Notes under the pieces: model-generated
Databases searched by the model: none
What the model was told of the DNA's origin: nothing
The model's input: only the letters and a program-made list of their open reading frames with translations
Virus record (IMG/VR): IMGVR_UViG_3300022661_001261
Location: 595-64,594 of that record
Origin: a virus
Lineage: Duplodnaviria > Caudoviricetes
Direction: 5' to 3' (one strand)
DNA length: 64,000 nucleotides
Made by a program: the position numbers and the translations under genes
Shown: positions 1 to 64,000 of the stretch, piece after piece
How positions within the stretch are numbered: the stretch's first letter is position 1
How the letters are laid out: each line of letters begins with the position of its first letter

Positions 1-1291
1 AGAAAAACGCCCAAAAAGGACTGCGGGATATGTATACGCGACAGACAAAAATCGCTATGCAAGTGCAGGAAAAAGCCTTACAAGCGTTAAAGCAACTCGA
101 CGTTGAGGCGATGTCCCCGAAAGACATCAAGGAATATATCCGAATGGCGACGGAGTTGGAACGCCTCAACAGAACATTGAGCGCAGCCCCGGACGAAAGC
201 GAGAAAGCCGGGAGCGGTAGTCTTGCAGATACCATTATCGCCGCCTATCAAAGACGAAAGGACGGTGAGGGTCAATGAGTTTAAGTCAAGAGGCTATCCT
301 ATATTACTCGGAACACCCCGTCCACTTTGTAGAGGACCTTATCGGAGTAAAGCCGGACGACGCACAGGCGAAAATACTACAAAGCGTGGCGGACAACCCT
401 ATGACATCGGTACGGTCGGGCCACGGTATCGGAAAGAGTGCGGTAGAAGCGTGGGCGATTATATGGTTTATGGCTACAAGACCGTTCCCGAAAATAGCCT
501 GTACTGCACCGACGCAACATCAGTTATTCGATATTCTTTGGGCGGAAGTCAGCAAATGGCTACGAAACGCCCCGCAGCTCGACAAAGAGTTTGTGTGGAC
601 GAAAGAAAAAGTCTACCTCAAAGGCTACCCGGAGGAATGGTTTGCGGTAGCGCGTACAGCGACAAAGCCGGACGCTCTGCAAGGTTTTCACGCCGATAAC
701 ATCTTATATATTATCGACGAGGCGAGCGGCGTAAAAGACATCATATTCGAGCCTGTACTCGGTGCGTTGTCAACGCCCGGAGCAAGACTCCTTATGTGCG
801 GAAACCCGACGCAGCTGTCGGGCTTCTTTTATGAGAGCCATACAAAGAACAGGGCCACATACAAAACATTCCACGTAGACGGCAGAAAGAGCGGACGCGT
901 ATCCCCGGAATTCGTTGAAATGATTATACGAATGTACGGTGAGGACAGCGACGTATTCCGCGTCCGTGTAGCGGGAGAATTCCCAAAGGCGGAGGCAGAC
1001 GTATTTATTCCGATTTCTCTCGTCGAAAAGTCCATAATGACGGAGTTTTCTCCCCGAAAAACCCCGAATACTATACGGATTGGGTGCGACGTTGCTCGTT
1101 TTGGCGACGATAAGACGATAATCGGCTCGAAAGTAGACGAAAAAGCGACACTCGATAAGAAACGCCACGGACAGGACACAATGAAGACAGCAGACGACAT
1201 TGTGTTACTGTACTACGACTTACTAAAAAGATACCCCGGCTACAAAGACTACATCACGGTCTGCGTGGACGACGGAGGCGTGGGCGGCGGC
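1..1291 (+). repeat. Diverged direct repeat, copy 1 (terS 3' end + terL 5' part)
   Basis: Colinear, ungapped match to 62710-64000; 34 mismatches in the first 420 nt counted by eye, mostly synonymous. Confidence 0.95.
30..278 (+). CDS. terS: Terminase small subunit, C-terminal part (5'-truncated by the window)
   Basis: Near-identical to the C-terminus of 62487-62984; ATGA overlap with terL. Confidence 0.85.
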   Translation: MYTRQTKIAMQVQEKALQALKQLDVEAMSPKDIKEYIRMATELERLNRTLSAAPDESEKAGSGSLADTIIAAYQRRKDGEGQ

Positions 1292-1684
1292 GTGGTAGAC
1301 CGCTTACGACAAATCAAGAGAAACAACCCGGATAGGCTCGACCAAATGAATATCGTGCCTGTAAAATTCGGTCAGCGCATAAAACACAAATACTACCACG
1401 ACAGTACAACATTTATGATGGCGACGGTTAAGAAACTGTTATCCCCTCACGACGAAGAAACGGGAGAGGAAAAGCCCGTCGAACTCATACTACCTAACGA
1501 CGACGATTTGATAGCGCAACTTTCGGGAAGAAAATACCACCTCACCGAGAACGCGAAAATCAAAGTCGAGAGCAAGGACGATATGAAGAAACGCGAGTTA
1601 CCGTCCCCGGACGAAGCGGACTGCGTTTTGCTTTTGTGCGTCCCTGTAAAACAACCTAAACGGAAAGGAGAAACAAAGAAATGA
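275..1684 (+). CDS. terL: Terminase large subunit
   Basis: Walker A-like VRSGHGIGKS, Walker B IIDEASG, coupling motif GNPT, nuclease motif IGCDVARFGDD, C-terminal SPDEAD. Confidence 0.96.
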   Translation: MSLSQEAILYYSEHPVHFVEDLIGVKPDDAQAKILQSVADNPMTSVRSGHGIGKSAVEAWAIIWFMATRPFPKIACTAPTQHQLFDILWAEVSKWLRNAPQLDKEFVWTKEKVYLKGYPEEWFAVARTATKPDALQGFHADNILYIIDEASGVKDIIFEPVLGALSTPGARLLMCGNPTQLSGFFYESHTKNRATYKTFHVDGRKSGRVSPEFVEMIIRMYGEDSDVFRVRVAGEFPKAEADVFIPISLVEKSIMTEFSPRKTPNTIRIGCDVARFGDDKTIIGSKVDEKATLDKKRHGQDTMKTADDIVLLYYDLLKRYPGYKDYITVCVDDGGVGGGVVDRLRQIKRNNPDRLDQMNIVPVKFGQRIKHKYYHDSTTFMMATVKKLLSPHDEETGEEKPVELILPNDDDLIAQLSGRKYHLTENAKIKVESKDDMKKRELPSPDEADCVLLLCVPVKQPKRKGETKK

Positions 1685-2154
1685 AGCGACTACTATCAGT
1701 TTTGGTAGCCTTTGCCCTGCTTTTGGCGATTTCAGCGTGTTCCGCGCCTACGGAGGGGAATTATACCTCTGACCCCGAAAGTACGCTCACGGGCGTTTCA
1801 GCGACCGCAGAGCCTACGGAGGAGATTGTGGCGGAGGAATGGGTGAATGTTGACATCGGCGTAGACGAAGACGGATTTTACGGACTCGCAGGACCGGTGG
1901 AACTCACTTATTACGACGGGCAGTTGGTAAGCGTTTATGTAGACGACCCGGCGTTAATGTATTTCGCTGTTTCCTCGACTATGGGCGGAGGCGTTTATAT
2001 TTTCAAAATGCCGGAGGGCAACGCTATTATAGACGAACTCACGACCGTAGCGGAGGAACTAAAAGAAGCGGGACACAGCGACCTCGCCGCAAAAGTGGAC
2101 GCTATTATCGACTCCTTTACAACCGCCGGTCCCATAGAGGGCGCGAGTACATAA
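1681..2154 (+). CDS. Putative lipoprotein inserted between terL and portal
   Basis: Signal peptide MKRLLSVLVAFALLLAISA-C with lipobox; acidic body; ATGA overlap with terL. Confidence 0.75.
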   Translation: MKRLLSVLVAFALLLAISACSAPTEGNYTSDPESTLTGVSATAEPTEEIVAEEWVNVDIGVDEDGFYGLAGPVELTYYDGQLVSVYVDDPALMYFAVSSTMGGGVYIFKMPEGNAIIDELTTVAEELKEAGHSDLAAKVDAIIDSFTTAGPIEGAST

Positions 2155-2167
2155 GGAGGAAAAGAAA

Positions 2168-3721
2168 ATGGCGAAGAAACGACCGGGTATTGCCGCTCAC
2201 ATAATCAAGGCGACAGACCCGAAACCAATCACAAAGTCAGACAAAAGCGAACAAATCGACGCGAGAGAGGAGTTTGCGGCCGCCGAATGGCTAACGCCTC
2301 CCCTCGATATGACAGGGCTTAAAGACCTCGTAACTCACTCGTCGATTTTACCCCAATGTGTCAGAGCCTACAAAAACAATATAGCGGGCTTTGGTATCGG
2401 TATCAGATACAAAGACGACGCAGAGGAAACCCCGGAAATGGCGGCAGAATTTGTCCGCGCAGAGGAACTCATCGAACTACTCACCTTTGAGCAGGACACA
2501 AAAGAGGTGTTCGAGGACCTTGTAGAGGCCCGCGAAACCTACGGTATCGCCTATTTGGAGGTTATAAGAAACATCGCCGGAGAGGTAGTGCAGATTGAAT
2601 TTGTAAAGGACACTCCGACGGTCGAAAAGACCCGCCAATTAGAGCCGTATATCGACACGACATTCTTCTACAAGGGCGCAGAACAGACCCGAAAAAAGAA
2701 ATTCAGAAAATACCGTCAGACCGTCAGCGGACAGACGGTTTATTTCAAAGAATTCGGCGACCCTCGTGTTATGGATAAGAGGAGCGGCGAATATGTGGCG
2801 GAGGGCGAAACCCTCGAACTCGACTACCAAGCAAACGAGATTTTAGAGTTTGCTATCGGCACAACGCCGTATGGCGAGGTGCGGTGGGTAGGTCAGATAC
2901 TCGGCGTAGACGGCAGCCGCAAAGCGGAGAGCCTCAACAATAACTATTTCAGAAACGGCAGACATACGCCGCTGATGATTGTTGTCAAGGGCGGAACGCT
3001 CACAGACGAGTCGTTTACGAAACTCACGGAGTATATGAACGGTATCAAGGGAGAAGCCGGACAACACGCATTTATCGTCCTCGAAACCGAGGCGGTAGAC
3101 AACAAAGCAGGATTTGAAGACGAGGGCAAAGCCGAAATCGAAATCAAGGACCTGGCCTCTATCCTGCAAAAGGACGAACTATTCCAAGAATACCTCGACA
3201 ACAACCGCCGCAGGGTGCAGTCCTCTTTTCAGCTGCCCGACCTTTATGTGGGTTATACAACAGACTTTAACAGAGCGACAGCACAGACGGCGCAGGAGGT
3301 TACGGAAAAGCAAGTATTTCAGCCGGAGAGAAAGAGCCTTGCGTGGGCGATTAACAACCGCCTACTCAACGGGTACAATTTCAAGTATGTTGAGGCTTAT
3401 TTCAAAGAGCCGGACATCAGCAACCCGGACGATATTGCAAAGATATTGAATATCGTAGAGAGGGCCGGCGGACTTACACCTAACAAGGCAAAAGAGGTCG
3501 CCTACACTATCCTCGGCGATAATTTCGAGGAGTTTGAGGGCGAATGGGCGGACATTCCTCTCGCCTATGCCAAACTCTCGCAGACACCCAATATTCCCGA
3601 CCTTACGGCGCAACTTGAAAAGCAGATAGCAAAGGCGGCCGCAGGACAGGACGACGCTGTGGTGGCTGTAATGAAAGAGGTCCGCTCCCTGCTCCTTAAA
3701 ATGAGCAAGGGGGACGAATGA
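2168..3721 (+). CDS. Portal protein (PBSX-like)
   Basis: 517 aa after terL; NNNYFRNGRHTP, DFNRATAQTA and LTPNKAKE portal-type motifs. Confidence 0.9.
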   Translation: MAKKRPGIAAHIIKATDPKPITKSDKSEQIDAREEFAAAEWLTPPLDMTGLKDLVTHSSILPQCVRAYKNNIAGFGIGIRYKDDAEETPEMAAEFVRAEELIELLTFEQDTKEVFEDLVEARETYGIAYLEVIRNIAGEVVQIEFVKDTPTVEKTRQLEPYIDTTFFYKGAEQTRKKKFRKYRQTVSGQTVYFKEFGDPRVMDKRSGEYVAEGETLELDYQANEILEFAIGTTPYGEVRWVGQILGVDGSRKAESLNNNYFRNGRHTPLMIVVKGGTLTDESFTKLTEYMNGIKGEAGQHAFIVLETEAVDNKAGFEDEGKAEIEIKDLASILQKDELFQEYLDNNRRRVQSSFQLPDLYVGYTTDFNRATAQTAQEVTEKQVFQPERKSLAWAINNRLLNGYNFKYVEAYFKEPDISNPDDIAKILNIVERAGGLTPNKAKEVAYTILGDNFEEFEGEWADIPLAYAKLSQTPNIPDLTAQLEKQIAKAAAGQDDAVVAVMKEVRSLLLKMSKGDE

Positions 3722-3722
3722 T

Positions 3723-4682
3723 ATGCACGACTGCAAAAGACTACTCGACGCTGTTGAGCGATACATAGCAAAAGCAGACGACGACCTCGAAGAAATCCTC
3801 GCAGAGGAGGGCTTTGCAGAGCCGGGATTGACGGTAGCAAGGGCCTCCCAAATAGAGGACGCTATAACGGAGGCTTTGGAACAGGAAACAGAATTGTTCA
3901 TTACCTCCGCCGAAACCGCTTTTGACGTAGAGGAATTTGCCGAAAGAATATGGCCCGGAGTCAAACTCGACGACCAAACCGCTGAAAAGATAACGGAGAT
4001 ATTCAAAGAGCAACTCGGAGAATTCCTCCCGGAACTGATAGACCCATACCTCAAACAGACCGACGCAGGGCTTTCGGTATTGTCTGTCAGCAAAAAGACA
4101 ACCGCGTGGATAGAGAGTTGGAGTGAAGAACTCGGCTCTATGATGAAACTCACCTCCCACACGCAGTTGGAGAACATACTCAAAACCAACCTCGACGCAG
4201 GAAACGGCATACAGGACTTTATAACGGACCTCCAAAACAGCGGAATACGCGAGGAGCGATACCGCGCCCGGACGACCGCTATAACGGAGAGCCTACGCGC
4301 CCACAGCGTGGCGCAGGAGGAGTCCATACAGCAATCCCCGGCGGTCGAGGAAAAGGAATGGGTACATACGGGGTCATTCAGAAACGACCCTCGCCCAAAT
4401 CACCAAGCGATAAGCGGTCAAATCGTACCAAAAAACGAGCCGTTTGTGCTTACAGGAGAAGACGGCAGCACATATTATCCACAGTACCCGCGCGACCCTA
4501 TCCTCCCGGCAGGAGAGAGTATCAACTGCCATTGTATACACAGAGGCATTGTTTCAGAGAAAGTCCTCGGACTATCCATCGCAGAGCGGAAACGCTTACA
4601 GGCGGAGGCGATAGCCGAAATGGACGACGCTTGGGAAAAGGAACTCGACGCGAAAAACAAGGCGAAAGCCGGGATTGAATAA
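3723..4682 (+). CDS. Head morphogenesis / minor capsid protein (SPP1 gp7 / Mu gpF-like)
   Basis: RARTTAITE, KEWVHTG...RPNHQAISGQ and ESINCHC motifs; follows portal. Confidence 0.88.
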   Translation: MHDCKRLLDAVERYIAKADDDLEEILAEEGFAEPGLTVARASQIEDAITEALEQETELFITSAETAFDVEEFAERIWPGVKLDDQTAEKITEIFKEQLGEFLPELIDPYLKQTDAGLSVLSVSKKTTAWIESWSEELGSMMKLTSHTQLENILKTNLDAGNGIQDFITDLQNSGIREERYRARTTAITESLRAHSVAQEESIQQSPAVEEKEWVHTGSFRNDPRPNHQAISGQIVPKNEPFVLTGEDGSTYYPQYPRDPILPAGESINCHCIHRGIVSEKVLGLSIAERKRLQAEAIAEMDDAWEKELDAKNKAKAGIE

Positions 4683-4704
4683 ATCCCCTTAACACCCGGA
4701 AAAG

Positions 4705-4727
4705 ACGGCGCACAGCGTCGTTTTTTT
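4705..4727 (+). terminator. Possible intrinsic terminator after the head morphogenesis gene
   Basis: Imperfect GC hairpin gacggcgcacagcgtcg followed by a T7 run. Confidence 0.45.
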
Positions 4728-4786
4728 ATGTCGTCCTTTGGGGCGGCTTATAACCTTATCGCACACTTGAAAGGAGGTGAAAGAGA

Positions 4787-6088
4787 ATGAACAATGTGCA
4801 AAAGGCAATCGCAATTACCGACGCGAAAATATCGTTTGTGTCCCTTGTGGATAAGGCCGCTAATAAAAAGCAGTTTCTTATCACCAAAGCGGAGGACGGA
4901 CAGGCGCAATTCCAAACACACGGCCGTATCGTAAAGACCGACACCGACCGTCATTTTGTTACGGGAATTGTATATGAGCCAATGACCGAGGACGCTCACG
5001 GTAACTTTATGACCGAGGAAGAAATCACCAAAGCCGCCTATTGGTTTGCCAAGAACGGCGACGGCGTAGACCTCCAACACAGTTTTGAGGCGATAGAAAA
5101 ATCGTCCGCAGGAGTGGTGGAGAGTTGGGTCGCAAAGGCTGATTTTGAGTGCGGCGGAGAAACCGTGAAAAAAGGCACTTGGCTTATGACAGTCGAAGTA
5201 ACCGATGATGAGATTTGGGACGCTGTTCAGAAAGGCGAAATCACAGGCTTTTCTATGGGCGGCGTTGGAAAATATGACACGGAGGAAACGGATTTGGATA
5301 ACGTTGAAAAGACCGTCGGTAACGACACACAGACGCAGGAACACAGAGGCATTTTGAAGAAACTCGCCGCTATTTTTGGGTTTGATGTTGTCGAAAAGGG
5401 AGCGATGAAAGACGAATACGAAGCAAGGGCGAAAGCCTCGAACTTTTGGAACGCCTTTTATACTCTCGAAGACTTGCTGTACCGTTACAACTACTCGGAG
5501 GACCGTTGGAGTTTTGAGAGCGACGAAACCACTATCAGAGAGGCTTTGGCGGATTTCAATACGATTATTACGGAAATCCTTGCAGGAGGCGGTATCGCAA
5601 AATCCCTCGCCGTAGAAAAGGCGGGAAAGCAGTTGAGCGCGAAGAACAAAGACACGCTCACAAGTATTTACACCAACCTCGGCGAATTCCTCGCCGGAGT
5701 GGAAACAGAACAGGAGGAAATCGAAATGACAAAATCTGAAATCGAAAAGATTGTTGCAGACGCAGTCGCAAAGGCGGTAGCACCCGCTACTGGCCCCGCA
5801 GACGCTCCTGCAGCAGTCGAAACCCCTGCGGTAGAAACCCCTGCCGCTCCCGAAATCACAGAGGAGAGCGTACAGAAAATGGTTGAGGCCGCAATCGCAA
5901 AGGCTCTTGCTCCTAACGCGGAGGAAAAGCCTCTTTCCCTCGACGATGTGAATGACATCGTTGAAAAGGCAGTAGCAAAGGCTATTGCACCCATTATGAA
6001 GTCCCGCGCACTCCCTACCGCAATCGGTGAGGGCGACGCAGACAACATCACCAAAGGCGAGTCCCATTACCTCGCCGGAATTCTTTAA
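4787..6088 (+). CDS. XkdF-like prohead serine protease with C-terminal scaffold region
   Basis: ISFVSLVDKAAN, VYEPMTEDAHG, VDLQH, ITGFSMGG; Ala/Pro/Glu-rich C-terminus; directly before the capsid gene. Confidence 0.85.
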   Translation: MNNVQKAIAITDAKISFVSLVDKAANKKQFLITKAEDGQAQFQTHGRIVKTDTDRHFVTGIVYEPMTEDAHGNFMTEEEITKAAYWFAKNGDGVDLQHSFEAIEKSSAGVVESWVAKADFECGGETVKKGTWLMTVEVTDDEIWDAVQKGEITGFSMGGVGKYDTEETDLDNVEKTVGNDTQTQEHRGILKKLAAIFGFDVVEKGAMKDEYEARAKASNFWNAFYTLEDLLYRYNYSEDRWSFESDETTIREALADFNTIITEILAGGGIAKSLAVEKAGKQLSAKNKDTLTSIYTNLGEFLAGVETEQEEIEMTKSEIEKIVADAVAKAVAPATGPADAPAAVETPAVETPAAPEITEESVQKMVEAAIAKALAPNAEEKPLSLDDVNDIVEKAVAKAIAPIMKSRALPTAIGEGDADNITKGESHYLAGIL

Positions 6089-6107
6089 TTAACAGGAGGA
6101 AATAACA

Positions 6108-7028
6108 ATGGATAACAGACAGATTGTAAAAGACACCCTCACTACTGCGGGTGTAACAAGCGGCCTGCTCAACCCCGAACAGTCCCGCCGCTTTATTCAG
6201 CAGACTTTCGAGGCTACTCCTTTGCAGGGCCTCATTCGCCACGAAATGCGCAGAGCGCGTACAGGCGAAATCGACAAAATCGGTATCGCTTCTCGTATTC
6301 TTCGTAAGAAGACCGAGAACAACGACGACGGCTACCGCGCAAAGCCTAACTTTGCGTCCGTCCCTTATGCGTGTACTCCCGTAAGACTTCCTTGGGAAAT
6401 CACCGAGGAAACTCTCCGCGAGAACATTGAGGGACAGAGCCTCGAAACCACTATCACCAACCTTATGACCGCGCAGCTCGGTGTTGATATGGAGGACCTT
6501 TACCTCAACGGCGACACCGAAATCGGTGCTGACGACCCCGACCACGACTTCCTTTATGTGAACGACGGTTGGTTGAAGCAGATTAAGGCCGGCGGCCACG
6601 TTTACGACGCAGCTGCAAAGAACGCGGGTGCTATGACCCTCGATACTTTCTACGGTTGCCTTTCTGCAATTCCTAACAAGTACAACAACGGCAAACTCCG
6701 TTGGTTGATGAGTCCTCGCAGAGCGCAGGAGTGGGAATTGTTCTTAATGAACAAGGTTATCGACGCGGGCGGTGCTGTGCCGGAGGGTGTTTACAACGCT
6801 CCTGCTCGTATTCCTACCGTGGAAGTACCCGCTATGCCTGACGACTGCGTAATTCTCGCAGACCCTAAAAACCTTATCGGTGTAAACTCTTACAACGTGG
6901 TTATCAGAAAGACCACCGAGGGCGAAAAGGCAATTATGATGGATAAGCGTTTCTATGTCGTTCACCTCGACGTTGACGCTATCATCGAGGAAATCGACGC
7001 AACCGGCATTATTACCGGCTTGAAGTAA
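6108..7028 (+). CDS. Major capsid protein
   Basis: 306 aa, GLLNPEQSRRFI N-terminus, strongly biased (high-expression) codons, follows protease. Confidence 0.9.
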   Translation: MDNRQIVKDTLTTAGVTSGLLNPEQSRRFIQQTFEATPLQGLIRHEMRRARTGEIDKIGIASRILRKKTENNDDGYRAKPNFASVPYACTPVRLPWEITEETLRENIEGQSLETTITNLMTAQLGVDMEDLYLNGDTEIGADDPDHDFLYVNDGWLKQIKAGGHVYDAAAKNAGAMTLDTFYGCLSAIPNKYNNGKLRWLMSPRRAQEWELFLMNKVIDAGGAVPEGVYNAPARIPTVEVPAMPDDCVILADPKNLIGVNSYNVVIRKTTEGEKAIMMDKRFYVVHLDVDAIIEEIDATGIITGLK

Positions 7029-7043
7029 TAAGGAGGAGCGACT

Positions 7044-7379
7044 ATGTACCGTGTAAAACTCATTAAAGGCCGCTCTTACACGGGCGCAATCCGCGCCACG
7101 CAGGAACAGCCTTTCGTAGATGTTGAAGACAAGGCTATCGCCGAGGCAGCCGTAGCAACGGGTTATTTTGAACTCGTTGAAGCGGAGGGCGACGACGATA
7201 ACGGCTCTGCCGACATTTCCAAAATGACCGTACCGCAGTTGGAGCAGTACGCAAAGGACAATAACATTGACCTCGGCGGTGCTACCAAGAAAGCGGACAT
7301 CATCAAGGCTATCGAAGCCGCACAGTCCGAGGGCGACGACGATAACGGCTCTGCCGATTTCGGCGAAGACGATGAGTAA
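7044..7379 (+). CDS. Small head-associated protein with Rho-N/HeH-like domain
   Basis: MTVPQLEQYAKDNNIDLGGATKKADIIKAI motif; position after capsid gene. Confidence 0.65.
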   Translation: MYRVKLIKGRSYTGAIRATQEQPFVDVEDKAIAEAAVATGYFELVEAEGDDDNGSADISKMTVPQLEQYAKDNNIDLGGATKKADIIKAIEAAQSEGDDDNGSADFGEDDE

Positions 7380-7397
7380 TGAAACGGAGGCGATATT

Positions 7398-7784
7398 ATG
7401 GTGAAAAGACCGTGGGTAACCCCGCAGGAAGTCAAAGACTATACCGAATATCCCTCCGTTAAATCCCGTACAGACGCACGACTCGCCGTAGATATTGCGA
7501 GAGCGGAGCAATATGTTATAGCGTTTACAAACAATAAGTTTGAAGATGTTGAGGAGATACCGCAGGGCGTAAAAACCGCCGTTATTCTTGTAGCGGAGGC
7601 ATACGCCTTTAACGCTTGTATCGCCGCAAGGGAAATGAAGTCGGAGCAATTCGACGACTACTCCTACACGGCCGCAGACACGACGGCAATCGACATTGAC
7701 GCGCTTGACATCGCTCCTCTGCTCGAAGAATTTACGGTAGAGGCAACCCGGAACGGCATAACTCTGCGTATGCGGAAACTGTAA
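7398..7784 (+). CDS. Head-tail adaptor (YqbG-like)
   Basis: PWVTPQEVKDYT and KSEQFDDYSYT; position. Confidence 0.7.
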   Translation: MVKRPWVTPQEVKDYTEYPSVKSRTDARLAVDIARAEQYVIAFTNNKFEDVEEIPQGVKTAVILVAEAYAFNACIAAREMKSEQFDDYSYTAADTTAIDIDALDIAPLLEEFTVEATRNGITLRMRKL

Positions 7785-7798
7785 AGGAGGGACCGGCT

Positions 7799-8173
7799 AT
7801 GAGCATAGAGGCGTTTTTCGACCATAAATGCGACATATACCACCTCGTAAAAGAGGAGAAAAGCCCCGGCTACAATCTCCCCTCCGCCCCCTCCTCTGCT
7901 ACATACCCCCAAGAAGCGGACGAAAGTGGCGTAGAATGCCATTTTACAATCCGCGTAGGAAATAATACCTCTATGGTACAAAACGAGCCACACAACGATT
8001 TTTCGGCACGGACAAAGCTGAATATCCCGGTCGATACTGACATCAGAATAAACGACAAGGTCGTAGAACACGACACAGGGCTTTCGTACACCGTGGTAAC
8101 GCCTCCCCGAAACATACGGGGACATCACAAAATCTGTTATGTGGAGCGGACGCAGGAGCAGAAACCGCTTTGA
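7799..8173 (+). CDS. Head closure protein (XkdH/YqbH-like)
   Basis: FFDHKCDIYH N-terminus, DIRINDKV; position. Confidence 0.65.
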   Translation: MSIEAFFDHKCDIYHLVKEEKSPGYNLPSAPSSATYPQEADESGVECHFTIRVGNNTSMVQNEPHNDFSARTKLNIPVDTDIRINDKVVEHDTGLSYTVVTPPRNIRGHHKICYVERTQEQKPL

Positions 8174-8682
8174 GTAAGTATGTAGAAGTAGACACCTCTG
8201 CGATGAGTGGATTTCTCGACAATCTCGAAAGAGCGGCGCGAGGAGGCTTTCGCAAGGAAATGGAACTGTTTTTAGAGGGGCTTGGCGTAGAGTTTTTGCG
8301 TTTGGTTGAGGACGAAATCATACGGCGCAAAGTGCTTGACACTCGCCTGTTGCTCGCAAGTTTCCATAAAGGGGACGGCAACAATGTATGGGACATTTCG
8401 GACGGAGGCCTCACGCTTGAAGTAGGCAGTTCACTTGAATACGCAGGATATGTCAACGACGGGCATTGGACGAACTCAAAGGGCGTTCAGAGGCGGTTTG
8501 TCCCCGGTTATTGGGAGGGCGACCGCTTTATTTATGACCCGTCGGCGGACGGAGGTATGGTATTAACGCAGAAATGGGTCGAGGGCAAACACTATTGGGA
8601 CTCGGCCTTGCGAATACTCGAAAAGATATACCCCGAATTACTTGACAAAAAACTGCAGGAGTGGCTCGACAACTACTTTTAG
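8170..8682 (+). CDS. HK97 gp10-like tail component
   Basis: VLDTRLL..SF, EVGSSLEYAGYVNDGH, VEGKHY motifs; TTG start. Confidence 0.75.
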   Translation: MSKYVEVDTSAMSGFLDNLERAARGGFRKEMELFLEGLGVEFLRLVEDEIIRRKVLDTRLLLASFHKGDGNNVWDISDGGLTLEVGSSLEYAGYVNDGHWTNSKGVQRRFVPGYWEGDRFIYDPSADGGMVLTQKWVEGKHYWDSALRILEKIYPELLDKKLQEWLDNYF

Positions 8683-8702
8683 CGAAGAAATGAGGTGTAA
8701 CA

Positions 8703-9245
8703 ATGCTTGAACAAGAAGTAGCAAGTATTATCAAATTCACCCTCGATAGCGCGGGACACCCCGCCCCGTACTATAACGAGGTTAAGGAGAATTTCGCCGT
8801 TCCGTCAATCTATTTTCCCTCCCCGGAGATAGACACGGGCGGCGAAACATTCTCCACGTATCGCCTTGGGTACAGTTGGTTTGTAAAGGTTTTCCACAAA
8901 ACCACGGAGGACGCATACGCTATGGCGTTAAAAGTCCTACTCGCAATAAAGGGCGCGAGGAACTGCGTACCGCTTATTGCAACCGACGGCCAAAACACAG
9001 GCGAATTACTGCGTATCAAAGACCCGGCAATCAAGAAATTGGATAGCGGAGTTTACCAAATCGAATTTGGGTGGGACAGCCGCAGACCATACAACGACCC
9101 GGAATATTTGTTAGTGCAGGACTATCATATCAAAGGTTGGAGCGACGCGGAGGCTTACCTCGAAAAGGAAATCACCGAACAGACCGTACAGCAAGTACGG
9201 GACCTTTTGGGGGACACCGACGACAACGCGCAGCCTACAACATAA
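8703..9245 (+). CDS. Putative tail terminator
   Basis: Position before sheath; RBS gaggtg; no further motif recognised. Confidence 0.55.
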   Translation: MLEQEVASIIKFTLDSAGHPAPYYNEVKENFAVPSIYFPSPEIDTGGETFSTYRLGYSWFVKVFHKTTEDAYAMALKVLLAIKGARNCVPLIATDGQNTGELLRIKDPAIKKLDSGVYQIEFGWDSRRPYNDPEYLLVQDYHIKGWSDAEAYLEKEITEQTVQQVRDLLGDTDDNAQPTT

Positions 9246-9260
9246 GGAGGAAATATCTCT

Positions 9261-9473
9261 ATGGCAAAGGAAAAGATTGCGGTAGAAAATACCGAGGAAA
9301 TCACCAAATATCCCATTGAGAAACTCCGTTATAACTGCTTTGCGTTGTTCGGTGTAACGACAAGCACTTTCGACGGAGCGACACTTGGGTACAACGGAGA
9401 ATACTCCGTAGACGAAATCAAAAAGGCCATTGATAAATGGCAGAAAACAACCGTAAAAAAGGAGGCTAACTAA
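9261..9473 (+). CDS. Small hypothetical tail-region protein
   Basis: Strong aggagg RBS; fills the gap before sheath. Confidence 0.6.
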   Translation: MAKEKIAVENTEEITKYPIEKLRYNCFALFGVTTSTFDGATLGYNGEYSVDEIKKAIDKWQKTTVKKEAN

Positions 9474-9475
9474 CT

Positions 9476-10801
9476 ATGGCAGGTGGAAAATTCGATAAAC
9501 TTGCAGGAAAGGTCCGCCCCGGTACTTATGTGAACTTTGAAAGCACAAAGGTCGGGACGGTCGGCGTTGGCGAAAGAGGTATTGTGGTAATTCCTTTTAT
9601 CGGCCACGCTTACGGCCCTGTTAAGCAATTCATCACCATTACAAACGCTGCACCCGACGCAGAGAGAGCGAAACTCGGTTACAGCGTTTATGACGACAAC
9701 GACAATATGTTGCTCGTCAGAGAAGCAATGAAGAACGCCGCTACCGTGATTATTTACATCACCGCGAGCGGCACAAAGGCAGTCGGCAACGGCGGCGGTT
9801 TATCCGCAGAGGCGGTACACGGTGGCGTGAGAGGCAACGACCTCGCATTCAGCGTTGTATCTAACCCTGTGGGTGGCTTTGACGTAACCGTTACTCTCGG
9901 AGGTGCGATTATGAGTACCTATGAGGGTATCAACTCTGCCGACGAACTTGCGGGCGACGCATACATCAAGTTTACCGCAGCCGGAGAGAAAATCTCTGCT
10001 GTTGCGGGTGTAAACCTCGCAGGAGCAACGGCAACCGAAAGCGCAAACGCGGATGTTGCCGACTTCCTCGACGCTATCGAGGGTGTTAAGTTTAACGCTG
10101 TGGCTTTCCCTGTTGTGGACGAGGCTCTGTTGACTGCGTTCAAGAGCAAAATCAAGTATCTACGCGACAATGTTGGCAAGGGCGTAATCGGTGTAGCAAC
10201 CGGCCTTGTTGCTGACTACGAGGGCATTATCAACGTAACGAACTCCGTTATCGTTGAGGGCCGCGAACTCACCAACGCACAGGCAACCGCTTGGGTAGCG
10301 GGTGCTACCGCCGGAGCGTCCTATGTTCAGTCTAACACCTACAAGGTGTACGACGGCGCAACGGGCATTGTAGGCGTGAAGACCCACGAACAGGCAGTCG
10401 CCGCTATCAAAAACGGCGAATTCTTCTTCTCTCTCTCCGAGGAGGGCAAGGTCGTAGCAGAGTACGACATCAACAGTCTTGTTACTGTTCCTGTCGGCAA
10501 AGACGACTCTTACAAGAAGAACAGAGTTATCCGCGTATTTGACACTTTCAACGAGAGTGTGCAGCTGAACTTCCCGCCTAACAAATATCCTAATAGCCCT
10601 GTGGGTTGGGATATTATGGAGGGCGTAGGCCGCTCTATTCTCAAAGAGTTTGAAAACGCAGGAGCAATCAAGAATGTTGACTACGAGGCAGATTTCTTGG
10701 TGGACCGTGAGGCTTCTGTTGGGGACCAGACATATTTCAATGTCGGCCTCGAAGCCGTAGACTCCGCCGAAAAACTGTACTTCACCGTAGCAACTCGATA
10801 A
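9476..10801 (+). CDS. Tail sheath protein (XkdK-like)
   Basis: KVRPGTYVNF N-terminus, AWVAGATAG, KNRVIRVFD, DSAEKLYFTV. Confidence 0.93.
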   Translation: MAGGKFDKLAGKVRPGTYVNFESTKVGTVGVGERGIVVIPFIGHAYGPVKQFITITNAAPDAERAKLGYSVYDDNDNMLLVREAMKNAATVIIYITASGTKAVGNGGGLSAEAVHGGVRGNDLAFSVVSNPVGGFDVTVTLGGAIMSTYEGINSADELAGDAYIKFTAAGEKISAVAGVNLAGATATESANADVADFLDAIEGVKFNAVAFPVVDEALLTAFKSKIKYLRDNVGKGVIGVATGLVADYEGIINVTNSVIVEGRELTNAQATAWVAGATAGASYVQSNTYKVYDGATGIVGVKTHEQAVAAIKNGEFFFSLSEEGKVVAEYDINSLVTVPVGKDDSYKKNRVIRVFDTFNESVQLNFPPNKYPNSPVGWDIMEGVGRSILKEFENAGAIKNVDYEADFLVDREASVGDQTYFNVGLEAVDSAEKLYFTVATR

Positions 10802-10814
10802 GGAGGAATAAGCG

Positions 10815-11243
10815 ATGAAATACAACAAAAACCCTATTTCTTTGCGCGAGGGTAAAATGTTCATCGACGGCGTAGAGGTTATGGACGGCATTAAGGCCAA
10901 CATCAAATTTACGCCCGATGTATGGACAGGCAGACAACTCGGCGAAAAGACTCCGAGCAGCAAGTATCTCGGTTATGCTATCACAGGTAGCATTACCCGT
11001 CGTCGCTCTACTTCTTGGCTGAAAGACGCTATCGCCAAGTACAGAAAGACCGGCGAAACTCCCGAATTCACCATTCAGGGCGTAATGGACGATACCACAT
11101 CGGACTATTACAAGAAGAACGGCGCAGACACTTGCACTTGCGTTGGCTGTGTTCTCACGGGCGACCTCAACCTCATCGACCTCGACAGCGGCGGCGAAGT
11201 GGTTGACGACGTTATCAACTTCAACGCAAAGGACATCGTATAA
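10815..11243 (+). CDS. Tail tube protein (XkdM-like)
   Basis: 142 aa after sheath; ISLREGKMFIDG, ITGSITRRR. Confidence 0.88.
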   Translation: MKYNKNPISLREGKMFIDGVEVMDGIKANIKFTPDVWTGRQLGEKTPSSKYLGYAITGSITRRRSTSWLKDAIAKYRKTGETPEFTIQGVMDDTTSDYYKKNGADTCTCVGCVLTGDLNLIDLDSGGEVVDDVINFNAKDIV

Positions 11244-11317
11244 ACGCACACAAACACCGGCCCCTCTGTTGAAAAGCGGAGGGGCTAATTTATTTATTTT
11301 GAAAAGGAGTAACTACA

Positions 11318-11800
11318 ATGGCTAAAGATTTGAAATATTTTATGCGTGAGCAGAAAGAGGAAATCATCACCGTTCCCGGTCCGGAGTCTTTCAAGGACGA
11401 AAACGGCAAAGTCATTGATTTTGAGGTACGCGTCCTCGATAACGCGACCATTACAAAAATCAACGACTCTTACAGAAAGCGCAGTATCGCCACCGACAAA
11501 AAGGGCAACCCCCTTATTTTCAACGGCGAGGTAGTGTGGAAGACCGAAAAGGACAGCGCGAGAGCAACCCGCCACATCATCGCGGAGGCTTTGGTTTACC
11601 CCAACCTCAAAGACGAGAAGTTGATGGAATACTACGGCTGCCACGACATTACCGAAATGCCTACAAAGGTATTCCCCAAGTCTGACGAATTCGCTCACGT
11701 TTCTCGCCTTGTATTCGCTGCTCTCGGTATTGGCTCATTCCCCGGCGCAGACGAAGACGAGGGCAACGCTGACTCCGAAATCGACGAAGCAAAAAACTAA
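11318..11800 (+). CDS. Tail assembly chaperone (XkdN-like, gpG analogue)
   Basis: Between tube and TMP; ALVYPNLKDEKL motif; ends in a slippery A AAA AAC TAA. Confidence 0.85.
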   Translation: MAKDLKYFMREQKEEIITVPGPESFKDENGKVIDFEVRVLDNATITKINDSYRKRSIATDKKGNPLIFNGEVVWKTEKDSARATRHIIAEALVYPNLKDEKLMEYYGCHDITEMPTKVFPKSDEFAHVSRLVFAALGIGSFPGADEDEGNADSEIDEAKN

Positions 11801-11955
11801 TATCCTGCAAGGGTACGGAGTCCTATTGGGCGCACTTGCTTTGGCAAAGACACAATCTGCGCCCGGAGGAATTCGAGGCTATGCCACAGCGTAAAAAGGT
11901 GTGGTTTATAGCCTCGGAAATCAAGGAGGCCGAAGACCCCTGCAGGAAGTATTAA
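11791..11955 (+). CDS. -1 frameshift extension of the tail chaperone (gpGT analogue)
   Basis: Heptamer A-AAA-AAC at 11791-11797; the -1 frame is open for about 54 codons (KLISCKGTESYWAHLLWQRHNLRPEEF...CRKY*) up to the TMP RBS. Confidence 0.75.
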   Translation, partial: KKLISCKGTESYWAHLLWQRHNLRPEEFEAMPQRKKVWFIASEIKEAEDPCRKY

Positions 11956-11973
11956 GAAAGGAGGCGGAATAGA

Positions 11974-14900
11974 GTGGCTAATCTTACCGCGAAATTCAAA
12001 CTCATTGATGAAATGAGTGCAAAACTCGACAAAATCGCACAGAGCGGTCGAAATGCCCTATCCCAATGGGAACAGGCGGGCAATGCCATAGACGGAGCAT
12101 TCGACGGAGCGGTAACAAGTACCGTACACGCAGCGCAGTCTATTGGCGACTCCTCCGACTCCATTGAGGAACTGACCGAGGCTACGCAGAAAGCAACAAC
12201 CGCCGCCGACAGACTCGCCGACGCTAACGAGGAAACAGAGTCGGCTCTCGAAGATGTTGCAAAGGACGCAGAAAAAGCGGCTGACGGTGTAGAAGACTTC
12301 GGCGACGAAAGCGAGGAGGCGGGACGGAAATCCGAGAAATTCGGCGACCAATCCCGCGAAGCGTTTGAGTCAATCGAAGAACTGCTCGTCGGCGCAGGAA
12401 TTGTCAAGGGTCTTGAAGCAATCGGAGAAGCGTTTGTAGACTGTGTAAAGGACGCTATTGAGTTTGAGAGTGCTATTACGGGCGTTTATAAAACCGTTGA
12501 CGGAACGCCGGAGCAACTCGCCGCAATATCTGACGAGGTAAAGGAAATGTCGCTACGACTACCCTCCACTACGACGGAGATAGCGGCAGTAGCAGAGGCG
12601 GCCGGACAGTTAGGCATTCAAACAGACTCTATCACGAGTTTTACGGAGGTTATGATAAACCTCGGTGAGGCTACAAACCTATCGTCTGATGAGGCGGCCT
12701 CGTCCCTTGCGAAATTCGCAAACATTACCAAAATGAGCGCGGACCAATACGAGAATTTAGGTTCGACGGTCGTTGCGCTCGGTAACAATTTCGCCACAAC
12801 GGAGGCGGACATCGTCGCTATGTCAACGAGAATGGCCTCCGCAGGCTCACTCGCAGGACTTTCCGAGCCGGAAATCCTCGCCCTCGCGGCCGCTATTTCT
12901 TCCGTTGGTATCGAAGCAGACGCGGGCGGCTCGTCTATGTCTACGCTGTTGTCAAAATTGCAACTCGCAGTAGAAACAGGAAACGACCAACTCGAACAGT
13001 TTGCCTCGGTAGCAGGAATGACGGCGGACGAATTCTCGCAAAAGTGGGGAGAAAACGCCGTAGACGCTCTTTATGCGTTTATTGCGGGACTCAATGACAC
13101 CGAGAGGAACGGCGCGTCAGCGACCGCTCTTTTGGACGAAATGGGTATCACAGAAATCCGACTCTCCAATGCGGTAAAAGCACTCGCGAGCAATCACGAG
13201 GGCCTCGCAGACGCTGTTGACCTTGCCAATAATGCTTGGGAACAGAATACAGCACTCGCAACGGAGGCAGAAACCCGATACTCCACCCTTGAAAGCAAAC
13301 TTGCTATGACCGAGAACGCACAGACAAACCTCTCCACCGCTATTGGCGAGGTGTTCACCCCGACGGTCGAAATCGGAGCGGAGGCGGCGGCAAACCTTTT
13401 GAACGGACTTGCCGGCATAGCGAAAAACCACCCCGGAGTTGTAAAGGCGCTTGCTGTTGTAACGACGGGCGTAGCAGCCTATACTGCGGGGATTGTAGCA
13501 TATGTTGCTGTGAAGAAAATCGCCACAATCGTACAGACGAATTTCAACAAAGCAGCACTCGCAAATCCGTATGTTCTTCTGGCAACAGGCATTATTGCCC
13601 TAACAACGGCTGTTGTTTTATTTTCCGACAGTATGACCGCCGCCGAAAAGGAAATGGCGAGTCTAACAGCAACTTCCCGAAAACAGGCGCAAGAACTCGA
13701 ATCCCTAAAGGGCGAGTATGCCGAGGTTTGCGACCAGTATGGAGAAAATTCTTACGAGGCACAGGCTCTTGAATGGCAGATTGACGACCTTTCAGAAGCC
13801 TACGAGCGAAACAAGCAAACGACAGAGGAGTATAATGCGGAATTAGACTCTTACATCGAGGGTTTACGCACTTCGCGTGAGGAATACGAGGAAACCACAA
13901 GCAGCTTTGACAACGAGTATGAGAGTAGCATTGCCCTTATAGCAAAACTTCAAGAGTTAGGAAGTACATCGGAGCAGGCAGCTCGAAATCAAGCCCTTAT
14001 TGTCCCGATTATCGACGAGTTAAATAGCCGATATGAGGGATTGGGACTAACATTCGACTCTTTAACCGGAAAATTTAACCTACCGTCAGACCAAATACAG
14101 CAAATTGCAAAGGAAGAAGCAGATCTCAATAAACGCACAGAGGACTGGGAACGGTATGTAAAAGTGCTTGGTGATTTACCAACAGCATACCAAAACCTTG
14201 AAGAAGCCAAAACAGAACTCGGTTTATTGACGGAAGCCTCAGATAAAGCGTCTGACGCAGTATCGGACTACAATTGGTCTTGGGAACACTTTATTTCGTC
14301 TTTTGGAGGCAGTTGGGACCAAAAAATGTGGGACCTCTGCAAAGCAGCAGACGATTTGAACGCAAAAGAGTCAGAGCAAAAGGAAAAAGTCAGCCAACTT
14401 CAAAGCGAGTATGACGCTCTTTTAGAAACCCAAAAGCAAATCGAGGAACAGTACGGTATTACCTCTTCCGAAGTTGAGGACCAGGGCAACGCATTTATTA
14501 CTTGGCAGGACGCAGTCAACAACAGTATGTATGCAGTGCAAACAGAGGTTGAGGAACTATGCGCAGCCTATGACGAAGCATACATCGCCGCCCGCGACAG
14601 CATTGACGGTCAAATCGGCCTGTTCCAAGAAATGGTCGTAGAAGCCGAAACCTCGGTAGAGGAAATGAAAGGTGCTTGGGAGAGTCAAATTCAATACCTA
14701 ACAACCTATGCCGATAACATCAAAAAGGCTATGGATTTCGGTCTTGATGATGAACTCATCAAGGAACTTTCAGACGGCAGCGAGGAAAGCGCGGCCTACC
14801 TCGATACTATCATCAGCAAGGTGGAGGAACTCGGCGGAACAACCGACGAAGCAAAGAAGTTTGTTTCTGAATTCAACGCAAAATTCCAAGAGGTTGAAAC

Positions 14901-15600
14901 CGCAAAAGACGAATTTGCGGGGACCGTTGCCGATATGGAAACGGGATTTTCCGAGAAACTCACGCAAATGCAAACCGACCTCGATACTGCGATAGACGGT
15001 ATGAATATGGAAACCGACGCGGCGGCAGCTGCAAAGGCGACTATGGACGCATACTTGCAGGAGATTATCGAGGGAGGCAATTCTGCGGTAAAGGCAGCAG
15101 AGAGTGCGGCGGCTCGTGTAGCGGCGGCTCTGAAAACGGGAACGCCTACAACCGCCGACGGAACAGCAACATACGTTCCGAAAGACTTTGTCGGACCGTT
15201 AGCACCCGGACAGCAATACTCACCGTATGCGAGCGGTACAGACTACGCCTCACAGGGTATTCACCTTGTAGGCGAACACGGCCCGGAACTTGTTGAGTTT
15301 GAGGGCGGTGAAACCGTATACCCGGCGGACGAAACCTCTCGTATTCTTTCCCGAATTGGCGACGCAAAATTCCATACCTCCCCGGAGGCAGGAGCAGCGG
15401 TCAAAGAGGAGCAGACAGGAAACAGAGAGGAAAAGCGCACTATCCGTCTTGAAATCAACGGCAGCGGCGCAATAGAGGTTGACAGCACAATGGACGAGGA
15501 AACTGTTGTAGACATTATCGGCAGACACCTCAAACCCGTCCTCGCGGGCATTGTAAAACAAGAAATTTTCGAGGAGGGCGATTTGGCTTATGACTTCTAA
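11974..15600 (+). CDS. Tape measure protein
   Basis: 1208 aa, Ala/Glu-rich helical; FESAITGVYKTVDG TP901-type core; C-terminal YASGT...VGEHGPEL; GTG start. Confidence 0.93.
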   Translation: MANLTAKFKLIDEMSAKLDKIAQSGRNALSQWEQAGNAIDGAFDGAVTSTVHAAQSIGDSSDSIEELTEATQKATTAADRLADANEETESALEDVAKDAEKAADGVEDFGDESEEAGRKSEKFGDQSREAFESIEELLVGAGIVKGLEAIGEAFVDCVKDAIEFESAITGVYKTVDGTPEQLAAISDEVKEMSLRLPSTTTEIAAVAEAAGQLGIQTDSITSFTEVMINLGEATNLSSDEAASSLAKFANITKMSADQYENLGSTVVALGNNFATTEADIVAMSTRMASAGSLAGLSEPEILALAAAISSVGIEADAGGSSMSTLLSKLQLAVETGNDQLEQFASVAGMTADEFSQKWGENAVDALYAFIAGLNDTERNGASATALLDEMGITEIRLSNAVKALASNHEGLADAVDLANNAWEQNTALATEAETRYSTLESKLAMTENAQTNLSTAIGEVFTPTVEIGAEAAANLLNGLAGIAKNHPGVVKALAVVTTGVAAYTAGIVAYVAVKKIATIVQTNFNKAALANPYVLLATGIIALTTAVVLFSDSMTAAEKEMASLTATSRKQAQELESLKGEYAEVCDQYGENSYEAQALEWQIDDLSEAYERNKQTTEEYNAELDSYIEGLRTSREEYEETTSSFDNEYESSIALIAKLQELGSTSEQAARNQALIVPIIDELNSRYEGLGLTFDSLTGKFNLPSDQIQQIAKEEADLNKRTEDWERYVKVLGDLPTAYQNLEEAKTELGLLTEASDKASDAVSDYNWSWEHFISSFGGSWDQKMWDLCKAADDLNAKESEQKEKVSQLQSEYDALLETQKQIEEQYGITSSEVEDQGNAFITWQDAVNNSMYAVQTEVEELCAAYDEAYIAARDSIDGQIGLFQEMVVEAETSVEEMKGAWESQIQYLTTYADNIKKAMDFGLDDELIKELSDGSEESAAYLDTIISKVEELGGTTDEAKKFVSEFNAKFQEVETAKDEFAGTVADMETGFSEKLTQMQTDLDTAIDGMNMETDAAAAAKATMDAYLQEIIEGGNSAVKAAESAAARVAAALKTGTPTTADGTATYVPKDFVGPLAPGQQYSPYASGTDYASQGIHLVGEHGPELVEFEGGETVYPADETSRILSRIGDAKFHTSPEAGAAVKEEQTGNREEKRTIRLEINGSGAIEVDSTMDEETVVDIIGRHLKPVLAGIVKQEIFEEGDLAYDF

Positions 15601-16252
15601 TAACAAGTATCAAATGTGGCTCACATTCAACGGAGAGAAAGAGAAAATCAGACTCCCGGTGTTGCCCGAAAAATTCAAAATCACGATGGGAACGAAAGAC
15701 CAAAGCGTAGACGTGGCGGGACTTGGAGAAATCCTCGTAGCCCAAAGCAGACCCGCGACGGAGTTTTCGTTCTCGTCGTTCTTCCCGGCGGCGGCTTTCC
15801 CCGGAATTGCGGTGTCTTATGTAACGAAGCCCAAAACGCTGAAAGACAAAATCACGGAATGGAAGAACTCGACGAAGCCCGTACACCTTATTGTTACGGG
15901 GCTTGACATCGACGTTTACTGCCGTATCACGAAATTTGTACCAAGCGAGGAGGGCGGCGACGTAGGCACTATAAAATATGACATTACGCTCAAAGAATTC
16001 AGAGAGCCGAAAGTCAGACAGGTCAAGGTCGAAGTGAAGACGCAGACGGCGACCGTGCAAAACACCCCCGCCCGGACAGACAACACGACGCAACCCACCA
16101 CCTATACAGTCAAAAAGGGCGACTGCCTGTGGAATATCGCAAAGAAATTCCTCGGCAATGGTGCGTTATATATGCAGATTTACAATCTGAATAAAAACAT
16201 CATCAAAAACCCGAATTTGATTTATGTAGGTCAAGTGTTGCGTATAAAGTAG
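15590..16252 (+). CDS. LysM-containing tail tube initiator (XkdP-like)
   Basis: C-terminal LysM YTVKKGDCLWNIAKKFLG...NPNLIYVGQVL. Confidence 0.88.
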   Translation: MTSNNKYQMWLTFNGEKEKIRLPVLPEKFKITMGTKDQSVDVAGLGEILVAQSRPATEFSFSSFFPAAAFPGIAVSYVTKPKTLKDKITEWKNSTKPVHLIVTGLDIDVYCRITKFVPSEEGGDVGTIKYDITLKEFREPKVRQVKVEVKTQTATVQNTPARTDNTTQPTTYTVKKGDCLWNIAKKFLGNGALYMQIYNLNKNIIKNPNLIYVGQVLRIK

Positions 16253-16262
16253 GAGGTGCGCT

Positions 16263-17492
16263 ATGGCAGGAATAAACCTCATTCTCATTAAAGGGACGCA
16301 GGGCTATGACATAAGCGACCTCGTTATGCAAGTAAAATGGGGCGGGAGGAAAGGGTCTTCCTCCCGCACTATTGATGTTACCCTACTCGACGACGACCAA
16401 CAGGACAACGCGAGAGCCGGAGTCAACGTAGAAGACGGCAATCAATGTATTTTCAGTTGGAACGGCAAAGAGTTATTCAGAGGAATTTTGATGAAGCAGG
16501 GTCAAACGCAGAAAAAGCAGTTGACATTTAAGGCTTACGACAACGGAATTTACCTCGCAAACAACAAAGACACCTTTGTATACACGAACAAAACCGCAGA
16601 TTTTATATTCAAAGACATCTGCAAGAGGTTTGGTTTGCCATATTCAGAGGCGGCGGCGTGTAGTTACAAGGTCCCGGAACTCACCAAACCAAAAACAACC
16701 GCTTTTGACGCGATTGCAGACGCTTTGAGCCAAGATTTCAATGCCACGGGTACACGACACTACATCGACTCGCAAAAAGGCTCTCTACGGCTTTTAACGC
16801 GACGAGAGAACATTATGCAATGGGTGTTGGAGGTTGGAAGTAATATTATTTCCTATAACAGCAGCGTTAGTATAGAAAAAGTAAAGACCCGTATCAAACT
16901 TTTGTCCGATGAGGGGACTGTGTTAGCCGAAAAGAAAGACGCGGCCCTCGAAAAGAAAATCGGTGTTATGCAGGACATCGACGAGCCGGACGAAACCCTC
17001 AACAGCGCACAGCTGCAGGAACTTGTGGCGAGTATGCTTGACGAGAGCAAAGCACCGACACGGTCTTTGAAGTTAGACACGCTCGGTATACCCGATGTTG
17101 TTTCGGGATTGGGGGTATTTGTTATTATCCCCGCTCTCGGTATCTCGAAGACATTTTATGTTGATGAAGATACGCACATATTCAAGGATAATTACCACAG
17201 AATGACAGTAACGCTGAATGAGGCGCGAGATTTGCAGAAGAAACCCGCCGCAGGAGGAAACGCTACAAGCGGAAAAACCGAAGGTAGTACGGTTTATTTC
17301 AACGGCGGAAATCATTATTTCACCTCCGGCTCGACATCGCCGACAGGCGGAACGCGAAAAGCGGGCAAAGCAAAACTCACGCTGATAGCAGAGGGAGCAA
17401 AACACCCCTACCACGTTGTGGGAGGCGCATACAACGACGTTGACGGCGACTGTAATGTTTACGGTTGGGTCAACGCCGACCAAATCAGTTAA
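16263..17492 (+). CDS. Baseplate hub protein (XkdQ-like) with C-terminal SH3-like extension
   Basis: AYDNGIYLANNKD; position; C-terminal HPYHVVG...VYGWV. Confidence 0.8.
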   Translation: MAGINLILIKGTQGYDISDLVMQVKWGGRKGSSSRTIDVTLLDDDQQDNARAGVNVEDGNQCIFSWNGKELFRGILMKQGQTQKKQLTFKAYDNGIYLANNKDTFVYTNKTADFIFKDICKRFGLPYSEAAACSYKVPELTKPKTTAFDAIADALSQDFNATGTRHYIDSQKGSLRLLTRRENIMQWVLEVGSNIISYNSSVSIEKVKTRIKLLSDEGTVLAEKKDAALEKKIGVMQDIDEPDETLNSAQLQELVASMLDESKAPTRSLKLDTLGIPDVVSGLGVFVIIPALGISKTFYVDEDTHIFKDNYHRMTVTLNEARDLQKKPAAGGNATSGKTEGSTVYFNGGNHYFTSGSTSPTGGTRKAGKAKLTLIAEGAKHPYHVVGGAYNDVDGDCNVYGWVNADQIS

Positions 17493-17506
17493 AGGAGGGC
17501 TGAAAA

Positions 17507-17968
17507 ATGACAAACGACCCCGGAGGACAAACGAGCCTCAAAGGATTGTTTCAAGGGCTTGTTCCCGACCCCTGCGGAATTCTGCAAGGGACCGTTATTT
17601 CCGCCTCGCCTTTGCAAATACAGGCTGTGAATGACGAAAAACTCATTCTCCCCGCTACGGTTTTGATTGTACCGAGGCACTTAACGAATTACTCCGCTAC
17701 GGTGGATATTTCGGTAGGCAGAGGAACGCTGTCAAGCGTTACGGACAACAAAGGCACACACGAACACAGCGGAGGCGAACACGGCGGCCACGATAGCGGA
17801 AACGGCTCTCACGACCACAACGGCGGAGAGCATAGCCACGCCCTATCCACTTTCTCCATTTCGGGCGGCAGTATGACAGTATACAACGCCTTGAAATCGG
17901 GAGAAAAGGTACACCTCCTTTCGCTCAACAACGGCAAAAAATACTATGTTTTAGATAGGGTGGTGTAA
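17507..17968 (+). CDS. Baseplate spike-like protein (XkdR/DUF2577-like) with His-rich segment
   Basis: GTVISASPLQI, LKSGEKVHLL...YYVLDRV; HEHSGGEHGGH...HDH...EHSH. Confidence 0.7.
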   Translation: MTNDPGGQTSLKGLFQGLVPDPCGILQGTVISASPLQIQAVNDEKLILPATVLIVPRHLTNYSATVDISVGRGTLSSVTDNKGTHEHSGGEHGGHDSGNGSHDHNGGEHSHALSTFSISGGSMTVYNALKSGEKVHLLSLNNGKKYYVLDRVV

Positions 17969-17970
17969 TT

Positions 17971-18381
17971 ATGGCAGAGTCAGTATTCATTCCGTTACCC
18001 GTTAGCGAGGTAACAGAGGCACAGGAAAAACCGTCCCTCACCTACAAACTCGACCTCGACAAAGGACGAATAATGGGAATGGTGGACGGACTTGAAGCCG
18101 TAAATCAAGCGATACGAAAAGCGATTATAACCCCGCGCTTTAAGTGTCTGATTTACGATAACCAATACGGCAGCGAAATACAGGAGGCAATTATAGCGGA
18201 AGACGCTACGCCGGAGTATACAGAGGCCGTAATACCCGGCTTTGTGGAGGACGCGCTGAAACCCGATACACGAATTTTGAAAGTCTACGATTTTCAATTT
18301 GAGTTTATGTCGGACGGAGCGCACATCTTTTTCAGAGCCGATACCATTTTTGGGGAAACAGAATTCGAGGAGGTGATTTGA
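17971..18381 (+). CDS. Baseplate wedge protein (XkdS/DUF2634, gp25-like)
   Basis: DGLEAVNQAIRKAIITPRF...IYDNQYGSE. Confidence 0.82.
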   Translation: MAESVFIPLPVSEVTEAQEKPSLTYKLDLDKGRIMGMVDGLEAVNQAIRKAIITPRFKCLIYDNQYGSEIQEAIIAEDATPEYTEAVIPGFVEDALKPDTRILKVYDFQFEFMSDGAHIFFRADTIFGETEFEEVI

Positions 18382-19466
18382 TGTTTGAAGAAATTACATA
18401 CGAGAAACTGTTGGAAGATGTTTTGGAGAACGCCCCTGCAGGGATAGACACCCGGCAAGGCAGTATTTTCTATGACGCAGTTTCGGGAGTGTTGTTGAAA
18501 ATTGCAAAACTCTATACCGATATTGATACGATAGCGGAACTTGTTTCGTTAGACACGGCGACGGGAGAATATCTCGACCGCAAAGCAGGAGAACATATGG
18601 TAACCCGATTACCCGCGACGAGCTGTTGCTATTATTTCAGTTTTGAGGGAACTGCGCCGGACGTCGGCGAAAGATTTTACACCGACGGTCTTTATTTCGT
18701 TTTGAGAAAAAACGAGGACGGCGAATACTATCTCGAAGCAGAAACGGCAGGAACAGCCTCGAACACCGTTTACGCAGGAACGGCCGCAATACCTACGAGT
18801 AATATTCAAGGGCTTACGGCGGCGACATTTGGCGAGATTATGGAACTCGGCGCAGACGAAGAAAGCGACGACGACCTCCGCGAGAGGTTAAGAGAGAAAA
18901 TTTCGGGACCGGCGGAAAACGGAAATAGGCAGAATTACCGCTCTTGGTGCGAGTCTATCGAGGGCGTAGGCAGAGCGCGTATTATTCCGCTTTGGAACGG
19001 GCCTAACACCGTAAAGGCAATTATCATTGACCCAAGCGGCACACCCGCCACACAAACAGTAGTAGAGCGCGTACAGAACTACATCGACCCCGATAACGAC
19101 GGCGACGGAGAGGGCGACGGACTCGGAGAGGGCGTTGCAAACCTCGGCGCACACTTTACAGCAGTAGCCCCGGAGGAAAGAATTATCAATATTTCTTTCA
19201 ATGCGGTTTTGGCGGCCGGAGCAACCGCTGACGAGGCGGAGGAACAGGCGCGAGCAGCCATTACCGACTACCTTTCGGGACTTACACTCAACACCCCGGA
19301 CGGCGAAAGCGTGGTAGTGCGACTCTCTGCTATCGGTGCTATTATAAACGGTCTTTCCTCTATTCTCGACTACAACACGCTCGAACTTAACGACGCGACG
19401 GAGAACATCGAGCCGGGCGACAGCGCGGTAGCCGTGATTGGTGAGGTGATGTTGAATGTATTATAA
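18378..19466 (+). CDS. Baseplate J-like protein (XkdT)
   Basis: DTRQGSIFYDA, LDTATGEYLD, GADEESDDDLRER, RIIPLWNGPNTV. Confidence 0.92.
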   Translation: MMFEEITYEKLLEDVLENAPAGIDTRQGSIFYDAVSGVLLKIAKLYTDIDTIAELVSLDTATGEYLDRKAGEHMVTRLPATSCCYYFSFEGTAPDVGERFYTDGLYFVLRKNEDGEYYLEAETAGTASNTVYAGTAAIPTSNIQGLTAATFGEIMELGADEESDDDLRERLREKISGPAENGNRQNYRSWCESIEGVGRARIIPLWNGPNTVKAIIIDPSGTPATQTVVERVQNYIDPDNDGDGEGDGLGEGVANLGAHFTAVAPEERIINISFNAVLAAGATADEAEEQARAAITDYLSGLTLNTPDGESVVVRLSAIGAIINGLSSILDYNTLELNDATENIEPGDSAVAVIGEVMLNVL

Positions 19467-20106
19467 CAACGGATATGACAGCACCTACGAGGAACTCATT
19501 ACCTTTTACCCTGCTTTTTACAGAGAGGTCAAAGAAATAAAGGCCATTCTTGAAGCGCAGGGAGAAATCACGGACGGCGTTATTGCGGATATAAACCGGG
19601 TTATCGAAAACTCGTTTATCGCTACAGCGGACGAAACGATGATAACAAGGCTTGAAAAATTCCTCGGACTTCCTACTGACACATCAAAATCCCTCGAAGA
19701 CCGCAGACAGGCGGTAAGCGTCTGCTTTTACGGCTTTGGTAAACTGTCAGCGTCGAAGCTGAAAGAAACGCTCAAAGCGTTTTCGGGAGTGGACTGCGAT
19801 ATTAAATTCGCCCCGGCGGACGAAGCAGGAAACAACAGGCTCGACATCGCAATACCAAACCCGAAAAGGGATTTTGACCCACAGGTAGCCCTCGACCTTT
19901 TGGCGAAGCGACTCCCGGCGCACCTTTGGTACAAAGTAAACATCAGCAGAAACCACGACGGAACGATGTTTATTGGATTTGTTTTGCGTCTTACGAAGAA
20001 AGTGGAAATCGGGTGCAACCCGACTACATTTGACCCCGCGACATTCCTTGCAGACGAAGACGGAAACATTCTTGCCAACGAAGCCGGAGCGTGGCTATCA
20101 ATCTAA
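19456..20106 (+). CDS. Baseplate protein (XkdU/DUF2313-like)
   Basis: FIATADETMITRLEKFLG, LEDRR, LPAHL. Confidence 0.8.
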   Translation: MYYNNGYDSTYEELITFYPAFYREVKEIKAILEAQGEITDGVIADINRVIENSFIATADETMITRLEKFLGLPTDTSKSLEDRRQAVSVCFYGFGKLSASKLKETLKAFSGVDCDIKFAPADEAGNNRLDIAIPNPKRDFDPQVALDLLAKRLPAHLWYKVNISRNHDGTMFIGFVLRLTKKVEIGCNPTTFDPATFLADEDGNILANEAGAWLSI

Positions 20107-20123
20107 TACAAGGAGGAAACGCA

Positions 20124-21272
20124 ATGAAATTAAACCTTACCACATTAGGCAAAGATATGGTTTTGCAATGTATGGAGGGCGGTTTCACAATGGTATTCTG
20201 CTCCATTGTAATAGGCAACGGCGACGACGCGGGCAGCGAAACATCGTCCGTATCAAACCCGTTGCTCGAAATCCCTATCAGCAACATTGAGAGAGAAAAC
20301 GACTATGTTACACTAACGGGCGTTTTCAACAACAATAGTGTTGCAGACCGTTTCAGAGCCAAAGAAATCGGCGTATATGCTGAATACGAAGATTATAGCG
20401 GAGGAACAATCAGAACGCTATTCGCATACGGCTATGTACCCGACGATGAGGCGGACATTATTCCCGCCAACACAGACTATGTACTCGAAACCACGGAGCA
20501 AGTGCAAGTATTTGTCGGTGCTATCGAAAACCTCTCGGCAATCATCAACGACAGTATGGTAACGGTGTCAAAGGTAGAGTTTGACGCACACGCCAACAAC
20601 ACCAAAAACCCACACAGAGTTACAGCGGAGCAAATCGGACTCGGAAATGTACCGAATGCCGCGCCGGGAGATATGACGGTAGAATATGAAACCTCGGAGG
20701 AGGTTACGCCGCTCACATCGGGCGAAAACTTCCGCTCCGCACTCGGCAAAATCGCGTCTGCGGTTTTGAGTTTCATATCTCACCTCAAAGCCTCAAACCC
20801 GCATAATGTAACGGCCGCACAGGTGGGTGCAGCCAAAAGCACCCACTACCACAACGCGTCGCAGATAAACGCGGGTACATTGTCGCCCGCCCGTGGAGGA
20901 ACAGGAACGACCTCTCTCGCAAATCTCCGCACCCTGCTCGAAATGGAGGGCGCGGCGGGTATTGTAACCGGGTCTTACACAGGCAAAGGAACATACGGGT
21001 CAAGCAACAAAACCTCACTTACCTTTGCCTCCGCCCCGAAACTCCTCGTAGTTATGCCTGTATCGAATACGAGCCACGCAGACTACGGCGGATTTGTTGT
21101 TTTGAACGGCGTACAGGCCCTCCGCGCGGGCGGCCTTTCCGACGACGTATCGAACTCGGAAAGTCAGCTGCAGTTTACTTGGGGCAAAACGGTGTCTTGG
21201 TACAACACAAGCAATTCGTATTTCCAACAGAATGCGTCGGGTTGGACCTACACATATTTTGCAATTCTATAA
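20124..21272 (+). CDS. Tail fibre / collar protein
   Basis: LTTLGK N-terminus, KEIGVYA...LFAY, NPHRVTAEQIGL repeats; start chosen from aggagg RBS at 20111. Confidence 0.8.
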   Translation: MKLNLTTLGKDMVLQCMEGGFTMVFCSIVIGNGDDAGSETSSVSNPLLEIPISNIERENDYVTLTGVFNNNSVADRFRAKEIGVYAEYEDYSGGTIRTLFAYGYVPDDEADIIPANTDYVLETTEQVQVFVGAIENLSAIINDSMVTVSKVEFDAHANNTKNPHRVTAEQIGLGNVPNAAPGDMTVEYETSEEVTPLTSGENFRSALGKIASAVLSFISHLKASNPHNVTAAQVGAAKSTHYHNASQINAGTLSPARGGTGTTSLANLRTLLEMEGAAGIVTGSYTGKGTYGSSNKTSLTFASAPKLLVVMPVSNTSHADYGGFVVLNGVQALRAGGLSDDVSNSESQLQFTWGKTVSWYNTSNSYFQQNASGWTYTYFAIL

Positions 21273-21285
21273 GGAGGTATGAACT

Positions 21286-24200
21286 ATGGCTATTGAAAAA
21301 ATTACAGAACAGCCGAAATCGTCAAATGTTGTCGAGAGTGCGTCTGTATTGGTAACGCAGCCGGAGGAGGTAAACGGACAAACTACCGAGGTAGTACGCA
21401 GAGCCTCTATTTTGGCTATGGTTGCCGCGTTAAGAGCCGCAGGAATCAACGAGGGCTACGCCACGGACGCGGCTATCAGAGATATGTACCCGGACCTCGT
21501 AAAGAGCGTAGAGCCTACGGAAACGGGAATTTTGGTTACATACTTTGACGACTCCACACAGGAAATCCCTATTGAAAGCGGCGGACTCGCTTTTGATGAG
21601 GTAACATACGACACCGATACGGGCTATTTACACATTTCTCTCAACGGAGAGGACGTGGTAGACCCCTGCTATATCGGAGGCGGCGGAGGTGGCGGAGGCT
21701 CGGCAAGTGCCACCTACATCATTACCTTGCAAAACCTTTTGGATAGCAGAACTTTCACAGTCCCGGAGGGACAGGCGGTTAATGTTCGTTTCAATTATTC
21801 CTCTGTTGACGGCGACGGAGAAGACGACGGCCCCGGCATTGGAACGATTTACATTGGCGGCGTGAGAGCAGGAACGGTCAACATCGTACAGGGCGAAAAC
21901 ACGCTCGATGTTGCAAAATACCTTGTGGCGGGTGCAAACACCGTTAAAATCAAGGTGGAAAACTCCGAGGGCGTAAGCAAATCCATTGTTTACAACATCA
22001 CCTCGGTAGCGTTGAGTATGAAAACCACGTTGAGCGAATTTTCAATCAATAGTGGCGAGGTAATTTTCTACTACACGCCCACAGGTACAGGCACAAAGAC
22101 CGTGCATTTCATTATGGACGGCGTCGAAATCGGCACAGCGGAGGTCGTAAGCACAGGCAGAAGTCAGCGATTTACAATCCCCGCACAGGCTCACGGCGGA
22201 CACGTTTTCGAGTCGTACTGCGATATGACAGTCGGAGAAACGACCCTCACAAGTAACGTGATTAAACTCGGTATGATTTGGACGGAGAGCGGGAACGCAG
22301 ATATTTCTATCGCGTCCACCTTTGCCGTAGCAGCTGCAAAGCAGGGCGAAAACCTTGCTATCAATTACATCGTTCACAACCCAGCGTCTGAAACGACTAC
22401 GGTTGTGCATAAGGTGCTTAACCCGGACGGCACAGAATACTCTGCAAACACCCTCACGGGCGTAGACAGAACAGCGCAGACGTGGAATGTGCAGGACTAC
22501 CCGACAGGAAGTGTCAAATTCCGTATCGAGGCAGGAACGGCGTACAAAGAGTTTACCGTTGCTGTTGAGAGCAGCGGAGTCGTAATCGAAAGCATTACGG
22601 ACGGCCTTGTGTTCAACTTCACAGCCGCCGGCCGCAGTAACCTCGAAGAAAACCCCGCCCATTGGGAAACCGAAGACGGGAACGTGGTGGCAACCTTTGA
22701 CGGCGTAGGATTTGCAGGGTCGGACGGTTGGCTCACATCTGCCGACGGTAGCCCGATGTTGCGACTACTCCCCGGAGGAGAAGTTACAATCCCATTTGCT
22801 TTATTCCAAACCGACCGCAGAGAGAACGGCGTAACGGTAGAGGTAGAAATGGCGACTCACAATGTACGCGACTACGACAGCGTCGTTATGTCGTGCTTGT
22901 CGGGTGGCCGAGGCTTCAAAATCGCCTCGCAGTACGCGCAGATTTCCTCGGAGCAGAGCCAACTCTCTATGCAGTTTAAGGAAGATGAGCGCGTGAGAGT
23001 ATCTTTTGTTGTTGAGCCGCAGAGTCTTAATCGTCTTATCTATGTTTATGTAGACGGCATTATGTGCGGTGCAATTCAATACCCCGCTGACGACAACTTT
23101 CAGCAAAACCCGGCCGTGGGTATTACCCTCGGCGCAGAGTCTTCGGGTATCGACCTTTTCCGCGTAATGCTTTACGACAGAGGTTTGACGAGAAGCGAAT
23201 TGCTCTCAAACTACATCGCAGACAGACCTACTCTTGCAGACAGACTGAACGCGCACGAAAGAAACAATATTCTGAATGTTTCGGAGGAAATCGTTATCGA
23301 AAAACTCCCTGCAACACTCCCGTATATGATTATTTCGTGCGACAGTTTGCCTCAATTCAAGGGCAATAAACTGACTTGCGATATTGTATATGTCAACCCG
23401 GCAGACCCAAGCCGCAGCTTTGTAGCATACGGCGTACAAATCGACGTACAGGGTACATCTTCGGCGGGCTACAAGAAAAAGAACTTCAAAATCAAATTCA
23501 AGAACGGTCTTACCTATACAGCGTCGAACACCGAGGCGGAGGCGTACCAACTCGCTCCTACCTCAATTCCGACAGACACATTCACGATGAAAGCCGATGT
23601 CGCGTCAAGCGAAAGCGCGAACAACGTGGAACTCGTCAAGCTGTTCAACGATACCGTACCTTACACCCTGCCTCCGCAGGAGGAGGACGCTCGCGTCCGT
23701 TGGGGTATCGACGGTTATCCTTGTGTTATCTTTTGGAACAACACAGCAGAGGCTACCACGCTGTTTTGGGGCAAATACAACTTTAACAACGACAAAGGAA
23801 CGGCCGAAGTATTCGGCCTTACGGAGGGCTGTGAGAGTTGGGAAATTTGCAACAATACGAGCGACCGCGTAATCTTCAAAAAGAGCGACTACTCCGACGA
23901 CAGTTGGAAAAGCGACTTTGAAGCCCGTTACCCGGAGGACAACACAGACTATACCAACCTCAAACGCCTTACCGATTGGATTGTTTCAACCGACAGAGGC
24001 GCAGCGACAGGACAGGTCCTCTCGCCGTCTGTTACTATCGGAGATACGATTTACAGGACAGACGACGCGGCGTACCGCCTCGCAAAATTCAAAGCAGAAT
24101 TTGAGCAGTATTTCGTCAAGACTCCTACGCTGTACTACTATCTGTTTACGGAAGTATTCATTATGGGCGACAGCAGAGCCAAAAACGCATTCCCGACCAC

Positions 24201-27200
24201 CTACGACGGCACTCATTGGCTATTCCTACCCTACGATATGGATACCGCTATTGGTATCAATAACGAGGGTAAATTGGTGTTTGAGTATGACCTCGAAGAC
24301 ACCGACACAGTCAACGGAGCGGACGTATACAACGGTCAAGGCAGCGTACTTTGGTGCAATGTTAGGGACGCTTTTGGTGATGAAATCAAAGAGATTTACC
24401 ACACATTAAGAAGCGGGACCGTATTCAACTACGACACCATTTTACAGCGTTTCCTCACACACCAGTCTGCGTGGCCGGAGGCGGTTTGGAACGAAGACGC
24501 TTATGCAAAATACCTTGAGCCTCTGCTCTCGGATAACGACAGCAGTTACCTCGGAATGTTGCAGGGCAACAAAGAAAGCCAAAGAGCGTGGTGGTTGTTT
24601 AACGGTTTCAGATACCGCGACAGTAAGTATCAGACGGGCGACGCGCAAAGCAAATTTATCACCCTGCGCTGTTACAATGTAGGTAATATCACCGTGAAGC
24701 CTTATAGCCACATTTGGCCCCGCATTAAGTACGGCTCATACACCGTTACGGAACGCGGAAAGCGTAACCAAGAAACAACCCTCATTTGTCCTCTCGACAA
24801 TATGAACGACACCGAGGTATATATCTACTCGGCGGACAGACTTTCCGAAATCGGAGATTTGAGCGGACTCCAAGTAGGTTACGCCGACTTCTCAATGGCT
24901 ACAAAGCTGCAAAAACTGAAAATCGGCGACGGAGCGGACGACTACGAGAACACCCGTATGGAGGAACTCTATGTAGGCAATAACGAACTGCTCTCCGAGG
25001 TAGATGTCAGAAAGTGCGTAGCACTTACACAGACGATTGACCTTTCGGGCTGTTCGGGTATCGAGGTTATCAGAGCCGGAGGCAGCGCAATCCCGTCAGT
25101 TACTCTCCCTGTTGGTGGTAAACTGAAAACAATGGAACTCCCGGCAACGATTACAAACCTTACAATCCGCAATCAGCAGGAACTCGAAACCCTTACTATC
25201 GAGGGCTGCACTAATGTTTCCACATTGAGAGTGGAAAACACGCCGAATGTTCCTATTGAGCAAATTATCACCCAAAGCACCGCACTTGACCGTGTTCGCC
25301 TTATTGGCGTAGAGTGGATGGCGACGGACGAAGCCTCGCTCGCCGCTATTATCACGAAGTTAGAGAATTGCGGTGGTATGGACGCAGCCGGAGGAAACAC
25401 GGCAAAGGCTGTTGTTACAGGCCGCCTTTATGTACCGTCTATTTCGGGCGATTTGATGAGCCGTATTTTTACGGCGTTCCCGGAACTCGCGGTAATCGTA
25501 AACGGCACAGCAAACTATCTTGTCCGTTACCTCAACTACGACAATTCTATCCTTTACAACCTCGTTGTATCGGACGGAGGCGACGCAATCAATCCTGTGG
25601 AAACGGGAGCAATCGAAACACCCGCAAAGCCGGCCACGGAGGATATTCAGTATACATTCCTTTCGTTTGGTACTTTGCCTACAAACATTCACGCGAATAC
25701 AAGCGTTACAGCGCAGTATGTTGAAAACTACGCCGTCAGATTTTACGGCGCAGAGGAAACTCTGTTGCATACCGAATTTGTACGCAAGGGACAGGACGCT
25801 ACCGAGCCTATCGGAGCGGGCATTATCGAAACCCCGGAGAAAGAAACCACACCGCAGTATACCTATGCGTATGCGGGTTGGGACTCCTCGCTCGAAAACA
25901 TCACAGAGCCTCGTAGCATAAACGCTGTATTCGACGCTACATTGAGGTCTTACACCGTCCGCTTTATGAACGGCGCAGACCTTATCTTCTCGCAGATTGT
26001 TGACTACGGCGGAAACGCAATCTACGCGGGCGACTTCCCGACGAAAGAGTCCACAGCGCAGTATCACTATACATTTAGCGGTTGGACTCGCACCGAGGGC
26101 GGAGAGGCTGACGAAAATGCTCTGCTGAACATCACAGGCGACACCAATATTTACGCAGCTTATACCGCTACTTTGAGAGTGTATTACGAGGTTAAATTCT
26201 TCAACGGCACAACGCTCTTGCAGACCGTTAATGTTGAAGCAGGAGGCGACGCAGAATACACAGGCGGTAGCACTCCGAGCAAGGCTCAAACGGCGCAGTA
26301 CACCTACACCTTTGCAGGGTGGGCCGCAGCTGACGGCGGAGAGGCTGACCCGGAAATCCTCGAAAACATTTCGGGAAACAAGAATGTATACGCTGCTTAC
26401 AATGCGACCGTCAGAAAGTATACTGTACGCTTCTTGAACGGCACAACCGTCCTGCAGACGATTTCCAATGTTCCTTACGGCTCAAACGCTACCTACACGG
26501 GAGCAACGCCGGAGAGCGAAGTGGAGGACGAAGAATTCAGCGGTTGGTCCCCGACTCCGAGCAACATTACGGGCGATACAGACTGTTATGCACAGTTTAT
26601 CAACCCGAATGCGCTTGACAGTAAGACTTGGGCTGAAATCGCAGAAATCTCCGCCGCAGGAACAGGAGCGAACTACTTCTCTGTCGGCGACTGCAAGGCA
26701 GTTGAACTTAACGGAACAGTCGGAACTCTCGCGCTGTCTGCCGAAACTTACTATGTGTATATTCTCGGCTTTAATCATAACAGCGAAATCGAGGGCAACG
26801 GTATTTCGTTCGGTACATTCAAAACCGCAAAATCAAAGGGCAAAGACATCTGTTTGGTTGATAGCGGTTATGGTAGTAACTTTACCGACGGCACAAAGTA
26901 TTTCAATATGAACCACAGCGGCAACACGAACTCCGGCGGTTGGCAAGGTTGCGATATGCGTTATGATATTCTCGGCTCTGTCGATGTAAACGACGCACAG
27001 TACGCAAGTGAAACCACAGCGACCGACCCTGTTGCGAATACGCTTATGGCGGCACTCCCGGCGGACCTCCGCGCGGTTATGAAGCCTATCACGAAGTATA
27101 CAAACAACACGGGCGGCAGCGGAGATACCGAGGTCAAGGTACAGACCACTACGGACTACTTACCGTTGCTCGCAGAGTTTGAAATCTTCGGAGCGCGCAC

Positions 27201-27429
27201 CTACGCAAACTCCTATGAGCAGAACTATCAGAAGCAGTACGCATACTACGCCGCAGGAAACAGCAAGGTCAAGTATCGCCATTCTGCGAATGGTTCGGCA
27301 GCGCGTTGGTGGGAGCGGTCTGCTTACTACAACGACAGCAGCAACTTCTGCATTGTCTACACGAACGGCCTCGCCCACTACACCGGCGCTCACTACTCCT
27401 ATGGCGTGGCCCCGGCTTTCAAAGTCTAA
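21286..27429 (+). CDS. Large tail / receptor-binding protein, DGR target (CotH-kinase-like region, LRR-like region, ~5 InlB-B-like repeats, C-terminal C-type-lectin-fold VR domain)
   Basis: 2047 aa; WLFLPYDMDTAIG; repeats of type YTVRFxNG...PTKESTAQYxYTFxGW; C-terminus WWERSAY...GVAPAFKV contains the VR. Confidence 0.88.
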   Translation: MAIEKITEQPKSSNVVESASVLVTQPEEVNGQTTEVVRRASILAMVAALRAAGINEGYATDAAIRDMYPDLVKSVEPTETGILVTYFDDSTQEIPIESGGLAFDEVTYDTDTGYLHISLNGEDVVDPCYIGGGGGGGGSASATYIITLQNLLDSRTFTVPEGQAVNVRFNYSSVDGDGEDDGPGIGTIYIGGVRAGTVNIVQGENTLDVAKYLVAGANTVKIKVENSEGVSKSIVYNITSVALSMKTTLSEFSINSGEVIFYYTPTGTGTKTVHFIMDGVEIGTAEVVSTGRSQRFTIPAQAHGGHVFESYCDMTVGETTLTSNVIKLGMIWTESGNADISIASTFAVAAAKQGENLAINYIVHNPASETTTVVHKVLNPDGTEYSANTLTGVDRTAQTWNVQDYPTGSVKFRIEAGTAYKEFTVAVESSGVVIESITDGLVFNFTAAGRSNLEENPAHWETEDGNVVATFDGVGFAGSDGWLTSADGSPMLRLLPGGEVTIPFALFQTDRRENGVTVEVEMATHNVRDYDSVVMSCLSGGRGFKIASQYAQISSEQSQLSMQFKEDERVRVSFVVEPQSLNRLIYVYVDGIMCGAIQYPADDNFQQNPAVGITLGAESSGIDLFRVMLYDRGLTRSELLSNYIADRPTLADRLNAHERNNILNVSEEIVIEKLPATLPYMIISCDSLPQFKGNKLTCDIVYVNPADPSRSFVAYGVQIDVQGTSSAGYKKKNFKIKFKNGLTYTASNTEAEAYQLAPTSIPTDTFTMKADVASSESANNVELVKLFNDTVPYTLPPQEEDARVRWGIDGYPCVIFWNNTAEATTLFWGKYNFNNDKGTAEVFGLTEGCESWEICNNTSDRVIFKKSDYSDDSWKSDFEARYPEDNTDYTNLKRLTDWIVSTDRGAATGQVLSPSVTIGDTIYRTDDAAYRLAKFKAEFEQYFVKTPTLYYYLFTEVFIMGDSRAKNAFPTTYDGTHWLFLPYDMDTAIGINNEGKLVFEYDLEDTDTVNGADVYNGQGSVLWCNVRDAFGDEIKEIYHTLRSGTVFNYDTILQRFLTHQSAWPEAVWNEDAYAKYLEPLLSDNDSSYLGMLQGNKESQRAWWLFNGFRYRDSKYQTGDAQSKFITLRCYNVGNITVKPYSHIWPRIKYGSYTVTERGKRNQETTLICPLDNMNDTEVYIYSADRLSEIGDLSGLQVGYADFSMATKLQKLKIGDGADDYENTRMEELYVGNNELLSEVDVRKCVALTQTIDLSGCSGIEVIRAGGSAIPSVTLPVGGKLKTMELPATITNLTIRNQQELETLTIEGCTNVSTLRVENTPNVPIEQIITQSTALDRVRLIGVEWMATDEASLAAIITKLENCGGMDAAGGNTAKAVVTGRLYVPSISGDLMSRIFTAFPELAVIVNGTANYLVRYLNYDNSILYNLVVSDGGDAINPVETGAIETPAKPATEDIQYTFLSFGTLPTNIHANTSVTAQYVENYAVRFYGAEETLLHTEFVRKGQDATEPIGAGIIETPEKETTPQYTYAYAGWDSSLENITEPRSINAVFDATLRSYTVRFMNGADLIFSQIVDYGGNAIYAGDFPTKESTAQYHYTFSGWTRTEGGEADENALLNITGDTNIYAAYTATLRVYYEVKFFNGTTLLQTVNVEAGGDAEYTGGSTPSKAQTAQYTYTFAGWAAADGGEADPEILENISGNKNVYAAYNATVRKYTVRFLNGTTVLQTISNVPYGSNATYTGATPESEVEDEEFSGWSPTPSNITGDTDCYAQFINPNALDSKTWAEIAEISAAGTGANYFSVGDCKAVELNGTVGTLALSAETYYVYILGFNHNSEIEGNGISFGTFKTAKSKGKDICLVDSGYGSNFTDGTKYFNMNHSGNTNSGGWQGCDMRYDILGSVDVNDAQYASETTATDPVANTLMAALPADLRAVMKPITKYTNNTGGSGDTEVKVQTTTDYLPLLAEFEIFGARTYANSYEQNYQKQYAYYAAGNSKVKYRHSANGSAARWWERSAYYNDSSNFCIVYTNGLAHYTGAHYSYGVAPAFKV
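27293..27421 (+). repeat. DGR variable region (VR)
   Basis: 129-nt ungapped match to 27982-28110; all 19 mismatches are at TR adenines. Confidence 0.97.
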
Positions 27430-27442
27430 TCGCACTATCACA

Positions 27443-27470
27443 TTATCCGCCCTCAAACGAGGGCGGATAA
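27443..27470 (+). promoter_or_regulatory. DGR target-recognition hairpin/cruciform downstream of the VR/IMH
   Basis: Perfect 12-bp stem TTATCCGCCCTC-aaac-GAGGGCGGATAA, 14 nt after the target stop codon. Confidence 0.85.
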
Positions 27471-27491
27471 AACCCTCGAAAGGAGAATTTT

Positions 27492-27947
27492 ATGTCTGTA
27501 TTGAAATCAAGGAGAGCAGAAAGCAAAGCGGAATATCTGAACACAGCATTCGAGATTTGTGCAGAAACAATGGCTTTCCTCAAACACCTGTCTACAAGAT
27601 ACTCCCGCCTCTTGGCGGCGGACACAATGCACCTCGCAACACAGGTCCTCACGGAATGCGAAAAAGCGAACAGCATATATCCGTCGGACGACGCGAGAAA
27701 AGCCCTGCGAAAAACGCACCTCCTCGAAGCGCGAGCCTCGCTATTGTCGCTTGATGTTATGCTCACCCTTTGTTATCAATCTATGATGAAAAACCCGGAG
27801 GGGGCATTTGCGACGGCGAGCGGAAAGACGGTAGACGCAGGAGAAGCGGTAAAGAAGTTGGATAGAATGTCGCAGTCCCTCGGAGAACTGATTGACAAGG
27901 AAAACAACCTCATTACCAAAGTTATAAAAAGCGACAAGGCGAGATAA
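27492..27947 (+). CDS. avd: DGR accessory variability determinant (Avd-like four-helix protein)
   Basis: 151 aa, basic and helical; MSVLKSRR..S, EKANSIYP, HLLEARASLLSL; between VR and TR. Confidence 0.85.
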   Translation: MSVLKSRRAESKAEYLNTAFEICAETMAFLKHLSTRYSRLLAADTMHLATQVLTECEKANSIYPSDDARKALRKTHLLEARASLLSLDVMLTLCYQSMMKNPEGAFATASGKTVDAGEAVKKLDRMSQSLGELIDKENNLITKVIKSDKAR

Positions 27948-27981
27948 TCGCCACGTGGGTACATTTCTGTAAAACTTGTTT

Positions 27982-28110
27982 GTTCGACAGCGAATTGGTG
28001 GGAGCGGTCTGCTAACTACAACAACAGCAACAACTTCTGCAATGTCAACACGAACGGCAACGCCAACAACAACAACGCTAACAACTCCAATGGCGTGGCC
28101 CCGGATTTCA
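27982..28110 (+). ncRNA. DGR template repeat (TR)
   Basis: AAC-rich non-coding copy of the VR between avd and RT; shares the G/C element tggcgtggccccgg. Confidence 0.96.
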
Positions 28111-28343
28111 CAAAACCACTTTGTGGGATAGGTCGATAAAAGTAGTCGCAAGATGAAAGGGACCTTTGTGAAAGGAGAAATGTTTCCCGTCGGGTAAAAC
28201 CGCAAAACTGTCCTTTTGATGTGCTTACACGGACGCTTCTTGCATTGCGGGAGGATATAGTGCTAAATTCCGTTTAATGTGTCAGCACAAAGTAGTTTAG
28301 GCGCACTCTATATCACAACTATACGAAAGGCGAATAAATTTTT

Positions 28344-29525
28344 ATGAACAGCAAAGAACGACACGAAGCCCGCTACCAACGAAGAAAGGCGGCGCGGCTC
28401 GAAAAGAAACTCGCAAGAGTAGAAGCAATCGGAGGAATTGAAACGGCTCTTTCTTACCACGAACTTTTCAAGGCAGGAAAGAAATGGTGCAACGGCGTGA
28501 GGTGGAAAAACAGTACGCAGAGGTTTGAAATGCACTTGTTTTCGGGAACGGCGGTAAGGTACGCGCAGATTATGAGCGGTAATTGGAAACCCGCCCCGTA
28601 TGTGCATTTTACGCTTTCGGAAAGAGGCAAGGTACGGCCCATAGACGCACCGAGAATACAGGATAGACAAGTACACAAAGCGTACACGCGGAATGTGCTG
28701 TTACCCCTGTATTTGCCCGATATGATTTGGAACAACGGAGCAAGTTTAGAGGGAAAGGGCTTTGATTTCTCGCAGAGAATGTTAAAAGAGGACCTCCGCG
28801 CACACTTCCGCCGATACGGAAAGCAGGGACACATTATTCTGCTCGACTTTTCAAAGTATTTTCCGACAGCCCCTCACAGAGAACTATACAGGCGACACAG
28901 GAGGCTCATTCTCGACGAGAGGTTGAGAAACTTCGGCGACGCTATCGTAGCCTCGGTAAAGGGCGACACGGGAATGCCGCTCGGCGTAGAGCCAAGTCAA
29001 GCGGAAATGATTGCCCTGCCGTCCCCGATTGACAACTACATCAAGTGTCAGATGTCTATAAAGAGAGCCGGACACTATATGGACGACTATTATATTCTTG
29101 TTCCTCCCGGCGACGACCCGAAAGAAATACTCTCGACGGTCATAGAAAAGGCGCAGACTATGGGTTTGCGTATCAACAGGAGCAAGTCACGGATAAAGCC
29201 TCTCACGAAACCGTTTAGATATTGCAAAGCAAAATATATCATCACGGACACCGGGCGCGTTATAGTTAGCGGTAACCGGGACGGTGTAAAGAGAGCAAGA
29301 CGCAAAATCAAAGCATTCAAGGAGAAAATAGAAACCCGCAAAATGACATACGAGGACCTTTGGACCTCGGTAAATGGCATACTCGCCTATTTCGGTAAAT
29401 ACGACAATCACCGTCGCGTACTGAAATTGAGGCGATTATTTTTTGCCGTTTTCGGATTTTCCCCGGAGCGTATAGAAAATTTCAGATATAGGGAGTTGAT
29501 TGCAAATGGAGTATGTAGCACATAG
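28344..29525 (+). CDS. DGR reverse transcriptase
   Basis: ERGKVRPI..P.IQDR, LLDFSKYF, GMPLGVEPSQ, YMDD catalytic motif; adjacent to TR. Confidence 0.96.
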   Translation: MNSKERHEARYQRRKAARLEKKLARVEAIGGIETALSYHELFKAGKKWCNGVRWKNSTQRFEMHLFSGTAVRYAQIMSGNWKPAPYVHFTLSERGKVRPIDAPRIQDRQVHKAYTRNVLLPLYLPDMIWNNGASLEGKGFDFSQRMLKEDLRAHFRRYGKQGHIILLDFSKYFPTAPHRELYRRHRRLILDERLRNFGDAIVASVKGDTGMPLGVEPSQAEMIALPSPIDNYIKCQMSIKRAGHYMDDYYILVPPGDDPKEILSTVIEKAQTMGLRINRSKSRIKPLTKPFRYCKAKYIITDTGRVIVSGNRDGVKRARRKIKAFKEKIETRKMTYEDLWTSVNGILAYFGKYDNHRRVLKLRRLFFAVFGFSPERIENFRYRELIANGVCST

Positions 29526-29898
29526 GCGATTTAAGGCAAAAGCGATATGCGGTAATGTAAATATCCCCGCCCTTACGGTTTGCACCGAGAGAGGCGGGGT
29601 TATTTATTACGACGGTAAACCTCTTTGTACGGTTAATAGCGATAACGCCTACAAACATTTCGCCCGAAACGACGACGGCAGGGGCCTTGAAAGAGGACGG
29701 CTGACACGGGCCATTACAAACACCCTCGAAAAAAGGGACGACCAATACCAAGAGCGTTGGGACAAAGTGTGGGACGACCCTGCGTGCAGACAATTCAAAA
29801 GGCGCACCAATGACGATTTTTGGCTTTGGAATTTCGCTTTTTTCAATGCTGAAATTTTCTCCCTCGAACATATTGCGGAACTCGTTGGGTGCAGATAA
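29506..29898 (+). CDS. Hypothetical protein overlapping the RT 3' end
   Basis: gggag RBS; ~130 aa; Trp/Phe-rich C-terminus; start overlaps the RT stop. Confidence 0.7.
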   Translation: MEYVAHRRFKAKAICGNVNIPALTVCTERGGVIYYDGKPLCTVNSDNAYKHFARNDDGRGLERGRLTRAITNTLEKRDDQYQERWDKVWDDPACRQFKRRTNDDFWLWNFAFFNAEIFSLEHIAELVGCR

Positions 29899-29911
29899 AG
29901 GAGGATTTTTT

Positions 29912-30592
29912 ATGTTCAAGGTTACTCAATCAGATACCCCGGCGGACTACGCTGTGGACGCTTGTTTCGTGCGCCTTGCCAACAACGGGTGCTATGTTCC
30001 CTGTGAACAGAGCGACGCGGACGGTGTGTGCGTAAAGAAACACATCACACGAGAAGTAGTGCGAGAGGCGGAGGACGGAACGGAAATCACAGAAACCGTC
30101 AGCGGTTTCGAGGACACCGTTTACCGCTTTGGCGACAACCTCAACAATACCGAGCCTGTCGGCAGTATCGAAGAACACAGCGACGATGAACTCTTTGCCG
30201 AAAACAAAGACAACGCGGAGGAAACCGAGAAACTCAAAACGGCTCTGTCAATTCTTTCTCCCAAGAGGCTGAAAGAGAGATACCCGGTTTTTGAAGCGGG
30301 ACAGAACTACGGTGTAGGCACATTGCTTATGTACGGAGGCAGTTTGTTCACGGTGTTACAGGCGCACACCTCGCAGGAGGACTGGACTCCGACAGCTGCT
30401 CCAAGCCTTTTTGCACAGGTGTTGTCGAGTCAAATTACAGGCGACATTCAAGAGTGGGTACAGCCCGAAAGCACCAACCCGTATATGACGGGCGATAAGG
30501 TGATTTTCAACGGCATTACCTACGAGAGCGTTATCGACAATAACGTATGGTCGCCCGCAGATTACCCGGCCGGTTGGATTGTTTCAAATTAA
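29912..30592 (+). CDS. Tail-associated protein with CBM5/12-like carbohydrate-binding repeats
   Basis: VLQAHTSQEDWTP, WVQPESTNPYMTGDKV.FNG.TYES.IDNNVWSP..YPAGW; aggagg RBS. Confidence 0.75.
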   Translation: MFKVTQSDTPADYAVDACFVRLANNGCYVPCEQSDADGVCVKKHITREVVREAEDGTEITETVSGFEDTVYRFGDNLNNTEPVGSIEEHSDDELFAENKDNAEETEKLKTALSILSPKRLKERYPVFEAGQNYGVGTLLMYGGSLFTVLQAHTSQEDWTPTAAPSLFAQVLSSQITGDIQEWVQPESTNPYMTGDKVIFNGITYESVIDNNVWSPADYPAGWIVSN

Positions 30593-30610
30593 CCGCGCAA
30601 AGGAGGCACT

Positions 30611-30823
30611 ATGACACAGTTAGAGATTATAGACCACCTTTGCTCGGTTGTAGAAAAGCAATCCCAAATTATACGAGAACAGGCCACATTCATCGAGGAG
30701 CAGCTCACCGTCGATGAAGCGATAAAGGAGGGCTTTGCAAAGCAAAGGGAGGTCGTAGACGATGAGTTGGACCTCGTAGAAGTCGGGTTAAGGCCTTTCC
30801 ACAACACGGCGGAAAGGAGGTAA
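30611..30823 (+). CDS. Small coiled-coil hypothetical protein
   Basis: aggagg RBS; in operon. Confidence 0.6.
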   Translation: MTQLEIIDHLCSVVEKQSQIIREQATFIEEQLTVDEAIKEGFAKQREVVDDELDLVEVGLRPFHNTAERR

Positions 30824-30828
30824 ACCCG

Positions 30829-31167
30829 TTGGAAACAGTTGACATCATAATCAAAATCGCCGCTCTAATAGGTGCTGTTGGAGGCATTTGGGCGGTGGTT
30901 TACGCAATTATCAAGTGGTTTCAGAAGCAGGAGAAGCAATCCGCGGACATCGCCGCTCTGAAAGAATTGCATAAAAAAGACATCGAGGCAACGCAAAAAA
31001 AAGAGTCGGAAGACCTAAAAGCGATAAACGACGAACTGTGCGTATTGAGTTACGCTATGCTCGCCGCCCTCGACGGCTTGAAGCAACAGGGCTGTAACGG
31101 AGAGGTTACAAAGGCGCACGACCGTTTGGAAAAGCACCTAAACCAAAAAGCACACGACCAATTTTAG
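30829..31167 (+). CDS. Membrane protein of the lysis cassette (holin/XhlA-like, 1 TM)
   Basis: N-terminal hydrophobic helix then coiled coil; aggagg RBS, TTG start. Confidence 0.6.
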   Translation: METVDIIIKIAALIGAVGGIWAVVYAIIKWFQKQEKQSADIAALKELHKKDIEATQKKESEDLKAINDELCVLSYAMLAALDGLKQQGCNGEVTKAHDRLEKHLNQKAHDQF

Positions 31168-31184
31168 GAAAGGAGGCGGTTGCC

Positions 31185-31493
31185 TTGAAAAAGGACGACT
31201 CACAAAAGAGGCGTATCGGAATTATGGATATTATTCTCATATTTATCGCAATAACGCTAATCGCTTTTACGGTGGTTATGATACGCACCTTTTGGCTTTA
31301 CGGGGCAATCCCGGACACGCTTTGCCAATGCGTTTTTGCCGTACTCGGAACGGAGTGCGGGGCTATGGCGTGGATAAAAACCACGAAAGAACGCTACAAG
31401 GAACGCAAATGGCAAAAACAAGATGAAGCCGAAGCAAAAGCGGAGGCGGAAAAACTCTCCCAAGCGGAGAGAGAAAGTGAGGACAACCTATGA
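31185..31493 (+). CDS. Putative holin (2 TM, charged tail)
   Basis: Two hydrophobic segments; highly charged C-terminus; overlaps the endolysin start. Confidence 0.6.
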
Positions 31494-33154
31494 TGAAAAG
31501 TACAGAATTTGTTGCAAAGTTAAAAGACATCGCAACAAAGCACAAAACGCTGTATGTTATGGGGTGCTTCGGCGCACCTATGATTACAACCCCTTATGAC
31601 AATATCACCCGCTACACCACAAACCACGACTACAACACGGACGCGGACCGTGTGGCGATGATTAAAGCAGCTGCAAACAAAACCCCTGCGGTATTTGGTT
31701 TTGACTGCGTATGCCTTATCAAGGGCGTACTTTGGGGGTGGGACGGCAACGCCAAAGCAAGGTACGGCGGAGCGGACTACGCCATTAACGGCGTACCCGA
31801 CATCGGCGCAGACAGTATGATTACAAAGTGTTCCAATATTTCGACCGACTTTTCAAACATCGTTCCCGGAGAGGCGGTATGGATGAAAGGACACATCGGC
31901 GTTTACATCGGGGACGGCCTCGCTGTTGAATGTACGCCGAAATGGGATAACTGCGTACAGATTACCGCGTGTAACTGTACCAAGAGCGGCTACAACCGCC
32001 GTAATTGGACGAAGCACGGAAAACTCCCTTATATCGAGTATGTTAAGGAGGAAAAACCCGCTACGGTAACCGGGTATGCAAGTACAGGCACGGCCGCAGA
32101 CGAAAAGACCATTTGGGACTACCTTATGAAGAAAATCGGAAACGCCTTTGGCGTAGCCGGACTTATGGGAAATCTTTATGCGGAGTCGGCTCTGAAATCC
32201 AACAACCTCCAACAGACCTACGAAAAAAGTTTGGGCTACACCGACACCTCCTACACGGCGGCGGTCGATAACGGCTCTTACGGTAATTTCGTAAAGGACG
32301 CGGCCGGCTACGGACTCGCCCAATGGACCTATTGGAGCAGAAAGGAAAACCTACTCAATTTTGCAAAGAGTGCGAAAAAGAGTATCGGCGACCTCGGTAT
32401 GCAACTCGATTTCCTTTACAAGGAACTGAACGAGGGCTACAAAACCTCGGTGCTTAATGTTCTGAAAACCGCGACCTCTGTTCTCGCAGCCTCCAATGCG
32501 GTGCTGTTGAAGTTTGAGCGTCCCGCAAATCAGAGCGAAAGCGTACAGGCAAAACGCGCGGAGTACGGTCAGAAATATTATGACAAGTACGCCGGAGCAA
32601 AGCCCTCCGCACCCGAAACCACCAAACCCGCAAACGGCGATGTTGTTTATACCGTAAAGAGCGGCGACACGCTCTCCGCTATCGCCTCGAAGTACGGCAC
32701 TACATATCAGAAACTTGCGGAGTACAACGGTATTGCAAACCCGAATGTTATCAGAGTGGGACAGCAAATCAAAATCCCCGGCAAGAGTACAGCCCCGGCG
32801 AATAAGCCGGAGGCAAACACCGCAGAAACCGTATACACCGTCAAGAGTGGCGATACACTCTCCGCTATTGCAAGAAAATACGGTACAACCTATCAGAAAC
32901 TCGCCGCCTATAACGGTATCAGCAACCCGAACAAAATCAGCGTCGGTCAGAAAATCAAGATACCCGGAACGGCAAAGACGGAGGCAAAGCCCAACACCGG
33001 GCGCACCTACACCGTCAAGAGAGGCGACAGCCTTTGGGGTATTGCTCAAAAGCAACTCGGTAACGGCTCACGCTACACGGAGATTAAGACGCTGAACGGT
33101 CTGAAATCCAATACCATTACGGCAGGGCAAGTGCTGAAACTCCCCAACAAATAA
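31490..33154 (+). CDS. Modular endolysin: NlpC/P60-CHAP-like peptidase + phage-tail-lysozyme-like domain + 3 LysM
   Basis: FDCVCLIKG...GHIGVY; GNLYAES...GYGLAQWT; three YTVK(S/R)GD LysM repeats. Confidence 0.9.
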
Positions 33155-33339
33155 TGCTGAAATGTTCGACTTGTGGCAGGGCGATACAGGAGGTTAAGCC
33201 CTGCCCCTATAACGACCGTTTCGGTCCGACGTGCGACGACTGTTGTGAGGATTGCTTTAAGAGCGAGCCATTCCCTTGCCCGGAACACGACAGGAGGCGC
33301 AAACAAAAATCTAATATGAAACAGGAGAATTCGCTATGA
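33154..33339 (+). CDS. Small Cys-rich (putative Zn-binding) protein
   Basis: CSTC, CP, CDDCCEDC, CPEH; TAATG overlap with the endolysin stop. Confidence 0.5.
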   Translation: MLKCSTCGRAIQEVKPCPYNDRFGPTCDDCCEDCFKSEPFPCPEHDRRRKQKSNMKQENSL

Positions 33340-33764
33340 AAGAATTTATGTTCACCCTTTTACAGGGTATTTTGTCAGTCGCTATCCCCCTCGCTACCGC
33401 CAACCTCGTTGCTTTCTTGAAGAGAAAGTCCGCACAGGTAGCGGCGCAGACCGAGAACGAAAGAGCGCAACACCACCTCGGCGAAATCACCAACGCGGTT
33501 ACGACCGCAGTTACGGCGACCTCGCAGACCTATGTTGACGCGCTGAAAGCAGAAAACGCCTTTACCAAAGAGGCGCAGTTAGAGGCTCTCCAAAAAGCGA
33601 AAAACACAGCCCTTTCTATTTTATCTCCCGCAGCGGCGCAATTCATCGCCGATGTGTACGGCGACCTCAACGAATACCTAACCGCAAAAATTGAGGAAAC
33701 CGTCAGAGTACAGAAGACGGAACAGGGACTCTTACTCCCCGCCGTTCTCGATACAACCGAATAA
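33336..33764 (+). CDS. Holin-like protein (LL-H type)
   Basis: N-terminal TM; AVTTAVTATSQTYVDALK; IEETVR. Confidence 0.7.
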   Translation: MKEFMFTLLQGILSVAIPLATANLVAFLKRKSAQVAAQTENERAQHHLGEITNAVTTAVTATSQTYVDALKAENAFTKEAQLEALQKAKNTALSILSPAAAQFIADVYGDLNEYLTAKIEETVRVQKTEQGLLLPAVLDTTE

Positions 33765-33770
33765 CACCCG

Positions 33771-33814
33771 CCCCTCTATCGGAAACCTCCCCCGGTAGAG
33801 GGGTTTTTCTTTTT
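33771..33814 (+). terminator. Intrinsic terminator ending the late operon
   Basis: Stem cccctctatcgg / ccggtagagggg followed by tttttcttttt. Confidence 0.8.
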
Positions 33815-34045
33815 ATAAGAAACAAAGAACGCCGTAGAAGCCATTTATTTGACCTCTACGGCGATTTTGTTGTTTATAAAGGAAACGGAGGGGCTACACT
33901 CGAAACTGCGAAATACGCCCGCTCTGCGACGCAGGAGAGGGCAAAGAAAGCAATCCGCTCCATAAATGCTGACTTTCGGGACGGCATATTTCAAAAACAG
34001 AGAATTTATGGTATAATATTACAATTAAAAATCGAGGAGGAGCGT

Positions 34046-34561
34046 ATGAAAAGAACAATCACGCTTATATTGATATTCGCCCTCGCAGCTACGCTCTGTT
34101 CCTGCGGAACGTCAGAGCAAGAGCCGGAGGAAACGCGTATTGATAATTACACCTACGAGCAAGAGAAAAACATCGAAAATGCAATCAAGGGCGAAATGAG
34201 TCAATACGGCTTTAATTATTCAATATTCGCCCACGAAAACAGTAACGGAGTTATAGACATTTCGCTAACGCTACACAGAGCCTCAACGGGTGCTGACGGG
34301 GTGTTTGCTGATACGGTATGTTGGTGCATCGCCGCAGCCAAAAAAGCAAAAAAGGAAACGCCCTTTGAACTCGGAGAGTTGAGAGCCTCGTTTCTTCTCT
34401 ACGACGGACCGCTCGACGGAGAAGCTGTTGGAACAATGAGTTACACTTCAAGAGACCTCGAAAAAGGCAATGTGTTCTGTACCGGGGAGAACTTTGATAG
34501 CGTAAGAACAAAGACAGGAGCAACAGCAGAAGAAATAAAAGAATGGCTCACAAACGAATGA
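34046..34561 (+). CDS. Putative lipoprotein moron
   Basis: MKRTITLILIFALAATLCS-C lipobox; own TG-n-TATAAT at 34009-34017 and own terminator. Confidence 0.75.
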   Translation: MKRTITLILIFALAATLCSCGTSEQEPEETRIDNYTYEQEKNIENAIKGEMSQYGFNYSIFAHENSNGVIDISLTLHRASTGADGVFADTVCWCIAAAKKAKKETPFELGELRASFLLYDGPLDGEAVGTMSYTSRDLEKGNVFCTGENFDSVRTKTGATAEEIKEWLTNE

Positions 34562-34563
34562 CA

Positions 34564-34588
34564 AAAACCGCCCTTTTTGGGCGGTTTT
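34564..34588. terminator. Bidirectional intrinsic terminator
   Basis: aaaaccgccc-ttttt-gggcggtttt. Confidence 0.75.
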
Positions 34589-34640
34589 GCTATTCCTTAA
34601 AAATATTTTGGAATTTATTGAAAAAATTTTGAAAAAACAC

Positions 34641-34669
34641 TTGACTTTTGCGACCGCAAATGTTATAAT
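34641..34669 (+). promoter_or_regulatory. Sigma-A promoter with palindromic operator in the spacer
   Basis: TTGACT-N17-TATAAT with extended TG; spacer contains TTTGCG-ac-CGCAAA. Confidence 0.8.
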
Positions 34670-34723
34670 TAAGATACAGTCAAGGGAAACCGAGGCGAGT
34701 ATGGCAAGAGAAAGGGAAACGGT

Positions 34724-34864
34724 ATGGACGAGCAAATGAATGTTGGCGAAATGCTCCGAGAGGTTACAGAGGAAAATCAGACAAGAAAAATCCTCGAAAT
34801 TATGCGTGAGTGCAAAGACCTCGACGAGGCCATAGAAAAGGTAAAGGCTCTACTTAACAAGTAA
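34724..34864 (+). CDS. 46-aa helical protein (not in ORF track)
   Basis: MDEQMNVGEMLREVTEENQTRKILEIMRECKDLDEAIEKVKALLNK; aaaggga RBS; downstream of the strong promoter. Confidence 0.65.
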   Translation: MDEQMNVGEMLREVTEENQTRKILEIMRECKDLDEAIEKVKALLNK

Positions 34865-34962
34865 GCAGAGCCAAATGGTAACCACCAAAGGGAAAGCGGA
34901 ACTTGCCTCCGCTTTCTCAAAGGGGGTGTAAACATTATATCACAGTTTTTTCAAAAAGGCAA
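34835..34962 (-). ncRNA. Putative antisense sRNA 1 with its promoter
   Basis: Minus-strand TTGCCT-N17-TATAAT (34962-34934, extended TG); hairpins at 34892-34916 and 34846-34872, then a U-rich tract. Confidence 0.5.
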
Positions 34963-35015
34963 GAGAAACGGAGGAAAATGTTACGGCTTATGTAAAAAAA
35001 GGAACTAACCCAAGA

Positions 35016-35183
35016 ATGGGACGTCCCACAAAAAACCCCCGAAATATAGACCTCAAAATCAGACTTTCAGAAGCAGAAAACGAAATGTTAAACAAGTGTG
35101 CTGCGGCGACTGGAAGAACGAGGACAGATGTTATAGTAAAAGGGGTATCAATGGTTTACAAAGAACTGAATAAAGGTCAGTAA
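35016..35183 (+). CDS. Ribbon-helix-helix (CopG/Arc-like) regulator (not in ORF track)
   Basis: MGRPTKNPRNIDLKIRLSEAENEML...TGRTRTDVIVKG pattern; start uncertain. Confidence 0.65.
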   Translation: MGRPTKNPRNIDLKIRLSEAENEMLNKCAAATGRTRTDVIVKGVSMVYKELNKGQ

Positions 35184-35297
35184 AAACGAAAACTGCACCG
35201 AGGTCTACTTTGGACGGCAGCCTCGATACAGTTTGGGACCGCAGGAGCAAAGCCCTTTGGTATTTATTATTATATCAAAAACATACGCTCCTGTCAA
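35182..35297 (-). ncRNA. Putative antisense sRNA 2 (~80 nt) with its promoter
   Basis: Perfect minus-strand TTGACA-N17-TATAAT (35297-35269); 14-bp stem 35190-35234 whose two mismatches become G-U only on the minus strand; U tract follows. Confidence 0.65.
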
Positions 35298-35337
35298 GAT
35301 GAACACAGAAAATCATTATTTGAAAGGAGCATATTTT

Positions 35338-35805
35338 ATGAAAACTTACAAAGAGGCGTTTGTCTACTACGAGGATACAGAATTGCACCCGGAGATACAA
35401 GAAGTATCGGAACTCGAAATCAAAATGGAGAGGCTTTGCGCAGACCTCAAAAAGGTGCTGAACGACGACACGATATACCAACTTGATAGCCTCGTAGGAG
35501 AGATTGCAAGAGCCTACGAAATGCAGGGGTTTGCGTTTGCTCAAAATGTTCTCGACTTCAAAGAAACGGACGAAAAACTCCGAGCCGAAAACATTGAGCA
35601 ACGCAGACCAAAGAAGAAAACCAACTCCACCGGGAAAAACGGCATACCGACAAGAGAGGTTACAAGCTGCGGATTTACAAAGACGATTTCCGAGTGGAAG
35701 AAATTTCTTGACTGCTCTATGGGTACATTATACACGCACCTCAACAGAGGGCCAAAACATTTCGATACTTGGGTACAGGGACGAATGGCTATCGTCAGAG
35801 TCTAA
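35338..35805 (+). CDS. Hypothetical protein with C-terminal HTH-like DNA-binding segment
   Basis: aaggag RBS; TKTISEWKKFLDCSMGTLYTHLNRG. Confidence 0.6.
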   Translation: MKTYKEAFVYYEDTELHPEIQEVSELEIKMERLCADLKKVLNDDTIYQLDSLVGEIARAYEMQGFAFAQNVLDFKETDEKLRAENIEQRRPKKKTNSTGKNGIPTREVTSCGFTKTISEWKKFLDCSMGTLYTHLNRGPKHFDTWVQGRMAIVRV

Positions 35806-35842
35806 TTTTTTTACAAGCCTATGACACGATACGGGACACAAA

Positions 35843-35858
35843 TGTTCCACGTGAAACA
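35843..35858. promoter_or_regulatory. parS-like site
   Basis: TGTTCCACGTGAAACA, exact match to the Bacillus Spo0J/ParB consensus TGTTNCACGTGAAACA; intergenic. Confidence 0.7.
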
Positions 35859-35891
35859 ATTTTACCCCAAATAGGGACAGGAGGAAACATT

Positions 35892-36242
35892 ATGGCATAC
35901 GAAAGCAGAATTTACATCGTCAATGTAACAGGAGATTACAACAGCCCATACGCACAGCCCATTATGGAATATGACCTTTGTTATATTACCCCGGACAGCG
36001 GTTTTAGAAACCTTTTTAGAGAGCCTATCGACTTTGAGATTTTCGTAGACGACAACACCGCAACCGATACCGACAAATACGGCGACCACCTCAAAGCGGG
36101 TGATTTGCAGGAGATTATTGCTTGGCTCGAAGCGTGGCCCGAAACAAAGACATACAGGCGCGTCCCGCCGTTCCTTGCGGCCCTCAAAGCGTTCGACCCC
36201 GGAGAATGGGAAAATCTAAAAATCGTCCACTTTGGTTATTAA
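35892..36242 (+). CDS. Hypothetical protein
   Basis: ggagg RBS; co-oriented cluster. Confidence 0.65.
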   Translation: MAYESRIYIVNVTGDYNSPYAQPIMEYDLCYITPDSGFRNLFREPIDFEIFVDDNTATDTDKYGDHLKAGDLQEIIAWLEAWPETKTYRRVPPFLAALKAFDPGEWENLKIVHFGY

Positions 36243-36255
36243 GGAGGAAAACGCG

Positions 36256-36687
36256 ATGAACGCATACGAAGAAATGAAGCAAAGACAGCAACAGGAGGTC
36301 AACGCCTTTCCGATGTTCTTTGCGTTTAACAATAAGGCTCTCACGGAGGGTCTTGCGAAACTCGGACTCGAAGCGACCGACACCGACAAGATTTGCCACA
36401 TCGGCGGAGGCGGATATATCAGAAAAACCGACCTCCCGGAACTCAAAGCAATGCTATCTCGCCACCGCGAGGAGCGGGACGCAGCTGCAAAGGCGGACAC
36501 CGCCGGAACGGGCTTTGCCTACTATATGTTCTTTACAGAATTGAATAATCACGAGTTTGGGTACACAGGCGAATACGAGGAAACCCTCGAAGCCCTCGGC
36601 TATACGCAGGAGGACCTCGACACACACCCTGCGCTCCAAAACGCATTTACAAACGCCACAGCAAAAATACTCGGTTGGGAGGGGTAA
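36256..36687 (+). CDS. Hypothetical protein
   Basis: aggagg RBS; FPMFFAFN...IGGGGYI, ELNNHEFGYT. Confidence 0.7.
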   Translation: MNAYEEMKQRQQQEVNAFPMFFAFNNKALTEGLAKLGLEATDTDKICHIGGGGYIRKTDLPELKAMLSRHREERDAAAKADTAGTGFAYYMFFTELNNHEFGYTGEYEETLEALGYTQEDLDTHPALQNAFTNATAKILGWEG

Positions 36688-36691
36688 CAAT

Positions 36692-37174
36692 ATGGAAATC
36701 AAAATCACGGTAGAGCGTCGCAGAGGCTCGGTAACGCAGGGTATGGTAGATGTACTCATCAACGGCGAAAAGGTTATGGACTTTGGGGACACAATCGAAC
36801 TGATTAAACCCGGAGAAGAATACCACGGCCCTATCATCGGCGGTTGGGCGAGCAAGACCCCGGACACCGCTTTCGTCCTCGGTATGCTTTACCACCCACA
36901 CGACGACATATATCATATAAGCGATAAGGTCAAAAATGCCCTCGAAAAAATCAAGGCACAGGAGGAACGGGCTGCCCCGGTATTCACAGAGTTGCAGAGA
37001 GTTGCTCAAAAACAAGGGTGGCCGATGAAAATTAAGGCGCGTGGCGAGGTTGCGTACCTCGTAGACGTGCAGAGGCTCACGGGGAACGACATCGCTCCTA
37101 TCTACCGTTTCCCCGGAGGCGATAGTGTTGTAAGCGACGACGAACTGACTCCTTACACAGAGGAGGACAAATAA
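36692..37174 (+). CDS. Hypothetical protein
   Basis: ggagg RBS; phage-like codon usage. Confidence 0.65.
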   Translation: MEIKITVERRRGSVTQGMVDVLINGEKVMDFGDTIELIKPGEEYHGPIIGGWASKTPDTAFVLGMLYHPHDDIYHISDKVKNALEKIKAQEERAAPVFTELQRVAQKQGWPMKIKARGEVAYLVDVQRLTGNDIAPIYRFPGGDSVVSDDELTPYTEEDK

Positions 37175-37184
37175 TAAAGGGATA

Positions 37185-37460
37185 GTTTTCGGTCCGAAAA
37201 AGCAGTTTTCTCCCCGAAAAAAATCAGAGCGGAGAAAAACACCCACAAAAGACGCACATAACACATCAAAAAGCACCATTTTCGCAGACTCACGGAAAAG
37301 GTAAAATCGGGACGAAAACCTCTTTTTGGAGGGGTTTTCTCCCCGAAAACCGAGTTTCAGACCCGAAAACTCATACAAAACGGGGTTTGCGGCGATTTTC
37401 GGGAAATCAATCCACAAAGTATAGTATAGTATACGAAATTAAAAAAGAGTAAAGGAGATA
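37185..37460. repeat. Non-coding cluster of CCGAAAA / TTTTCTCCCCGAAAA repeats plus an AT-rich pentamer run (ori-like)
   Basis: GTTTTCTCCCCGAAAA at 37205 and 37334; further ccgaaaa copies; agtatagtatagtata near 37418. Confidence 0.55.
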
Positions 37461-37512
37461 AGAGTACACATATATTGGCGCAGACACACGCCCCAAAACA
37501 GGACGGCGTTTC

Positions 37513-37564
37513 TCATTGATAACATAGCGGTACGTATTCGTCTGTTCCAAGATGTTATCAATGA
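37513..37564. other. Putative attP for the large serine integrase
   Basis: 13-bp perfect inverted arms TCATTGATAACAT / ATGTTATCAATGA spanning 52 bp, just downstream of the integrase stop. Confidence 0.65.
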
Positions 37565-37604
37565 CAAAAGAGAGCGGACAGCCCCGGAGGACCGTCCGCA
37601 GGAG

Positions 37605-39197
37605 TTAATCGCCGGACATCGGTATTTTGGGATAGAGGGTTAACTCGAAATCATCGGGAGCGTTATTCCAACGACCGTTTTTGGTTTTGAGATAGACAAC
37701 CTTTTCCAACACCTCTTTGAGCATATCGTTTTTTGCTTTTGGCGTTGGTAACTCGTCGTAGACTTCGAGCAGCCGCTCAACCTTTGGGATAATCTGTTTA
37801 CGACCCTCCTCGCGCGACTTGTCGGCGACGATGTCAGCACCGAGGGCCAAACGCTCCTCCTCATTCTTGGTTATACGCTCGGACAGAACGCGGGACCGTT
37901 CAAGGAACTGCTCTGTCGTATATATACCCTGTTCGAGGAGGTCGTGAGTATTATCTAACTGCTTTTTGAGGGTATTGTATTCAGAGGACAAACGCCGGAG
38001 GGCTTTCTCTTTCATAGCCACGACAGAGGCCGCTCGGCTTTCCTCTCCGCCTGTTTCCCATTGTAGGCGGTAATCGGATAGCCAATCAGAAAGAGCCTCC
38101 AAAATACGCCTCTCGACGAAATGCAGGGCGCAGCTGATGTTATCACAGGCGGTATCGGCACACATAAGGGTATCGGGATATTTGCCCGAATACGGCCGGC
38201 GGGACATACGGTGTCCGCATTTGGCACAAACAACAATACCCGCAAGAGGATTTTTTACCGTCCCACGTTCACCGACCGGGCGCGGAGGGTTGCTTGACAT
38301 TAACTCCTGCGCCGTGTTGAAAACATCAATATCGACAAGCGGAGGGTGAAGCCCCTCGGCGACGGTGCATTTCTCTATTGAATTTCGGGGACGCTCGACG
38401 ACGACACGCCCCTCCACCATTTTCTTGACATCGCACCTCCAATTCCAACGGACCTTACCAATATAGACCGGGTTTATAAGAATATCCCGAACCGTAGCAG
38501 TAGCCCAATGTTCGCTCTTGCGAGGCGGTATTTTAAGAGAATTGAGGCGGCGGACGATGAGCGACACACCGAGGCGGCGGAATGAGCCGTCGGGCTGTTC
38601 TTCGCCCCGCGTATATAAATCAAAAATCATACGAACGACATCAGCCTCCGCCGGGAACGGCTCTAATGTATAACCTTTGTCGCCTTTAATCTTTACGCGC
38701 TCGTAGCCGTAGGGCGACTGACTGCCGACATACTTGCCCTCTTTGACAGAGGCAAGGCGGCCGCGCTGTAAACGGCGGTTTATAGTCTTGTATTCGCGCC
38801 GGGACATAAACAGACCGAACTCGAAATATTCCTCGTCAAACTCGTTGTTTGGGTCATAGTCTTTTATAGGGGTTATGATTTTGGTATCGGAGAATTTGAA
38901 AGTCTGTGCGACTATTCCCTGGTCCACAGTATCGCCACGGGCAAGACGCTCGACCTCCATAACGAGAACACCGGTCCACACGCCCTGCTCGACCTCCGAG
39001 AGGAGTTGTTGCATAACGGGACGCGCAGCGATAGTTTCGCCCGAAACGATTTCACGGTATATTTGAGTAATATCCAAATGCCGACGCTTTGCGAGGTCAA
39101 GCAGAGTGTTTATATGGCGGGAGAGGGTTTCGCCCTCACCGCGAGCCTCCGCCTCTGCGTCAGCGCGGGATTTACGAACATATAGACAATATGGCAT
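37605..39197 (-). CDS. Large serine recombinase (integrase)
   Basis: YVRKSR catalytic Ser, EVERLARG, recombinase domain, Zn ribbon CAKCG...C..C; start set at MPYCLY from the ggagg RBS. Confidence 0.95.
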   Translation of the reverse strand: MPYCLYVRKSRADAEAEARGEGETLSRHINTLLDLAKRRHLDITQIYREIVSGETIAARPVMQQLLSEVEQGVWTGVLVMEVERLARGDTVDQGIVAQTFKFSDTKIITPIKDYDPNNEFDEEYFEFGLFMSRREYKTINRRLQRGRLASVKEGKYVGSQSPYGYERVKIKGDKGYTLEPFPAEADVVRMIFDLYTRGEEQPDGSFRRLGVSLIVRRLNSLKIPPRKSEHWATATVRDILINPVYIGKVRWNWRCDVKKMVEGRVVVERPRNSIEKCTVAEGLHPPLVDIDVFNTAQELMSSNPPRPVGERGTVKNPLAGIVVCAKCGHRMSRRPYSGKYPDTLMCADTACDNISCALHFVERRILEALSDWLSDYRLQWETGGEESRAASVVAMKEKALRRLSSEYNTLKKQLDNTHDLLEQGIYTTEQFLERSRVLSERITKNEEERLALGADIVADKSREEGRKQIIPKVERLLEVYDELPTPKAKNDMLKEVLEKVVYLKTKNGRWNNAPDDFELTLYPKIPMSGD

Positions 39198-39288
39198 AAA
39201 AGCACCTCCTAACAGAAAAACCGCCCCGCCCCGGAGGAGCGGAACGGCGGTCAATCCTTTTTGTAATATTCGCCCCAATCGACATAGA

Positions 39289-39891
39289 TTATGTTGCCTT
39301 CTTTTCGGAGAATGCGAGGTCGTCTTTTTTAACCTCAAACGCAGTATCTATGTCTGCTTGCAACAATTTATCAAGCAGAGCAGCAACATCATTTTTCAAA
39401 GTGTTCTGCAGGGCCATAAGGTTAGACAGGAGGAGCGGGTCGGTAACTTGTCCGTCGCAGCTGTCAACGGCTTTTCGGATTTCTGCGCGGTTTGATTGAA
39501 GAACGGAGAACAATTCGCCATAAAGAGCCAAACGCTCCTCGCTGTGTTTTACCATATCCTTATGTAGGAGGAGGTAAAAATCGTCGTATATTTTTGCCAC
39601 GCGCATACGGAGCAGGACGGGCAGAGCGTCGTAGTGCTTTTTGAAATTTATGGAGTCGTTTACAAAAACGACGTCGCTGTGGGTGCGACTATCCTCTACA
39701 CCGAGGAGGTAATCAACGGACACGCCGAAAAACTGCGCCAAAGAGCAAAGCATTTCGTAGTCCGGCTCTTTACCCTCTGTTTCGTACCCGGAAACGGTTG
39801 AACGGGTTTTATGGATAGCCTTTGCTAAATCCGCCTGTGTCATATCTCGCTCTTTACGGAGAGCGATGAGCCGTTGTGAAAAAATCTTCAT
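39289..39891 (-). CDS. CI-like XRE-family repressor
   Basis: RLIALRKERDMTQADLAKAIHKTRSTVSGYETEGKEP HTH; divergent from cro. Confidence 0.9.
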   Translation of the reverse strand: MKIFSQRLIALRKERDMTQADLAKAIHKTRSTVSGYETEGKEPDYEMLCSLAQFFGVSVDYLLGVEDSRTHSDVVFVNDSINFKKHYDALPVLLRMRVAKIYDDFYLLLHKDMVKHSEERLALYGELFSVLQSNRAEIRKAVDSCDGQVTDPLLLSNLMALQNTLKNDVAALLDKLLQADIDTAFEVKKDDLAFSEKKAT

Positions 39892-39932
39892 AAAGGAAAC
39901 CCACCTTTCAATCTTAATAATTATAGCACAAA

Positions 39933-40034
39933 TGCCCCGTTTTGTGTTCAAATGCCCCTAAAATCGGCAATTTGAAAAAATTTTTGAAAAATTTTCCGAA
40001 AAAACTTGACTTTGCCCCTAAAAGGGGCTATAAT
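39933..40034. promoter_or_regulatory. Lysis-lysogeny switch: three 17-bp operator-like sites and a rightward promoter
   Basis: TGCCCC-N5-(GGGGC/TCGGC) sites at 39933, 39953 and 40013; TTGACT-N17-TATAAT at 40006-40034; leftward extended -10 at 39920-39928. Confidence 0.75.
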
Positions 40035-40089
40035 ATAGTTACAGTCAGTCAAAACGACCCAAAACGAAACCCGAAAGGAGGAAAAACAA

Positions 40090-40308
40090 ATGCGAGTTAA
40101 ACTCGTCAAGCTGCGCGAGGGACGCGGCTACACACAGGAAACATTCTCAAAAGCCGTTGGTATTTCCCGCTCCCACTACTCGCAGATTGAAACGGGAGAG
40201 AAAGAGCCGTCCCTCAAAGTTGGTATGAAAATCAAGCGCGTTCTTGATTACCACTACGACGATATTTTTTTTAATCACAAATGCCCCGTTTCGGGACAAA
40301 AGAGATAA
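40090..40308 (+). CDS. Cro-like HTH regulator
   Basis: LREGRGYTQETFSKAVGISRSHYSQIETGEKEPS. Confidence 0.88.
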   Translation: MRVKLVKLREGRGYTQETFSKAVGISRSHYSQIETGEKEPSLKVGMKIKRVLDYHYDDIFFNHKCPVSGQKR

Positions 40309-40377
40309 AGCACGACACAGAAAGCGGCATATCTCTTTGCTACACCATTATTTTACTGCGAAAGGAGCGATAAATAA

Positions 40378-40869
40378 ATGCCTAAAACAGCGACGAAAGC
40401 CGCTAACAATGTCTTTTATAAAGCACGAATGGAGGCCTCATCGTGGAACGACTCTTTGAAATCGAGAGAGGGCGCAGCCGAAGAAACAGGCGTTGACCGC
40501 ACCCGACTCGCCTACATAGAACTCGGAACGATAAACCCCCACCCGGAGGAGGTGCTGATACTTTCGGAAACCTATAACGCCCCGGAACTTTGCAATCACT
40601 ACTGCTCAAAGATGTGTCCGCTCGGCGTTAAGACGGTAAACGAGGTGGAGGTACAGGAACTCGAAAAAATGGTGCTTCAACTGTTGTCTTCTTTTCAGAG
40701 CCTACCCGAAATCAAAGTGGAACTGATAAACATAGCGGCGGACGGAGTTATCGACGGGACGGAGAGGGACCGTATGGAGGATATTCTGCAAAGCCTTGAC
40801 CGAGCGGCAGACAAAATCCAAGCCCTCAAAATCTACTTTATGAAGCAATACGGTCATAGGACAAAGTAA
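40378..40869 (+). CDS. XRE/CII-like regulator
   Basis: SREGAAEETGVDRTRLAYIELG HTH; LCNHYC...CPLG. Confidence 0.7.
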   Translation: MPKTATKAANNVFYKARMEASSWNDSLKSREGAAEETGVDRTRLAYIELGTINPHPEEVLILSETYNAPELCNHYCSKMCPLGVKTVNEVEVQELEKMVLQLLSSFQSLPEIKVELINIAADGVIDGTERDRMEDILQSLDRAADKIQALKIYFMKQYGHRTK

Positions 40870-40900
40870 AACCCTAATAAAATCAAGAGGAGGTGTATGT

Positions 40901-41086
40901 ATGGTTGCAACAGGAAATGTGGTTAAGGATTTTAACATCGGAAAAACCCGCGTGAGGATTTGCGACGATTACTGTCGGGATAAAACAAAACAGGACATCG
41001 AAGAAATTTTACGGCGCATAGCCCGGAACGCAATAGGTCCTCTGACCGTTGCGGCCAACAGCAGTTATGAGCAAAAAAAGACTTGA
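40901..41086 (+). CDS. Small hypothetical protein
   Basis: ggaggtg RBS; RVRICDDYC. Confidence 0.6.
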   Translation: MVATGNVVKDFNIGKTRVRICDDYCRDKTKQDIEEILRRIARNAIGPLTVAANSSYEQKKT

Positions 41087-41756
41087 AAAAGAAAGAAACA
41101 GATTTCAAATCGCAGGGACGGTATTTTGGGCGTTTGTAATGGTGGTAGTGCTTATCATCGGATTTGCGGTGAACGCGGAGAGCCTTGACAAAGGGACCGT
41201 AGTAAAAGAACAGCAATTCTACATACAAGTTACCCCGGAGCAAACGACCGAAAACACAGGCAGAGCCGAAACCTCGTTTATACCTACGGCGACCGTCGTA
41301 GAAACAAAGACGGACAAGCCTATGCCTCTGTATTACGACATTCCGTTATCAGAGGAACTGCAAGACTACATTTTTTCAATCACAGCAGAATACGGCGTAC
41401 CGTGCGACGTTGTTATTTCAATCATCAACCGCGAAACCAATTACAGAGCCAATGCGACCGGGGCCGCAGGAGAGCGCGGATATATGCAGATACACCCTAT
41501 CAATTTTGAGTGGCTCACAGACGAACTCGGAATTACAGATTTTTACGACCCGGAACAAAACATTCTTTGCGGAGTGTATATGCTGTCCCGCCTCTATGAT
41601 AAATACGACACGACGACCGAGGTGCTGATGTGCTACAACTGCGGAGAAGCAGGAGCAAAAAGGTTATGGGCGCAGGGCGTTACATCGACCGAATATTCGA
41701 GAGCGATTACAGACTACGCCGAAACACTTGAATTTACAGGAGGTAATTTTCAATGA
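41067..41756 (+). CDS. Membrane-anchored lytic transglycosylase (SLT domain)
   Basis: N-terminal TM; IINRETNY (catalytic Glu), GYMQI, DPEQNILCGVYML, CYNCG. Confidence 0.82.
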   Translation: MSKKRLEKERNRFQIAGTVFWAFVMVVVLIIGFAVNAESLDKGTVVKEQQFYIQVTPEQTTENTGRAETSFIPTATVVETKTDKPMPLYYDIPLSEELQDYIFSITAEYGVPCDVVISIINRETNYRANATGAAGERGYMQIHPINFEWLTDELGITDFYDPEQNILCGVYMLSRLYDKYDTTTEVLMCYNCGEAGAKRLWAQGVTSTEYSRAITDYAETLEFTGGNFQ

Positions 41757-41965
41757 AATTGACGGACAGGCTTATTTTATTCGCCTTTATGATTTTGGCG
41801 GGCGTGTTGGTAGGAGGAGTTGTGGCGGCGGTTTTGATACCGCTCTGTTACTCACAAAGAGGACACTTCGCCATTGGGTCGGAGTGGTTTATGATTATCA
41901 CGGCAGCCTACGCGGGTTACTCCGCGTTCAATAAATTTTTATTCGACAAAGCGGAAAGGAGTTAG
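41753..41965 (+). CDS. Small two-TM membrane protein
   Basis: Two hydrophobic segments; ATGA overlap. Confidence 0.6.
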   Translation: MKLTDRLILFAFMILAGVLVGGVVAAVLIPLCYSQRGHFAIGSEWFMIITAAYAGYSAFNKFLFDKAERS

Positions 41966-41967
41966 AT

Positions 41968-42156
41968 ATGGCTTATTGGCACGAATGTCCCGAATGCGGT
42001 GGCAGCCTCGACCCCGGCGAAACTTGTGATTGCCAAAGAGAGGCAAAGGAGGTGAAAAGGAATGCAGACAGCAACAGCGATATTCCCTCCCTCGGAGGTA
42101 TTAAAAGAAAGCGTGGAGGAACTGTTATCCGTGTCCTTGTCGGACAGCGAGTATGA
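41968..42156 (+). CDS. Small Zn-ribbon protein
   Basis: HECPECGGSLDPGETCDC; ggag RBS. Confidence 0.55.
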   Translation: MAYWHECPECGGSLDPGETCDCQREAKEVKRNADSNSDIPSLGGIKRKRGGTVIRVLVGQRV

Positions 42157-42358
42157 GGAGGCAGAAACCTCGGCAAAAAGAAAACTCGCCCGAATAATCG
42201 AGCGAGAGGGCGACGCGGACGGAGAGAGGCTGAAACCGTATTACCTCGTCCAACTTATTAAAGAGGCGATTACCGCAGAGCGGTTTTCCCTGTACTGTTA
42301 CTTGAAAACATTAGAGAAAAAAGAAATGCCCGCAGCCAAAGCCGCAGGGCAAATCTAA
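42062..42358 (+). CDS. Hypothetical protein
   Basis: ggaggtg RBS; EREGDADGERLKPYY. Confidence 0.6.
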   Translation: MQTATAIFPPSEVLKESVEELLSVSLSDSEYEEAETSAKRKLARIIEREGDADGERLKPYYLVQLIKEAITAERFSLYCYLKTLEKKEMPAAKAAGQI

Positions 42359-42399
42359 ATCCGTATCTCTATTGTATAACAAACTTTTATGAAATGCAA
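42317..42399 (-). ncRNA. Putative short antisense RNA 3 with its promoter
   Basis: Minus-strand TTGCAT-N17-TACAAT (42399-42371); hairpin 42327-42351 followed by tttctttttt on the minus strand. Confidence 0.45.
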
Positions 42400-42414
42400 T
42401 AGGAGGTTGCAAAA

Positions 42415-43395
42415 ATGTCAAAAAATAATTCGTTAGTTATTACAAATCAATACCCGGCGGACAAATACAATCTGCTTGTGTCTATGCAGACCGTGGCAGA
42501 AATCGCCGAAATTCACAAGCCCGTAATGAATGTGGTTTACATCAGCACGGACCTCAACGACAAAGAAATCTATTTGCAGGAGAAAGGCTACAAGGACAAC
42601 CCTGCAAAGTACGCAATCACCAAAAAAGGCCTTACAAAACTGATGAGAGCGGCAGGAATTAAAATCATTTCCTCCCGCCCGGTCGTTCCCTCGACTTGTC
42701 AGAAATGCGCCCAAATCAACGCAGGAATTGGAAAGCCTGTTCGCTGTGGTGCTTGTCCCAACAAAGACGTCAAGTATGAGGTGCGTATCAGCGTACCGCA
42801 GCTTACGGGCGAAAATATTGATGTCGTAGCCCATAAGGAAATCATCGTGGACGACGTGGTACAGGGTATGAGCGACGCACAGGCCCGTGAATTCCTCAAA
42901 TTCAGAGCCGAAATGTGCGAGAGCAAGGCCCTCAACAGAGCATTGAGAACAGCAATGCAAATCAAGGGGACCTACTTCCTCGAAGAATTCAAAAAGCCGT
43001 TTGTTGTTGCTTACCTCGTGCCTAACCTTGACAACCCGACCGTAAAGGAAAAGGCGGTAGAGAGTTTCTTCACAGCGAAAGCGGAACTCTACGGCGGAAA
43101 CAACAACGAGTCCGCACGAAAGACCGTTTATGTTGCGGAAGACCCGGAGGAGGACGACGCAGGAGCATACGAAGCGGTGCAGACCCCTATCGAGGGACAT
43201 CAGACACGCGCAGAACTCCCTCCCGCAACAAATAACACCGCCCCGGCTCGTCAGCAGGACAACGGACCGGCAGACCCTAACATCTGTACCGACTGCGGAG
43301 CAAAGATTTCAAACGGAGTTTCTGACTACTCCATTGAGAACTTCGGCACACCCCTTTGTATGAACTGTCAGAGAAAGAGGGGTAATCAGCAATGA
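42415..43395 (+). CDS. Putative ssDNA-annealing / recombination protein with C-terminal Zn ribbon
   Basis: ESKALNRALR motif; C-terminal CTDCG...LCMNCQ; upstream of the SbcCD-like gene. Confidence 0.5.
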   Translation: MSKNNSLVITNQYPADKYNLLVSMQTVAEIAEIHKPVMNVVYISTDLNDKEIYLQEKGYKDNPAKYAITKKGLTKLMRAAGIKIISSRPVVPSTCQKCAQINAGIGKPVRCGACPNKDVKYEVRISVPQLTGENIDVVAHKEIIVDDVVQGMSDAQAREFLKFRAEMCESKALNRALRTAMQIKGTYFLEEFKKPFVVAYLVPNLDNPTVKEKAVESFFTAKAELYGGNNNESARKTVYVAEDPEEDDAGAYEAVQTPIEGHQTRAELPPATNNTAPARQQDNGPADPNICTDCGAKISNGVSDYSIENFGTPLCMNCQRKRGNQQ

Positions 43396-43763
43396 CAAGT
43401 ATTTTGACACAGGACAGAAAGAACATCATCAGCGCGGAGGCGTTGGAACGCATTAGCGTAGACGGCGCGGAGGTTTACGCGCACACCCTCGGCGGAGCGG
43501 TTATCACTATCGGAAAATACGAAAAGGCGGAAAGCCTGTCAAAGGTTATGACCTATATCGCATTTTCCCTTGCCTCCTCCACCGACAAGGGAGGCAAGAC
43601 AATCGTAATGCCCTCGGAGAATGTTGTGCTGAACGATAAGGCTATCGCCGAGAGTTACATCAAGGCGATGTTGGAAAAGAAACAGCAGGGACAGGCTACG
43701 GTAGACCTTTCCCCCGAACTAAAAGAATTTTTGGAGAAAATGAAAGGAGGCGACAGCAAATGA
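43392..43763 (+). CDS. Hypothetical protein
   Basis: ATGA overlaps at both ends. Confidence 0.6.
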   Translation: MTSILTQDRKNIISAEALERISVDGAEVYAHTLGGAVITIGKYEKAESLSKVMTYIAFSLASSTDKGGKTIVMPSENVVLNDKAIAESYIKAMLEKKQQGQATVDLSPELKEFLEKMKGGDSK

Positions 43764-46700
43764 AGATACTGCACACGGGCGATTGGCACATCGGAAACTA
43801 CCCCGGCCCGGAACGCAACGGCGAAAACGTGCGATTTCTTGATATTTGCCGTTGCCTCGACGCGCTTGTGGAGAAAGCGGAGGCGGAACTGCCGGACATC
43901 GTCGTAATTGCGGGTGATGTATTTCACCAAGCAAAGGTATGGAGCGACAGAGGCCTCCGAGAAAACAAGACCGCAACACACTATATTCGCCGCCTCAAAA
44001 ATGTATGCCCGGTCGTTGTTGTTAGAGGCACTCCAAACCACGACTCGGAACAGCAGTTTGAGTTACTCAAAAACACCTTTGAGGGCGACGGTGCAGTACA
44101 CATCATTACCGAGCCTACGGTAGTAAAGACATTCACGGGCCGACAGGGTTGGGTACAGATTGCGGGACTGCCCGGATTTGACAGAGGCGTGTACCGTGCA
44201 AAGCACCCCGGACTCTCCAAGGAGGAGGAAAACGAGGTATTCACCGAGGAACTCGCAAACATCATTCTCGGATTGAAAGCACAATGCGACGCAGACGCAC
44301 CGACGGTATTTGTATCTCACTTTACTATCCCCGGTTGCAATATGGAGAGCGGACAGACACAATTTTTCTCACAGTTTGAGCCTGTGATTTACCCCGCCTC
44401 CCTCGCAGCTGCGGACTTTGACCTCAACTGCTTCGGACATATCCACAGACCGCAGAAAATCGAGGACGCAAAGAACACATTTTACTGCGGTGCGGTATCG
44501 GCGATGAACTTCAATGACGAGGAGCAGGAACGCGGATTTTATATTCACGACATCGACCTCCACGACAAAGCCGTACACAGCGAATTCCACGCCCTGCCTA
44601 CGAGAGAGTTTAGAACGCTTTATTTCCAAGACGGAGATATTGCAGACTTTATCGAAACAGGCACACCCCGTATTGGACCTAACTACGAAAACAAAATCGT
44701 CAGAGTGCTTTACAACTGCACCGACGACCACAACAAAGCATTTAACAAAGCCGCCCTCGAACAATTCTTATATGCAAACGGCGCATTTTGGGTACAGGAA
44801 ATTACCCCGCAGAAAATCACCGTTACGGTCAATAAGGATAGCCTTTCGGACGAAAGCGGCCCGGAGGAAAACCTCCGTCAGTATTTCGAGGAAAAGGGCT
44901 ACGCCCCGGAGCGTATCGCAGAGATTATCGAGGCAGCCCGCCCGATTATTTCGGAGGCTACCGAAAAGACGCAGAGCGGCGGAAAGAACGGCGTATTTAC
45001 CCCGGTGAGAATTGAGGTAAAGAACTACCGTAATTACCGCGATGAGGCTTTTGACTATGACGGTATTCGCTTCTGCACTATCAACGGAGAGAACGGCGCA
45101 GGAAAATCAAGCCTGTTTATGGACGCTATGCTCGACGCTCTGTTTGAGGAGCCGCGCGAGGGCGACCTCACGGGTTGGATTTGCAACGACCCGGAAATCC
45201 GAAGCGGGTCAATTCAGTTTACATTCAACATCGGCGAAAGCACCTACCGCGTAACCCGCACCCGCACAAAGAGCGGCAAAGCAACCCTCAATATTTCGGA
45301 ACTCGTCGAGGGCGAATGGCAGGACCGTTCCGCAGAGCGATACAAGGACACACAGGCGATTATCAGCGACACTATCGGAATGGATAGCCTCACGTTTAAG
45401 GCGTGTGCGTTGATTATGCAGGACCAATACGGGCTGTTCTTACAGGCGGACAAAGAGGCGCGAATGAACATTCTCGGCAATATACTCGGCTTGGGTATCT
45501 ACGAGAGAATGGAAGACCTCGCAGCCGACTCCCTTACCCGCAGAAACAGAGAAATCCGACTCTTGCAGGATAAGGTAACGGACATCACCGCAAAACTGCC
45601 CGACGAAGCAGAACTCTCCGACGCAATCGTAGAAGCACAAACCACCCTCACGGAGTTGCAGGGACAGGCGGACGCAAAGGCGGCGGAGGTAGATAGCACA
45701 AAAGTACGCCTCAATACAAAATTACAGGCCGCACAGAGAGCCGTCAGAATTCAGACCAATATTGCAACGCTTACCACAAAGAAAATGACGGCGACCACAA
45801 ATAAGACTACGCAGACCCTTATTATCAACGGAGCGACAGCGACATTGAGTGAGGAGGCGGCTATCAAGGCCGGCGTAGCGGAATACGAAGCCTTGCTCGA
45901 ACAGGAAAAGACCCTTATTTCTGCAAGGGACCGCAGGGACGACCTCGTAGCACAAAGAGGAAAACTCACGACAGAGGTTATGAATATCTCGGCGGAAATG
46001 GAAAAGGCAAAGGCGGACGAAGCGAACGCGAGAGCCTCCCTCGCAGAGGCGGAGGCGACCCTCGGCGACGAGGCTGTGTTGACAGCGAAACACGCCGAAT
46101 ACACCGCAAAACTCGCAGAGGTCAGAGAAATGGAGTCGGATATGGCTGAATATCAGACTGCAAAACAGGCTGAATTCAAGGCAAACTCCGAACTATCCTC
46201 CCTCGGCGTAAAAATCGAGAGCGAAAAGGAACGCAGACAGGCGGAAATCGACGGTCTGTTGAGAAGCGTCAGCCTACTCGATAACAGCGGTTGCCCTCAC
46301 ATCGAAACAGCCTCTTGCAGATTTTTAGCGGAGGCGTTGAGAGCCAAAGAAGCACTACCCGGAAAACAGGCAGAGTTGGAGGCCTATGAGGTAGAAGCCT
46401 CACGAATGCTCACAGAGGCGCAGGAGCGCGTCGCTTTGGCAGCGGAGGCGGTAAAGGCTAACAAGTATACCCCCGAAAGAATGACGGCTCTACGAGGCGA
46501 TTTAGAGGCTTTGAGAGCATACGAAGAAAAGTACGCCTCCCTCGACCGCGTAAAGGAAAGGGCGGAAATGCTAAAAATGCAGATAGAGGGCCTCGTAAAG
46601 AAACAGGCAGACCTCTTTGAGAAACTGAAAGCGGTAGAAGCGGAGCGCGACAGCGTGTGCGACAAACTTACCGCAGCCCAAACCGCCGCAGAGGGCTACG

Positions 46701-47599
46701 ACCTACTTGCAGTACAAATCCGAAACGCCCGTGTTTGGGTAGATAAGGAAAAGGAACTGCCGGCCGCCCGTGAACGACTCGCAACGGCGCAGGGACGCGT
46801 AGAAGAACTCGACGCTGAAATTGCACAGTTGGAGGCGGAAATCGCAGAGAAGCAAGAGGAACACGCTCTCGAAAAGGCGACCTCCGAGGGAGCAGCTGAC
46901 CTCGAAAGAATTGTCAGAGAAGCAGACGCTATTATTTCCGCCCTGCAGGAGCAAATCAAGCAGACCTCTATGAGGCTCGGAGCGTTGCAGAAACAGCAGG
47001 AAAACGCTACGGCGGACAGAGCGACCGTCAAGGAACTGTTGGAACAGACGGAAAGCCTCGGCAAACTCGCAGCCATTGACGAAGACCTCAAAAAGGCGTT
47101 CTCGCAGGACGGTATTCCTCACAACGTTATCCGCTCTCTTATCCCTATTTTCGAGGCGACCGCAACGGGTATTCTCGGACAAATGAGCGGAGGCAAAATG
47201 AGCGTCGAATTTGTTACAGAAAAAGTCCTAAAATCCAATAACAAGAAAGAGGTAACGACCCTTGACATCATCATTAACGACACGACCACGGGCAGACTGC
47301 CGTATATGAGCAGGAGCGGTGGCGAAAGAGTCAAGGCAGCCCTTTCGGTTATTCTCGCCCTTTCGGAAATCAAGAGTACGAAAGCCGGAGTGCAACTCGG
47401 CTTCTTGTTTATCGACGAGCCTCCGTTCCTCGATACACAGGGCGTACAGGCTTACTGCGACGCACTCGAAGCAATACAGAGCCGATACAGCACATTAAAG
47501 ATTATGGCTATTACTCACGACCCTACGATGAAATCAAGATTTCCGCAGAGTGTTGACGTTGTAAAGACGGCAGAGGGTAGCAAAGTGATTTATCAATAA
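43760..47599 (+). CDS. Fused SbcD (Mre11-like nuclease)-SbcC (Rad50/SMC-like ATPase)
   Basis: HTGDWHIG, GDVFH, GTPNHD and GHIH metallophosphoesterase motifs, then GENGAGKS Walker A, long coiled coil, SGGE signature, FIDEP Walker B, ITHD, all in one ORF. Confidence 0.9.
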   Translation: MKILHTGDWHIGNYPGPERNGENVRFLDICRCLDALVEKAEAELPDIVVIAGDVFHQAKVWSDRGLRENKTATHYIRRLKNVCPVVVVRGTPNHDSEQQFELLKNTFEGDGAVHIITEPTVVKTFTGRQGWVQIAGLPGFDRGVYRAKHPGLSKEEENEVFTEELANIILGLKAQCDADAPTVFVSHFTIPGCNMESGQTQFFSQFEPVIYPASLAAADFDLNCFGHIHRPQKIEDAKNTFYCGAVSAMNFNDEEQERGFYIHDIDLHDKAVHSEFHALPTREFRTLYFQDGDIADFIETGTPRIGPNYENKIVRVLYNCTDDHNKAFNKAALEQFLYANGAFWVQEITPQKITVTVNKDSLSDESGPEENLRQYFEEKGYAPERIAEIIEAARPIISEATEKTQSGGKNGVFTPVRIEVKNYRNYRDEAFDYDGIRFCTINGENGAGKSSLFMDAMLDALFEEPREGDLTGWICNDPEIRSGSIQFTFNIGESTYRVTRTRTKSGKATLNISELVEGEWQDRSAERYKDTQAIISDTIGMDSLTFKACALIMQDQYGLFLQADKEARMNILGNILGLGIYERMEDLAADSLTRRNREIRLLQDKVTDITAKLPDEAELSDAIVEAQTTLTELQGQADAKAAEVDSTKVRLNTKLQAAQRAVRIQTNIATLTTKKMTATTNKTTQTLIINGATATLSEEAAIKAGVAEYEALLEQEKTLISARDRRDDLVAQRGKLTTEVMNISAEMEKAKADEANARASLAEAEATLGDEAVLTAKHAEYTAKLAEVREMESDMAEYQTAKQAEFKANSELSSLGVKIESEKERRQAEIDGLLRSVSLLDNSGCPHIETASCRFLAEALRAKEALPGKQAELEAYEVEASRMLTEAQERVALAAEAVKANKYTPERMTALRGDLEALRAYEEKYASLDRVKERAEMLKMQIEGLVKKQADLFEKLKAVEAERDSVCDKLTAAQTAAEGYDLLAVQIRNARVWVDKEKELPAARERLATAQGRVEELDAEIAQLEAEIAEKQEEHALEKATSEGAADLERIVREADAIISALQEQIKQTSMRLGALQKQQENATADRATVKELLEQTESLGKLAAIDEDLKKAFSQDGIPHNVIRSLIPIFEATATGILGQMSGGKMSVEFVTEKVLKSNNKKEVTTLDIIINDTTTGRLPYMSRSGGERVKAALSVILALSEIKSTKAGVQLGFLFIDEPPFLDTQGVQAYCDALEAIQSRYSTLKIMAITHDPTMKSRFPQSVDVVKTAEGSKVIYQ

Positions 47600-47659
47600 G
47601 AACGGTCCGCCGGGGAGCGTCCCTCCCCGGCTCCACCGAGATACAGGAGGTGAAAACCT

Positions 47660-48484
47660 ATGGGACGACCAAAGAAACAAACGGTAGATTACTTCCCCCA
47701 TTTTGTTACGGGCAGCCGCAGGACGATTTATGTTTTAGAGGAGGGTTGGAAAAACGACGGTTACGCCTTTTGGTTTAAGCTGCTCGAACTGCTCTGCCAA
47801 AACGACGGCCACAGTTTCGACGTATCAACACAGGCGAATATGCGTTATCTGTACGCATACACAAAGACCAACCCGGAAACGGCGCAGGAGATACTCGACA
47901 CCCTTGCAGACCTCGGAAACATCGACGCGGAGTTATGGAAAGAGCGCAAAATCATTTGGTGTCAGTCGTTGGTGGATAATCTCAAAGAGGTTTACGACAA
48001 ACGAACAACGCCAATGCCGAAAAAGCCTTTTTCCGTGGATATTCTCCCCGAAAACTCCCCCGAAACTAACGAAAACGGCGACACAAACGGAGATACACCC
48101 CCGGAAACGCCGCCAAAACCCGCAAACGGAAAGAAATCCGCACCTAAAAAGCCGAAAACCCCGAAGAAAAAGGAAGACGAACAGCCCGGCAAGGTTAAAT
48201 ATGCGGAGTTTGTGAAAATGACCGAGGAGGAATACGGGAAACTCGTAGCACAATACGGCAAAGAAATGACGGCCCGAATGATAGAGGTCCTCGACAATTA
48301 CAAGGGTCAAAACGGAAAGACATACAAGAGCGACTACCGCGCAATTTTGAATTGGGTCGTTGAGAGAGTCAAGGAAGAACAGAGCAAGAGAGGAGGAAAC
48401 ACCTATGGGGGAACTGAAATCCCTGCAAGAGATAATGGGTCAACCGCAGGAGGCTTCAAGCCGTCGGGAGGCTTCAAAAAGTGA
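47660..48484 (+). CDS. Replisome organiser / replication initiator (DUF4373/Lin1244-like N-terminus)
   Basis: MGRPKKQTVDYFPH, GYAFWFKLLE; C-terminal LDNYKGQNGKTYKSDYRAILNW. Confidence 0.82.
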   Translation: MGRPKKQTVDYFPHFVTGSRRTIYVLEEGWKNDGYAFWFKLLELLCQNDGHSFDVSTQANMRYLYAYTKTNPETAQEILDTLADLGNIDAELWKERKIIWCQSLVDNLKEVYDKRTTPMPKKPFSVDILPENSPETNENGDTNGDTPPETPPKPANGKKSAPKKPKTPKKKEDEQPGKVKYAEFVKMTEEEYGKLVAQYGKEMTARMIEVLDNYKGQNGKTYKSDYRAILNWVVERVKEEQSKRGGNTYGGTEIPARDNGSTAGGFKPSGGFKK

Positions 48485-49361
48485 TAACGAAAGTTGCCAA
48501 GTAACCCCGGAGGAGGCCATAGCGAGAGGCTTATCGTTCAAAACACCGCCTCCGCCCCCGGACATCTGCCAATTTTGCGGAGCGGAACTGCCCCGAAAAG
48601 GCATTATATTTGGCGGAGAGGTTTTCTTGTGGCAACCGTTTCCTACCCGTTGCGAATGTAAAGAGGCGGTCGAATATTGGGAAAAGTACGACGCTGACAA
48701 AAAGGCCGAGGAGGAGGCAAAGAAACTCGCCGAGGAGAGAAAGCGAAAGCAGGAACGCATAGAGAGGCTACTCGGAAAGAGCGGTATCAAAAAGCGTTTT
48801 CAGCGACGCACCTTTGAGAACTTTATCACCGACACGCAGGAACGGGCGCGTTGCTACAAGATAGCAAAGCGGTACGCAGAAACATTCTCGCAAAGGTACG
48901 CCAACGGCGACGGACTCTACATAGAGGGTACAAACGGCACAGGCAAAACGCACCTCGCAGCTGCTATTGCTCTGCAACTGATAAACGAGGGCATACCCGT
49001 TGTTTGCAAGACCTCGACCGACCTACTACTCGACATCAGAAAGGCGTATGACGATGAATACACGCGGGAAAGCACAATACTCGATGTTTACAAAAGCGTG
49101 GATTTGCTCATCATCGACGACCTCGGAAAAGAACAATGCTCCGATTGGAGTATGTCAAACCTATACTCTATTCTCAACGACAGATACGAGGATATGAAAC
49201 CGACCATTATTACAACGAACTACGGCGCGGAGGACCTCGTGAGAGCCTTAACGCCCAAAGGCTACGACAATACGAAAATCGTGGCAATTATAAGCCGTCT
49301 GCGGGAAACCTCGACGGTAATAACAATGGCGTGGAACGACTACCGCACCGCGCAGGAATAG
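48405..49361 (+). CDS. DnaC/IstB-like AAA+ helicase loader
   Basis: GTNGTGKT, LLIIDDLGKE, IITTN, SRL; N-terminal Cys pairs. Confidence 0.9.
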   Translation: MGELKSLQEIMGQPQEASSRREASKSDNESCQVTPEEAIARGLSFKTPPPPPDICQFCGAELPRKGIIFGGEVFLWQPFPTRCECKEAVEYWEKYDADKKAEEEAKKLAEERKRKQERIERLLGKSGIKKRFQRRTFENFITDTQERARCYKIAKRYAETFSQRYANGDGLYIEGTNGTGKTHLAAAIALQLINEGIPVVCKTSTDLLLDIRKAYDDEYTRESTILDVYKSVDLLIIDDLGKEQCSDWSMSNLYSILNDRYEDMKPTIITTNYGAEDLVRALTPKGYDNTKIVAIISRLRETSTVITMAWNDYRTAQE

Positions 49362-49370
49362 GAGTCCAAA

Positions 49371-50162
49371 ATGGCAGAAATACGAAAACTCAACCCGGAC
49401 CACGTTCACCAAGCGAACTATAATTCGTTTGGTGGTACGCGAGGCGACAGCAGCAACGCCTCGTATATGCACTATGCGGAGAGCATAAACGGGTGGCCCA
49501 TTTCGGAGGAGAAGAAACAGAAACTCCTCGACAAACTTTACGAAAAGTATTCAAGGCTCATCAGCCTCGAAGCACAGCACGTCAGCGTAGCGGTCGCAGG
49601 ACCGGCAAGGTACAACCCTCGGAAACTCGATAAGAGCGACCCTATACTCGAACTCTCGGCGGAAATATCTGATTGGTACGCCTCGTTGGTGCGGGAGTTG
49701 GAGCGGAGCGCAGAGGAAAAGAAAGACGACGAAACCGAGAGGCTCGTGGAGCGCATTTTCTTCCTCGATAGCAGATACCCGGCTACCGACCCTACCACCG
49801 ATATATGCCGACTCGCAACCCTTGATGTGGAGAAATTCAAGGAGGTTTACGAGCAGCTGCAACCCAAATACAAGTGGCGCAAAAACTCCTCTATCGCAAA
49901 ACTGTATGGCTATGCGGCGGAGGGAAAGTTGGTAGTAGCGGAGAAAAAGGAAATTTACAGCAACGCCGATTTCACCGCCTACGAATACAACGACCGCGTG
50001 TTTATCAAATTCACCTTGAAGCCGCAGCGTCAGTTAATCGTAGCCCTCAAAAGCCGGGGCTATTGGTGGAACAGCGGAGCGAATGCGTGGAGTACATACG
50101 CAGAAAAGGCGGACCGCGAGTGGATAAAGACAATTTCCGACCGATACGGAAAGTACATTTAG
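49371..50162 (+). CDS. Hypothetical protein (resembles the DUF3560-type polyvalent-protein domain)
   Basis: VAGPARYNPRK and C-terminal IKFTLKP...LKSRGYWW....AW pattern. Confidence 0.45.
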   Translation: MAEIRKLNPDHVHQANYNSFGGTRGDSSNASYMHYAESINGWPISEEKKQKLLDKLYEKYSRLISLEAQHVSVAVAGPARYNPRKLDKSDPILELSAEISDWYASLVRELERSAEEKKDDETERLVERIFFLDSRYPATDPTTDICRLATLDVEKFKEVYEQLQPKYKWRKNSSIAKLYGYAAEGKLVVAEKKEIYSNADFTAYEYNDRVFIKFTLKPQRQLIVALKSRGYWWNSGANAWSTYAEKADREWIKTISDRYGKYI

Positions 50163-50171
50163 GAGGTCGCT

Positions 50172-50558
50172 ATGAACAAATACGAAAAACTATACACCGA
50201 GGCGGCCGCAGGAGGCAAAAATCCGAGTTGGCTTGATACAGCGGTAAGACCGTTAGCGGCGGACATCGGAGAAGCAACCGGGCATACGGCAAGAGTGAGC
50301 GGACCTTTTGGACTGCGAGCCGAATGCGTGATACACGTCAACGAAGACGCGCCGGAGGGAGAGCGAATGCACCTCGTCATTACACCGTGGTTTAACTGTG
50401 AGGGACAGGACACCGAGATTATGCTCTACTACGACACAGGAGAAGTCAAGGACGACTACGCCCCGAACACCCTCGGCGACTTTAACGGTATGAACAACGT
50501 AATGAAGCGACTGCCCGAAACACTTCCCGAAATCGTCGCTCTGTTGAGAAAGTATTGA
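50172..50558 (+). CDS. Hypothetical protein
   Basis: aggagg RBS; operon. Confidence 0.65.
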   Translation: MNKYEKLYTEAAAGGKNPSWLDTAVRPLAADIGEATGHTARVSGPFGLRAECVIHVNEDAPEGERMHLVITPWFNCEGQDTEIMLYYDTGEVKDDYAPNTLGDFNGMNNVMKRLPETLPEIVALLRKY

Positions 50559-50566
50559 GGTGGCGT

Positions 50567-50956
50567 ATGAGCAATCAAAACCGCAAGGCAAGTCTAAATC
50601 CGAAATACAGAGAAATATGCGAAAGCCTCGACTGGACTATCCGAGAATATGACGACGGGACCGTGGAGGTATGTCAAGGCTCACCCGCCGGAGAGGATTT
50701 CTTCTTTACCGCAAATGTAAAGAACTTTCCGCAGGAGGTTGAGCAATACGCCGATGACTTCGACCCGGACGAACATATCGCAATGTGGATTGAAGCGAGA
50801 AAGAACGGAACGGGAGGAGTACCCACGACCCGCGAACTCGTACACGACGCAGAGGCAATACAGAAAATGCTAAAAGAATTGGCGGAGGCTCTCGCGGCCG
50901 ACAGCAAAAACACAATCGGGGAGCAAGTCGCCGCCTATAAGGAGGAACAGGAATGA
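50567..50956 (+). CDS. Hypothetical protein
   Basis: gaggtg RBS; SPAGEDF...FDPDEH. Confidence 0.65.
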   Translation: MSNQNRKASLNPKYREICESLDWTIREYDDGTVEVCQGSPAGEDFFFTANVKNFPQEVEQYADDFDPDEHIAMWIEARKNGTGGVPTTRELVHDAEAIQKMLKELAEALAADSKNTIGEQVAAYKEEQE

Positions 50957-51276
50957 TTAAGAATTTATCACAGTTAAAGAAAGCCCTCGCGCCCGGCGCG
51001 GACTTTGTTATCACAGCCCATTGTCGTCCCGAATGTGTCGGCGAAACCCGCCGCGTCAATTTGGCGAACACAACGGGCATTTACAGCATTAACCCGGACG
51101 ACCCTACGAGCAAAGCGTCAACCGCAAACTGCGGAAAAGGCTCTTGGCTCGGTTGGAGCAAAGCCCCGTTTTGGAGTTTTGAGGGCGACACGGCGACGCT
51201 CTACGACAGCGACACCGCCCACACCCCGGAACACATCATTATCGGACTGAAACTCGCAGGAGGTGAAACGGCGTGA
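50953..51276 (+). CDS. Hypothetical protein
   Basis: ATGA overlap; operon. Confidence 0.6.
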   Translation: MIKNLSQLKKALAPGADFVITAHCRPECVGETRRVNLANTTGIYSINPDDPTSKASTANCGKGSWLGWSKAPFWSFEGDTATLYDSDTAHTPEHIIIGLKLAGGETA

Positions 51277-51854
51277 ATTATAGATACATAAAGGGCGCAG
51301 AAAGAGTCAAGGAGTCGGTGGAGTTTGATACCGCTGAAACGACTTGCAAGGTCAACATAGACCTCTTGCTGTGCGGAATAAATAAATTCCCTCGCGCCGA
51401 CGGCAATACCGAAACCCTCACCCCCGAAAGACGCTACGAGATTTTGAAATTCGTGGAGCAGGAACGCGGAAAATTCGTTCACAAAGCAGGACCGAAATCT
51501 ATGGAGGATTGGGAAAACAGCGGCCTCGGCTCGTTTGATGAGTTTTTCTTCCCCGGCGACACCGTTACGGAAGATGTATACGACAATTTCCTCGATATTC
51601 TCCCTCCTGCCACGATGAGGAGAAATCTCCTCCAAGTCGGAGAGCCGGCCGCCCACGAAAAAGACCCCGAAACAGGCAATTACAGAGCGACCTACTCAAC
51701 ATTCGTCAGAACGGACGGTCTGTGGTGGTACGCCGGAGAGTGTTTCCTCGGTGAAACGGTAAACAGGCGCACCCGCCCCGGCAGACTCGCCGAAAAGTTG
51801 GCGGAGGCAGAAAAAGAACTCAAAAAGAAAGCCGTAAAGGAGGAGCGAAAATGA
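51273..51854 (+). CDS. Hypothetical protein
   Basis: ggaggtg RBS, GTG start; operon. Confidence 0.6.
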   Translation: MNYRYIKGAERVKESVEFDTAETTCKVNIDLLLCGINKFPRADGNTETLTPERRYEILKFVEQERGKFVHKAGPKSMEDWENSGLGSFDEFFFPGDTVTEDVYDNFLDILPPATMRRNLLQVGEPAAHEKDPETGNYRATYSTFVRTDGLWWYAGECFLGETVNRRTRPGRLAEKLAEAEKELKKKAVKEERK

Positions 51855-52840
51855 CAAAATCGCAAATTATAACAGGCGACACACTTTCTGTGCTTGGGAA
51901 AATGCCCGACCGCTGTATCGACTGCTGCATTACATCTCCTCCGTACTTCGGTTTGAGAGATTATGGAGCGGACGGACAAATAGGACTCGAAGAAACCCCG
52001 GAGGAATACATACGACGTCTTGTTGAAATATTCAGAGAAGTCCGCCGAGTAATGCGCGACGATGGGACTCTTTGGCTCAATATTGGGGATAGTTACGCAG
52101 GGAGCGGAAAAGGCAGAATGAAAGACGGCTCACACAGCGCGGACCGCTCGAAATCAAGCGACTATCTTTGCAATGTAGGCGGAGCGATTACAAAAAGCAA
52201 AACGCCGGGCATTAAAAGGAAAGAACTAATCGGAATACCGTGGTTGCTCGCTTTTGCTTTACGCGCTGACGGTTGGTATTTGAGGCAGGATATTATTTGG
52301 CATAAGCCAAACACAATGCCCGAAAGCGTCCAAGACAGATGCACAAAGAGCCACGAGTATATATTCTTGCTTACAAAGAAGCCTTGCTACTATTTCAACA
52401 ATAAAGCAATACAAGAGGATAGTGTCAGTTACGACAGACGGCAATCAGGCGAAACCCAAGAGGCAGAAAAACGACAAAAACAACTGCCTCGATATGGTGG
52501 CAAAAAATACACATCTACCCCCGACAAATTTTTCAGAACAAAGTCGGGAAACGCTTATGACTACCGCCCAAAAAGAAACAAGCGCGATGTTTGGAGCGTT
52601 TCTACACACGGATACCGCGAAGCGCACTTTGCGACGTTTCCCGAAAAACTTGTAGAGCCTTGTGCTCTCGCAGGGTGCAGACCGGGAGGAATAGTCCTTG
52701 ACCCGTTCTGCGGGAGTGGGACTGTCCCTGTTGTGGCAAAGAGGTATGGGCGTGAATACATCGGAATTGACATCAACCCCGAATACACATCTATGTCAGA
52801 AAGAAGAGTCGAAGCAGAAAAAGGAGGAAACAACAAATGA
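51851..52840 (+). CDS. N4-C/N6-A DNA methyltransferase (beta class)
   Basis: ITSPPY motif IV precedes LDPFCGSG motif I; IIWHKPN; HFATFPEKL. Confidence 0.93.
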   Translation: MTKSQIITGDTLSVLGKMPDRCIDCCITSPPYFGLRDYGADGQIGLEETPEEYIRRLVEIFREVRRVMRDDGTLWLNIGDSYAGSGKGRMKDGSHSADRSKSSDYLCNVGGAITKSKTPGIKRKELIGIPWLLAFALRADGWYLRQDIIWHKPNTMPESVQDRCTKSHEYIFLLTKKPCYYFNNKAIQEDSVSYDRRQSGETQEAEKRQKQLPRYGGKKYTSTPDKFFRTKSGNAYDYRPKRNKRDVWSVSTHGYREAHFATFPEKLVEPCALAGCRPGGIVLDPFCGSGTVPVVAKRYGREYIGIDINPEYTSMSERRVEAEKGGNNK

Positions 52841-53895
52841 GATTATTCAGTACAGAACAGGTAACGAAATACCACCCCGACAAATACGCCGACCAAATCA
52901 GCGACGCGGTGCTGACTGCGTGTTTGCAGGAAGACCCGGAGAGCCGTGTCGCCTGTGAGTGTTTGGTAAAAGGCGGGACCGTTGTACTCGCCGGAGAGAT
53001 TACCACGACCGCAAAAATCAATTATGCGGACATTGTAACCCGCGTTGCAAGAAAACTCCGCTACACCGCGAACAACATCATTACATACATCGAACAGCAG
53101 TCGCCCGAAATCGCCGGAGGCGTGAAAAGCGGCGACGACCTTTGCGCCGGGGACCAAGGCATTATGTTCGGCTATGCCACCAACGAAACCGAGAGCGGCC
53201 TACCCTATGCCCTCGACCTTGCCAATACGCTTTGCAGGGTGCTTGAATTTGACGCGGAACAGCCAAATTCCGCCCTCAAAGGCGACGCAAAGGTACAGGT
53301 AACGGTAGACTTGGACGCGCCGAAAGACGACCGTAGCCTCGTAGAAATCCTTATCAGCGTATGCCACAAGGAACAGTACACCCTCGAAGAAATCCGCAAG
53401 TATGTGGAAAATGTTGTGGAATACAGCGGTATCGACATCGGTGAGGCAAGGCTCAACATCAACCCCGCCGGCCGTTGGACTATCGGCGGACCGTCTGCGG
53501 ACTGCGGACTCACAGGCAGAAAAATCGTATGCGACCAATACGGCGGATTTTGCGCCGTCGGCGGCGGAGCGTTTAGCGGAAAAGACCCCTCAAAGGTTGA
53601 CCGCTCCGCAGCTTATATGGCGAATTATATCGCCCGCGACCTCGTAAAAAATCACGGCCTCGAACATTGCGAGGTGCAAATCGCCTACGCTATCGGAGAG
53701 CCGAAGCCGATGAGCGTTTCCGTCAAGTCGTCAAGCCCCGCGGAGGACGCATATTTTGCGGAACTCGTGGCAAAGAAATACGACCTCTCCCCGGCGGGAA
53801 TTATTAAATTCCTCGACCTCCTCAATGTTGACTATGAGAAACTTGCGGAGGGTTGCCACTACCGAATGGAGTTACCCAAGAGAGAGGAGGCGTAA
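52837..53895 (+). CDS. metK: S-adenosylmethionine synthetase
   Basis: HPDK.ADQISDA, AGDQGIMFGYA, GLTGRKI..D.YGG, GGGAFSGKDPSKVDRS. Confidence 0.95.
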   Translation: MRLFSTEQVTKYHPDKYADQISDAVLTACLQEDPESRVACECLVKGGTVVLAGEITTTAKINYADIVTRVARKLRYTANNIITYIEQQSPEIAGGVKSGDDLCAGDQGIMFGYATNETESGLPYALDLANTLCRVLEFDAEQPNSALKGDAKVQVTVDLDAPKDDRSLVEILISVCHKEQYTLEEIRKYVENVVEYSGIDIGEARLNINPAGRWTIGGPSADCGLTGRKIVCDQYGGFCAVGGGAFSGKDPSKVDRSAAYMANYIARDLVKNHGLEHCEVQIAYAIGEPKPMSVSVKSSSPAEDAYFAELVAKKYDLSPAGIIKFLDLLNVDYEKLAEGCHYRMELPKREEA

Positions 53896-53897
53896 AT

Positions 53898-54476
53898 ATG
53901 CCGAGGCTCACATCACGCGACGAATACGGCAACGCTGAAATTATCGCTTTGGAGGACATAACCCCTCAACTCTATGAGGGGCTGTCTTTCAGCGAAACAA
54001 ACGCCCTTACCGACGCACTCAATAAACTCGCCGACTATGAGGACGCAGAGGAAAAGGAAAACGCAGAGCGCGAGAAACCTTGCGACGGGTGCAAATTCGA
54101 TGTTGCCCGGAAACTGTTGAGCAAGGTTATCGACGACCGCTTTACCGAGGAAATGAGAGAGTTTCTACTTCTCGTCCTCGAAAACCCGGAACTCCCGGTC
54201 GTCCCTATGGTATACAGCGAATGCGTCGGAGGCGACGACCGATTCGCTTATTGGCTCTCAAAGGTCGGCAGGAGCGAAATCAGAGAGTTTGCAATCGACG
54301 AATGGTATCACGACGGAGCGATTGTATACCGGGACGAGGCCAATGCCGAGGAGGAACTCATCGAGGCGATAGCCGAAACGAAATACGACGGAACGGACGA
54401 AGATTACGAAAAGGCAAAGGTAGAGGCCGCAGGACTTTGGACGAAAGCGATTATCGTCTATATTACCACGCCGTAG
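53898..54476 (+). CDS. Hypothetical protein
   Basis: aggagg RBS; KLADYED. Confidence 0.6.
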   Translation: MPRLTSRDEYGNAEIIALEDITPQLYEGLSFSETNALTDALNKLADYEDAEEKENAEREKPCDGCKFDVARKLLSKVIDDRFTEEMREFLLLVLENPELPVVPMVYSECVGGDDRFAYWLSKVGRSEIREFAIDEWYHDGAIVYRDEANAEEELIEAIAETKYDGTDEDYEKAKVEAAGLWTKAIIVYITTP

Positions 54477-54485
54477 GAGGTTTAT

Positions 54486-55715
54486 ATGCAAATAGCCATT
54501 ATTGACGCAGAGATAGTCGGCAAGAAGAAACACCGATTTCCAAATCTCGCGTGTATGAAAATCTCAACTTTTTACAAGCAACAGGGACACACCGTAACGC
54601 TGAAAACGGATTACGAAGACCTCGGCGCATTCGACAAGGTTATCATATCAAAAGTTTTCACAGACACGGAAATACCCGGAGAGCCGGAGGACAAAAACGG
54701 CAAGACGGCGGAGAGCGTTATGGAGTGGTACGCCGACAACGAATTCTTGAAGCAACCTAATATCGAATACGGCGGGACGGGCTTTTTCTATGACAAAGCA
54801 CCGAGCCTCCCTTGCGAGATAGAACACAGTCGCCCGGATTACCACCTCTACGATGAGTGGGTACAAAAGGCGATCGCCGCCGGAGCGAAACCCGGAGAGT
54901 TTGAATATTACACCGATTATTCTATCGGCTACATAACGCGAGGCTGTTTTCGACGTTGTCAGTTCTGCGTCAATAAGAAGTATTCAAAGGCATTTGCGGC
55001 AAGCGCAATTTCGGAATTCCTCGACCATGAGCGTCCGTATATCTGTCTACTTGATGATAACTTTTTCTCCTATGCAAAATGGCAAGAAGTTATAGAAAGC
55101 GTCAAACAGACGGGCAAACGTTTTCAATTCAAACAGGGACTCGACGAGCGATTGCTGACCCCGGACATCGTAAGAGAAATGAACACTTGGAAATACAAAA
55201 AGGAGTTTATTTTTGCTTTCGACAACATCGAGGACAAGCAGCTCATAGAGAAACAAATCCAAATGATATACGACACTTGCCCGGACTTCAAAAAAGGTCT
55301 GAAATTTTATGTATTCTGCGGTTATGACCGAAAGGGACAGTACACCGAGGAGTTTTGGAAGAAAGACATCGAGGACCTTTTTGAGCGTATAGTAACCCTG
55401 GCCAAGTACGGTGCTAAACCTTATGTAATGCGATACGAGCGTGTTTACAAGGAGCGTTACGCAGGGCTTTACGCAGCGATAGCGGCGTGGTGTAATCAGC
55501 CCAACATCTTCACCACTTTTACATTCAGACTGTTCTCCAAATGCAGAGGTATGTCAAAGAAAGGTTACGCACAATTCAAGCGTGACACCGAGGCATACCT
55601 CCGAGCCGGAGGAAAGAAACAGGCTATATGGCGATATATGGAGGAGGCGGAACAGCAATTCCCCGACATTGCCGCCAAATACTTCGATTTTGACGCAAAG
55701 GAGGCGACAAAATGA
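54486..55715 (+). CDS. Radical SAM protein with B12-binding-like N-terminal region
   Basis: FPNLACMKIS N-terminus; ITRGCFRRCQFC (CxxxCxxC); LLDDNF; QGLDERL. Confidence 0.8.
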   Translation: MQIAIIDAEIVGKKKHRFPNLACMKISTFYKQQGHTVTLKTDYEDLGAFDKVIISKVFTDTEIPGEPEDKNGKTAESVMEWYADNEFLKQPNIEYGGTGFFYDKAPSLPCEIEHSRPDYHLYDEWVQKAIAAGAKPGEFEYYTDYSIGYITRGCFRRCQFCVNKKYSKAFAASAISEFLDHERPYICLLDDNFFSYAKWQEVIESVKQTGKRFQFKQGLDERLLTPDIVREMNTWKYKKEFIFAFDNIEDKQLIEKQIQMIYDTCPDFKKGLKFYVFCGYDRKGQYTEEFWKKDIEDLFERIVTLAKYGAKPYVMRYERVYKERYAGLYAAIAAWCNQPNIFTTFTFRLFSKCRGMSKKGYAQFKRDTEAYLRAGGKKQAIWRYMEEAEQQFPDIAAKYFDFDAKEATK

Positions 55716-56020
55716 CAGACATATCACAAGTAAACGGCCTTATGTTGGAGCTGCTCGAACAGCACACCAATATGGAAACGACAGAATTTACCGACCGAGG
55801 GCGCGAGATTATTGACGAAATCAGCGACTACGCAGAGCAGACGGAAATGTTCAAGGCTCACAAGGAGAAAGGCGAAATGTTCGACGGCTCGACCGTTAAG
55901 CAGATTTTCGGATATATGCTCGACCGCATTGTAAAAGCACCGACGCAGTTTTACAGACAGGTTAGCGTCATTCTCATTATGCCCTTTGTGCGGCAGAAAT
56001 TGAGAGAGGAGGAGAAATAA
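55712..56020 (+). CDS. Hypothetical protein
   Basis: aggagg RBS; overlaps neighbours. Confidence 0.6.
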   Translation: MTDISQVNGLMLELLEQHTNMETTEFTDRGREIIDEISDYAEQTEMFKAHKEKGEMFDGSTVKQIFGYMLDRIVKAPTQFYRQVSVILIMPFVRQKLREEEK

Positions 56021-56421
56021 TGAAGACTCTCGAAGAATTGAAGCAGACCCCAAATCTGCTAATAAGACAATCCGCCCCGGACGGCGGTATGGGAGAAATA
56101 TACAAAATCGGAAAACCGTTCTGCTCTGTCATTTGGAGCAACGGAGGCGGTTGGGAACACGTGAGTATTGCTCCCTATAAACGGTCGTATGTACCCTCTT
56201 GGGAGGATATGTGCCGACTGAAAGATATGTTTTTCCGCGACGATGAGGTAGCGGTACAATACCACCCGGCAAAGAGCGAATATGTAAACAATATGCCGAA
56301 CTGTCTGCACCTTTGGCGACCGCTCGACGCACAGATGCCGACACCGCCCGCAATAATGGTAGGCGTGAAGCCCGGACAGACACAGGCGGAAATCAGAAAA
56401 GCCATAGAGGAGGTTGGATAA
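56020..56421 (+). CDS. Conserved phage protein (WEHVS...PSWEDMC...HP...CLHLW type)
   Basis: Recognisable His/Trp motif pattern; function unknown. Confidence 0.65.
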   Translation: MKTLEELKQTPNLLIRQSAPDGGMGEIYKIGKPFCSVIWSNGGGWEHVSIAPYKRSYVPSWEDMCRLKDMFFRDDEVAVQYHPAKSEYVNNMPNCLHLWRPLDAQMPTPPAIMVGVKPGQTQAEIRKAIEEVG

Positions 56422-56819
56422 TGGGAAAAATTGATTGGGACATCATAGACAGACTCACAAGGGCTTTCCCTAACGGCTTTATAAACGGGCAGGGCGAATT
56501 CGTCGCCCACAGGACCGGCGAATACTTTATGCTCCGCAACTGTGAAACGGAACTCGACATCAAATGCAAGGTTTTGGAGTGGTTTTCCCGCGCAGCCTTT
56601 AAGAGCGAGCCGTACAGGAGCAAGGCGAAAAATGATGAATTTCACGCCTTTATGCTCAACGGCATAAATCAATTCCTCGGAACGCGCTTTACGGAGGACG
56701 ATATGGAATACATATACACCTACCTCGGCAACGCCATAAAGCACGATAAAACAGTCGAATTCATCACCGAGGCGCACTACAATATGGGATTTTTCAGCCA
56801 ATTTGAAAAGGAGGCATAA
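56421..56819 (+). CDS. Hypothetical protein
   Basis: ggagg RBS; TAATG overlap; IYTYLGNAI. Confidence 0.6.
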   Translation: MGKIDWDIIDRLTRAFPNGFINGQGEFVAHRTGEYFMLRNCETELDIKCKVLEWFSRAAFKSEPYRSKAKNDEFHAFMLNGINQFLGTRFTEDDMEYIYTYLGNAIKHDKTVEFITEAHYNMGFFSQFEKEA

Positions 56820-56823
56820 AACA

Positions 56824-57138
56824 ATGATTGATTTCAAGAAACCCGATTTGCTGCAGGAGGCTATCGCCACCTATGGGACCGCCGCACAGGTTGATATGGC
56901 AATCGAGGAAATGAGCGAACTGACAAAAGCCCTTTGCAAGGAGCGCAGAACGCAGCTGCAACCCGGCACACACGCGGAGGCTCACGCCAACGTGATAGAA
57001 GAAATTGCCGATGTCGCAATTATGTTAAAGCAACTGATTATGATATTCGACAAGGACAACGAAATACAAAAAGAGGTTGACTATAAAATCGACCGACTCG
57101 AACAGAGATTACACAAAGCAGGAGGAAAAAGCGAATGA
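56824..57138 (+). CDS. MazG-like nucleotide pyrophosphohydrolase
   Basis: IEEMSEL...VIEEIADV (EExxE...EExxD). Confidence 0.8.
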   Translation: MIDFKKPDLLQEAIATYGTAAQVDMAIEEMSELTKALCKERRTQLQPGTHAEAHANVIEEIADVAIMLKQLIMIFDKDNEIQKEVDYKIDRLEQRLHKAGGKSE

Positions 57139-57533
57139 ACAGCGTAAAACTATCGGGCCGACTCACAGCAGACCCGGAACTCAAAATGACACCCCAAAAC
57201 GTGGCGGTAACGACCTTTATTTTGGCGGTAGACCGTAGAACAAAGGACGACAAGGCAGATTTCCCCACAGTCGTTGCGTGGCGACAGACGGCGGAATTTG
57301 CCTCCCGATACCTACGCAAGGGCCGTCGAATTATTGTAGAGGGCGAACTCCGCACCCGAACATACGAAGACCGGGACGGAAAGAAACGCAAGGTAACGGA
57401 GGTTGAGGCGACCAATATCGAATTTGCCGACAGTAAACCCGCAGACGCACCCGGAGGCAACGCTCCACAATACGGCGGAACGCCGGACGGATTTGAAGAA
57501 CTCGGCAGCGACGACGAATTACCGTTCAATTAA
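57135..57533 (+). CDS. ssb: Single-stranded DNA-binding protein
   Basis: NSVKLSGRLTADPEL OB fold; acidic tail DDELPFN. Confidence 0.95.
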   Translation: MNSVKLSGRLTADPELKMTPQNVAVTTFILAVDRRTKDDKADFPTVVAWRQTAEFASRYLRKGRRIIVEGELRTRTYEDRDGKKRKVTEVEATNIEFADSKPADAPGGNAPQYGGTPDGFEELGSDDELPFN

Positions 57534-57546
57534 GGAGGTGTAGAAA

Positions 57547-57819
57547 ATGGCTAAAAAGAGAAAGTGTAGATATACCCCGGAGGAACTCGAAATCCACGAA
57601 CAGGCGGTCAAACTCCGCAAAATGACCGACGAACAACTCGTAATGGCGTTCAGAAACGCCTCTGCTCCCTCCTCTGCCGTTTCCGAACAGGAGGTAGAGA
57701 AAGACACGGGTGGAGTAAAAAAACTGATTGAGGGCCTTTCTCGTGGCGACTGCAAGGGCGTTAAGGGAGCGACCGTCTACAAAATTCAGCAGTACGCAGA
57801 GGAAATGGGGCTGATTTAA
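57547..57819 (+). CDS. Hypothetical protein
   Basis: aggaggtg RBS. Confidence 0.6.
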   Translation: MAKKRKCRYTPEELEIHEQAVKLRKMTDEQLVMAFRNASAPSSAVSEQEVEKDTGGVKKLIEGLSRGDCKGVKGATVYKIQQYAEEMGLI

Positions 57820-58421
57820 TGGACGCGAAACGACACCACCAATATGTGTTGCAGGGCTACAAGAACAAATACAACGGCCTCTCGTTTGAGGAGATTATCA
57901 CAAACTCCTGCCACCACTACATAGCGAGAGAGGTCGCCGTGATAATCAAGACCCCGGAGCCTATGCGGCCGATAAGGGACCTCGGCGGAGGAAAATTCGT
58001 CGCCGTTTACGAAAAACACGCGCAGCCGGACTACAAGGGCGCGTTAATGGGTGGACGGGCGATAATGTTCGAGGCGAAGCACACCGACACAGAGGAACTG
58101 AAACAATCCGCCGTAACCGAGCCGCAGACGGTATCGCTGAATTATCACGAGAAGTTTGGCGCGGAGTGCTTTGTGTTAATATCGTTTGGCTTTCGACAGT
58201 TTTTCCGCGTCCCGTGGAAAGTCTTTAAGGCGATGAAAGAGGTTTACGGCCGGAAATATGTACGGCCGGCGGATTTGGCGCAATACAGAGTCCGTTTTGA
58301 CGGTATGGTGCTACATTTTTTAGAAAAGGAGGAGCGCGAGTATGCGAATATTTCAAAGGCAACGCAAAAAACAGGCGCAGGACAGAGCAAGAGAGATAAC
58401 GGAGGCGGTAAGGACTTATAA
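57819..58421 (+). CDS. recU: Holliday junction resolvase (RecU-like)
   Basis: GLSFEEII, IIKTPEP, QPDYKG, FEAKHT. Confidence 0.82.
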   Translation: MDAKRHHQYVLQGYKNKYNGLSFEEIITNSCHHYIAREVAVIIKTPEPMRPIRDLGGGKFVAVYEKHAQPDYKGALMGGRAIMFEAKHTDTEELKQSAVTEPQTVSLNYHEKFGAECFVLISFGFRQFFRVPWKVFKAMKEVYGRKYVRPADLAQYRVRFDGMVLHFLEKEEREYANISKATQKTGAGQSKRDNGGGKDL

Positions 58422-58599
58422 CGAGGCTCTCTCCGCTCTCGGAGAAGCGGCGGCAGTAATCGGCAGAGTCGCAAAAGAAAACGGAATGTCTACGGAGAAA
58501 ATCGAAACCTCCGTGGCAAAAATGCAGGAAATCGCCCGGACAGCCCAAATATGCCCGGAAGACTTAACGAGAGGAGGAAACCGCTGTGGGAAAAGATAA
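58342..58599 (+). CDS. Hypothetical protein
   Basis: ggagg RBS; overlaps neighbours. Confidence 0.45.
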   Translation: MRIFQRQRKKQAQDRAREITEAVRTYNEALSALGEAAAVIGRVAKENGMSTEKIETSVAKMQEIARTAQICPEDLTRGGNRCGKR

Positions 58600-59248
58600 A
58601 GGGACCGATATTCAATCAATTATCACGGCAGCTGTAAAGGCCGCCTACGAGGTAGCACACAAAGACCTCGAAACCAAATTACAGGAGGCAGTCAGCCTCG
58701 GAACGCAGATAGGAGCAGCTGTCGGCGCGGAGGTAGGCGCAAAGGCCGCTATAAAAGCGGTAGAGCGTGAGAAAAAGAAAGTCCGTGAGCAACAGTACGA
58801 CCGCCGATACCATAACACGAAACTCCTCTTACGAAACTACCGCCGACTCAACGAGTATTTCAAGAACGCTATTTTTGAGATAGAACAGGCGGAGGAATAC
58901 GACGAAACATTCATCGACATTATGGAGGTAATGACGGGCAGAGGCTACGACGACGACCTCTATGTGGAAAGCATTAAGCAATCGACTGTCCGCACCAAAA
59001 TCGTAATGACCCACGTAAACCGTATGCTCGACGTGTACGGAATTATGTGCGAGAGGTCAACGCGAGAGGACGACAAAAGGCACTACCGAATTCTCCGCGC
59101 CCTTTACCTCGATGAAACACCGACGACAGCACAGGCAATCGCCGACCGGGAACACATCGACAAAAGGACCGTTTATAAAGATATAGACGCAGCCACAGAC
59201 TGCTTGACTACTCTGTTCTACGGAATAAGCGGAATTGAGAAGTTATGA
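58586..59248 (+). CDS. Putative late transcriptional regulator (RinA/ArpU/sigma region 4-like C-terminal HTH)
   Basis: AQAIADREHIDKRTVYKDI HTH; last early gene before the late leader. Confidence 0.65.
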   Translation: MGKDKGTDIQSIITAAVKAAYEVAHKDLETKLQEAVSLGTQIGAAVGAEVGAKAAIKAVEREKKKVREQQYDRRYHNTKLLLRNYRRLNEYFKNAIFEIEQAEEYDETFIDIMEVMTGRGYDDDLYVESIKQSTVRTKIVMTHVNRMLDVYGIMCERSTREDDKRHYRILRALYLDETPTTAQAIADREHIDKRTVYKDIDAATDCLTTLFYGISGIEKL

Positions 59249-59282
59249 CCCACTTGCCCCCGATGAGGGCAAAAAGAGGGCA

Positions 59283-59405
59283 TTTACAAGGCTATATGAA
59301 GTGTGCTATAATGTATGGTGTAAAATTCCCCTTTAAGTTTTTCGGGAATTACACTTCTCCTAAAAAAGACCGCCCTTTCCGCGAGGTTTGGGCGGTTTAT
59401 TTTTT
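59283..59405 (+). promoter_or_regulatory. Putative late promoter followed by a leader hairpin and intrinsic terminator
   Basis: TTTACA-N18-TATAAT (extended TG) at 59283-59312; hairpin ~59318-59353; stem ACCGCCC/GGGCGGT 59369-59396 then ttatttttt. Confidence 0.55.
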
Positions 59406-59454
59406 GCCGAGAAAAGCCCCGTTTTGGGACATTCAAAAAAGGAGGTGCGTACCT

Positions 59455-60045
59455 ATGGATATACGCAAAATGAAAATCAGCGATTTGCGGCCGGCAGATT
59501 ACAATCCGAGGCAGGACTTACAGCCCGGCGACCCCGAATACGAAAAAATCGCTAATTCTATCGAAGAATTCGGGTATGTAGAGCCTGTCGTATGGAATGA
59601 ACAGACGGGCAACGTCGTAGGCGGACACCAACGCCTCAAAATCCTCGCAGCCAAAGGCTACGAAGAAATAGAGGTATCGGTGGTAAATATGAGCCTCCAC
59701 GACGAAAAGATACTGAACGTCGCACTCAACAAAATCGGCGGCCGTTGGGACACAGGAAAACTCACCGAAATCTTGCAGGAACTCAAAGAAATGGGCGAAA
59801 TGGAGATTACGGGCTTTGAGGAATGGGAGCTCGACGCGCTGAATATGCAGTACGACCACATCAGCGACCTTTTGGAGGAGGATTTTTCGGAATTCGCAAG
59901 TAAAGAGCCGAAAGACACCTTTACAATGACCTTTACCCTCCCGGAGGAGGAAAAGGAAACCGTACAGGCGTACATCGAAAACACCGAGAACGCCAAAATG
60001 GAAATCGCTACGGCGATTATCAACAGGGTCAAGGGGGTGTGTTAA
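59455..60045 (+). CDS. ParB/Srx-like N-terminal domain protein 1
   Basis: LRPADYNPR, SIEEFGYVEPVVWN, VGGHQRL, LNVALNKI; ggaggt RBS. Confidence 0.85.
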   Translation: MDIRKMKISDLRPADYNPRQDLQPGDPEYEKIANSIEEFGYVEPVVWNEQTGNVVGGHQRLKILAAKGYEEIEVSVVNMSLHDEKILNVALNKIGGRWDTGKLTEILQELKEMGEMEITGFEEWELDALNMQYDHISDLLEEDFSEFASKEPKDTFTMTFTLPEEEKETVQAYIENTENAKMEIATAIINRVKGVC

Positions 60046-60615
60046 GTGATTATCGAAAGAAAACGCATAGACGAATTAGAGCGGGCTAAATATAACCCGC
60101 GCGTCGAACTCCGCCCCGGCGACGATGAATACGAGAAGCTGCGCCACAGCATTCTCAAAAACGGTATGATACTCCCGGTCGTTTGGAACAAGAGGACGAA
60201 CACCGTAGTCGGAGGACATCAGCGACTCACGGTATTGGAGTATGAGGGCGAGGAATTCGTCGAGGTATCGGTCGTAGACCTTGACATCGTGCAGGAGAAG
60301 CAGCTGAATATCGCTCTGAATAAGACGGGAGGCCGTTGGGACGAAACGAAACTCGTTGCCCTGCTCGAAGAACTCGGCGACGACGCGACCGAAACAGGTT
60401 TTGACCTCGCAGAGATTGAAGCCCTGCAGAACGACATCGACAGCCTCGTAGACGGAGGATTTTTGGAAGACGAATTATCCTCCCTCGAAAAACTGTTCAA
60501 CCTCTCACTCACTTTTAACGCCGCAGACAGAGCGGACATCAATGCCTACATCAAGGACTACGGCAAAGAGGAACTCGTCAAGGTAATTATACAGAAAGTG
60601 AAAGGAGAGATTTAG
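60046..60615 (+). CDS. ParB/Srx-like N-terminal domain protein 2 (paralogue)
   Basis: YNPR, PVVWNKRT..VVGGHQRL, LNIALNK; GTG start. Confidence 0.85.
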   Translation: MIIERKRIDELERAKYNPRVELRPGDDEYEKLRHSILKNGMILPVVWNKRTNTVVGGHQRLTVLEYEGEEFVEVSVVDLDIVQEKQLNIALNKTGGRWDETKLVALLEELGDDATETGFDLAEIEALQNDIDSLVDGGFLEDELSSLEKLFNLSLTFNAADRADINAYIKDYGKEELVKVIIQKVKGEI

Positions 60616-60616
60616 T

Positions 60617-61636
60617 ATGGGCTGTATATGTGGAAGTCAAGCGATTTTGTGCAACCTCCCGATTAGGTTTGACACCTACAAGGGGTGTAGCCACGCTTGT
60701 CGTTATTGCTTCGCTCAAAAGAAGCAGGACATCGCAAAGTTAGGAAAAGGCGAAACGGCAGAGAGCCTCCGCAACTTTATTGAGGGCAAACGCACCGACA
60801 CGACAAATTGGTGCGATTGGAATATCCCGATACATTGGGGCGGAATGAGCGACCCGTTTCAGCCTATCGAAAAGAAGTACAGAGTTTCCTATGAGTGCCT
60901 CCAACTGTTAGCGGAAACTCAATACCCGTTTGTGGTAAGCACAAAAGGCCGCCTCGTAGGAGAGCCGGAGTACATCGAACTGCTTTCCAAGTGTAATTGC
61001 GTAGTGCAAGTATCAATGGTTTGCAGTAAGTACGACCAACTCGAAAGAGGTTGCCCGACATACGAGGAACGCCTCGACATCGTAAAGAGGCTCGCCCCGA
61101 AAGTGCAGAGGGTCGTCGTAAGAATTCAGCCGTATATGTTGGAGGTATTCGACGATGTGATGAAGAATATCCCCCGACTCGCAGAGGCAGGAGTCTACGG
61201 CGTAGTTGTAGAGGGTATGAAATTCTTTAAGGGAAAACCGGGAATGGTAAAAATCGGAGGCGACTACTGTTACCCGCTACCCGCTATCCGCAGGGATTTT
61301 GAGGCAATCCGAGCGGAGTGCCACCGCCACGGTATGAAATTCTATTCGGGAGAGAACAGACTCCGCGCAATGGGCGACGATATGTGCTGTTGCGGAATAG
61401 ACGGACTACCCGGCTTTAAGGGCAACGACTACAACCTATGTATGCTTATGAACGGCAAAAACCCTCAACCGACCGAGAATATGAAAAAGGTCGGGACCGG
61501 CGGTTGCTTCAAGGCGTTAAATCAGAGCGCGGGCAGCAGCCGAAAACTCGCCAAGCAGTCATTTTACGGGCTTATGCAGGAGGAACTCGCAACGAAGACC
61601 GAATATCACAAAAAGGTGTTCGGGGTTGACGAATAG
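60617..61636 (+). CDS. Radical SAM protein (spore photoproduct lyase-like family)
   Basis: DTYKGCSHACRYCFA (CxxxCxxC), GGMSDPFQP, STKG, RIQPY; C-terminal CCCG. Confidence 0.85.
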   Translation: MGCICGSQAILCNLPIRFDTYKGCSHACRYCFAQKKQDIAKLGKGETAESLRNFIEGKRTDTTNWCDWNIPIHWGGMSDPFQPIEKKYRVSYECLQLLAETQYPFVVSTKGRLVGEPEYIELLSKCNCVVQVSMVCSKYDQLERGCPTYEERLDIVKRLAPKVQRVVVRIQPYMLEVFDDVMKNIPRLAEAGVYGVVVEGMKFFKGKPGMVKIGGDYCYPLPAIRRDFEAIRAECHRHGMKFYSGENRLRAMGDDMCCCGIDGLPGFKGNDYNLCMLMNGKNPQPTENMKKVGTGGCFKALNQSAGSSRKLAKQSFYGLMQEELATKTEYHKKVFGVDE

Positions 61637-62471
61637 CCTCACGCCCGTACAGGAAATAAACGGACTGCTGATGAAGCGCGACGACCTCTACACTCCACTC
61701 GGACACGGAGAGGTCAACGGAGGAAAACTACGGCAATGTATGATGTTGACGGACAGCGTTTTAGCGTCCCAAGACGACGTGCGTTGCCTTTTTACCTATT
61801 GTAGCATACATTCACCCCAAGCACCGATAACGGCCGCCTCTGCCCTTGCTCACGGCTTACCCTGCTACATAGTGTACGGAGGAGCAAAGCCGGAGAACAT
61901 AAAAGCGTTGCCAATGCCGCGATTGGCGATGAAATACGGTGCTGAAATCATAATCGGCGCGAGGAGTGGAAGACACAGTATTCTACACGCAAAGACAAAG
62001 CCTCTCGCCGAAAAGAAACGCGGATTTATAGTGCAATACGGCATTAACCTCACGGACCACGGCGACGTCCTTTTGGACGCGGTATCGGCACAGGTACAGA
62101 ATATCCCCGACGAGATAGAAAACCTCGTAATGACTTGTGGGAGCGGAATTACCTCATCGGGCGTTATGATAGGCCTCCACCGATACGGCAAAAAGGTCAA
62201 GAATGTTCACCTTGTCGCAACGGCCCCGGACCGTCGGGCGTTTATACACGAAAACCTCAAAAAGTACGGAGCGGACCGTGAATTCCATTATCACAGTTTA
62301 TTCCATACGCCGGGATTTCAGTATGAGAAAGGCGCAAAGGCGGTATGGGGGGGTCTGAAACTTCACCCACATTACGAGGCGAAGACTATGCAATGGTTTT
62401 TGCAGAGCGGACTGCAACCCTCCGACACCCTCTTTTGGATTGTCGGCGCAGAGCCGTCCAATAAATCGTAA
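61626..62471 (+). CDS. PLP-dependent enzyme, ACC deaminase / D-cysteine desulfhydrase-like (fold type II)
   Basis: LMKRDDL...GGKLR (PLP Lys), TCGSGITSSG phosphate loop, YEAK; TTG start overlapping the rSAM stop. Confidence 0.75.
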   Translation: MTNSLTPVQEINGLLMKRDDLYTPLGHGEVNGGKLRQCMMLTDSVLASQDDVRCLFTYCSIHSPQAPITAASALAHGLPCYIVYGGAKPENIKALPMPRLAMKYGAEIIIGARSGRHSILHAKTKPLAEKKRGFIVQYGINLTDHGDVLLDAVSAQVQNIPDEIENLVMTCGSGITSSGVMIGLHRYGKKVKNVHLVATAPDRRAFIHENLKKYGADREFHYHSLFHTPGFQYEKGAKAVWGGLKLHPHYEAKTMQWFLQSGLQPSDTLFWIVGAEPSNKS

Positions 62472-62486
62472 AGGAGAGGAGGAAAA

Positions 62487-62984
62487 ATGCCAAATAATAC
62501 CAAAAGTAAGCCGTGGGAAAGACAATCGGGCGAAAGCGAAAAGGCGTTTGAGGCATTTTCCCTCTATCGAGATAAAGGGGCGGACCGCACCTTAATATCG
62601 GTTGCGGAGGAGTTGCAAAAGAGTTACACACTTATCCGCCGTTGGTGCGACCGTTGGGATTGGGAGGAACGGGTCAGAGATTACGACAACGAATTGGAGC
62701 GAGAGGCGAAGAAAAAAGCCCAAAAGGGACTGCGGGATATGTACTCCCGACAGACCAAAATCGCTATGCAAGTGCAGGAAAAAGCACTCCAAGCGTTGAA
62801 GCAACTTGACATCGAGGCGATGTCCCCGAAAGACATCAAGGAATATATCCGAATGGCGACGGAGTTGGAACGCCTCAACAGAACATTGAGCGCAGCCCCG
62901 GACGAAAGCGAGAAAGCCGGGAGCGGTAGTCTTGCAGACACCATTATCGCCGCCTACCAAAGACGAAAGGACGGTGAGGGATAA
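62487..62984 (+). CDS. terS: Terminase small subunit
   Basis: KPWERQSGESEKAFEAFSLYRD...RWCDRWDWEER N-terminal HTH type; TAATG overlap with terL. Confidence 0.82.
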   Translation: MPNNTKSKPWERQSGESEKAFEAFSLYRDKGADRTLISVAEELQKSYTLIRRWCDRWDWEERVRDYDNELEREAKKKAQKGLRDMYSRQTKIAMQVQEKALQALKQLDIEAMSPKDIKEYIRMATELERLNRTLSAAPDESEKAGSGSLADTIIAAYQRRKDGEG

Positions 62985-64000
62985 TGAGTTTGAGTCAAGA
63001 CGCTATTCTCTATTACTCGGAACACCCCGTCCACTTTGTAGAGGACCTTATCGGAGTTACGCCGGACGCAGAACAAGCAAAGATAATACAGAGCGTTGCC
63101 GACAACCCTATGACATCGGTGCGGTCGGGACACGGTATCGGAAAGAGCGCGGTCGAGGCCTGGGCGATAATATGGTTTATGGCTACCCGCCCATTCCCGA
63201 AAGTCGCTTGTACAGCTCCTACGCAACATCAGTTATTCGATATTCTTTGGGCGGAGGTCAGCAAATGGTTACGAAACGCCCCGCAGCTTGAAAAAGAGTT
63301 TGTGTGGACGAAAGAGAAAGTCTACCTCAAAGGCTACCCGGAGGAATGGTTTGCAGTAGCACGTACAGCGACAAAGCCGGACGCTCTGCAAGGCTTTCAC
63401 GCTGACAATATCCTGTATATCATCGACGAGGCGAGCGGCGTTAAAGACAACATATTCGAGCCTGTCCTCGGTGCATTGTCAACACCCGGAGCAAGACTCT
63501 TGATGTGCGGAAACCCGACGCAGCTGTCGGGCTTCTTTTATGAGAGTCATACGAAGAATAGAGCCTCCTACAAGACATTCCACGTTGACGGAAGAAAGAG
63601 CGGGCGCGTATCGCCCGAATTCGTCCAAACGATTATCCGAATGTACGGTGAGGACAGCGATGTTTTCCGCGTCCGTGTAGCAGGAGATTTCCCGCTATCC
63701 GAGTCTGATGTGTTTATCCCGATTTCTCTCGTAGAAAAGTCCATAATGACGGAGTTTTCTCCCCGAAAAACCCCGAATATGATACGGATTGGGTGCGACG
63801 TGGCTCGTTTCGGCGACGATAAGACGATTATCGGGTCGAGGGTCGATGAAAAAATCAACATCGACAAGAAACGCCACGGGCAGGACACAATGAAGACGGC
63901 AGACGACATCGTATTGCTTTACTACGACTTATTAAAACGACACCCCGACTACAAAGGCTATGTAACGGTCTGCGTGGACGACGGAGGCGTGGGCGGTGGC
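62710..64000 (+). repeat. Diverged direct repeat, copy 2
   Basis: Colinear with 1-1291 at offset 62709; about 90% identical. Confidence 0.95.
62984..64000 (+). CDS. terL: Terminase large subunit, second allele (runs off the window)
   Basis: ATG at 62984; MSLSQDAILYYSEHPVHF...; same motifs as 275-1684. Confidence 0.93.
   Translation, partial: MSLSQDAILYYSEHPVHFVEDLIGVTPDAEQAKIIQSVADNPMTSVRSGHGIGKSAVEAWAIIWFMATRPFPKVACTAPTQHQLFDILWAEVSKWLRNAPQLEKEFVWTKEKVYLKGYPEEWFAVARTATKPDALQGFHADNILYIIDEASGVKDNIFEPVLGALSTPGARLLMCGNPTQLSGFFYESHTKNRASYKTFHVDGRKSGRVSPEFVQTIIRMYGEDSDVFRVRVAGDFPLSESDVFIPISLVEKSIMTEFSPRKTPNMIRIGCDVARFGDDKTIIGSRVDEKINIDKKRHGQDTMKTADDIVLLYYDLLKRHPDYKGYVTVCVDDGGVGGG

Follow-up and report, generated by a model that had tools for sequence, protein, structure and literature searches.

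A ParB–radical SAM gene pair with an optional PLP enzyme gene ahead of phage terminase genes: a candidate module for post-replicative DNA base modification

The window analysed here is the whole stretch of 64,000 nucleotides covering positions 595 to 64,594 of IMG/VR virus record IMGVR_UViG_3300022661_001261. It is best read as part of a temperate phage infecting gut anaerobes of the Oscillospiraceae type, in which a cassette of four genes, all on the plus strand, heads the late packaging operon. The features of the region are as follows.

52837..53895, plus strand, MetK, a phage SAM synthetase and possible SAM source for the radical SAM enzyme
58586..59248, plus strand, HTH protein (phrog_1558) with HTH_11 at its C-terminus
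59283..59312, plus strand, promoter-like site TTTACA-18-TATAAT with extended TG, from a consensus scan only (11/12 matches)
59455..60045, plus strand, ParB1, with a ParB N-terminal nucleotide-binding domain and a short helical C-terminal domain
60046..60615, plus strand, ParB2, a paralogue of ParB1 with the same architecture
60617..61636, plus strand, radical SAM enzyme of the SPL/COG1533 type, with CxxxCxxC at residues 24–31 and SDPFQPxE
61626..62471, plus strand, fold-type II PLP enzyme of the gp226/gp52 family, PLP lysine K34
62487..62984, plus strand, terS, small terminase subunit (phrog_6299, E 1e-32)
62984..64000, plus strand, terL, N-terminal part of the large terminase subunit, continuing past the end of the window

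An earlier note on this DNA had described four tightly packed or overlapping genes 5' of terS. They lie at the positions it gave and are packed as it described: ParB1 and ParB2 abut with 0 nt between them, a single nucleotide separates ParB2 from the radical SAM gene, and the PLP gene, which has a TTG start, overlaps the latter by 11 nt. The gene order was found again in 80 and another 44 viral loci and in 74 genome loci, and the arrangement is not due to chance. The longest ORF of ParB1 begins at 59245, the extra 70 codons being not conserved in distant relatives and containing the promoter-like site. This site, located in the 206-nt gap 5' of ParB1, is judging by its letters the likely start of the cassette–terminase transcript, with the count of such sites in the region not above chance. 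In close relatives the conserved neighbour 5' of the cassette is likewise the gene of the HTH protein, a possible regulator of late genes. MetK possibly supplies SAM to the radical SAM enzyme; it was present in three of five complete relatives and is not obligatory, and MetK-like genes were located directly 3' of the radical SAM gene in loci L053, L067 and L154.

Both ParB-like proteins matched Pfam ParB_N, ParB1 at E 6.6e-6 (26.5 bits against a cut-off of 26.3) and ParB2 below that cut-off (E 6.5e-4, 20.1 bits), and both matched phrog_620 (E 1e-44 and 6e-39 respectively). They are paralogues with 42% identity (E 1e-47). ParB1 carries the motifs NPR and GGHQR; ParB2, the better conserved of the two copies, adjoins the radical SAM gene. 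The AF2 model of ParB2 (pLDDT 85) had the ParB N-domain, CTP-bound ParB and Noc structures as its top matches, and both sulfiredoxin and free serine kinase scored below these in the model comparison. No HTH match was found in ParB1 or ParB2 in the Pfam scan, only two to three helices are modelled between the N-domain and the C-terminal helices, and TIGR00180 scored 17.1 against a cut-off of 58.45, so that a partition ParB with a central HTH for parS was rejected. The two paralogous ParB/Srx-type domains without HTH proposed in the earlier note were thus recovered. The note calls these domains catalytic; by analogy with known systems, the two proteins more probably help or activate a partner enzyme, catalysis of their own being the less likely alternative.

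To act on double-stranded DNA, phage thymine dioxygenases require activation by ParB proteins that lack a DNA-binding domain, and these ParBs co-occur with terminases (PMC13229309), which gives published support to the idea that ParB domains beside a terminase go with DNA-modifying enzymes. The cassette proteins can be likened to ParB176 of the 5mYOX176/ParB176 system (O'Toole et al., PNAS 2026, PMC13229309) by domain architecture and gene adjacency: there too a ParB without DNA-binding domain lies beside a base-modifying enzyme, often near the terminase, and is needed for dioxygenase activity on double-stranded DNA. The partner of ParB176 is an Fe(II)/2-oxoglutarate dioxygenase served by one ParB, whereas the cassette has an oxygen-sensitive radical SAM enzyme, two ParBs and no Tet_JBP match. 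ParB–DNA methyltransferase fusions (phrog_498) occupy the same pre-terminase slot and are matched by ParB1 and ParB2 at E 7.5e-44 and 7.6e-37; in Mycobacterium phage Vincenzo a ParB-MTase-like gene (gp1) is followed by a PLP homologue, terS and terL. Unlike these fusions, the cassette ParBs have no methyltransferase attached and are followed by the radical SAM gene instead.

The AF2 model of the radical SAM protein (pLDDT 92.8) showed a partial TIM-barrel fold, and all top PDB matches listed were radical SAM enzymes; the Pfam Radical_SAM score was slightly under its cut-off (27.6 against 29.5 bits). Spore photoproduct lyase (SPL, PDB 4fhc) was the best match (Foldseek E 1.7e-7; VIA Z 18.0, rmsd 2.9 over 234 residues), with lipoyl synthase second at Z 15.6. 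The cysteines are arranged as C24-SHA-C28-RY-C31 and C257-C258-C259, and the SPL-like enzyme with CSHACRYC and a C-terminal CCC that had been proposed before is therefore upheld. C24, C28 and C31 show no variation across 30 close and 14 distant relatives, M6 gp53 among the latter; in the family C12, C126, C258 and C259 are likewise fixed, and C5, C66 and C136 almost fixed. The likeness to SPL is limited, with 12–14% identity, the 70-residue N-terminal region of SPL missing here and a Cys-rich C-terminal domain (residues 247–339) which does not align with it. SPL proper acts on the thymine methyl/methylene in DNA, with an H-donor Cys and a Tyr relay (C140 and Y98 in G. thermodenitrificans) and a DNA-binding hairpin; it belongs to a sporulation regulon, the cassette enzyme to a phage late operon with ParB. 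The cellular COG1533 equivalogs were rejected, as Rv2578c (NF038135, 67.7 against 430 bits) and PA0069 (NF033668, 57.1 against 360 bits) were matched far under their cut-offs and with partial coverage. Relatives of the enzyme are called ‘DNA repair photolyase’ in the source annotations.

By sequence, the radical SAM enzyme shows distant homology to M6 gp53 (E 1e-6, 22% identity across 223 core residues), and the two have the C12-equivalent, CxxxCxxC and DPFxPxE in common. A ~110-residue N-terminal extension of gp53 is missing from the cassette enzyme, which bears the Cys-rich C-terminal domain. M6 gp53, the one relative of the cassette enzyme whose part in modification has been studied biochemically, is a radical SAM glycinyl-thymine isomerase, a tailoring enzyme and not an initiator (PMC8989533).

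The PLP protein matched PALP (E 1.7e-6) and the ACC-deaminase/D-Cys-desulfhydrase family TIGR01275 (E 1.5e-6) below the curated cut-offs; for the latter, 27.8 bits against 289.4 points to a common fold and superfamily only. The closest solved-structure relative is 1j0a, and matches to desulfhydrases were partial (E 1e-6 to 1e-9). Far nearer are the phage proteins of phrog_3650 (E 3.8e-46), with end-to-end alignments to ViI gp226 (27% identity, E 2e-27), Vincenzo gp2 (29%, E 2e-27) and M6 gp52 (23%, E 3e-5), whose proposed PLP lysine K36 is paired with K34 of the cassette protein. There were 346 phage matches, mostly from ViI-like phages. K34, S63, S173 and the C-terminal motifs HPxYExK and FWxxG are invariant in the family alignment, and both the PLP lysine and the phosphate-binding loop are conserved. 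The ACC-deaminase/D-cysteine-desulfhydrase-like enzyme of the earlier note thus holds for fold and superfamily and fails for the closest kin. For gp226 and gp52, biochemical work has demonstrated decarboxylation of amino acid adducts in DNA, O-seryl- and C-alpha-glycinyl-thymine (PMC8989533), and on sequence grounds the cassette protein is assigned to this family of DNA-adduct decarboxylases. At 23–29% identity it could nevertheless run another reaction.

Fold-type II PLP enzymes classically perform beta-elimination or replacement, and the best NCBIfam matches of the PLP protein are lyases of this type. The ParBs and the radical SAM enzyme might make a simple reactive handle, for example 5-hydroxymethyluracil formed without oxygen, to which the PLP enzyme, in this view no decarboxylase, would attach a Ser- or Cys-derived aminoacrylate by beta-replacement. 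The core product would then have to be complete alone, as most ParB–radical SAM loci are without any tailoring gene, and no amino acid:DNA transferase was matched. We regard this scheme as rather unlikely, since hydroxylation by a radical SAM enzyme would require an oxidant or electron sink and gp226 and gp52, the characterised proteins closest to the PLP protein, are decarboxylases (PMC8989533).

Adjacent genes for an SPL-like radical SAM enzyme and a fold-type II PLP enzyme, both homologous to those of the cassette, also occur in the 5-NedU pathway of Pseudomonas phage M6 (Lee et al., NAR 2021/22, PMC8989533), at an identity of only 22–23%. The M6 pathway further depends on a dUMP hydroxymethylase and a polymerase of its own, together with a 5-hmdU DNA kinase and a glycine:DNA transferase; the searches recovered these in M6, and none is present here. 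The M6 cluster has no ParB partners where the cassette has two. Salmonella phage ViI gp226, which makes 5-NeOmdU (PMC8989533), resembles the cassette PLP enzyme in full-length homology, C-terminal motifs and PHROG family, but is a protein of 424 aa with N-terminal and internal insertions, encoded by a large lytic myovirus without a radical SAM enzyme, and acts after a kinase and a serine:DNA transferase on 5-hmdU DNA.

No match to Thymidylat_synt, Tet_JBP, HMUDK_hel or ADDT was found in the 100%-complete record or in 13 PLP-carrying relatives at least 90% complete. In the ADDT and HMUDK_hel searches the positive controls M6 and ViI were both found; the Thymidylat_synt search was run with positive controls and the Tet_JBP search without one. 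A supply of 5-hmdU by a dUMP hydroxymethylase of the thymidylate synthase family or by TET/JBP was therefore not detected in the record and these near-complete relatives. The enzymes that make N-alpha-GlyT, the gp53 substrate, were likewise not found: neither 5-HMUDK nor an amino acid:DNA transferase of clade 2 was matched in these genomes. The missing steps could be concealed among the proteins of unknown function in the genome. The combination had been described as matching no recognised pathway; this is half right, as the known earlier-step enzymes were not matched in these genomes, whereas the radical SAM and PLP pair is homologous to M6 gp53 and gp52, and the PLP protein also to ViI gp226.

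A ParB gene was located directly 5' of the radical SAM gene in 80 of 80 viral loci and in 72 of the 74 prophage loci, which span eight or more phyla. The pairing also occurs in distant contexts, including ParB-MTase fusions, and P0014 has an in-frame fusion of ParB2 with the radical SAM enzyme. Prophages from gut, rumen and sediment carry the core in abundance, with 3,388 clusters matched at E 1e-3 or better. To this conserved core the PLP gene is an optional addition. It was present in 31 of the 78 assessable loci (~40% of relatives), the other 47 having the radical SAM gene without it; at least ten gains or losses were placed on the radical SAM tree, some relatives have the PLP gene frameshifted with an intact radical SAM gene, and it is polymorphic even between the two ends of this record. 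The four genes are thus not a single co-conserved unit, ParB and radical SAM alone fitting that description. The site of the PLP gene is constant all the same: close relatives (at least 55% identity) were found between the radical SAM gene and terS in 44 of 44 loci. Such a distribution, with the PLP gene always following a radical SAM gene that often occurs without it, would be expected if the PLP enzyme is a tailoring enzyme which needs the product of the core.

As the presence or absence of the PLP gene takes the form of a clean insertion or deletion of ~810 bp, it could be seen as an unrelated moron at a permissive site, next to a ParB-assisted SPL-like DNA repair or processing activity by which concatemers would be cleaned or made ready for packaging. 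The rank of SPL among the structural matches and the photolyase label of the relatives agree with this. It is nonetheless improbable: a free moron would not be confined to one site, the NCBIfam score is far under the cellular COG1533 cut-off, and spore photoproduct would be an unexpected lesion for replicating phage DNA in gut anaerobes. The PLP family is, moreover, tied to DNA hypermodification (PMC8989533).

Dispensability of the PLP gene also weighs on the earlier proposal that its product feeds sulfide or an amine fragment to the modification. In the sulfur version of this idea, a cysteine desulfhydrase would deliver sulfide to an auxiliary cluster of the radical SAM enzyme and the DNA would be thiolated. 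The extra conserved cysteines (C12, C126, C258 and C259), lipoyl synthase as second fold neighbour and weak matches of the PLP protein to the D-cysteine desulfhydrase, XcbE and CuyA families speak for it. As an essential step, such a supply fits poorly with a gene that is missing in ~60% of relatives and with a protein far closer to DNA-adduct decarboxylases than to desulfhydrases, and we consider thiolation very improbable. The superficial likeness to Dnd/Ssp phosphorothioation, with a PLP enzyme (the desulfurase DndA), a ParB-superfamily protein (DndB) and an Fe-S enzyme (DndC), does not extend further: DndA has another PLP fold type and no significant match to the cassette protein (E 0.81), no DndC/D/E-like genes were found in the Pfam scans, and DndC is a PP-loop enzyme, not a radical SAM enzyme (PMC10853773).

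Radical SAM and PLP enzymes are extremely versatile, and in this phage we infer DNA to be the substrate. Their target might instead be RNA, a protein or some small molecule, such as a virion protein in maturation or an anti-defence metabolite, with the ParBs serving packaging or partition. The near-universal ParB–radical SAM pairing across phyla, the ParB-MTase fusions in the same slot and the action on DNA of all characterised relatives of each component (PMC8989533, PMC13229309) make a target other than DNA unlikely.

The best reading of the cassette is a post-replicative DNA base-modification module, and the link between DNA modification and packaging drawn before remains the best account of it. 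Our main proposal, to which we give a probability of roughly 0.55, is that, ahead of packaging, a ParB-assisted radical SAM enzyme attaches to a normal base an adduct bearing an amino acid, and that this adduct is trimmed by the PLP enzyme. The ParB pair would lend the radical SAM enzyme productive access to double-stranded phage DNA, by analogy with the ParB-dependent thymine dioxygenases. Its 5'-deoxyadenosyl radical would attack a canonical base, most likely at the C5-methyl of thymine, because this chemistry is common to the only two characterised relatives of the enzyme, SPL and M6 gp53. The step would yield an adduct bearing an alpha-amino acid with a free amine. Where encoded, the PLP enzyme would strip the carboxylate to leave a cationic amine side chain, and phages without it would retain the amino-acid form. 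Since most ParB–radical SAM loci are without a tailoring gene, the core product need not bear an amino acid in every lineage. Co-transcription with terS and terL would place the decoration shortly before packaging, where it may shield the DNA from restriction in the next host. With relatives of finishing enzymes present and the known earlier-step enzymes missing, the decoration is probably oxygen-free. More tentatively, the radical SAM enzyme and ParBs may functionalise the canonical base in finished double-stranded DNA by radical C–C bond formation, likeliest at the thymine C5-methyl, giving an amino-acid side chain without oxygen, 5-hydroxymethyluracil, kinase or transferase, which the PLP enzyme would convert to an aminoalkyl group.

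To our knowledge, all thymidine hypermodification pathways worked out to date begin with 5-hydroxymethyluracil, which is made before replication or by oxygen-dependent dioxygenases. New here is the coupling of a PLP enzyme to the ParB–radical SAM pair, in phages without a match to the known earlier-step enzymes. With homologues of the last two tailoring enzymes and ParBs present and the known earlier steps missing, the four genes offer a compact system in which to ask whether hypermodification of DNA in anaerobes can be initiated by radical SAM chemistry. If so, this would be a second, anaerobic entry route to DNA hypermodification, and one spread widely among prophages from eight or more bacterial phyla. 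Sister phages with and without the PLP gene offer a natural comparison, as their modified nucleosides are predicted to differ by 44 Da, the mass of the CO2 lost. Given the abundance of the ParB–radical SAM core, any chemistry that it carries out would affect restriction evasion, sequencing signal and phage–host matching across much of the anaerobic virome.

The observation in the earlier note of a four-gene cassette ahead of the terminase genes was confirmed. All four genes are as described there and lie on the plus strand; they encode two ParB-like proteins (ParB1 and ParB2), an SPL-like radical SAM enzyme (rSAM) and a PLP enzyme.

Genes and sites of the cassette (positions in the window)
59283-59312, near-consensus promoter-like site, inside the ParB1 leader codons
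59455-60045, plus strand, ParB1
60046-60615, plus strand, ParB2
60617-61636, plus strand, rSAM gene
61626-62471, plus strand, PLP gene
62487-62984, terS, with terL as the next gene

ParB1 and ParB2 are separated by 0 nt and ParB2 and rSAM by 1 nt, the rSAM and PLP genes overlap by 11 nt, and 15 nt lie between the PLP gene and terS. The longest ORF of ParB1 contains 70 extra codons, which form a non-conserved leader. An Rfam scan of positions 57500-63000 gave no significant match.

The window corresponds to bases 595-64594 of the IMG/VR record. This record (64,594 bases, 100% complete according to CheckV) represents a temperate siphovirus-like phage with a serine recombinase, a CI-like repressor and an endolysin. 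Its replication and recombination genes encode an SSB, RecU, a loader resembling DnaC and a fused nuclease resembling SbcCD; a DNA polymerase is missing. Named relatives of its proteins are from Oscillospiraceae-type Clostridia, e.g. Faecalispora and Anaerotruncus. For rSAM, they include proteins with 68-75% identity in Faecalispora jeddahensis and Anaerotruncus colihominis and one with 76% identity in Clostridium sp. D33t1. The first 900 bases of the record contain the 3′ end of rSAM, terS and terL once more, at 93% identity but without the PLP gene; in its place this copy shows a clean gap, about 810 bp long, from the rSAM stop codon to the ribosome-binding site of terS. In the comparison of the ends (window 1-1700 against 61309-64000; record C1:1-900), one allele is PLP-plus and the other PLP-minus. 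Because they differ in the PLP gene, the ends derive from two co-occurring variants; as two 93% identical alleles, they also imply that the ‘linear’ record is a wrapped assembly, with a true genome unit of about 62–63 kb.

The PLP protein resembles ACC deaminase and is of fold-type II; its nearest solved structure is 1j0a. It has 346 phage matches, mainly in ViI-like Ackermannviridae, and matches phrog_3650 with an E value of 3.8e-46. End-to-end alignments were obtained with gp226 of phage ViI (E 2e-27) and gp52 of phage M6 (E 3e-5), in the latter case with K34 opposite the proposed PLP lysine of gp52, and the C-terminal motifs specific to the gp226/gp52 family are present. Both of these enzymes have been shown to remove the carboxyl group from amino acids linked to thymine in DNA (PMC8989533). 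A less probable reading is that the PLP enzyme does not decarboxylate but joins an amino acid to a simple handle by beta-replacement.

Among 78 assessable loci, the PLP gene was intact in 28, frameshifted in three and absent from 47. Its presence or absence changed at least 10 times on the rSAM tree, at least eight of these changes being forced by well-supported branches, and in sister pairs such as L003/L005 and L006/L007 it is the sole difference. Where close relatives of the PLP gene were found, they lay between the rSAM gene and terS in 44 out of 44 loci. The PLP gene is an add-on to the cassette. At several loci (L010, L011, L029/L124, L114, L121 and L125) it is split into two reading-frame pieces next to an intact rSAM gene, as would be expected if a dispensable gene were decaying or if the sequences contained errors. 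A PLP homologue with 29% identity to that of the window is also present in Mycobacterium phage Vincenzo (L001; NC_028934, 1-5796), where gene 1, the PLP homologue, terS and terL follow each other in this order. The product of gene 1 combines a ParB-like N-terminus with a sub-threshold N6_N4 MTase-like C-terminus; an actinophage, too, therefore has a decarboxylase-family member at its terminase genes, next to an enzyme that uses SAM and is linked to ParB.

The rSAM protein carries the motifs CSHACRYC (residues 24-31) and CCC (257-259). Its AF2 model (pLDDT 92.8) is most similar to spore photoproduct lyase (Z 18.0, rmsd 2.9 over 234 residues), followed by lipoyl synthase (Z 15.6). At the sequence level, rSAM aligns to the core of M6 gp53 (E 1e-6), an SPL-like isomerase whose gene adjoins that of gp52. 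Close relatives all retain cysteines C12, C126, C258 and C259; C12 and the CCG motif are also preserved more widely. The sulfur-containing adduct suggested in the earlier note would fit both the extra conserved cysteines of rSAM and its lipoyl-synthase-like second-best fold, but this model loses weight from the dispensability of the PLP gene and from the closer relationship of its product to the decarboxylases. The rSAM family is large, with 3,388 clusters at 50% identity and an E value of 1e-3 or better. A tblastn search against cultured phages returned two weak metagenomic matches only and no cultured model phage. In prophages of Collinsella and Eggerthellaceae (L158, L159, L163, L167, L171 and L172) rSAM measures about 410–430 aa, the C-terminal extension having no Pfam match.

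ParB1 and ParB2 are paralogues with 42% identity (E 1e-47). In each, a ParB N-terminal nucleotide-binding domain bearing the conserved motifs NPR and GGHQR is followed by a C-terminal domain that is short and helical, and no HTH was found in either. O'Toole et al. (PNAS 2026, PMC13229309) showed that thymine dioxygenases which modify dsDNA after replication require phage ParB-like proteins as activators. Those activators likewise have a nucleotide-binding and a C-terminal domain without a DNA-binding domain, and their loci often include terminases (PMC13229309). A complex prediction for ParB2 and rSAM, with alignments for both, scored 0.03 against a mark of 0.32, a value that is evidence neither of binding nor of its absence.

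The association of ParB with rSAM is strongly conserved. In all 80 IMG/VR loci collected by means of the rSAM protein (50–93% identity), a ParB gene lies directly upstream of the rSAM gene, and two ParB paralogues occur in relatives whose rSAM identity exceeds about 66%. A ParB-profile match is also the immediate neighbour of rSAM in 72 of 74 prophage loci from Clostridia, Bacilli, Actinomycetota, Bacteroidota, Planctomycetota, Lentisphaerota, Elusimicrobiota and Proteobacteria, the exceptions being one locus at a contig edge and one without a ParB match. The genes next in order are usually terS, terL and genes of portal size. More distant members are arranged as ParB_N-MTase, ParB_N and rSAM, or as rSAM, ParB_N, MTase and terL. 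A role of the cassette in repair, a less probable reading, agrees with the SPL fold of rSAM but leaves unexplained both the late-operon setting and why the PLP gene always occupies the same place.

In one relative (P0014, 515 aa), a singleton, ParB2 and rSAM are cleanly fused in frame. Three other candidate fusions (P0069, P0072 and P0073) lack CxxxCxxC and join the C-terminal part of rSAM, at a common breakpoint, to unrelated N-termini; they look like assembly chimeras, probably being these or deletion variants, and were set aside as evidence. In three more distant loci, the gene directly 3′ of rSAM (L053 1690-2475, L067 7017-7808, L154 6018-6803) encodes a MetK-like protein (S-AdoMet_synt_N) that is compact, at about 260 aa, and L067 has a further rSAM gene, encoding 285 aa, on the upstream side of ParB.

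Enzymes of the known thymine hypermodification routes were sought by six-frame family searches in the record and in 13 PLP-carrying relatives at least 90% complete. In none of these was a thymidylate-synthase-family enzyme (source of 5-hmdU), Tet_JBP, HMUDK_hel (5-hmdU DNA kinase) or ADDT (amino acid:DNA transferase) found, while the HMUDK_hel and ADDT models recovered their targets in M6 and ViI as positive controls. M6 gp51 and gp54 gave no match as queries against the phage. With these upstream enzymes absent, a decarboxylase-family enzyme is thus kept, only after this rSAM gene, without a known route to its known substrates. Two further regions of the window were considered as parts of the system.

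Other candidate genes (positions in the window)
51851-53895, plus strand, N6/N4 DNA methyltransferase gene overlapping a full-length SAM synthetase (MetK) gene
54486-55715, plus strand, second radical SAM protein of 409 aa, CFRRCQFC near residue 154, phrog_9298 (E 2.8e-46)

Action of rSAM on a methyl group from the phage N6/N4 methyltransferase was rejected as obligatory, N6_N4_Mtase being present in only three of 18 near-complete cassette-carrying relatives. MetK was rejected as an obligatory partner (present in three of five relatives), as was the second radical SAM gene as part of the system (none of five complete relatives); the latter lies two genes after MetK and its product has no Pfam match. 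Dnd-like phosphorothioation was discarded as well, DndA scoring an E value of 0.81 and other Dnd parts being absent.

The most economical reading of the cassette has four parts. With the assistance of ParB, rSAM would make an adduct on a canonical base; this adduct would bear a free alpha-amino acid; the PLP enzyme, where present, would trim it; and the modification would take place on replicated DNA, during expression of the packaging operon. The hosts are anaerobes, in which oxygen-dependent dioxygenases cannot work, making a radical SAM counterpart of the ParB-dependent dioxygenase attractive. The favoured target of rSAM would be the C5-methyl of thymine, since a methylene radical of thymine is an intermediate for SPL as well as gp53, the two relatives that have been characterised (PMC8989533). 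A target other than DNA is considered improbable.

The interpretation offered in the earlier note was partly supported. A DNA hypermodification system remains the preferred reading, but the statement that the combination matches no known pathway did not hold, as three links were found: gp226 and gp52 for the PLP enzyme, gp53 for rSAM and the dioxygenase activators for ParB. The cassette appears to be a novel variant among phage DNA hypermodification clusters, to which this window adds the coupling of a PLP enzyme to ParB and rSAM, a clean presence/absence polymorphism of the PLP gene and a controlled absence of the canonical upstream enzymes.
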